Origin: a virus
Lineage: Duplodnaviria; Heunggongvirae; Uroviricota; Caudoviricetes
Reading direction: 5' to 3' (one strand)
DNA: 26,360 nt
Virus record (IMG/VR): IMGVR_UViG_2534682078_000020
Shown: positions 1 to 26,360 of the stretch, piece after piece
How positions within the stretch are numbered: position 1 is the first letter of the stretch
Layout: each line of letters begins with the position of its first letter
Translations under genes and position numbers: made by a program
The notes under the pieces: model-generated
The model's database searches: none
What the model saw: the letters and a program-made list of their open reading frames with translations, nothing else
Told to the model about the DNA's origin: nothing

Positions 1-8043: not shown

Positions 8044-8601
8044 TCATTGATTCACCTCCTGCGGCGGTTCTGGTAGCGACATCCAGTGGGTTGCTTGCCT
8101 AAGATCATTACCCGGACTAACTGCTATACCTCCGCGCCGGAACGTGCCTCCGAGATAGCGTGCGGAATATATTAATGGCCCAGCCTCGCTATCGATATTC
8201 ATCGAAATAAGCACGTTCTGGCTCTTTTCAGGCATTCGCTCAGTACAGCTTATCCAGCCATCCAGAGTTATCGGAGATCTGGTTGACGTTTCCGAGATTT
8301 CCCGAAAATTGTTGGTTGACGAATTCTTATTTTCCCGAAAGTTTCCGGCCTGAAGCATGGCGACGCGGCAGGCGTTCCAGCCATCAGCATATGTTTTAGT
8401 TACACCGTCGAGATGGCAGGTAAGCAAATCCATTTCATCAGGCACTACCATTGCTATCGGCTCTGCTTCCAGTGATGCCAGCGCGATACGAAACACATTA
8501 GCCAGCAGGCTGTCTGAAGACTTGTTATCGTGCGCCGAGTCGCTCAGGAAGCCTGTGATGTATGATTTAATCTCCGCGCGTTCTCTGGTAATAGTGCTCA
8601 T
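8044..8601 (-). CDS. DUF551-family prophage protein
   Basis: 185-aa ORF ending with the family-typical C-terminus ...THWMSLPEPP. Confidence 0.6.
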   Translation of the reverse strand: MSTITRERAEIKSYITGFLSDSAHDNKSSDSLLANVFRIALASLEAEPIAMVVPDEMDLLTCHLDGVTKTYADGWNACRVAMLQAGNFRENKNSSTNNFREISETSTRSPITLDGWISCTERMPEKSQNVLISMNIDSEAGPLIYSARYLGGTFRRGGIAVSPGNDLRQATHWMSLPEPPQEVNQ

Positions 8602-8602
8602 A

Positions 8603-8821
8603 TCAGTTTTCCTTATACGGATTAATTTTATTGTGCAGTGCGCTGAATGATTCCCATGTCACATCGGTATATAGCTCAATAACTGGTTCAAATGTCCTTC
8701 CAATTATCCAGACCAGTAATAGCGGGGATATCGGTATCATCAACACTATAAACAGAATGAAAAACAGAAACTCTGTTGTTCTGCTCTTTCGTGGGTAATT
8801 TTTTTCTAAATAATGTTTCAT
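8603..8821 (-). CDS. Small membrane protein (72 aa)
   Basis: ORF with one long hydrophobic segment (FLFFILFIVLMIPISPLLLVWIIG); abuts the upstream gene. Confidence 0.45.
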   Translation of the reverse strand: MKHYLEKNYPRKSRTTEFLFFILFIVLMIPISPLLLVWIIGRTFEPVIELYTDVTWESFSALHNKINPYKEN

Positions 8822-8948
8822 TTCTTACCGCCCTTTCGGGCGGCCTCCTGATGTTCTGAGGGTGCAGGAATCCCTCCGGTTAAGGATTTAATAAAAATCG
8901 TTTCTGATTTAAATCTTCAGTATTTAGTTGTTAGTTGGTTTATCGCCT

Positions 8949-9260
8949 TTATGCTTCAGCCTTATTTCGCAACCAGACACAAACCGGGCCATCTTCCGTA
9001 TCATGAATGGAACCAATAAACCAGCCATCGCCCTCTGGTCGTTCCGGTTCCCATGCAGAAATATCAGCATCACACGCATCAAGGTCAGCACATCCTTCAT
9101 CTCTGAAGCAGAGGACGTATTGAAGATTATTTTCCTCCATCCAGGCGTTAAACTCTTCCGTTGAAATATATTCCCGACCATCACAGAATTTTTCATATTC
9201 AGGATGTGTCCAGTAGCCATATCCGTCACGAACTACCGGCATTTCTTTAATTTTACTCAC
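8949..9260 (-). CDS. Hypothetical prophage protein (103 aa)
   Basis: ORF in operon orientation; overlaps the upstream gene by 8 nt. Confidence 0.45.
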   Translation of the reverse strand: MSKIKEMPVVRDGYGYWTHPEYEKFCDGREYISTEEFNAWMEENNLQYVLCFRDEGCADLDACDADISAWEPERPEGDGWFIGSIHDTEDGPVCVWLRNKAEA

Positions 9261-9480
9261 TGTTAACCTCCTGCAACGCTACACGATACGCCTTCTTTAT
9301 CCACGCCTTACTGCCATATAATTTCGTCTTCATAATAAACACACCTGCACGACTCGCCGATATCCCCGGACAGGTTAACAGCACAGCATCCACCACACGG
9401 TTATGCTTCCGAAACTCCATTACAGTACTGCTGATAACCACCTGCCCCACCGGGCCGTAATCCTGATACAGGATTTTCAC
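9253..9480 (-). CDS. Hypothetical prophage protein (75 aa)
   Basis: ORF in operon orientation with 4-nt overlaps on both sides. Confidence 0.4.
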   Translation of the reverse strand: MKILYQDYGPVGQVVISSTVMEFRKHNRVVDAVLLTCPGISASRAGVFIMKTKLYGSKAWIKKAYRVALQEVNSE

Positions 9481-9761
9481 GCAGACACCCTCCTGTCGAA
9501 ATAAACGTAGTTATTCACTATGCGCAGCGGCATGCCTAATTTTCTGGCAATTTCCCTTCTTTGCATGCCTCTCTGATGCAGTTGCCGCGCCAGCTCAATA
9601 TCACGCTGAGAATATTTTGCCGACGGGTGAAAATCACCACGTAACATCATGCTGATGCCCAGCTCCCGTGCCTTCGTTCTCACTGCCGCTTCAGTTCGTC
9701 CGATAAGTGCGCCAACGCTTTTTACCTTCATCGTTCCCGCACACTGCCGGAGTATCATGAT
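9477..9761 (-). CDS. Small HTH DNA-binding protein (NinH-like); start set at internal Met
   Basis: C-terminal helix-turn-helix-like segment QRREIARKLGMPLRIVNNYV; the longer ORF (to 9881) overlaps the upstream gene by ~90 nt so an internal start is preferred. Confidence 0.4.
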   Translation of the reverse strand: MMILRQCAGTMKVKSVGALIGRTEAAVRTKARELGISMMLRGDFHPSAKYSQRDIELARQLHQRGMQRREIARKLGMPLRIVNNYVYFDRRVSA

Positions 9762-9790
9762 TTCCGCCCGGCACCACGTCTTCCACCCAC

Positions 9791-10525
9791 TCACCGCTGC
9801 TGTTCTCTGGTGGCGGTAATATCCCGGAGAATATCCCGGCACTTGTTCAGCTCCCGCAGCGCGGCGCAGACTCGCTCCCACTTCTGAACCTGACCTTTTG
9901 CCCGGCGCAGCTCGCGGTTAGCCACATGCAGCGATGGTAAAATCAGACCATCCGGATGCTTTCTGGTGAACGACGGCTGTGACTGCACTGTGACCGCCAC
10001 ACTTTCCGTTTTTATTTCTTCCTGTGTTTCCGCTTCCCCGACTGGTAACGCAACACCTGCTGGCTGAGGAAAGGCTTTACCATCCGTTTCCGCTATGGAT
10101 GCGGCTTTCGGCTCTGCCGGTAAATCAGCGCCCGGTATGCAGTACCGAAATTTACCGCCCTGATTCACGCGAATCAGACGCCCTTTGCTGATTGCCATGG
10201 CCAGTGATGAATTCGCCCGGCGGGAGGTAATCCCGAACATCAGGGCCAGCTCATCCGCCGTTTGTGGGCCATGATGTTCAATCGCCTCAGTCAGCATTTG
10301 CGCTGTCACTTTCGGTACCGGTGACACTGGTTCACTTTCACCAGCCTGAATCAGCCACCACATCGAACCCTTGTTATCCGCTTCACCACGGCGCTTCAGT
10401 TTCCACAGTTCGTTGACAGCATCTTCGCGGCTGATTCCAAGGCGCGATGCCACTACCTGTGAAGAGGCTTTTTTCAGTGCTTTCAGTGCGTCAAATACAG
10501 TTTCCATTAAAACGTCCTCCAACAA
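9791..10525 (-). CDS. Hypothetical prophage protein (DUF1627-like), N-terminal winged-helix-like region
   Basis: 244-aa ORF directly downstream of the DnaC-like gene (3-nt gap). Confidence 0.5.
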
Positions 10526-10528
10526 AAA

Positions 10529-11275
10529 TTACTTCACAACCCTCTGATTGCTGACATTTGGACGCCAGCTATCCCAGTTAAACGTCACCCACCGACCACC
10601 GTTCATGGTCATGCGGTCCATAATCCTCTCACCAAGAAGCGTGCTCATTGCGGCATGATTCAGGTTTGTTAACATCCCGACACTGCACAGTGATGCTGTC
10701 CGGCGATCAATTATCTGGTGTAATACCACCTGCTCGTTTTTCGTCTCCCGCTGAACGCCTATTTCATCCAGGACCAGCAAATCAACACTGCAAAGCTCCT
10801 GTAAAAATTTTTCCCCGGATTTGCCGTTGTCGTAGCTGTCATGCAACACGCTCATGACATCAGACACGGTGACGATAATCACGCTGCGCCCCTTCGCCAT
10901 CAGCCGGTTACCCATCGCCGCTGCAAGGTGATTTTTCCCGGTGCCGGTTTTACCGCTGAACACAAAATTCGTGCACCCGGTCATCAGTTCGTCAGCTATG
11001 GATTTGGCCTGGCTCAGCGCGTATTTTTGCCCGTCGTTCTGCACCTGATAATTCGCAAACGAGCATTTGCTGTGCAGAGGCTGGATGCCCGAACGATTCA
11101 GGATTTTTTCCACCCGCAACTGGTGATTCTGGCGGTTAATCTCCTCGCTGCGTTTTCGTCCTTCAACAAGTTGCCATTCCCGCCACTCCTCCACCGTCCG
11201 GTACGGTGGAACCGACGCCTGTGGTGCAAGTCTGCGAATACGTTCAAGAACCCCGGCTGCCGCAATGTTTTTCAT
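10529..11275 (-). CDS. DnaC-like replicative helicase loader (phage P-function analogue)
   Basis: Walker A FSGKTGTGKNHLAAAMG, Walker B LLVLDEIG, overall DnaC/IstB layout. Confidence 0.9.
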   Translation of the reverse strand: MKNIAAAGVLERIRRLAPQASVPPYRTVEEWREWQLVEGRKRSEEINRQNHQLRVEKILNRSGIQPLHSKCSFANYQVQNDGQKYALSQAKSIADELMTGCTNFVFSGKTGTGKNHLAAAMGNRLMAKGRSVIIVTVSDVMSVLHDSYDNGKSGEKFLQELCSVDLLVLDEIGVQRETKNEQVVLHQIIDRRTASLCSVGMLTNLNHAAMSTLLGERIMDRMTMNGGRWVTFNWDSWRPNVSNQRVVK

Positions 11276-11281
11276 GCCACA

Positions 11282-12358
11282 TCACCCCCTGAATCCCGGC
11301 GGAATTTCGGTATCCGGTTCAGAAATATGATTCACACAACGCTGGTTGTTCGTGCCGCTTACCGGGAGCAACCAGGGGTTTTCAAAATTCCGGTCCGGCC
11401 CAAAAAACGTCGTCGCTCGCTGAACAAATTCCGTTCCCGTTTTCCCGGTAGCCGCCAGGTATCTTGCGTAACGCCTCACACCATCCAGTATGGCCTCTGG
11501 TGGCACCCCCTCGCGTAATCTGGCCTTCCAGGCACTGAAAGCGGATTTCTTCGGGTTTGCCCCAGCACGCAACGGGTATTCCCGCCAGACCTGTTCGAAC
11601 ACATCCGGATAATCCACTCGTCCCACAGGCTGCCCGGTGTTTTCCGGGACTACCCGATCGGCTTCCCGCTGAATGGCGGAATCGGCTTCAGGCTGCTGCA
11701 GTTGGTGTGATTGCTCCGGCCTTGCGGTCATCACCTGCTGCACAGCGCCCGAATCGGCTTTCAGCGCATACGCTGAATCGGCTTCCGGTGTCGTGCCTGC
11801 TGGCTGACCAGGATTGACGGTCTGAACATCCCCTGCCTGGTTCGTGGCGTTTTTTACGCCATGGACCATAGTGTTTTGATCTTCTTGATCTGTATCTTTA
11901 TCTGTATCTTTATCTGTCGTGACTCGTCGTGACATGTGCGTGACATTTCGTGACGCGCCGTGACAATCGCCATTTTGTTCCCGCTTTCTTTCCCTCTCTC
12001 GCTGCGCCCTCTTGCGCTCTGCAGGAGATTTTGCGGTTTGCGAAATATTGCCGTTGTCCTCTTTAAGCACCTGGCGTTTTTCCCATCCAGTGATTAAATC
12101 ACCATCAAGTACCCGCCCCTGCATCGTCTGCAAAATTGAATCAATTACCTCTTCTGTCACGTCGAGCGCACTTGCCAAATCTTCTGTCGTGACATCAATG
12201 TGACCTCGCGTGACATTTCGTGACGCGCTCACCAGGAGGTGGATATACACTGCCATCACTGTTGCAATTGGCTGCCCTGACACCCTGGCAATTGTTCGCC
12301 ACTTAGGGTCATTTGGCATGTCATGCCATAATCTGAGCCAGGCGTTAGCCATACTCAC
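11282..12358 (-). CDS. Replication initiator (O-like), containing the origin iterons
   Basis: 358-aa ORF immediately upstream of the DnaC-like gene; contains two iteron clusters and an AT-rich stretch. Confidence 0.7.
   Translation of the reverse strand: MSMANAWLRLWHDMPNDPKWRTIARVSGQPIATVMAVYIHLLVSASRNVTRGHIDVTTEDLASALDVTEEVIDSILQTMQGRVLDGDLITGWEKRQVLKEDNGNISQTAKSPAERKRAQRERERKREQNGDCHGASRNVTHMSRRVTTDKDTDKDTDQEDQNTMVHGVKNATNQAGDVQTVNPGQPAGTTPEADSAYALKADSGAVQQVMTARPEQSHQLQQPEADSAIQREADRVVPENTGQPVGRVDYPDVFEQVWREYPLRAGANPKKSAFSAWKARLREGVPPEAILDGVRRYARYLAATGKTGTEFVQRATTFFGPDRNFENPWLLPVSGTNNQRCVNHISEPDTEIPPGFRG
11918..11964. repeat. Iteron cluster 1: five CGTGAC repeats at 10-11 bp spacing (putative ori), next to an AT-rich ATCTGTATCTTT repeat (11888-11915)
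   Basis: CGTGAC at 11918, 11928, 11939, 11949, 11959. Confidence 0.7.
12188..12224. repeat. Iteron cluster 2: four (C/T)GTGAC repeats at 10-11 bp spacing
   Basis: CGTGAC at 12188, TGTGAC at 12199, CGTGAC at 12209 and 12219. Confidence 0.6.
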
Positions 12359-12423
12359 CTCTTCTGATACCGAATCTTTTTACTCACGAGTTGCCGGAAG
12401 CGATTCGATACGGCTATTGTCAG

Positions 12424-12849
12424 TCAATGTACTGCCACAGCATTTCCTGCCGGGCCACCACGGTTCATCTGATTGAAACCGGCGATTGCCACTGCGACAA
12501 AATCATCAGCGTCTCTCACCAGTCGCTCCCGCGTCTCCACCAGCTCCCGAAAATAAGCTGAACTGTGGCTGCGCATTCTGGCCACCAGCAAAGGTGGCAT
12601 TGCCTTTTCGATCGCTGGTAACAACGCCTGAATTTTTTCAACTGCATCAGGGGTGTCTTTCTCTACCCAGCGGAAAATTTTCTGGGTATTGCGAGCCAGG
12701 GCTTCCGGATGGCTGTCGTCATACAGTTCAGGAAACGTCATACCCAACTCAAAATAAGCCTGGGTTATTCCAGCTGCTGGAACTTTTTCGCCATCAGGAC
12801 GCGCCCAGGCATTCATCGCCATGCGGATGTGTTCATGCTTGATTTTCAT
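12424..12849 (-). CDS. YdaT-like protein (CII-position regulator of Rac-type immunity regions)
   Basis: 141 aa starting MKIKHEHI..., which I recall as the YdaT N-terminus; sits directly downstream of the Cro-like gene. Confidence 0.55.
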   Translation of the reverse strand: MKIKHEHIRMAMNAWARPDGEKVPAAGITQAYFELGMTFPELYDDSHPEALARNTQKIFRWVEKDTPDAVEKIQALLPAIEKAMPPLLVARMRSHSSAYFRELVETRERLVRDADDFVAVAIAGFNQMNRGGPAGNAVAVH

Positions 12850-13114
12850 GAATCAAGCTCCTAGTAAGTGGTTGTGTTAACGTTTTGGTATCTTCCAGCT
12901 CGGGCCAAATATTCATCCAATCAAAAGGCCTTAGTTGCTGACGTGTAACTTCACCATTACTGGCTCGCTCAATAAGGACACATAACGATGCCCCTAACAT
13001 TTGACCTTTACTCAATGCCTTTCTTAGATAACCGATGCTAGTACCACACTCACATGCAAACATACGCTGTTCATCTGACGAAAGAGAATTGAGAAATATT
13101 CTTAATTCTTCCAT
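12833..13114 (-). CDS. Cro-like HTH regulator (YdaS-like)
   Basis: 93 aa; HTH region and ...IERASNGEVTRQQLRPFDW resemble YdaS-type Cro analogues; divergent from the repressor gene. Confidence 0.6.
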   Translation of the reverse strand: MEELRIFLNSLSSDEQRMFACECGTSIGYLRKALSKGQMLGASLCVLIERASNGEVTRQQLRPFDWMNIWPELEDTKTLTQPLTRSLIHENQA

Positions 13115-13140
13115 AGCTACTCCTTAGTAAACACAGCAAG

Positions 13141-13190
13141 AATACCCACAGGTAAACAAAAGTCAATACCCTTGGGTTGTTTACCTTGCG
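13141..13190. promoter_or_regulatory. Immunity-region operator/promoter region between Cro-like and repressor genes
   Basis: Inverted repeat AGGTAAACAA (13150-13159) / TTGTTTACCT (13177-13186); degenerate copy of the ATACCC..GGGT operator motif (CAATACCCTTGGGTT) plus an AATACCCA half-site. Confidence 0.4.
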
Positions 13191-13213
13191 GTAATCGCAT
13201 CTATTATTTACCT

Positions 13214-13632
13214 ATGGACAAATATGAATTTAGACGACAACAACTCATCAAAATTCGTGATGAGAAATGCGATGGTAAAGCGGTTAACGTGGCCAGAAAG
13301 ATCGGTCGCGAGCCTTCTTATGTATCAAGAATGTTGTACCCAGAGGGGAAAAAGGAAAAAAACGGATCGCTGATGATATGGTGGAGATTATAGAAGAGTC
13401 CTTTGGGTTACCCCGGGGATGGATGGATGGTATCGTTTCATCATCAACGAACACAGCCTCCAATTATGAAACAAGGGTTCTAACGCCACGACAACGTATT
13501 TTTTTAGATCTCTTAGACGAACTGCCAGAAAGTGAAGCGGATAACTTATTAAAAACTCTTGAAGAGAAAAAACAGTATTACAATATGATCTACGAAGAAA
13601 TCCGTAAAAAGAAAGCACAAAACGCATCATAA
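13214..13632 (+). CDS. CI-like prophage repressor, split into two frames at an A7 run (13356-13362) as assembled
   Basis: ORFs 13172..13393 and 13378..13632 fuse if the A7 run is A8; N-terminal HTH (KAVNVARKIGREPSYVSRML); leaderless-type ATG at 13214. Confidence 0.55.
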
Positions 13633-13675
13633 CTCACCAAACAACCAGTCACCAGTTAAGACACATCAAAAAATT

Positions 13676-13710
13676 ACCCATGGGTATTTACTTTTTAAAT
13701 ACCCATGGGT
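13676..13710. promoter_or_regulatory. Two palindromic operator sites (T/A)TACCCATGGGTAT, 25 bp centre-to-centre, upstream of the left operon
   Basis: ACCCATGGGT at 13676-13685 and 13701-13710, the second a perfect 14-bp palindrome ATACCCATGGGTAT; TTTTTAAAT between them could be a -10 element. Confidence 0.6.
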
Positions 13711-13897
13711 ATCCTTCCTTTCATACCAACCCACCCCGTCCCACAGAACGCAGGGCAATACTTCGAGTTACCAGGCAGTGGTCAGGGGGTAAGTAGCCAG
13801 CCCGAGGCGTAAGAACATGACGGCAGGGTTCAACTTTAATAACTATGCAGCAGGTTTTTGTTCCGCTACCCCGGCGTTAAGGGGAAATGAGGTCAGC

Positions 13898-14050
13898 ATG
13901 GATACTATCGATCTTGGCAACAGCGAATCTCTGGTATGCGGCGTGTTTCCCAACCAGGACGGTACGTTTACCGCGATGACGTATACCAAAAGTAAAACGT
14001 TTAAAACCGAAGCTGGCGCGCATCGCTGGTTAGCAAGAAACTCCGACTGA
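13898..14050 (+). CDS. Small left-operon protein (YdfA-like, ~50 aa)
   Basis: ATG at 13898 preceded by GAGG; position matches the first small gene after the repressor in dicB-type operons. Confidence 0.45.
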   Translation: MDTIDLGNSESLVCGVFPNQDGTFTAMTYTKSKTFKTEAGAHRWLARNSD

Positions 14051-14061
14051 TGAGGTTGACG

Positions 14062-14700
14062 ATGGAATTTAAAGATTTACCTCCTTCAATCCAGGAGATT
14101 GCAGCACACACACTTCGTCATCGTCTGAACGAACTTGAATTGGAATCGGTAACGAAAAAAGACACTGATAATATGGCTCGTAATGTGCGCGATGCGTTTA
14201 CCGGATTGTATTTCTGTGCGTCTATAAATAAACACGACTCAGAGAGTGTGGCAAATAAAATTGCAGAAACGACAGCGCAAAACATCAATACGAAACCAAC
14301 GGAAGAAGAAATTGATCAGTTTGCTCATGATGCTGGTTTAAAAAACAAGAAAGAAAAATCGCCATATGCGGGGAACATGTTTGTTTATGACAATCTCATC
14401 AGAATTCGTGGCGAAATTCCGGCGGAATACCTGGCAAGAGTCCATCAGGCATTGCTTAAAAATTTGGAAACAGAATTATTTGATGGCAACACTAACGGTT
14501 TCTTCATGGTATCAGGCCTTGATAAAGACTGGGATGCAGAAAAACGCTGGAATGTTGCTACATGGTTATTCAGTAACAGAGCCGCTGCACTGGAAGCTTC
14601 GGCATGTATTTGCGGCCTGTTCTTAACAGACCACAAATATAATCTGGATGTGTACAGTTATATTTACGCTGAACACGGTCCACTCTGGATTGACTGGTAA
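14062..14700 (+). CDS. Hypothetical protein (212 aa), cargo gene downstream of repressor
   Basis: Long ORF with GAGG before the ATG at 14062; no family recognised. Confidence 0.55.
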   Translation: MEFKDLPPSIQEIAAHTLRHRLNELELESVTKKDTDNMARNVRDAFTGLYFCASINKHDSESVANKIAETTAQNINTKPTEEEIDQFAHDAGLKNKKEKSPYAGNMFVYDNLIRIRGEIPAEYLARVHQALLKNLETELFDGNTNGFFMVSGLDKDWDAEKRWNVATWLFSNRAAALEASACICGLFLTDHKYNLDVYSYIYAEHGPLWIDW

Positions 14701-14910
14701 TTATAAGGAAACACCAGCAGGGCCGCGGCGACCAACAGAACGATTAAAATCAATAATGCCATTATAAAGGACATTATTTAATTTATCGTCGAATGCTGAT
14801 TCTGTGAGCCTCAACTCTGAATGAGTTTTTAATAACCCTGATTGCCTGAGTTGATTTACCAGGCATTCAATCTGTTTTTCAATAAGCGGATTTCTTTTTT
14901 TGTTTGGCAT
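14701..14910 (-). CDS. Hypothetical small protein (69 aa), convergent with the 212-aa gene
   Basis: ATG at 14910 preceded by GGAGGA at ideal spacing; stop abuts the stop of the + strand gene. Confidence 0.45.
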   Translation of the reverse strand: MPNKKRNPLIEKQIECLVNQLRQSGLLKTHSELRLTESAFDDKLNNVLYNGIIDFNRSVGRRGPAGVSL

Positions 14911-15247
14911 TTTATCCTCCATTGAGGTTCTGGGTTAAAAATGGAGACCAACACGCTGTCACGTGTGGTCGTGCGCCGGACACGGATAAGAATCCGGTAC
15001 TGACAGTTTACTGAAAGGATATTTCCCTGAAAAGTCAGGGCATAACGCGAAAGCGTACGGCGAAGCTCTTTCCCTTAGAAGGCTTGTCGTTAGATTTCTT
15101 CGAACGTGCGCTTCCGGTTGTGGCACTCCGCGAAATGGCGCGGCGGTAAGTATGGCGGGGTTATTCCTTCCCCGTTGAGGACACCGGGTTGTCAGGTTGA
15201 CCATACGCTTAAGTGACAACCCCGCTGCAACGCCCTCTGTTATCAAT

Positions 15248-15300
15248 TTTCTGGTGACGTTTGGCGGTATCAGTTTTACTCCGTGGCTGCTCTGCCGCCC
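15248..15300 (+). ncRNA. dicF: DicF small RNA
   Basis: TTTCTGGTGACGTTTGGCGGTATCAGTTTTACTCCGTGGCTGCTCTGCCGCCC followed by TTTTT; matches my recollection of the 53-nt DicF sequence, and lies ~180 nt upstream of dicB as in Qin. Confidence 0.75.
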
Positions 15301-15480
15301 TTTTTAAAGTGAATTTTGTGATGCGGTGAATGCGGCTAAGCGCACGCGGAACAGTTAAAACAAGCGGTCTTTTACGGGCGTAACGGGAATGCTCTGTATC
15401 CGGCGTTAATTGTTAACTGGTTAACGTCACCTGGAGGCACCAGGCACTGCATCACAAAATTCATTGTTGAGGACGCGATA

Positions 15481-15669
15481 ATGGAAACGTTATTACCAAA
15501 CGTTAATACGTCTGAAGGTTGTTTTGAAATTGGTGTCACTATCAGTAACCCTGTATTTACTGAAGATGCCATTAACAAGAGAAAACACGAACGGGAGCTA
15601 TTAAATAAAATATGCATTCTTTCAATGCTGGCCCGTTTACGTCCGATACAAAAAGGATGCTGGCAATGA
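15481..15669 (+). CDS. dicB: Cell-division inhibitor DicB
   Basis: 62-aa ORF METLLPNVNTSEGCFEIGVTISNPVFTEDAINKRKHERELLNKICILSMLARLRPIQKGCWQ, near-identical to recalled DicB. Confidence 0.8.
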   Translation: METLLPNVNTSEGCFEIGVTISNPVFTEDAINKRKHERELLNKICILSMLARLRPIQKGCWQ

Positions 15670-15857
15670 ATACAGCATTTGCACTTGTTCTGACAGTTTT
15701 TCTTGTTTCCGGAGAGCCAGTTGATATTGCAGTCAGTGTTCACAGGACAATGCAGGAGTGTGTAACTGCAGCAACCGAACAGAAAATTCCCGGTAACTGT
15801 TACCCGGTCGATAAAGTTATTCACCAGGATAATAACGAAATCCCGGCAGGTCTTTAA
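15666..15857 (+). CDS. ydfD: YdfD-like small membrane (lysis-type) protein, 63 aa
   Basis: ATG overlaps the dicB stop (ATGA); N-terminal hydrophobic helix MNTAFALVLTVFLVSG; same size and position as ydfD downstream of dicB in Qin. Confidence 0.6.
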   Translation: MNTAFALVLTVFLVSGEPVDIAVSVHRTMQECVTAATEQKIPGNCYPVDKVIHQDNNEIPAGL

Positions 15858-15949
15858 AACAGTTCCGTAATAAACATCCGATTTCATTCTTATATGCCAG
15901 CAATGGCAGGGATTTGTTCACCCTTAAATCTGTAATGAGGTAAAACAAA

Positions 15950-26360: not shown

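Follow-up and report, generated by a model that had tools for sequence, protein, structure and literature searches.

The iterons of phage lambda, four or more in number, are units of roughly 19 bp with an inverted-repeat, internal dyad structure, and the AT-rich region of the lambda origin is followed by a palindrome. [quoted passage not shown] A second experimentally proven case is that of the Bacillus phage SPP1, whose non-AAA+ replisome organiser, G38P, binds boxes in its own gene 38 (oriL) by an AT-rich unwinding element; SPP1 recruits a separate loader and its own helicase, and its oriR is a separate, discrete region of the genome (PMC5737612).

Here we describe a locus in a lambdoid prophage of E. 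coli that resembles these systems in some respects and departs from them in others. The window, by which we mean the whole 26,360-nucleotide stretch of DNA analysed, matches, at 99.93% identity, a prophage of the lambdoid type that is located next to tRNA-Ser/mtfA in E. coli E2863 (NZ_AP018802.1). From comparison of its sequence with those of its relatives, we think it very likely that this prophage carries a theta-type replication origin embedded in its own initiator gene, and that this origin is of the iteron type and is bound by the initiator. As a kind, a phage origin inside an initiator gene is textbook knowledge; the present architecture and its family-wide covariation appear to be undescribed. 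The searchable literature, which misses most subscription journals, yielded only the lambda, Stx, and SPP1 paradigms and no paper on the present family of origins.

Results

The initiator gene and its neighbours

The replication initiator gene is encoded on the minus strand (11282-12352). Its PGAP start is the ATG at 12352, where its homologues also start, giving a protein of 356 amino acids. The mechanical ORF begins with the GTG at 12358 (11282-12358, 358 amino acids), and residue numbers in this work follow the 358-residue numbering. The protein matches phrog_3729, 'replication initiation protein', from end to end (E = 1.6e-257) and has weak PHROG matches to 'replisome organizer' (phrog_4880, E = 5e-6; phrog_5968, E = 2e-4), and its NCBI name is 'phage replisome organizer'. 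The PGAP label for the gene is either 'hypothetical protein' or 'phage replisome organizer', and the annotated regions that we retrieved contained no origin feature. At a coverage of ≥80%, the gene is present in 1647 of 5426 complete E. coli genomes.

No Pfam family matched the 358-residue protein at E ≤ 0.01, including the lambda O family (Phage_rep_O, PF04492), replisome-organiser families, and DUF1376, and there was no NCBIfam family for the N-terminal domain. Given the absence of a Pfam match, we conclude that the initiator is not a homologue of lambda O. An AlphaFold2 model, made with a 50-sequence alignment, divides the protein into an N-domain (aa 5-98), a basic helix (aa 112-128), a disordered linker (aa 130-245), and a C-domain (aa 246-358, confidently modelled for aa 246-335). 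The N-domain, with pLDDT values of 83-97, is modelled as three helices, a loop (48-57), helices at 58-65 and 69-79, and a beta hairpin (80-91), a predicted layout that is winged-helix-like. A Foldseek search of the PDB with the N-domain returned nothing significant (best E = 1.3); the weak top matches were all winged-helix DNA binders.

For the C-domain, the family profile (alignment A2) matched chains of the DnaT C-terminal ssDNA-binding domain, namely 6aep_A (E = 3.2e-5), 2ru8_A, and 9zbt_D. The match spans the last ~100 profile positions and includes the terminal SEPDxxIPPGFRG; the NCBIfam DnaT family matches only the last 24 residues of the initiator, far under its cut-off. Judged by profile similarity, the C-domain is DnaT-like. 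The gene had been called O-like in a previous sequence-only reading of this DNA. That description fits its predicted function but not its homology, as there is no Pfam match to lambda O and the protein combines a winged-helix-like N-domain with a DnaT-like C-domain.

The order of genes on the minus strand is a Cro/YdaS-like gene (12833-13114), a CII/YdaT-like gene (12424-12849), the initiator gene, a gene for a DnaC-like AAA+ helicase loader (10529-11275), and a DUF1627 gene. The loader gene lies immediately downstream of the initiator gene. Its product matches NF009043/PRK12377 (E = 5e-153) as well as PF01695 (IstB) and phrog_50, and scores 298 bits against the DnaC equivalog NF005931, below the cut-off of 357. 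The partner of the initiator had been expected to be a P protein; the loader is of the DnaC type, not of the P type.

Two repeat arrays, an AT-rich tract, and a palindrome within the gene

All of the following elements lie inside the initiator coding sequence. Array B (11918-11964, minus strand) consists of five GTCACG cores in the sense of the gene, which read CGTGAC on the plus strand and start there at 11918, 11928, 11939, 11949, and 11959 (spacing of 10, 11, 10, and 10 bp). It adjoins the AT-rich tract. Array A (12188-12224, minus strand), upstream of B in the sense of the gene, has three exact GTCACG cores, with plus-strand CGTGAC starts at 12188, 12209, and 12219, and one GTCACA variant at 12199-12204 (TGTGAC on the plus strand); with the variant included, the spacing is 11, 10, and 10 bp. 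Thus, of the five and four CGTGAC copies that had been claimed, the first cluster is indeed five exact copies and the second is three exact copies plus TGTGAC, and the claimed 10-11 bp spacing of both clusters is borne out by the exact start positions. A single inverted core copy (GTCACG on the plus strand, 12156-12161) lies 27 bp beyond array A, downstream in the sense of the gene, and overlaps codons D66-V67-T68.

The clustering of CGTGAC is far above chance expectation. The hexamer occurs 14 times on the plus strand of the 26-kb window, and 8 of the 14 copies fall inside a span of 337 bp, for which 0.08 would be expected from the rate outside. It is the most clustered hexamer of the whole window, with 5 copies per 50 bp and 8 copies per 340 bp, compared to maxima of 4 and 5, respectively, in 200 first-order Markov simulations. 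Furthermore, a clustering scan of hexamers found no second cluster of like strength within the window. Enumeration of the motif across the window had been set beforehand as a test of the proposed origin; no similar density of CGTGAC was seen elsewhere, and the enrichment stands.

Array A codes for aa 45-57, which form the end of the helix at 31-47 and the loop that precedes the helix-turn-helix. Array B codes for aa 132-147 in the disordered linker, and together with the adjoining tandem repeat it accounts for aa 132-160, at the start of the linker.

The proposed DNA unwinding element is an AT-rich, strand-asymmetric tract at 11869-11917, with purines on the gene-sense strand (GC content 0.33, AT skew -0.63). 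Within it, Tandem Repeats Finder detected a 12-bp tandem repeat of TCTTTATCTGTA, present in 2.9 copies with 95% matches at 11883-11917; the repeat, (AAAGATACAGAT)n, codes for DKDTDKDTD in frame. The tandem-repeat stretch is the GC minimum of the gene (0.33-0.35 vs about 0.55), in agreement with the earlier claim of an AT-rich tandem repeat adjoining the iterons. Directly after the tract lies a GC-rich palindrome, TGGTTCGTGGCGT-TTTTT-ACGCCATGGACCA (11838-11868). As a single strand, the plus-strand hairpin has a predicted energy of -10.9 kcal/mol (z = -5.3). A simple terminator pattern on the plus strand also matches 11838-11868, and the palindrome taken alone may alternatively be read as a plus-strand terminator.

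Neither the DnaA boxes nor the 13-mers of oriC were enriched. Allowing at most one mismatch to the DnaA box TTATNCACA, we found 21 matches in the window vs 24.7 expected, and zero matches within 11400-12350. With no clustered DnaA boxes by the putative unwinding element, a DnaA-dependent origin was rejected. The oriC 13-mer consensus gave one match with two mismatches at 11887-11899, and 15 matches vs 12.7 expected in the window as a whole; the likeness of GATCTGTATCTTT to this 13-mer is at chance level.

The same layout in related loci

We compared 63 loci from species-representative genomes, whose N-domain homologues are 37-98% identical. Their hosts include Escherichia, Shigella, Rahnella, Serratia, Pantoea, Pseudomonas, Bordetella, Acidovorax, Stenotrophomonas, Chromobacterium, and Janthinobacterium, as well as sphingomonads and Acidobacteriota. 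The loci share a common layout, in which array A, at gene nt ~135-190 (codons 45-58), and array B, at ~350-500, are followed by a purine-rich AT tract and a GC-rich palindrome. Array B is in the linker, about 230 bp downstream of array A. Prophages of >50 bacterial species show this arrangement. An equivalent of array B is present in essentially all homologous loci, and array A has at least two copies of the word in 49 of the 52 classed loci.

The two clusters had been suspected to be a peculiarity of this prophage, perhaps a duplication. This is not the case, as the architecture is common to about 50 species-level relatives. Nor do the arrays stem from a recent local duplication, since each of them keeps its position within the gene in relatives that are 45-98% identical.

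Neighbouring copies are also spaced alike among the loci: 154 of the intervals measure 10 nt and 35 measure 11 nt, and a further 18, of 20-21 nt, contain one degenerate unit. Only the 6-7 bp core is conserved and the spacers of 3-4 nt vary. The word itself falls into classes, GTCACG (27 genes, including that of the window), GTAACG (6 loci), (C)GAACGC (18), and ACTACG (2), all of which share xxxACG(C). In the GTCACG, GTAACG, and CGAACGC classes, arrays A and B of one genome use the same word, and this word differs between N-domain subfamilies; the ACTACG loci have array B only. This covariation of word and N-domain is partly built in, because array A forms part of the stretch that codes for the N-domain, to which array B is physically linked.

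Other details recur as well. The inverted copy is kept at gene nt 198 in many loci of the GTCACG class. Array A of P0016/L004 is longer by 21 bp, equal to two units or seven codons. The distance between A and B ranges from 168 to 340 bp, mostly 205-250 bp, and looks phased at 10.0 bp (R = 0.54); as the loci are related to one another, this phasing is no more than suggestive.

The tract and the palindrome are conserved in position. In 47 of 52 loci, a purine-rich tract of the AGA[TG]A type begins no more than 25 nt beyond array B. Its mean sense-strand purine fraction is 0.77, and its variants include (GATAAA)n, (GATACA)n, and (GAGAAG)n. By a count made by eye from sorted offsets, 44 of 52 loci have the 30-bp segment of lowest GC in the gene beginning no more than 31 nt past the end of array B. 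A GC-rich inverted repeat follows the tract in relatives, for example tacccccCTGAgggggta and tctaccccTGACggggtaga. When the 100-nt stretch beginning 15 nt after array B was scanned across the family, the best perfect-stem score averaged 14.3, compared to 9.5 for control windows taken from these genes (Mann-Whitney p = 4e-7, a value that ignores kinship among the loci).

Selection on the repeats as DNA

Repeats inside a gene might simply be a by-product of coding, arising from a peptide motif (SRNVT...VTT, DKDTDKDTD) or from slippage in a low-complexity linker, with no function as DNA. The arrays are indeed 270 bp (90 codons) apart in register and encode the similar peptides SASRNVTRGHIDVTTED and GASRNVTHMSRRVTTDKD, and the 12-bp repeat is in frame, as this explanation would have it. 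However, because the period is 10-11 bp, the hexamer falls in all three reading frames of array B (tGT CAC Ggc, gcG TCA CGa, GTC ACG, atG TCA CGa, and GTC ACG), and the five cores are read as C-H-G, A-S-R, V-T, S-R, and V-T.

To compare synonymous sites, we aligned 24 GTCACG-class genes, all non-redundant and from hosts whose GC content spans 34-69%, and scored codon identity given the same amino acid. This identity was 0.81 in codons 44-58 (array A) vs 0.39 in the rest of the domain. It was 1.00 at V49, T50, G52, H53, and V56, 0.28 at the spacer codon R51, and 0.99 at V67, whose codon lies under the inverted copy. Across hosts of this range of GC content, four-fold degenerate codons under the cores are thus 100% identical, whereas the flanking codons drift. 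From the difference between 0.81 and 0.39 and the five codons at 1.00, we conclude that purifying selection acts on the synonymous sites of the cores.

Two further results bear on a coding origin of the repeats. The linker peptides differ among loci, yet the DNA word of array B is kept. Similarly, the purine tract makes use of each of the three reading frames (in 39, 4, and 4 loci), indicating that it is a DNA feature too. On this evidence, which is that of sequence, the repeats act as DNA, not as protein. The reading-frame and synonymous-site tests rule out the peptide-repeat explanation, and a coding by-product of any sort seems to us almost inconceivable.

Loci in which the parts are separated

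In a few lineages, array B and the tract are present without array A (L040, L041, L057, L064, and L049/L061), and for this reason we regard array B and the tract as the core and array A as accessory. The reverse is seen in a gene in which the N-domain is fused to an HNH nuclease (L148), where array A is present and both array B and the tract are absent. Since this fusion gene keeps array A without B or the tract and some lineages lose array A, array A may have a role other than origin firing. Overall, array B, the tract, and the palindrome look like a core origin, and array A looks like an accessory or control site.

These separated loci also bear on the possibility that the arrays are operator or roadblock sites, through which the initiator or another regulator autoregulates the initiator-loader operon, with the true origin elsewhere. 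Such sites could well lie where array A does, early in the coding sequence, and they could be kept in an HNH-fusion gene with no AT tract next to them; the lineages that have B but not A show that the arrays can be uncoupled. Against this, the purine-rich AT tract (47 of 52 loci) and the palindrome come after array B as expected of an unwinding region, the 26-kb window has no other comparable hexamer cluster, and autoregulation can coexist with origin function. We consider it distinctly unlikely that the arrays are operators in place of an origin.

Among the 120 homologues of the N-domain listed, seven are fused to an HNH nuclease. This indicates that the domain is reused outside initiators, and it raises the question of whether the arrays are bound by some other factor for some other process, for instance by a host protein, by a partition or packaging protein, or as the target of a nuclease like the N-domain-HNH fusions. 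Nevertheless, the arrays persist from hosts in the Enterobacteriaceae to hosts in the Acidobacteriota and across differing neighbour genes, and their sole constant partner is the N-domain. The involvement of another factor is therefore, in our view, very improbable.

The constancy of this partner can be seen in modular relatives. The Pseudomonas phages phita81A and P7869 share only aa 3-140 with the initiator (69.5% identity). Phage phita81A has another C-terminus, another downstream gene, and a cI/cro immunity region, and it has GTCACG x 4 at the array A position, the inverted copy, and GTCACG x 4 at the array B position, followed by gataaagatacagaagaagag. The arrays thus travel with the N-domain into Pseudomonas phages with other C-termini and other neighbours. 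Conversely, for E. coli phage PhiR5_2 and Shigella phage 75/02 Stx, the similarity to the initiator is confined to aa 160-358. PhiR5_2 has a third type of N-domain and two groups of words ~250 bp apart, made up of two AAGGGGC copies and two copies of the reverse complement, with (GAACAG)n after them.

The Rac prophage

The Rac prophage, which carries an active origin, oriJ (PMC3945230), had been suggested for comparison. Its ydaS-ydaT-ydaU-ydaV region in E. coli K-12 has the same gene order as the window, with Cro/YdaS-like and YdaT-like genes, an initiator gene, a YdaV-type DnaC-like loader gene, and a DUF1627/YdaW-like gene. Rac ydaU contains repeats of its own, TGTTCAAACA (two direct, one inverted, and one upstream), followed by the same tract, aataaagatacagataaagat, and YdaU has the same C-terminal end, ...IPPGFRG. 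The comparison holds for gene order, tract, and C-terminal end but not for the rest, as the N-domain of YdaU is an unrelated DUF1376 domain (K-12 annotation) and its repeat word is another one. By sequence, Rac ydaU is the same downstream half joined to a different specificity module. The ydaU repeats and tract are a plausible location for oriJ; we found no sequence-level mapped position of oriJ in the searchable literature.

Discussion

The earlier proposal of an origin with iterons and an AT-rich tract inside the initiator gene is supported by the reading frames of the repeats, their frozen synonymous sites, their co-travel with the N-domain, and the covariation of the word. How such an origin might work can be outlined from its anatomy. 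The early operon, comprising the Cro/YdaS-like, CII/YdaT-like, initiator, and DnaC-like loader genes, would make the initiator, whose N-terminal winged-helix-like domain would bind the 6-7 bp cores GTCACG(C/A). Because the cores recur every 10-11 bp, the bound N-domains would all sit on the same side of the helix, with five of them at array B and four at array A, ~230 bp upstream. The resulting nucleoprotein array, possibly with A and B brought together, would strain the AT-rich polypurine/polypyrimidine tract of 50 bp beside it and so melt it. At this point the DnaT-like C-domain could hold the single strand, recruit host DnaB via the phage DnaC-like loader, or do both, and theta replication would start. 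We infer the binding, the melting, the helicase loading, and the role of array A from this anatomy and from the lambda and SPP1 precedents.

A bolder reading, which we regard as unlikely, is that the origin is bipartite and self-referential. In such an origin, array A would be both a binding site and the code for the loop by the helix-turn-helix, and A and B would loop together over ~230 bp. The GTCACG and CGAACGC classes are best told apart by aa 47-50 and 53, which are exactly residues that array A encodes, and three genes of the CGAACGC class nest among GTCACG-class genes in a tree from which the array A codons were left out. If this reading were true, a change of word would rewrite the loop in the same mutational step, coupling the specificity of the origin to that of the initiator, and new incompatibility or immunity types could rise fast.

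The simpler reading, an iteron-type origin within the initiator gene, would already have practical consequences. Most of the replication modules met in this comparison carry no origin annotation. Defined origin parts, namely the core word, the two arrays, the tract, and the palindrome, would allow the replication of prophages to be mapped after induction, and the specificity classes GTCACG, GTAACG, and CGAACGC could give compatible pairs of origin and initiator for vectors. In addition, the system could show how a non-AAA+ initiator opens DNA and hands over to a DnaC-type loader via a DnaT-like domain. The natural switches of word that are mirrored in both arrays would serve as a ready-made experiment in the co-evolution of initiator and origin.

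Comparison with known origins

Like ori-lambda, the predicted prophage origin is in the middle of the initiator gene, in a segment that codes for a linker, and, along the direction of transcription, its repeat array comes before an AT-rich tract. The 21-bp insertion in array A of P0016/L004 resembles the extra, protein-lengthening iterons of the Stx phages. The two systems differ in that the prophage initiator is no homologue of O and its loader is of the DnaC type rather than P. Furthermore, the prophage cores are 6-7 bp long at a spacing of 10-11 bp, compared to the lambda units of roughly 19 bp, and there is a second array ~230 bp upstream, in the codons of the DNA-binding domain.

With SPP1 oriL, the locus shares repeated boxes and a putative unwinding element inside the initiator gene, a non-AAA+ initiator, and the predicted recruitment of a separate loader and helicase; NCBI names the initiator 'phage replisome organizer'. 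In contrast, the initiator has no Pfam match to organiser families and only the weak PHROG similarity noted above (phrog_4880, E = 5e-6). SPP1 also uses a helicase of its own, and its second site, oriR, is elsewhere in the genome, whereas array A of the prophage is ~230 bp away from array B in the same gene.

Two groups of repeats are also known from iteron plasmids such as P1, in which incC and incA represent the origin and a control locus, and from P4, with ori and crr. The repeats of this type are about 19-22 bp long, or 8 bp in P4, and flank the rep gene, and the second group controls copy number, as part of a plasmid lifestyle. The prophage locus resembles these replicons in having direct repeats that are bound (here by prediction) by the replicon's own initiator and in having a second, separated group. 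It differs from them in that its cores are shorter and in that its repeats do not flank the gene for the initiator but lie inside it.

Variation in the iteron arrays and the initiator N-domain

In Escherichia albertii / E. coli variants, the comparison locus L004 and the N-domain homologue P0016, array A (12188-12224 in the window) is expanded by 21 bp, corresponding to 7 codons (SRNVTTCHGVSLRGHI) and to two iteron units. Gain and loss of iteron units seem to be confined to 21-bp steps, which keep the reading frame. The N-domain alignment also revealed two differences between the GTCACG and CGAACGC classes of initiator that lie outside the stretch encoded by array A. The first is an indel of 9 residues that separates the wing from the basic helix (aa 103-111 in the window numbering). 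The second is position 119 (Q versus W) within that helix, whose codons shortly precede array B (11918-11964). Both are candidate specificity determinants, or they are mere phylogenetic markers.

Read on the + strand, and hence in antisense orientation relative to the initiator gene, the palindrome at 11838-11868 also matches the pattern of an intrinsic terminator. In this putative terminator, a 13-bp stem with some G-T pairing is capped by a T5 loop and has TAGTGTTTTG as its tail.

Other features of the window

A repressor-like gene (phrog_5736; 13172-13632, + strand), which is divergent from a Cro-like gene, is broken into two ORFs in the window by a missing A at 13349, as judged from its E. 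coli E2863 counterpart, a single CDS of 139 aa. Three further single-A differences relative to E. coli E2863 are present at 17971, 22575, and 23880. These four differences represent either homopolymer sequencing errors or genuine frameshifts. Separately, we observed a 21-bp tandem repeat at 17473-17563 (GAAACAAAACGAGCCAGAAAC, 4.3 copies, 74% matches), located near the prophage end where a truncated exonuclease pseudogene meets a truncated integrase.

Related initiators and candidate origins

The N-domain type of the window initiator was also found fused to an HNH nuclease (PF01844/PF14279), with the junction directly after the wing, at locus L148 and in proteins P0043, P0061, P0062, P0075, P0105, P0106, and P0114. 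The fusion at L148:3001-3546 (Logan SRR27947145 contig) is its own separate gene, with a PhiR5_2-type initiator gene directly downstream, and four GTCACG cores are retained within its N-domain coding sequence. Such a fusion could be a nuclease aimed at the origin iterons of related phages, functioning in homing or exclusion.

The 'O' protein of Escherichia phage PhiR5_2 (gene at L002:2003-3085) has the same C-domain as the window initiator, but its N-domain is of a third type. Its gene carries two word groups separated by ~250 bp. The first consists of AAGGGGC at nt 185 and nt 196 of the gene; the second has the reverse complement of this word, at nt 441 and nt 452, and (GAACAG)n comes after it. 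Paired, separated word groups may be general across this wider set of initiator genes.

In the Rac prophage of E. coli K-12, ydaU (L146:2620-3477) encodes a protein with a DUF1376 N-domain and the terminus IPPGFRG, as in DnaT. Two direct copies of TGTTCAAACA lie in the gene at nt 393 and nt 426, with one more in inverted orientation at ~nt 451 and an incomplete one at nt 149; beyond the repeats come aataaagatacagataaagatct and then a C7/G5 palindrome. Judged by sequence, this repeat region would be a candidate position for oriJ, the active origin of Rac.

What the first reader, a model, noticed from the sequence alone, without database searches (positions are those of the whole stretch)
13141..13710. 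Repressor operators: paired ATACCCATGGGTAT palindromes at OL and a degenerate copy at OR
Seen in sequence: two copies of ACCCATGGGT (the second a perfect 14-bp palindrome) are 25 bp apart directly upstream of the left operon. A related ATACCCTTGGGT and an AATACCCA half-site lie in the repressor/Cro intergenic region, together with an AGGTAAACAA/TTGTTTACCT inverted repeat. This gives a testable operator consensus for the CI-like repressor and suggests the left operon, including dicF and dicB, is under immunity control.
Basis: seen in the sequence. Interest (0 to 1): 0.45.

Follow-up and report, generated by a model that had tools for sequence, protein, structure and literature searches.

The report
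Operator sites of a prophage repressor
The repeated palindromes are very probably the DNA sites where a lambda-like prophage's repressor (and its Cro partner) bind to switch the phage's early promoters on and off. This is an ordinary kind of genetic switch, but with a recognition sequence (TACC-N4-GGTA) that I could not find described anywhere.

Summary
ACCCATGGGT occurs twice, 25 bp apart (13675-13686 and 13700-13711), just downstream of a frameshifted repressor gene. Related copies lie in the repressor/cro intergenic region.

The conserved core is TACC-N4-GGTA, not the 14-mer. OR holds three sites, not one and a half: 13143-13154, 13167-13178 (GGTT variant) and 13182-13193.

The window has four exact cores in 26 kb, all in these two regions. 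In 26 loci from many genera that share the repressor's N-terminal DNA-binding domain, there are 93 exact cores against 1.8 expected. They sit at fixed offsets from the repressor ATG (-72, -47, -32) and as a pair 25-26 bp apart downstream.

Phages with another immunity share the flanks at 93-97% identity. They lose homology between 12855-12861 and 13719-13729 and have no such sites.

The sites bracket predicted PR, PRM and PL promoters in one conserved geometry.

Verdict: these are lambda-type operators of an uncharacterised immunity specificity that control a ydfA-dicF-dicB operon, as DicA does in Qin. It is a new member of a known kind, and no binding experiment exists.

The parts
12833..13114 (-). 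cro-like gene (93 aa, YdaS-family HTH), transcribed divergently from the repressor gene
   Evidence: ORF list. Pfam YdaS_toxin E 8.9e-6 (below the curated cutoff) and PHROG 35 E 2.4e-23. A homologue occupies the same position in 19 of 25 related loci.
13139..13166 (-). predicted PR promoter: -35 TTGACT at 13166-13161, 16-bp spacer, -10 TATTCT at 13144-13139
   Evidence: Consensus scan, 9 of 12. The -35 abuts OR2 and the -10 begins with the terminal TA of OR1. The same geometry appears across relatives.
13143..13154 (.). OR1, TACCCACAGGTA
   Evidence: Exact core. Present at -71 to -75 from the repressor ATG in 23 of 26 loci as an exact core.
13167..13178 (.). OR2, TACCCTTGGGTT (GGTT variant)
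   Evidence: One mismatch to the core. The site recurs at -47 to -50 from the repressor ATG in most relatives. The GGTT ending itself recurs in 12 of the 25 other loci. Its centre lies about -41.5 from the predicted PRM start.
13182..13193 (.). OR3, TACCTTGCGGTA, overlapping the PRM -35
   Evidence: Exact core. Present at -32/-33 (-35 in L020) in 20 of 26 loci as an exact core.
13180..13207 (+). predicted PRM promoter: -35 TTTACC, 16-bp spacer, -10 TATTAT; the -10 ends 7 nt before the ATG, so the mRNA would be leaderless
   Evidence: Consensus scan, 9 of 12. The TTTACC and TA...T columns are invariant or nearly invariant in the 17-locus alignment.
13214..13632 (+). immunity repressor gene, frameshifted here (A5 at 13349-13353 where the intact allele has A6). 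The intact product is 139 aa: an N-terminal HTH domain (aa 1-72) and a DicA-like helical C-terminus.
   Evidence: Alignment to the O111 allele. NCBIfam DicA match limited to aa 84-136. PHROG 5736 E 4.7e-70. AF2 model with pLDDT 86 and Foldseek matches to XRE/lambda-type HTH proteins and to SPC32H Rep.
13675..13686 (.). OL2 (distal site), TACCCATGGGTA, abutting the PL -35
   Evidence: Exact core. A downstream pair spaced 25-26 bp is found in 23 of 26 loci.
13700..13711 (.). OL1 (proximal site), TACCCATGGGTA, overlapping the spacer and the first two bases of the PL -10
   Evidence: Exact core. Same geometry in relatives. In mEp043 the record's own 'putative PL' annotation lies across the equivalent pair.
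13687..13715 (+). inferred PL promoter: -35 TTTACT at 13687-13692, 17-bp spacer, -10 TATCCT at 13710-13715; start near 13722
   Evidence: Read from the sequence. It scores 8 of 12, below the scanner's threshold. Supported by conserved TTGAC/TTTAC after the distal site and TAnnnT at the end of the proximal site in relatives. Homology to other-immunity phages resumes at 13719-13729.
13675..13711 (+). 16-bp-stem hairpin formed by the two OL sites plus TTTA/TAAA flanks; a possible secondary terminator for the repressor transcript
   Evidence: Terminator-like hit on both strands. RNA fold -24.5 kcal/mol, z -7.35. Weak or absent in relatives.
13817..15669 (+). left operon downstream of PL: DUF1391 (ydfA-like) ORF 13817/13898-14050, ORF 14050-14700, DicF sRNA 15249-15300, dicB 15481-15669
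   Evidence: Pfam DUF1391 E 6.5e-28. Rfam DicF 75 bits. Pfam DicB E 1.7e-37. RefSeq annotation of the O111 copy.

Best explanation
The five TACC-N4-GGTA dyads are the operators of a lambda-type immunity switch.

Each is proposed to be bound by a dimer of the prophage repressor through its N-terminal helix-turn-helix domain. The recognition helix is predicted at residues 34-40 (PSYVSRM) of the conserved REPSYVSRMLY stretch. The divergently encoded YdaS-like Cro protein most probably binds the same sites.

- At the right operator, OR1 covers the spacer and -10 of PR, and OR2 abuts the PR -35. Together they would shut off cro, the cII-like ydaT gene and replication genes.
- OR2 is centred about -41.5 from the leaderless PRM start, where a bound repressor could activate its own promoter.
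- OR3 overlaps the PRM -35 and would shut it off. This would be negative autoregulation by the repressor, or the first target of Cro.
- At the left operator, OL2 and OL1 bracket the -35 and cover the -10 of PL. This would keep the ydfA-like/DicF/dicB operon silent in the lysogen.

What is shown here: the sites, their statistics, their co-inheritance with the DNA-binding domain, the cassette boundaries and the conserved promoter geometry.

What is inferred: actual binding, which protein prefers which site, activation at OR2, and that the PL transcript reaches dicF and dicB.

In this window the repressor gene carries a frameshift. The cis-encoded repressor is therefore almost certainly inactive, and the sites could be served only by Cro or by a same-immunity repressor from elsewhere.
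For: - **Confinement.** The 4 exact cores in 26 kb are all in the two control regions, and the 14-mer is enriched 6 against 0.85 expected.
- **Recurrence.** There are 93 exact cores in 26 loci (132.6 kb) against 1.83 expected, with a maximum of 7 in 200 shuffles. They sit at about -72, -47 and -32 from the repressor ATG and as a downstream pair spaced 25-26 bp in 23 of 26 loci. The distance from the repressor stop to that pair ranges from 43 to 1863 bp.
- **Footprint.** In a 17-locus alignment with 57% mean column identity, the invariant columns are the TACC/GGTA halves, the adjoining -35 bases and the ATGs.
- **Independence from the C-terminus.** The motif follows the DNA-binding domain whether the C-terminus is DicA-like or an S24 peptidase.
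- **Independence from Cro.** The motif persists in 7 loci that have no Cro homologue.
- **Distant relatives.** Those that keep the EPSY(V/L)(S/A)R helix keep the motif (Mannheimia 587AP2, Xanthomonas Rb1). Three with a different helix lack it.
- **Cassette boundaries.** Three phages of other immunity match the window at 93-97% up to 12855-12861 and again from 13719-13729. They match nothing between, apart from a 76%-identity stretch over the DicA-like 3' end of the repressor gene in phage Tritos, and carry no core motif.
- **Promoter geometry.** PR and PRM are found by scan. The PL design is repeated in relatives and matches the PL annotated in mEp043.
- **Protein fold.** The predicted structure is an XRE/lambda-type HTH plus a helical C-terminus.
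- **Precedent.** Qin DicA represses dicBp, which drives the polycistronic ydfA-dicF transcript (PMC10448788). CP-933P PaaR2/YdaS bind OR and repress PL, with a leaderless repressor mRNA (PMC8630535).
Against: - There is no binding or expression data for any member of this specificity. I found none in the paper library.
- Co-inheritance within a cassette is linkage, not proof of contact.
- PL matches the sigma-70 consensus at only 8 of 12 positions and was not called by the scanner.
- The repressor gene in this window is frameshifted, so the proposed repressor cannot be made from this copy.
- The OL pair also forms a very stable hairpin, so it may have a second role.
- OR2 and OR3 are only 15 bp apart centre to centre, unlike lambda, so occupancy rules cannot be copied from lambda.
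Confidence: 0.85

Rival explanations
1. The paired OL palindromes are mainly an intrinsic terminator hairpin. It would end the repressor transcript before it runs into the toxic dicB operon, or stop antisense transcription. Any operator function would be secondary or absent.
For: The scanner reports a 16-pair stem on both strands at 13675-13711. The RNA fold is -24.5 kcal/mol with z -7.35 on the + strand, and -26.5 kcal/mol with z -6.43 on the - strand, where an AUUUUUU tail follows. No other terminator-like site lies between the repressor stop (13632) and PL.
Against: Any two copies of one palindrome form a hairpin automatically. The + strand tail UCCUUCCUUUC is a poor U-tract. In relatives the equivalent pair folds weakly (z -1.3 to -3.6), lacks a consistent U-tract, and can lie 600-1860 bp beyond the repressor stop, always next to a -35/-10 pair. 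A terminator would not explain the three sites of the same sequence at OR.
Confidence: 0.1
2. The dyads are recognised only by the YdaS-like Cro protein. The CI/DicA-like repressor binds some other sequence.
For: Cro homologues with a conserved CGTSIGYLRKA helix accompany the sites in 19 of 25 loci. In this window only Cro is intact.
Against: Seven loci (Klebsiella L005, L007, L009-L011; Izhakiella L022; Orbus L024) keep the sites around the repressor gene with no Cro homologue (tblastn E > 0.3). Presence or absence of the motif follows the repressor's recognition helix in distant relatives. No second repeated motif common to OR and OL was seen.
Confidence: 0.04
3. The palindromes are chance or restriction-site-like motifs (they contain the NcoI site CCATGG) with no regulatory role.
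For: The two OL copies contain CCATGG. Short palindromes are common in intergenic DNA.
Against: The central four bases, which make up the NcoI site, are the variable part across relatives, whereas the outer TACC/GGTA is invariant. Enrichment is about 50-fold over shuffles and tied to position. Three of the five window sites lack CCATGG.
Confidence: 0.01

Closest known systems
Qin cryptic prophage dicA-dicC immunity locus and dicBp (E. coli K-12)
   Same: Same gene order: cro-like gene, divergent short non-S24 repressor, then a promoter driving ydfA(DUF1391)-...-dicF-dicB. The C-terminal third of the repressor is DicA-like (NCBIfam NF007257, aa 84-136). DicA represses dicBp, and a polycistronic ydfA-dicF transcript starts at dicBp (PMC10448788).
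   Different: The N-terminal DNA-binding domain is unrelated to DicA's P22-C2-like domain. The DicA operator Oc is TTGTTAGTCATAACTAACAA (PMC3441716), not TACC-N4-GGTA. The whole-protein score is 24 bits against a cutoff of 101.
Bacteriophage lambda OR/OL with CI and Cro
   Same: Three sites lie between divergent repressor and cro genes. The proximal pair is spaced 24-25 bp. One site abuts the PRM -35 (centre about -42). The repressor mRNA is leaderless. OL sites sit on PL, downstream of the repressor gene and in the same orientation. The lambda details are from established knowledge and PMC8630535.
   Different: The core is 12 bp (TACC-N4-GGTA) rather than 17 bp. There are two OL sites rather than three. 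OR2 and OR3 are only 15 bp apart. This repressor has no S24 self-cleavage domain.
CP-933P PaaR2 / YdaS / YdaT switch of E. coli O157:H7
   Same: The right arm has YdaS-family Cro and YdaT cII-like genes. PRM is leaderless. A PL analogue is repressed by both the repressor and YdaS, shown there by EMSA, footprinting and reporters (PMC8630535).
   Different: The repressor and operator repeats differ (18-bp palindromes with half-site consensus GTTTAGTAA). CP-933P carries the paaA2-parE2 toxin-antitoxin pair after the repressor gene, and this window does not.
Bacteriophage 933W repressor and its operators
   Same: The count of sites is the same, three at OR and two at OL (PMC3317979; annotated in phi24B). 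Relatives of the window's repressor such as mEp043 CI share about 49% identity with 933W-type CI.
   Different: That identity lies in the S24 C-terminal domain. The DNA-binding domains are not detectably related. 933W sites are 15 bp with a central base pair and sit at different offsets.
Coliphage mEp043 cI (Aguilavirus) and its unstudied immunity region
   Same: Same DNA-binding domain (76% identity over aa 1-72). Same Cro family, same five-site layout and same core motif.
   Different: The mEp043 repressor has an S24 peptidase C-terminus and an N-type left operon. I found no published operator analysis.
Salmonella phage SPC32H Rep (PDB 5D4Z, 5D50)
   Same: Best structural match to the predicted full-length model: an HTH domain plus a helical C-terminal part (Foldseek E 8.5e-4). 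5D50 is deposited as the Rep-Ant complex, so Rep is a repressor that binds an Ant protein. That suggests, but does not show, that this repressor is controlled in a similar way.
   Different: Only 16% identity. The full-length rmsd is high, so only the domain architecture is comparable. No antirepressor was looked for here.

Membership tests
Lambdoid immunity operators (OR/OL of a CI/Cro switch) | Divergent repressor and cro-like genes separated by a short multi-site control region | tested here: met
   cro-like gene at 12833-13114 (-), repressor gene at 13214-13632 (+), 99-bp intergenic region with three dyads.
Lambdoid immunity operators (OR/OL of a CI/Cro switch) | The same dyad-symmetric sequence repeated at OR and at a second locus (OL) ahead of the leftward early operon | tested here: met
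   TACC-N4-GGTA occurs 3 times at OR and 2 times at 13675-13711. There are no other exact copies in 26 kb.
Lambdoid immunity operators (OR/OL of a CI/Cro switch) | Sites overlap the -35/-10 elements of PR, PRM and PL | tested here: met
   PR and PRM were found by scan and overlap OR1/OR2 and OR3. PL (8 of 12) was inferred from sequence and from conserved geometry in 23 loci and the mEp043 annotation. Transcription starts were not mapped.
Lambdoid immunity operators (OR/OL of a CI/Cro switch) | Operators travel with the repressor's DNA-binding specificity (immunity cassette) | tested here: met
   Breakpoints at 12855-12861 and 13719-13729 against three other-immunity phages that lack the motif. 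The motif is present around the same domain in 26 loci and lost where the recognition helix differs.
Lambdoid immunity operators (OR/OL of a CI/Cro switch) | Demonstrated sequence-specific binding by repressor and Cro | not testable with these tools
   Needs EMSA, footprinting or ChIP. No published data were found.
DicA (Qin) repressor/operator specificity | Full-length similarity to DicA, including its N-terminal HTH | tested here: not met
   NCBIfam NF007257 scores 24.1 bits against a cutoff of 101. The match covers only aa 84-136.
DicA (Qin) repressor/operator specificity | Operator of the Oc type, TTGTTAGTCATAACTAACAA | tested here: not met
   The window sites are TACC-N4-GGTA. The Oc sequence is from PMC3441716.
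DicA (Qin) repressor/operator specificity | Repressor gene followed by a ydfA-dicF-dicB operon | tested here: met
   DUF1391, DicF and DicB lie downstream on the same strand.
933W-type repressor/operators | Homologous DNA-binding domain and 15-bp odd-symmetric sites | tested here: not met
   BLASTP of 933W-type CI against the window's repressor gives E 8.2. Similarity of mEp043 CI is in the S24 domain only. Site form is from PMC3317979.
Intrinsic (Rho-independent) terminator | GC-rich stem-loop immediately followed by a U-tract, conserved at the 3' end of the upstream gene | tested here: inconclusive
   The stem is strong in this window (-24.5 kcal/mol, z -7.35). The + strand tail is U-poor, and the fold and position are not conserved in relatives.
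XRE / lambda-repressor-like HTH DNA-binding domain | Five-helix bundle with a helix-turn-helix | tested here: met
   AF2 model with pLDDT at least 93 over residues 1-70 and helices at 3-18, 23-30, 34-40 and 54-63. Foldseek matches to C.Esp1396I, HigA, TP901-1 CI NTD and lambda repressor at rmsd 2.6-4 A over 70-77 residues. There was no Pfam sequence hit.

The most novel reading that the evidence does not exclude
One DNA-binding domain and one operator code (TACC-N4-GGTA, three sites at OR and two at OL) are shared by two kinds of repressor. One kind is the SOS-cleavable S24-type repressor of live phages such as mEp043. The other is the short, uncleavable DicA-type repressor of prophages found in about 15% of complete E. 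coli genomes.

If the shared code means shared immunity, these resident prophages would give SOS-proof immunity in trans against that phage group. They would also keep each other's dicF/dicB operons silent. Frameshifts in the A5-6/A7 tract of the repressor gene, as in this window, would then act as a heritable on/off lesion. Such a lesion would hand control of the cell-division inhibitors to Cro or to a repressor encoded elsewhere.
Probability: 0.2. Interest if true: 0.55.

Novelty: new member of a known kind. Interest (0 to 1): 0.3.

Why it matters
It gives an exact, testable operator code and promoter map for an immunity group that has not been studied. That group is present in 822 of 5,426 complete E. 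coli genomes, including O111 EHEC strains, and in several other genera.

In E. coli this switch sits directly upstream of DicF and DicB, which inhibit cell division. Knowing what keeps them off matters for understanding filamentation and prophage-host cross-talk.

The comparison also shows that one DNA-recognition module has been joined to two different C-terminal domains, one S24-type (self-cleaving) and one DicA-like. This is a clean example of domain shuffling inside immunity cassettes.

None of this changes the accepted picture of how lambdoid switches work.

Tried and rejected
- **Pfam scan of the repressor.** No family was found. The HTH assignment therefore rests on the predicted structure.
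- **PDB sequence search with the family profile.** It matched only the S24 domain of relatives (lambda CI, LexA, UmuD) and nothing for the DNA-binding domain.
- **933W lead.** The mEp043 record says its cI resembles 933W CI, and 933W also has 3+2 operators. The similarity turned out to be in the C-terminal domain only, and the operators differ. I rejected it as the family.
- **PaaR2/CP-933P lead.** The right-arm genes are related, but the repressor and the repeats differ.
- **Viral-contig scan.** It returned 80 nearly identical E. coli copies, which are of no use for footprinting. The genome-contig loci were used instead.
- **Literature.** Searches for mEp043 and for four operator strings found nothing relevant; the string hits were LAMP primer papers.
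- **Exact allele.** A search for the window's frameshifted allele among complete E. coli genomes gave 99.8% as the best match. The 84-aa C-terminal ORF that such a frameshift creates is nevertheless called on 23 public contigs.
- **Terminator reading of the OL pair.** Kept only as a minor, lineage-specific possibility.

Full report
**What is in the sequence**

The region 12424-15669 is the immunity region of a lambdoid prophage.

On the - strand lie a 93-aa YdaS-family cro-like gene (12833-13114), a YdaT/cII-like gene (12424-12849) and replication genes.

On the + strand lies a repressor gene (13214-13632). It is followed by a DUF1391 (ydfA-like) ORF, a 216-aa ORF, the DicF sRNA (15249-15300, Rfam 75 bits) and dicB (15481-15669).

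The repressor gene is broken in this window. The A-run at 13349-13353 has five A, whereas the otherwise identical copy in E. coli O111 strain 11128 has six and encodes an intact 139-aa protein.

**Checking the observation**

The 14-mer ATACCCATGGGTAT with up to three mismatches occurs six times in the window against 0.85 expected. Four of the six lie in the two intergenic regions flanking the repressor gene.

The real core is TACC-N4-GGTA. It occurs exactly four times in 26,360 bp, at 13143, 13182, 13675 and 13700. A fifth copy at 13167 ends in GGTT.

The right control region therefore has three sites, not one and a half. The AGGTAAACAA/TTGTTTACCT inverted repeat is the right half of OR1 and the left half of OR3 with their flanks.

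**Comparative test**

The repressor's first 72 residues form a domain that is 70-85% identical in hundreds of proteins. Some of these carry the same DicA-like C-terminus. Most carry an S24 (LexA/lambda CI-type) peptidase domain instead.

I fetched 25 loci from one-genome-per-species contigs, of which I used the 23 closest (L002-L024). I added two phages, mEp043 and CharmingMan.

Together with the window, the 26 loci (132.6 kb) hold 93 exact TACC-N4-GGTA cores. Shuffling gives 1.83 on average and at most 7.

The cores are not scattered. They sit at about -72, -47 and -32 from the repressor ATG. They also occur as a pair 25 or 26 bp apart somewhere downstream of the repressor gene, 43 to 1863 bp after the stop, in 23 of 26 loci.

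The middle OR site ends in GGTT in the window and in 12 of the other 25 loci, so even the imperfection recurs.

In a 17-locus alignment of the OR region, mean column identity is 57%. The invariant columns are the TACC and GGTA halves, the adjoining -35 bases and the start codons. The central four bases and the spacers vary freely.

More distant relatives that keep the EPSY(V/L)(S/A)R recognition helix keep the motif and the layout (Mannheimia phage 587AP2, Xanthomonas phage Rb1). Three relatives with a different helix have no such site.

**Cassette boundaries**

Three E. coli phages with other repressors (vB_EcoS-689R5, vB_EcoS-640R1, Tritos) match the window at 93-97% identity up to 12855-12861, and again from 13719, 13720 or 13729 onward. 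Between those points there is no match, except a 76%-identity stretch over the DicA-like 3' end of the repressor gene in Tritos. None of the three carries a TACC-N4-GGTA core.

The swapped unit is therefore cro, OR, the repressor gene and the OL pair. It ends within a few bases of the predicted PL start. This is the behaviour expected of immunity-specific operators. It is not what one would expect of a feature belonging to the conserved dicB-operon leader.

**Promoter geometry**

The scanner finds two promoters in the OR region:

- A leftward promoter with -35 TTGACT (13166-13161) and -10 TATTCT (13144-13139).
- A rightward promoter with -35 TTTACC (13180-13185) and -10 TATTAT (13202-13207).

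For the leftward promoter (PR), OR2 abuts the -35, and the -10 begins with the terminal TA of OR1.

The left region has the same design. OL2 (13675-13686) abuts TTTACT (13687-13692). After a 17-bp spacer, TATCCT (13710-13715) begins with the terminal TA of OL1 (13700-13711). This PL scores only 8 of 12 and was not called by the scanner.

In relatives, however, the distal site is followed by TTGAC, TTTAC or TAGAC, and the proximal site ends in TAnnnT. In mEp043 the depositor's own "putative PL" lies across the equivalent pair.

The rightward promoter (PRM) has its -35 inside OR3. Its -10 ends 7 nt before the ATG, so the repressor mRNA would be leaderless, as reported for lambda cI and PaaR2 (PMC8630535). 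OR2 is centred about -41.5 from that start, the position from which lambda CI activates PRM.

**Which protein binds**

Cro homologues accompany the sites in 19 of 25 related loci. By analogy with lambda and CP-933P, Cro probably uses the same sites.

Seven loci have no Cro homologue and still keep the sites around the repressor gene: five Klebsiella, Izhakiella and Orbus. The motif therefore follows the repressor domain.

The AlphaFold model has mean pLDDT 86. It shows a helix-turn-helix (helices 23-30 and 34-40), a disordered linker and a long C-terminal helix. Foldseek matches XRE/lambda-type HTH domains. For the whole chain the best match is Rep of Salmonella phage SPC32H, deposited in complex with its Ant protein.

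The C-terminus resembles DicA, whose repression is relieved by the antirepressor Rem rather than by RecA (PMC10448788). Antirepressor control of this repressor is therefore a reasonable guess, but I did not test it.

**Rival readings**

The OL pair plus its TTTA/TAAA flanks forms a 16-bp stem (-24.5 kcal/mol, z -7.35). The scanner flags it as terminator-like on both strands.

Two copies of one palindrome always pair, and the + strand tail is U-poor. In relatives the fold is weak, and the pair follows the promoter rather than the end of the repressor gene.

I keep a terminator role as a possible extra in the E. coli lineage, not as the main function. A restriction-site or chance origin is excluded, because the variable part of the site is exactly the CCATGG centre.

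**Comparison with known systems**

The gene layout and the regulated operon match Qin dicA-dicC-dicBp. The DNA-binding domain and the operator do not: DicA's Oc is TTGTTAGTCATAACTAACAA (PMC3441716).

The logic and spacing match lambda. The site count (3 + 2) matches 933W, but 933W's DNA-binding domain is unrelated and its sites are 15 bp (PMC3317979). The right arm matches CP-933P, which has different repeats (PMC8630535).

I found no paper that describes this operator or mEp043's switch.

**Verdict**

The finding is correct and somewhat richer than stated. It remains an ordinary lambdoid switch with a new specificity, so I class it as a new member of a known kind, of modest interest. This immunity region is present in 822 of 5,426 complete E. 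coli genomes.

In this particular window the repressor is frameshifted and the left arm is truncated into a recE-int fusion ORF next to tRNA-Ser. The prophage is therefore defective. Here its operators would depend on Cro or on a repressor supplied in trans.

Noticed in passing
window 13345-13365: The repressor frameshift lies in GGGG-A5-GG-A7. The intact allele has A6. Database proteins P0016 and P0019 start in another frame and rejoin the repressor frame after this tract, which suggests further indel alleles. The 84-aa C-terminal ORF that the frameshift creates is called on 23 public contigs. These could be real mutational hot-spot alleles or homopolymer sequencing errors.
   Followed up: partly
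protein level; loci L004-L023, L107, L108: The same 72-aa DNA-binding domain is joined either to a DicA-like helical C-terminus (137-145 aa proteins) or to an S24 peptidase domain (220-242 aa proteins). The operators are the same in both cases. This is domain shuffling within one immunity specificity.
   Followed up: partly
window 13167-13178 and the equivalent site in related loci: The middle OR site ends in GGTT instead of GGTA in the window and in 12 of the other 25 loci. It is always followed by (A/G)TTTACC, the PRM -35. The departure from symmetry recurs across genera and may tune affinity or promoter strength.
   Followed up: no
L005, L007, L009, L010, L011 (Klebsiella): These repressor loci lack the Cro homologue and the middle OR site, but keep the outer OR sites and at least one downstream core. 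The promoter-proximal partner is AACC in L005, L007 and L011, and no pair was found in L009. This is a different, possibly non-lambdoid, use of the same repressor domain.
   Followed up: partly
window 14701-14922 (- strand), promoter-like site 14938-14909: A 73-aa ORF with no family match lies antisense inside the left operon, between the 216-aa ORF and DicF. It has its own promoter-like site. It is annotated as a hypothetical protein in the O111 copy.
   Followed up: no
window 15950-17983 and 18389-18478: A 677-aa ORF carries weak Phage_int_M and Phage_integrase matches in its C-terminal 130 residues. Its start lies where related loci annotate an exonuclease VIII / RecE-like gene; the N-terminal part itself had no Pfam hit here. 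It ends near tRNA-Ser(cga). It looks like an internal deletion fusing a recE-like gene to int at the prophage end, so the prophage is defective.
   Followed up: partly
window 13722-13898: The roughly 175-nt leader between the predicted PL start and the DUF1391 start codon is conserved at 93-95% among phages of different immunity. Its function is unknown; a nut-like site or another regulatory RNA feature is possible.
   Followed up: no
window 7748-7922 (-), 3203-3454 (-), 25674-25790 (+), 19470-19545 (+): Rfam and ARAGORN also find a sok antitoxin RNA, a tRNA-Arg/Arg/Met cluster typical of lambdoid late regions, an IS3-family ALIL frameshift pseudoknot, and tRNA-Asn.
   Followed up: no
L026 (Burkholderiaceae MAG), about 49 bp upstream of the match start: A distant relative with a different recognition helix has TACCTAAGGTA. 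The half-sites are the same, but the spacer is three bases instead of four.
   Followed up: no

What the first reader, a model, noticed from the sequence alone, without database searches (positions are those of the whole stretch)
14062..14910. Unknown 212-aa gene and a convergent 69-aa gene directly downstream of the repressor: candidate exclusion/defence cargo
Seen in sequence: both ORFs have good Shine-Dalgarno sequences, and their stop codons abut (14700/14701) in convergent orientation. Established knowledge: the slot just after the repressor is where lambdoid phages carry superinfection-exclusion cargo (rexAB, sieB). Neither protein matches a family I recognise.
Basis: inference. Interest (0 to 1): 0.4.

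Follow-up and report, generated by a model that had tools for sequence, protein, structure and literature searches.

The report
Convergent two-gene prophage cargo cassette
Two uncharacterised genes that face each other tail-to-tail sit in a swap-prone slot of the early operon of a cryptic E. coli prophage; they are real, are inherited as a unit, and look like a lysogen-versus-lytic antagonist pair (possibly phage exclusion plus self-immunity), but no function has been demonstrated.

Summary
The two ORFs are real: 14062-14700 (+, 212 aa) and 14701-14910 (-, 69 aa). Both have good Shine-Dalgarno sequences, their stops abut, both are annotated in RefSeq, and both are under purifying selection (dN/dS about 0.2). 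They are not directly after the repressor. Operator palindromes and a DUF1391/ydfA gene lie between, so the 212-aa gene sits inside a Qin-type dicBF early operon, in the slot that holds ydfB-ydfC in K-12. The 69-aa gene is nested antisense in that operon. It has a predicted promoter of its own and a conserved three-hairpin leader that sequesters its ribosome-binding site. The pair is a unit: 744 versus 751 places in complete E. coli genomes (about 11% of genomes). It also occurs in Salmonella next to three different immunity-region types, and stays paired down to about 30% identity. There is no hit in Pfam, NCBIfam, PADLOC or PDB, and no diagnostic fold. My best reading (about 0.3) is a 'noncontiguous operon' antagonist pair like Tai/Ati or Tha/Ith: the small basic protein is made in the lysogen, and the acidic early protein neutralises it on induction. 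A defence function is possible but untested. Interest is moderate.

The parts
13675..13711 (.). Two perfect 12-bp palindromes, TACCCATGGGTA at 13675-13686 and 13700-13711. These are operator-like sites (OL-like) overlapping a putative early promoter upstream of ydfA.
   Evidence: all four matches with 2 or fewer mismatches in the 26-kb window lie in the immunity region (13143, 13167, 13675, 13700). One search reports the same inverted repeat. The promoter itself is read by eye and is an inference. In K-12 the promoter upstream of ydfA is repressed by DicA (PMC5069750).
13898..14050 (+). ydfA-like DUF1391 gene, the first gene of the dicBF-type early operon. Its stop overlaps an ATG 12 bases upstream of the start of the 212-aa gene.
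   Evidence: Pfam PF07151, E = 6.5e-28. RefSeq annotates a DUF1391 family protein. The DNA is homologous to K-12 ydfA.
14062..14700 (+). 212-aa acidic soluble protein (PHROG 2151). It has an N-terminal helical module (about residues 1-75, mosaic alleles, shared with other lambdoid early-left proteins), a charged linker, and a family-specific C-terminal alpha/beta domain (about residues 96-212).
   Evidence: AF2 model of the C-domain: pLDDT 77, pTM 0.72, topology bb-a-bb-a-b. dN/dS 0.16-0.23. pI 5.2, net charge -10, no transmembrane segment.
14701..14910 (-). 69-aa basic soluble protein (PHROG 4274), convergent with the 212-aa gene, stops abutting. Conserved motifs are SGLLK and a C-terminal R-(R/G)-x-PAG-x-x-L.
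   Evidence: dN/dS 0.23-0.27. pI 9.7. Found next to the large gene in 87 of 93 loci; the other six are three truncated loci and three internal deletions of the small ORF. 744 versus 751 places in complete E. coli genomes.
14911..14998 (-). Predicted 5' leader of the 69-aa gene. Hairpin 1 is CCGGAT...GTCCGG (14997-14976). Hairpin 2 spans 14970-14946. Then CTCCAT (14946-14941) pairs with ATGGAG (14922-14917), which overlaps the Shine-Dalgarno GGAGG (14920-14916).
   Evidence: (the - strand folds with z = -2.9, the + strand with z = -0.45). Hairpin 2 has at least five different stem sequences at the same position in different loci. The same leader precedes unrelated small ORFs elsewhere. No Rfam family matches. 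No transcript data were available, so this is an inference.
15005..15033 (-). Predicted sigma-70 promoter of the 69-aa gene: -35 TTTTCA (15033-15028), a 17-nt spacer, and -10 TAAACT (15010-15005). The predicted start is near 14998, at the foot of hairpin 1.
   Evidence: A -10-like hexamer lies 5-10 nt upstream of hairpin 1 in unrelated upstream sequences. In five contexts the gap is exactly 7 nt: TAAACT, TGgTAAACT, TGgTATAAC (both copies in L003) and TAAAAT. In other contexts I read TGn-extended candidates by eye, such as TGaTATAGA. The window's site matches 8 of 12 consensus positions, below the threshold of the scan. This is consensus-level evidence only.
15249..15300 (+). DicF sRNA, downstream in the same + strand operon. 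Early transcription has to cross the 69-aa gene antisense to reach it.
   Evidence: Rfam RF00039, 75 bits, E = 4e-15. Aligns with K-12 dicF.
15481..15669 (+). dicB, the cell-division inhibitor and distal gene of the operon, followed by a DUF1482/ydfD-like gene at 15666-15857.
   Evidence: RefSeq annotation of the identical genome. Aligns with K-12.

Best explanation
The two genes form one mobile, tail-to-tail cassette built as a 'noncontiguous operon'. The 212-aa gene is an early gene, co-transcribed with ydfA, DicF and dicB from the repressor-controlled promoter. The 69-aa gene is nested antisense in that operon and has its own weak constitutive promoter and a structured leader that masks its ribosome-binding site. 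In the repressed prophage only the small basic protein can be made. When the repressor is lost, or on infection, transcription of the early operon runs head-on through the small gene; polymerase collisions and sense/antisense pairing reduce its expression while the acidic 212-aa protein accumulates. I propose that the C-terminal domain of the large protein binds and neutralises the small protein. On this view the small protein is the lysogen-state effector (exclusion of incoming phages, or another brake on phage development) and the large protein is the prophage's own early antidote. Shown directly: gene order, orientation, abutting stops, the operators, membership of a dicBF-type operon, conservation of the pair, purifying selection, and the conserved leader. 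Inferred: the promoter, the reciprocal expression, the physical interaction, and which partner is effector and which antidote.
For: The large gene always lies in an early lytic operon: after ydfA in Qin-type prophages, directly after cox in int-C|cox elements of Salmonella, and after a cro-like HTH_35 gene in another Salmonella element. The small gene is always convergent, with stops abutting or overlapping by 11-53 nt. The pair co-diverges: identities of C-domain and small protein run 100/100, 82/86, 83/77, 41/46 and 33/52 %. Counts in complete E. coli genomes are nearly 1:1, 751 versus 744 places. Loss is asymmetric: intact large genes persist beside an internally deleted small gene (17 of 120 protein clusters), whereas the genome counts leave no room for many solitary small genes. 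This fits orphan-antidote logic. The charges are complementary, pI 5.2 against 9.7. A leader that sequesters the ribosome-binding site implies tight translational control of the small protein. Published precedents have the same architecture: Tai/Ati in phi80 (an immune gene antisense inside the Q operon that carries its counter-defence gene; PMC11364771) and Tha/Ith in 80alpha (mutually exclusive expression through antisense transcription; PMC11087260). The dicBF operon is polycistronic and repressed by DicA (PMC5069750).
Against: There are no expression data for either gene. The predicted promoter is weak (8 of 12 consensus positions) and fell below the scan threshold. No defence model matches either protein. 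A 69-aa soluble protein is small for an effector. The same promoter and leader drive unrelated small ORFs that have no large partner (L096, L003b), so antisense small genes in this slot need no protein antidote. Tight linkage could partly reflect the zero intergenic distance. Neither the C-domain nor the small protein is found in any of 50,697 deposited phage genomes, so the carriers may be mostly defective prophages in which self-immunity is irrelevant.
Confidence: 0.3

Rival explanations
1. The roles are reversed. The 212-aa protein is an early host-directed effector (host takeover, anti-defence or a toxin, as its operon neighbours DicB and DicF act on the host). The 69-aa protein is a constitutively made inhibitor that mops up leaky expression in the lysogen, much like an antitoxin.
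For: The large gene sits in an operon whose other products are toxic to the host (PMC5069750). Its N-terminal module recurs in accessory proteins of the early-left operon of Stx phages. It is acidic, as many anti-restriction proteins are. The convergent geometry would also damp leaky sense transcription (architecture as).
Against: The large gene persists intact in lineages that have deleted the small gene. An inhibitor would not be expected to have its own ribosome-binding site masked. The C-domain has no conserved catalytic-looking residues across the deep alignment; the invariant positions are mostly hydrophobic or glycine.
Confidence: 0.2
2. The two genes have independent functions. The 69-aa gene is one of several self-contained 'promoter + leader + small ORF' morons that land antisense in this slot, and the 212-aa gene is an unrelated early accessory gene. 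They stay together only because there is no DNA between them in which recombination could separate them.
For: The identical leader drives unrelated small ORFs, in tandem arrays and without the large gene. The region is highly mosaic: the N-terminal alleles of the large gene reach dS of 1.5.
Against: In this mosaic setting the pair is still kept together next to three different immunity-region types, in two genera, and down to about 30% identity, with parallel divergence and 744 versus 751 places. Recombination does cut inside the large gene, at the boundary of the N-terminal module, yet the C-domain and the small gene are not seen apart except through deletion.
Confidence: 0.15
3. The pair regulates the lysis-lysogeny decision. 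The large protein would be a CII-like early regulator and the small protein, or its antisense transcript, a modulator, comparable to cII and the oop RNA in lambda or to cII of phage 186, which follows apl.
Confidence: 0.1
4. The ORFs are decaying or non-functional remnants in a cryptic prophage.
For: This prophage is defective. Its repressor is frameshifted in this window and the exonuclease and integrase are annotated as truncated pseudogenes. The cassette is absent from deposited phage genomes.
Against: dN/dS is 0.16-0.27 for both genes. The reading frames are intact in hundreds of genomes and in both genera. The Shine-Dalgarno sequences and the leader are conserved.
Confidence: 0.03

Closest known systems
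Noncontiguous-operon defence/counter-defence pairs of temperate phages: Tai/Ati of phi80 (PMC11364771) and Tha/Ith of S. aureus phage 80alpha (PMC11087260)
   Same: One gene with its own promoter is nested antisense inside a phage operon, next to a functionally antagonistic partner on the other strand. One partner is expressed in the lysogen and the other in the lytic cycle. Expression is reciprocal through antisense transcription. The pair is inherited as a unit.
   Different: No sequence or fold relationship was detectable. Tha is a HEPN RNase; no Pfam domain of any kind was found in either protein here. In phi80 the operon is the late Q operon and in 80alpha it is the cI operon, whereas here it is the early repressor-controlled operon. 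Here the stops abut exactly and the antisense gene has a structured leader that masks its ribosome-binding site. Function and interaction are untested.
dicBF operon of the cryptic prophage Qin in E. coli K-12 (ydfA-ydfB-ydfC-dicF-dicB-ydfD; PMC5069750)
   Same: The same operon framework is present: immunity region with operators, ydfA, the dicF leader, DicF, dicB and a DUF1482 gene, all collinear and 90-100% identical on either side of the slot.
   Different: The ydfB-ydfC segment (about 380 bp, both genes on the + strand) is replaced by the 212-aa gene plus the antisense 69-aa gene (about 860 bp). There is no sequence similarity between the two fillings.
Lambda rexAB and sieB, superinfection exclusion genes next to the immunity region
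   Same: They are accessory genes near the immunity region of a lambdoid prophage and are not needed for phage growth.
   Different: rexAB is co-transcribed with cI in the lysogen, and RexB and SieB are membrane proteins (established knowledge). Here the large gene lies behind the operators in the early operon, both proteins are soluble, and the Pfam scan, which returned no family for either protein, gave no match to them.
Type I toxin-antitoxin loci with translationally masked toxin mRNAs (hok/sok; RalR/RalA of prophage Rac)
   Same: A small ORF whose ribosome-binding site is sequestered in a structured 5' leader, overlapping antisense transcription, and a prophage location. RalR shows that small soluble type I toxins exist (my own knowledge).
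   Different: The 69-aa protein is hydrophilic and basic, not a membrane peptide. The complementary transcript would be a full-length mRNA encoding a conserved 212-aa protein, not a short sRNA. No Rfam antitoxin family matches here.
BstA/aba, a prophage defence with cognate self-immunity encoded next to the repressor (PMC8585504)
   Same: The concept is the same: a prophage-borne defence gene close to the immunity region that needs a linked self-immunity element.
   Different: BstA is a single large protein and its immunity element is a DNA site inside the gene. There is no homology (PADLOC).

Membership tests
dicBF-type early operon of Qin/Rac-like lambdoid prophages (genomic setting) | DicF sRNA downstream in the same orientation | tested here: met
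   Rfam RF00039 at 15249-15300 (+), 75 bits against a gathering score of 48.
dicBF-type early operon of Qin/Rac-like lambdoid prophages (genomic setting) | ydfA (DUF1391) as the promoter-proximal gene, with dicB and a DUF1482 gene distal | tested here: met
   Pfam PF07151, E = 6.5e-28. RefSeq annotates dicB and DUF1482. Collinear alignment with K-12 Qin.
dicBF-type early operon of Qin/Rac-like lambdoid prophages (genomic setting) | Promoter controlled by the adjacent repressor | tested here: inconclusive
   Two perfect palindromes at 13675-13711, related to two sites in the cro-repressor intergenic region, fit operators. Binding and repression were not tested. In K-12 this control is published.
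Known anti-phage defence systems (PADLOC-DB 2.0) | Sequence match to a protein of a known or candidate system | tested here: not met
   No family matched either protein at E up to 1. Neither protein accession appears in the supplements of two E. coli discovery studies.
RexAB / SieB superinfection exclusion | Homology to RexA, RexB or SieB | tested here: not met
   Neither Pfam nor NCBIfam returned a hit at or above its curated cut-off for either protein.
RexAB / SieB superinfection exclusion | Membrane component | tested here: not met
   The maximum 19-residue hydropathy is 1.16 for the large protein and 0.22 for the small one, so neither has a transmembrane segment.
RexAB / SieB superinfection exclusion | Expression in the lysogen from the repressor transcription unit or from an own promoter | tested here: inconclusive
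   The large gene lies behind the operators and ydfA in the early operon, which argues against it. The small gene has a predicted promoter of its own. No transcript data were available.
Type II toxin-antitoxin module | Two co-directional, co-transcribed genes; recognised toxin or antitoxin domains | tested here: not met
   The genes are convergent. No Pfam or NCBIfam toxin or antitoxin domain was found.
Type I toxin-antitoxin module | Small hydrophobic toxin peptide plus a short antisense RNA | tested here: not met
   The small protein is hydrophilic and basic. No sRNA antitoxin family matches at this locus. A masked ribosome-binding site is present, but this is a resemblance only.
Noncontiguous-operon immune/counter-immune pair (Tai/Ati, Tha/Ith type) | A gene nested antisense inside a phage operon, adjacent to its partner | tested here: met
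   The orientation and abutting stops are shown in the sequence. The operon continues to dicF and dicB beyond the antisense gene.
Noncontiguous-operon immune/counter-immune pair (Tai/Ati, Tha/Ith type) | The antisense gene has its own promoter and expression of the two partners is reciprocal | not testable with these tools
   Only a consensus-level promoter prediction, positionally conserved across unrelated upstream sequences, is available. Strand-specific transcript mapping is needed.
Noncontiguous-operon immune/counter-immune pair (Tai/Ati, Tha/Ith type) | One product blocks phage and the other binds and neutralises it | not testable with these tools
   No functional data exist. Indirect support only: co-divergence, the near 1:1 count, and opposite charge.
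Noncontiguous-operon immune/counter-immune pair (Tai/Ati, Tha/Ith type) | Sequence homology to Tai, Ati, Tha or Ith | not tested
No HEPN or any other Pfam domain was found.

The most novel reading that the evidence does not exclude
The cassette is a new prophage immune module with built-in self-immunity. A 69-aa soluble effector is translated from a previously undescribed portable promoter-and-leader element (three hairpins, with the ribosome-binding site masked). That element serves a whole family of antisense small genes embedded in early operons of enterobacterial prophages. The effector's cognate antidote is the early 212-aa protein. The leader would then be a new cis-regulatory RNA class that couples translation of prophage morons to the lysogenic or lytic state, for example through pairing with the head-on early transcript.
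Probability: 0.12. Interest if true: 0.7.

Novelty: new variant of a known kind. Interest (0 to 1): 0.4.

Why it matters
The cassette is in about 11% of complete E. coli genomes and in the major EHEC lineages (O157:H7, O111, O145, O103), yet both proteins are annotated only as hypothetical. If the pair is a lysogen-expressed effector with an early-expressed antidote, it would extend the 'noncontiguous operon' logic for avoiding autoimmunity from late and lysogenic operons to the early operon of lambdoid and P2/186-like prophages. It would also add a very small defence or regulatory module that can be tested in the lab. Independently, the shared promoter-leader element offers a way to study how antisense small genes inside the dicBF operon are controlled, and it may affect DicF and DicB output.

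Tried and rejected
Sequence families: Pfam, NCBIfam and PADLOC gave nothing for either protein. PHROGs gave only families of unknown function.

Solved structures by sequence profile: four profiles were searched and the best E-value was 0.06, so nothing was found.

Remote homology: the exhaustive profile search of 1.84 billion representatives found 9 proteins, all Escherichia or Salmonella relatives or repeat artefacts.

Other collections and literature: the scan of one genome per species found nothing. A literature search for the accession numbers and for 'ybl81' found nothing. The supplements of two defence-discovery papers do not list the proteins. No paper reports an antisense start site upstream of ydfC.

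Ideas rejected:
- Antirepressor whose N-terminal allele matches the immunity type. The same protein occurs beside different repressors (L008 versus L010).
- Cysteine protease, suggested by BFVD hits named Prp/YsxB. No Cys or His is invariant across the deep alignment.
- An 18-codon arginine-rich + strand ORF across hairpin 1. It is not conserved in Salmonella loci (sequences, read by eye).
- Hairpin 2 as a - strand terminator. The U-tract is absent in Salmonella loci.

RNAalifold mis-registered hairpin 2 because of indels, so its covariation rests on per-sequence folds.

Full report
**Setting.** The window is 100% identical, apart from one base, to E. coli chromosomes of the O111/EHEC type such as strain E2863. 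It covers a cryptic lambdoid prophage integrated beside tRNA-Ser and mtfA. Around the finding the gene order is:
- a YdaT-family gene and a YdaS/Cro-like gene on the - strand (12424-13114);
- a 139-aa repressor on the + strand (13214-13632);
- two perfect palindromes, TACCCATGGGTA (13675-13686 and 13700-13711);
- a DUF1391/ydfA gene (13898-14050);
- the two ORFs of the finding;
- a conserved untranslated stretch, then DicF (15249-15300), dicB (15481-15669) and a DUF1482 gene;
- a truncated exonuclease and an integrase remnant.

This is the dicBF operon architecture described for prophage Qin of K-12. There a promoter upstream of ydfA is repressed by DicA, and one polycistronic RNA carries ydfA, ydfB, ydfC, dicF, dicB and ydfD (PMC5069750).

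**The observation.** Both ORFs exist as described.
- The large ORF is 14062-14700 (+), 212 aa, with GAGG six bases before the ATG.
- The small ORF is 14701-14910 (-), 69 aa, with GGAGG five bases before the ATG.
- The two TAA stops touch.
- RefSeq annotates both as hypothetical proteins.
- They are genuine genes. Against copies that differ by 14-25% at the DNA level, dN/dS is 0.16-0.23 for the C-terminal half of the large gene and 0.23-0.27 for the small gene.
- Both are recognisable at the protein level in relatives with only 30-50% identity.

The phrase 'directly downstream of the repressor' is not accurate. About 430 bp lie between, holding operator-like palindromes and ydfA. The only four matches to the palindrome with 2 or fewer mismatches in the 26-kb window flank the repressor gene on both sides, as OR and OL do in lambdoid phages.

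**A replaceable slot.** An alignment with K-12 Qin shows near-identity through ydfA. Unrelated sequence follows, then near-identity again from about 14965 through the dicF leader, DicF and dicB. K-12 fills the gap with ydfB and ydfC, both on the + strand and unrelated in sequence. Other E. coli strains fill it differently. Strain BCE049 has a 129-aa protein that shares only the N-terminal module. Strain M1/5 has a truncated large gene followed by a different antisense 64-aa ORF. The cassette is somewhat AT-richer (GC 0.37-0.44) than its flanks (0.47-0.57).

**The proteins.** Neither protein matches Pfam, NCBIfam or PADLOC. Both match only PHROGs of unknown function.

The large protein has three parts:
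- Residues 1 to about 75 form a helical module with several mosaic alleles (dS up to 1.5). The module recurs in other PHROGs and in an early-left accessory protein of Stx phages, PA2 gp25.
- A charged linker follows.
- The C-terminal domain (about 96-212) is strongly conserved.

An exhaustive profile search of 1.84 billion representative proteins found only Escherichia and Salmonella relatives. These include a deep Salmonella branch at about 30% identity with a different N-terminus; one subtype of that branch has an inserted XRE-type helix-turn-helix.

The large protein is acidic (pI 5.2, net charge -10) and the small one basic (pI 9.7). Neither has a transmembrane segment. The small protein has two conserved motifs: SGLLK, and a C-terminal tail of the form R-(R/G)-x-PAG-x-x-L.

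**The pair is a unit.**
- In 93 loci that carry the C-domain, 87 have the small gene convergent and abutting, or overlapping by 11-53 nt in Salmonella.
- Three of the exceptions are loci cut by a contig end. The other three carry an internal deletion of the small ORF beside an intact large gene.
- In 5,426 complete E. coli genomes the C-domain occurs at 751 places in 600 genomes and the small gene at 744 places in 597 genomes.
- The pair occurs next to three different immunity-region types: Qin-type DicA/DicC, P2/186-like int-C|cox, and a Mu-repressor-like/HTH_35 type. In every case the large gene sits one to three genes into the early lytic operon.
- The two proteins diverge in parallel.
- Large genes that survive without the small gene form a diversified lineage, 17 of 120 protein clusters, ending in ...DWFKG.
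- Neither the C-domain nor the small protein is found in any of 50,697 deposited phage genomes. This echoes the published remark that dicBF loci are found in prophages rather than in isolated phages.

**Expression signals of the small gene.** Immediately 5' of the small gene, on the - strand, lies a conserved element of about 90 nt. It consists of:
- hairpin 1, CCGGAT...GTCCGG, which is invariant;
- GCGCAC;
- hairpin 2;
- CTCCAT, a 13-18 nt spacer, then ATGGAGG-ATAAA-ATG.

CTCCAT is complementary to ATGGAG, which overlaps the Shine-Dalgarno sequence. Individual folds of most variants put the Shine-Dalgarno sequence in this third stem. Hairpin 2 keeps its position but has at least five different stem sequences in different loci, which is covariation. 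The - strand RNA folds better than shuffled controls (z = -2.9 and -3.75), whereas the + strand does not (z = -0.45).

A -10-like hexamer lies 5-10 nt upstream of hairpin 1 in otherwise unrelated upstream sequences. In five contexts the gap is exactly 7 nt, and some of these sites carry a TGn extension. In the window the predicted promoter is TTTTCA, a 17-nt spacer, then TAAACT (15033-15005). This is consensus-level evidence only. No Rfam family matches the element.

The same element precedes unrelated antisense small ORFs. These include a 64-aa ORF in E. coli M1/5 and in Salmonella, where two copies of the element stand in tandem, each with its own ORF. K-12 Qin keeps the predicted promoter and the first two hairpins but has no ORF behind them.

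**How it probably works.** The geometry forces transcription of the early operon to cross the small gene antisense before it reaches dicF and dicB. It also forces any transcript of the small gene to run antisense into the large gene, because no intrinsic terminator was found between or within them.

This is the 'noncontiguous operon' layout. In S. aureus phage 80alpha that layout makes the Tha defence protein and its inhibitor Ith mutually exclusive (PMC11087260). In phi80 it places the constitutively expressed immune gene taiA antisense inside the Q operon, which carries the counter-defence gene atiA (PMC11364771).

By analogy, I propose that the small basic protein is the lysogen-state product, under tight translational control. 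The acidic early protein would neutralise it through its C-domain once the prophage, or an infecting relative, starts lytic development. Four observations fit this reading: the near 1:1 count, the parallel divergence, the opposite charges, and the fact that only the large gene is found alone. All steps beyond gene order, orientation and conservation are inferences, and I put this reading at about 0.3.

The rival readings and my estimates are:
- reversed roles, with the large protein as an early host-directed effector and the small one as its inhibitor (0.2);
- mere physical linkage of two independent accessory genes (0.15);
- a CII-like regulatory role, suggested by the position after cox and by the subtype that carries a helix-turn-helix (0.1);
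- decaying, non-functional ORFs (0.03), which the selection analysis largely excludes.

The cargo nature of the genes, the absence of a housekeeping homologue and the presence of expression signals are borne out. The analogy with rexAB and sieB is weak: the transcription unit is different, the proteins are soluble, and there is no homology. A defence function is neither supported nor excluded. If one exists, the antisense 69-aa gene is the better candidate for the lysogen-expressed effector.

**Novelty.** Both families are uncharacterised, and no paper in the searchable library names them. The kind of element, prophage accessory cargo arranged as a noncontiguous operon, is known. The new features are its placement in the early operon, the exact tail-to-tail abutment, and the portable leader that masks the ribosome-binding site. 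I rate interest as moderate (0.4).

Noticed in passing
window 13349-13353 (repressor gene 13214-13632): The repressor gene is frameshifted in this window. A run of five A replaces the six A of strain E2863, which splits the 139-aa protein into 73-aa and 84-aa ORFs. It is either a real inactivating mutation, which would derepress the dicBF-type operon including the 212-aa gene, or a homopolymer sequencing error.
   Followed up: partly
window 14911-15033 (- strand); also L003:4872 and 5560, L091:1848 and 2519, L092:2863, L096:3082, L002 about 3060-3140: A portable element made of a promoter, two hairpins and a stem that masks the ribosome-binding site precedes several unrelated antisense small ORFs in the same prophage slot, sometimes in tandem. 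K-12 Qin has the element without an ORF, where it would give an RNA antisense to ydfC. It is not in Rfam.
   Followed up: partly
window 13143-13178 and 13675-13711: Operator-like sites related to TACCCATGGGTA flank the repressor gene on both sides (an OR-like and an OL-like pair). These are the only matches with 2 or fewer mismatches in the window.
   Followed up: partly
L079, L083, L090 (about 5352-5460): One lineage has an internal deletion of about 165 bp that removes most of the 69-aa ORF. The Shine-Dalgarno sequence, the start region and the last codons remain. The large gene stays intact and gains a ...DWFKG end.
   Followed up: yes
window 15950-17983 and 17884-18336: A 677-aa ORF is a fusion of a truncated exonuclease (YdfE/Exo VIII-like) with the C-terminal part of a tyrosine integrase. 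RefSeq marks both as pseudogenes. The left arm of the prophage is degraded next to tRNA-Ser (18389-18478).
   Followed up: no
window 19470-20999: A second integrase gene lies directly after tRNA-Asn (19470-19545), which suggests another integrated element abutting the prophage.
   Followed up: no
window 7748-7922 (-) and 25674-25790 (+): A sok antitoxin RNA with its Hok/Gef gene lies inside the prophage. An ALIL pseudoknot, the frameshift signal of IS3-family elements, lies near the right end of the window.
   Followed up: no
window 3203-3454 (-): There is a cluster of three phage-borne tRNA genes: Arg-tct, Arg-tcg and Met-cat.
   Followed up: no
L101 (phage PA2) 3501-3944: The N-terminal helical module of the 212-aa protein recurs in a 147-aa protein (gp25) of Stx-converting phages. 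That gene lies in the early-left operon after recT, exo, ssb and DUF2303. The module therefore looks like a shared adaptor of early accessory proteins with interchangeable C-termini.
   Followed up: partly
L098-L100 5001-5861 (protein P0160): A Salmonella-type relative of the large protein carries an XRE-type helix-turn-helix inserted between its N- and C-domains. It is still followed by the convergent small gene, overlapping by 11 nt.
   Followed up: partly

Follow-up and report, generated by a model that had tools for sequence, protein, structure and literature searches.

Does the region at 14930-15857 of the stretch of DNA analysed here (26,360 nt, hereafter the window) hold an intact copy of the dicF-dicB cell-division-inhibitor operon, and is that operon released from repression by an apparent frameshift in the neighbouring repressor gene? 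The region was best explained, with a probability of about 0.9, as a canonical dicBF cassette in the PL-type (early-left) operon of a defective lambdoid prophage of an O111-type enterohaemorrhagic Escherichia coli (EHEC). This cassette is already known: the type has been studied since 1989-1992 and anew in 2016-2023, its occurrence in many different prophages and as multiple EHEC copies included. For the dicBF operon, RNA processing, control by DicA, the targets of DicF and what DicB and YdfD do are all established, and only the flanks of the present copy depart from the described picture. The copy is of little importance beyond its correct annotation. The nearest known system was the dicBF operon of the K-12 prophage Qin (ydfABC-dicF-dicB-ydfD), which the window matched in gene order and strand, with identities of 52/53 nucleotides for DicF, 89% for DicB, 94% for YdfD and 90% for YdfA.

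The DicF sRNA was located on the plus strand at 15248-15300 (53 nt) with Rfam model RF00039 and by alignment to K-12, its ends being set by the K-12 numbering. The model aligned over its full length (positions 1-52 of 52, on 15249-15300) with 75.0 bits (E = 4e-15), the gathering score being 48. The sole change relative to K-12 dicF was A39G, at window position 15286, which converts a U-A pair of the inner stem to U-G and keeps the pairing. The terminator hairpin (15263-15299), formed by the stem GGCGGUA/UGCCGCC and the inner stem and followed by the U-run UUUUU at 15301-15305, was also found by a terminator scan. The 53-nt DicF match with its terminator, as proposed in a first-pass annotation of the window, was thus borne out. 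The G39 allele was present in other loci too, and at some loci DicF variants were found in which the 3' half or the 5' half was replaced. PGAP annotation of the identical RefSeq sequence included dicB and the DUF1482 gene behind it and did not include dicF.

The ribosome-binding site of ftsZ pairs with the 3' part of DicF, and xylR and pykA pair with the 5' part (PMC5069750). In line with the 52/53 identity to K-12, the nucleotides used in both kinds of pairing were conserved. Divergence from DicF at the positions needed for ftsZ pairing had been named beforehand as the observation that would speak against the assignment, and it was not seen. RNAduplex returned the same best duplex with the K-12 ftsZ leader, at -38.5 kcal/mol, for the K-12 and the window alleles, and nucleotide 39 fell within an unpaired bulge (nt 37-40) of this predicted duplex. 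The energy was not separable from that of mononucleotide shuffles (-38.5 versus -33.5 +/- 4.4 kcal/mol, z about -1), so its use as proof of ftsZ pairing was dropped. A39G is neutral for the predicted DicF-ftsZ pairing, and the duplex calculation shows nothing further. The copy is predicted from its sequence to be fully competent, and studies that delete or quantify dicF in O111 strains should include it.

Downstream of DicF on the same strand, dicB was found at 15481-15669 (62 aa). The product matched the Pfam family DicB (PF05358) with 127.4 bits against a cut-off of 27, residues 1-62 covering profile positions 1-62, and was named "cell division inhibition protein DicB" by PGAP. It differs from K-12 DicB by seven substitutions, namely E2K, H36Q, L47V and four in the last 8 residues. 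The ydfD-type gene followed on the plus strand at 15666-15857 (63 aa), its ATG overlapping the TGA of dicB as ATGA. Its product matched DUF1482 (PF07358) with 88 bits against a cut-off of 25 and has a hydrophobic N-terminus (MNTAFALVLTVFLVSG); the K-12 homolog YdfD is annotated as "lysis protein" in RefSeq. Both genes therefore lie where they had been proposed, as dicB and an overlapping gene for a 63-aa protein. At least 80 viral contigs carry exactly this DicB allele (100% identity). The protein failed as a probe for diversity of the locus, as all 80 viral loci returned with it encode a 100% identical DicB. When species representatives were scanned with DicB, matches were obtained in Escherichia and Shigella only, plus one MAG labelled Veillonella, which was presumably mis-binned.

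The DNA 5' of DicF was described beforehand as GC-rich, ORF-free and probably part of the processed precursor. The G+C content of 14930-15247 was 52.8%; the window as a whole has 46.8% and the genes on either side 37-41%. Mechanical ORFs do exist in this interval, for example a 95-aa minus-strand ORF with a TTG start at 14959-15246, and none of them was called in the RefSeq annotation. The minus-strand ORF was mostly stop-free in all 46 variants of the region (67-93 codons). As a hidden gene it was rejected, because variable columns were spread over codon positions 1, 2 and 3 (17, 16 and 22) and frame-shifting indels occurred. In the functional sense, with frames that are neither conserved nor annotated, "ORF-free" holds.

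The non-coding precursor spacer was assigned to 14970-15247 on the plus strand, on the basis of K-12 homology and the fold of the 46 variants. From 14970 on, its identity to the spacer between ydfC and dicF in K-12 was about 95%. In the consensus fold of the 46 variants, 15041-15063 paired with 15100-15122 to form a hairpin. Its arms were nearly invariant, and its apex (15064-15099) was hypervariable and occurred as at least four sequence types. This pattern of arms kept while the apex varies freely indicates selection acting on the RNA, as judged from the variants compared. The window copy of the hairpin carries a private G.A mismatch (15060/15104) with respect to the 46 variants.

The leader between DicF and dicB (15306-15480, plus strand) was also predicted to be highly structured, from its minimum-free-energy fold and the 46 variants. 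It forms a 21-bp long-range stem (15308-15328 with 15445-15465) enclosing three hairpins, which was kept in the 46 variants, and its minimum free energy was -71.3 kcal/mol (z = -5.2). Four nucleotides separate the stem from the Shine-Dalgarno sequence of dicB (GAGGA, 15470-15474). Covariation across the 46 unique variants amounted to one compensatory pair in 145, seen in a single variant within its DicF terminator stem; this support is almost nil because the variants are too alike (85-95% identical). Evidence for the stems comes from thermodynamics, conservation and the cleavage-product lengths that have been published. In K-12, RNase III gives rise to a 190-nt DicF species and RNase E to the 53-nt form, and an internal promoter was not detected (bioRxiv 10.1101/2023.04.14.536235). 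A further DicF species, of 72 nt, arises when RNase III cuts read-through transcripts (PMC9438474). Counting 190 nt back from the end of DicF leads to about 15111, within the 3' arm of the hairpin 15041-15122, and counting 72 nt forward leads to 15319, within the 5' arm of the stem 15308-15328/15445-15465. With its homology to the K-12 spacer and product lengths that fit conserved stems, the spacer is thus probably part of a processed precursor, as had been suggested.

The likeness to Qin extends beyond the cassette itself. Spacer and leader together were about 95% identical to those of Qin and share with them the stems where RNase III cleavage has been mapped, and in both cases a ydfE-type exonuclease gene and an integrase remnant lie downstream. 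Qin-like DNA covered 13860-14043 and 14970-16716, the latter at 94.8% nucleotide identity. The first gene of the operon, a ydfA-like gene (DUF1391, 98 bits in Pfam; 13898-14050, plus strand, 50 aa), encodes a protein 90% identical to K-12 YdfA and 82% identical to YdaF of Rac.

Between these two blocks the window differs from Qin: in place of ydfB and ydfC it has a 212-aa ORF (14062-14700, plus strand; PHROG 2151, E = 2.5e-147) and, antisense to the expected operon transcript, a 69-aa ORF (14701-14910, minus strand; a PGAP CDS, PHROG 4274, E = 1e-51) with GGAGGA 7 nt upstream of its ATG. Both belong to PHROG families of unknown function, and no Pfam match and no K-12 counterpart were found for either. 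Further differences are a 30-nt core of the leader (15366-15395) that is a different sequence in the window, a repressor, cro and cII of other specificity with different operators, and the location, at tRNA-Ser(CGA)/mtfA for the window and at ynfP/rspB for Qin in K-12. Homology began exactly at 14970 in most related loci fetched, so this position is taken as the left edge of a mobile module. Homology to other dicBF phages resumed at about 13720, just past the palindromic sites described below. Rac-like DNA was seen only at 10098-11318 (replication genes, 74.5%) and around ydfA. The abrupt Qin-like start at 14970 and the exchange of ydfB/ydfC for two unrelated ORFs agree with the view of the first-pass annotation that the prophage is mosaic.

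On the identical sequence in strains E2863 and 11128, RefSeq annotates, in this order, the replication genes, a gene of the YdaT family, one for a "transcriptional regulator", one for a hypothetical protein of 139 aa, DUF1391, two more genes for hypothetical proteins, dicB, DUF1482, truncated genes for an exonuclease and then an integrase, and finally tRNA-Ser and mtfA. The ydfE-type exonuclease gene is fused to the truncated integrase, and both are annotated as partial pseudogenes. The tRNA was identified by ARAGORN as Ser(CGA) at 18389-18478. From this sequence context, the host element is assigned as a defective lambdoid prophage at tRNA-Ser(CGA) beside mtfA in an O111-type enterohaemorrhagic E. 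coli.

The neighbouring immunity genes had been described as resembling Rac (YdaS/YdaT-like) rather than DicA/DicC. The cII-like activator gene at 12424-12849 (minus strand, 141 aa) encodes a member of the YdaT family, with 39.6 bits for Pfam YdaT_toxin against a cut-off of 21 and a match to PHROG 163, "CII-like transcriptional activator" (E = 3e-45). In BLASTP it was 33% identical to Rac YdaT (144 aa) and 38% identical to Qin YdfX, and since the Qin protein is also related, a YdaT-family protein does not separate Rac from Qin. The cro-like gene at 12833-13114 (minus strand, 93 aa) encodes a weakly YdaS-like regulator, which reached 25.9 bits for Pfam YdaS_toxin, below the cut-off of 30, and matched Rac YdaS at 39% over 44 aa in BLASTP (E = 9e-7); no significant match to DicC was obtained (E = 0.04 over 42 aa).

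The immunity repressor gene at 13214-13632 (plus strand) encodes 139 aa in close relatives and is split in the window by a deletion at 13348, so the intact protein of strain 11128 was used for the comparisons. The repressor belongs to PHROG 5736, "transcriptional regulator" (E = 5e-70). It had no match in Pfam and no similarity to RacR, the best BLASTP E-value with the intact 139-aa protein being 2.3. Its C-terminal 46 residues resembled DicA (33%, E = 1e-7). The combination of a DicA-type repressor with a DicC-type cro, which marks Qin-type immunity, was not found, the likeness to DicA being confined to the C-terminus of the repressor. Of the supposed Rac character, the YdaT-family protein was borne out and a RacR-like repressor was not, and the likeness of the cro-like protein to YdaS was weak and below the Pfam cut-off. 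By sequence the region is a third specificity in the same layout, and "Rac-type" overstates the relationship.

Repeat search and direct reading revealed candidate operators in two places. Three operator-like sites, TACCCACAGGTA, TACCCTTGGGTT and TACCTTGCGGTA, lie at 13143-13193, between the divergent cro-like and repressor genes in an OR-like position, and are related to two perfect 12-bp palindromes, TACCCATGGGTA, on the plus strand at 13675-13686 and 13700-13711, 43-79 bp downstream of the repressor stop codon. Flanked and overlapped by these palindromes is a promoter-like pair recognised by eye, TTTACT (13687-13692) and TATCCT (13710-13715) with a 17-nt spacer, matching the consensus at 8 of 12 positions. 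A sigma-70 scan reported no promoter at the OL-like operators, TTTACT-17-TATCCT falling below its threshold. We infer that 13675-13715 is an OL/PL-like control region of the dicF-dicB operon with a candidate weak promoter. The presence of operator-like sites in both control regions supports a regulatory link between the repressor and the operon, as far as can be read from the sequence.

By homology with the K-12 Qin operon we infer how the cassette would work, and this applies equally to the promoter, the processing sites, expression and the activities of the proteins and the RNA. The intact 139-aa repressor would bind operators of the TACCC-N2-GGGTA type, three beside the cro-like gene and two over the weak promoter. 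When repression lapses, transcription would reach the spacer after crossing ydfA, the 212-aa ORF and the oppositely oriented 69-aa ORF. Co-transcription is assumed here, since the window, in contrast to K-12, has an opposite-strand gene (14701-14910) separating dicF from the promoter. RNase III would then cut the hairpin 15041-15122 to give the 190-nt species, which RNase E would trim to 53-nt DicF with its end at the Rho-independent terminator. Read-through RNA would be cut by RNase III in the stem 15308-15328/15445-15465, producing 72-nt DicF and a dicB-ydfD mRNA. DicF together with Hfq would repress translation of ftsZ and of metabolic mRNAs and in EHEC would also activate pchA, DicB together with MinC would inhibit formation of the FtsZ ring, and YdfD would be lytic if over-produced.

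It had also been suspected that the repressor is frameshifted and that the operon could consequently be derepressed. The frameshift is present in the window sequence: compared with strains 11128 and E2863, one A of an A6 run is missing at 13348, leaving A5. The native reading frame of the repressor is thereby lost after residue 47: the N-terminal product is 59 aa long, 47 of its residues being native, the rest of the gene is left as an 84-aa C-terminal ORF, and the helix-turn-helix portion is parted from the C-terminal portion. If the change were genuine, the dicF-dicB operon and the divergent YdaS/YdaT-like operon would be constitutively or stochastically derepressed in this strain. Such a reading can draw on the differing lengths of the A6GGA7 tract in other public assemblies, which include A6GGA6 (CP042981.1), A5GGA6 (AIGJ01000049) and A5GGGA6 (three JABKD* drafts), and on the 84-aa C-terminal ORF having been called on 23 contigs. 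However, the segment is carried by 819 complete RefSeq E. coli genomes and none of them matched the window 61-mer at 100%. With the intact 62-mer as the query, 97 of the 819 were identical and 722 had one differing position, and among the 42 matches listed (of 819) no indel was found at the A6 run, all covering 62 bases with an intact 139-aa CDS. The only other indel of the window with respect to near-identical relatives (within 1-21038) was likewise an A lost from an A-run (A7, at 17976), as is typical of homopolymer miscalls. The repressor segment occurred at one place per genome in the relatives, with no second copy.

Derepression of Rac ydaS/ydaT is toxic in K-12. Loss of DicA repression of dicB is likewise toxic there according to published work, and a viable null in the present strain would need compensation. 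Because the listed RefSeq genomes are free of the indel and the other indel of the window is also an A lost in an A-run, derepression of the operon through the frameshift is unsupported, and a genuine null allele is considered unlikely. The frameshift is most likely a homopolymer miscall, judging from these sequence comparisons, and any argument about phenotype should start from its being a probable assembly error.

The canonical cassette must also be weighed against the reading that the copy is decaying and silent, having lost expression or function within a cryptic prophage. The prophage is indeed defective, with exonuclease and integrase pseudogenes, ydfB and ydfC have been replaced, the path of the operon is interrupted by the opposite-strand ORF and the putative promoter is weak. 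Against decay, dicF, dicB and ydfD are intact and 89-98% identical to functional K-12 alleles, the DicB allele is shared without change by the viral contigs mentioned above, and the non-coding stems were kept in the 46 variants while the apex varied. The Qin copy of K-12 is no less cryptic, and its expression in stationary phase has been observed all the same (bioRxiv 10.1101/2023.04.14.536235). A silent remnant therefore appears quite unlikely. Least probable of all, and very doubtful, is that the A6GGA7 tract (13343-13358) is a slippage-prone site at which lineages or subpopulations repeatedly lose the repressor, a loss that, if true, would turn on DicF/DicB and the YdaS/YdaT-like operon and make the tract a heritable and reversible switch of a toxic prophage cassette: at least four tract length variants exist in public assemblies, and no indel was seen in the polished complete RefSeq genomes examined.

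As a canonical dicBF cassette, the region can be placed beside other division-inhibitor loci of lambdoid phages. Lambda kil is a small FtsZ-directed division inhibitor in the PL operon under the control of the immunity repressor, which is the same layout. It has no known sequence similarity to the window cassette, and lambda is not known to have a DicF-like sRNA before kil. The kilS-kilR locus of Rac in K-12 is closer: it has a PL-type position, an sRNA with a DicF-type terminator, a structured leader and a small division inhibitor, and window positions 15262-15465 were 76% identical to the Rac sequence. KilS matched the Rfam DicF model at 39 bits, under the gathering score. Unlike in the window, the body of KilS (5' part and loop) is unrelated to DicF, and the inhibitor is KilR, not DicB. 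The paper naming KilS does not mention DicF.

The leader also resembled STnc100 (RF02076), a Salmonella and gammaproteobacterial RNA family of Rfam. Positions 15298-15513 spanned all 206 positions of the model and share its long-range stem, and the CACCNGGAGGCACCNGGCAC hairpin conserved in that family recurs in the dicF-dicB leader. With 34.7 bits, below the gathering score of 47, the leader is a relative at best and not a member of the family. As the DicF terminator and leader are common to Rac KilS/kilR, and in view of the STnc100 likeness and the half-replaced DicF variants, sequence comparison suggests a shared chassis consisting of a terminator plus an RNase III leader, with exchangeable seed regions, placed before small division inhibitors in lambdoid PL operons. 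This idea could merit a small comparative study.

The distribution of the module was determined in complete E. coli genomes. All 928 bases were present at 100% identity in many of them, mostly O111 Shiga-toxin-producing strains (11128, E2863, RM9322), and the surrounding 8.6 kb had an identity that rounded to 100% in 127 genomes. A match to the module was obtained in 4740 of 5426 complete genomes, and in 3816 of the 5426 it covered at least 80% of the length. The median was 2 places per genome and the maximum 10, with 5-8 in the O111 relatives. In this the window resembles the multi-copy dicF strains of EHEC O157:H7 (Sakai, EDL933, 86-24), likewise pathogenic E. coli in which each genome has dicF-dicB at several places; it differs from them in being O111-type and not O157. 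Four dicF copies have been published for EHEC, in which DicF activates pchA under low oxygen. The module also occurs in functional lambdoid phages, for example Tritos, where dicF is annotated, and mEp460.

When window 15262-15465 was compared with the kilS-kilR leader of Rac (K-12 Rac region, L004 750-954, minus strand), the two were 76% identical over the DicF terminator hairpin and the entire dicF-dicB leader. KilS (K-12 b4833) ends at its 3' end in a terminator of the same type as that of DicF, and the Rfam DicF model scored KilS at 39.1 bits, under the gathering score of 48. DicF is not mentioned in the paper that named KilS.

The leader also resembles the Salmonella sRNA family STnc100, whose Rfam model matched window 15298-15513 over its full length with 34.7 bits (E = 1.6e-5), a score below the threshold of 47. 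A long-range stem and the CACCNGGAGGCACCNGGCAC hairpin are common to STnc100 and the dicF-dicB leader, and STnc100 may be a homologous prophage leader.

Variant forms of DicF were found in viral and genome loci at the position matching window 15248-15300, with the other flanking sequence kept (comparison loci L088 2777-2826, L072 2777-2826, L062 2775-2826, L066 and L092). The loop and 3' half of DicF were swapped in three of these loci (Rfam 43.5 bits, below threshold). In another the 5' half was swapped and the terminator stem carried compensatory changes (GGTGG/CCACC). One variant locus had lost the DicF body, leaving a bare hairpin. A dicB locus was also carried by contig JAGZPX010000007.1 (L090). 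This contig is labelled as part of a Veillonella parvula MAG; it almost certainly comes from an Escherichia prophage and was binned wrongly.

Upstream of dicF, the place of ydfB/ydfC is taken at window 14062-14910 by two convergent ORFs that abut directly with zero spacer, one of 212 aa (PHROG 2151) and, on the other strand, one of 69 aa (PHROG 4274). A transcript carrying the dicF precursor would run across this opposite-strand 69-aa gene, and sieB is placed similarly in Rac.

The A6GGA7 tract of the repressor gene (window 13343-13358) occurred in at least four length variants in public assemblies, namely A5GGA7 in the window and A6GGA6, A5GGA6 and A5GGGA6 elsewhere; among the complete RefSeq genomes examined, its length was intact. 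The integrase remnant has, at 17970-17976, a second deletion of a single A, which shortens an A7 run to A6 by comparison with the O111-type strains 11128 and E2863; this deletion altered the ORF pattern and produced an apparent 677-aa exonuclease-integrase fusion ORF (15950-17983). An IS1203 (IS3-family) element interrupts the ydfE-type exonuclease gene of strain 11128 at the point matching window 16375/16388; neither the window nor E2863 has it.

Collinearity of the window with 11128 ended after 21038 and was absent from 21039 to 26360, indicating that the island downstream of tRNA-Asn differs in structure. An IS3-family frameshifting pseudoknot was identified on the plus strand at 25674-25790 (Rfam ALIL, 121.5 bits). 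The prophage also contains, on the minus strand, a hok/sok-type toxin-antitoxin locus at 7597-7922, comprising an Rfam sok match (7748-7922, 113.5 bits) and a Hok/Gef family CDS annotated by PGAP at about 7597-7752. Three clustered prophage tRNA genes (Arg, Arg and Ile; 3204-3455, minus strand) adjoin the IS66-family element ISEc47 at about 582-2998.
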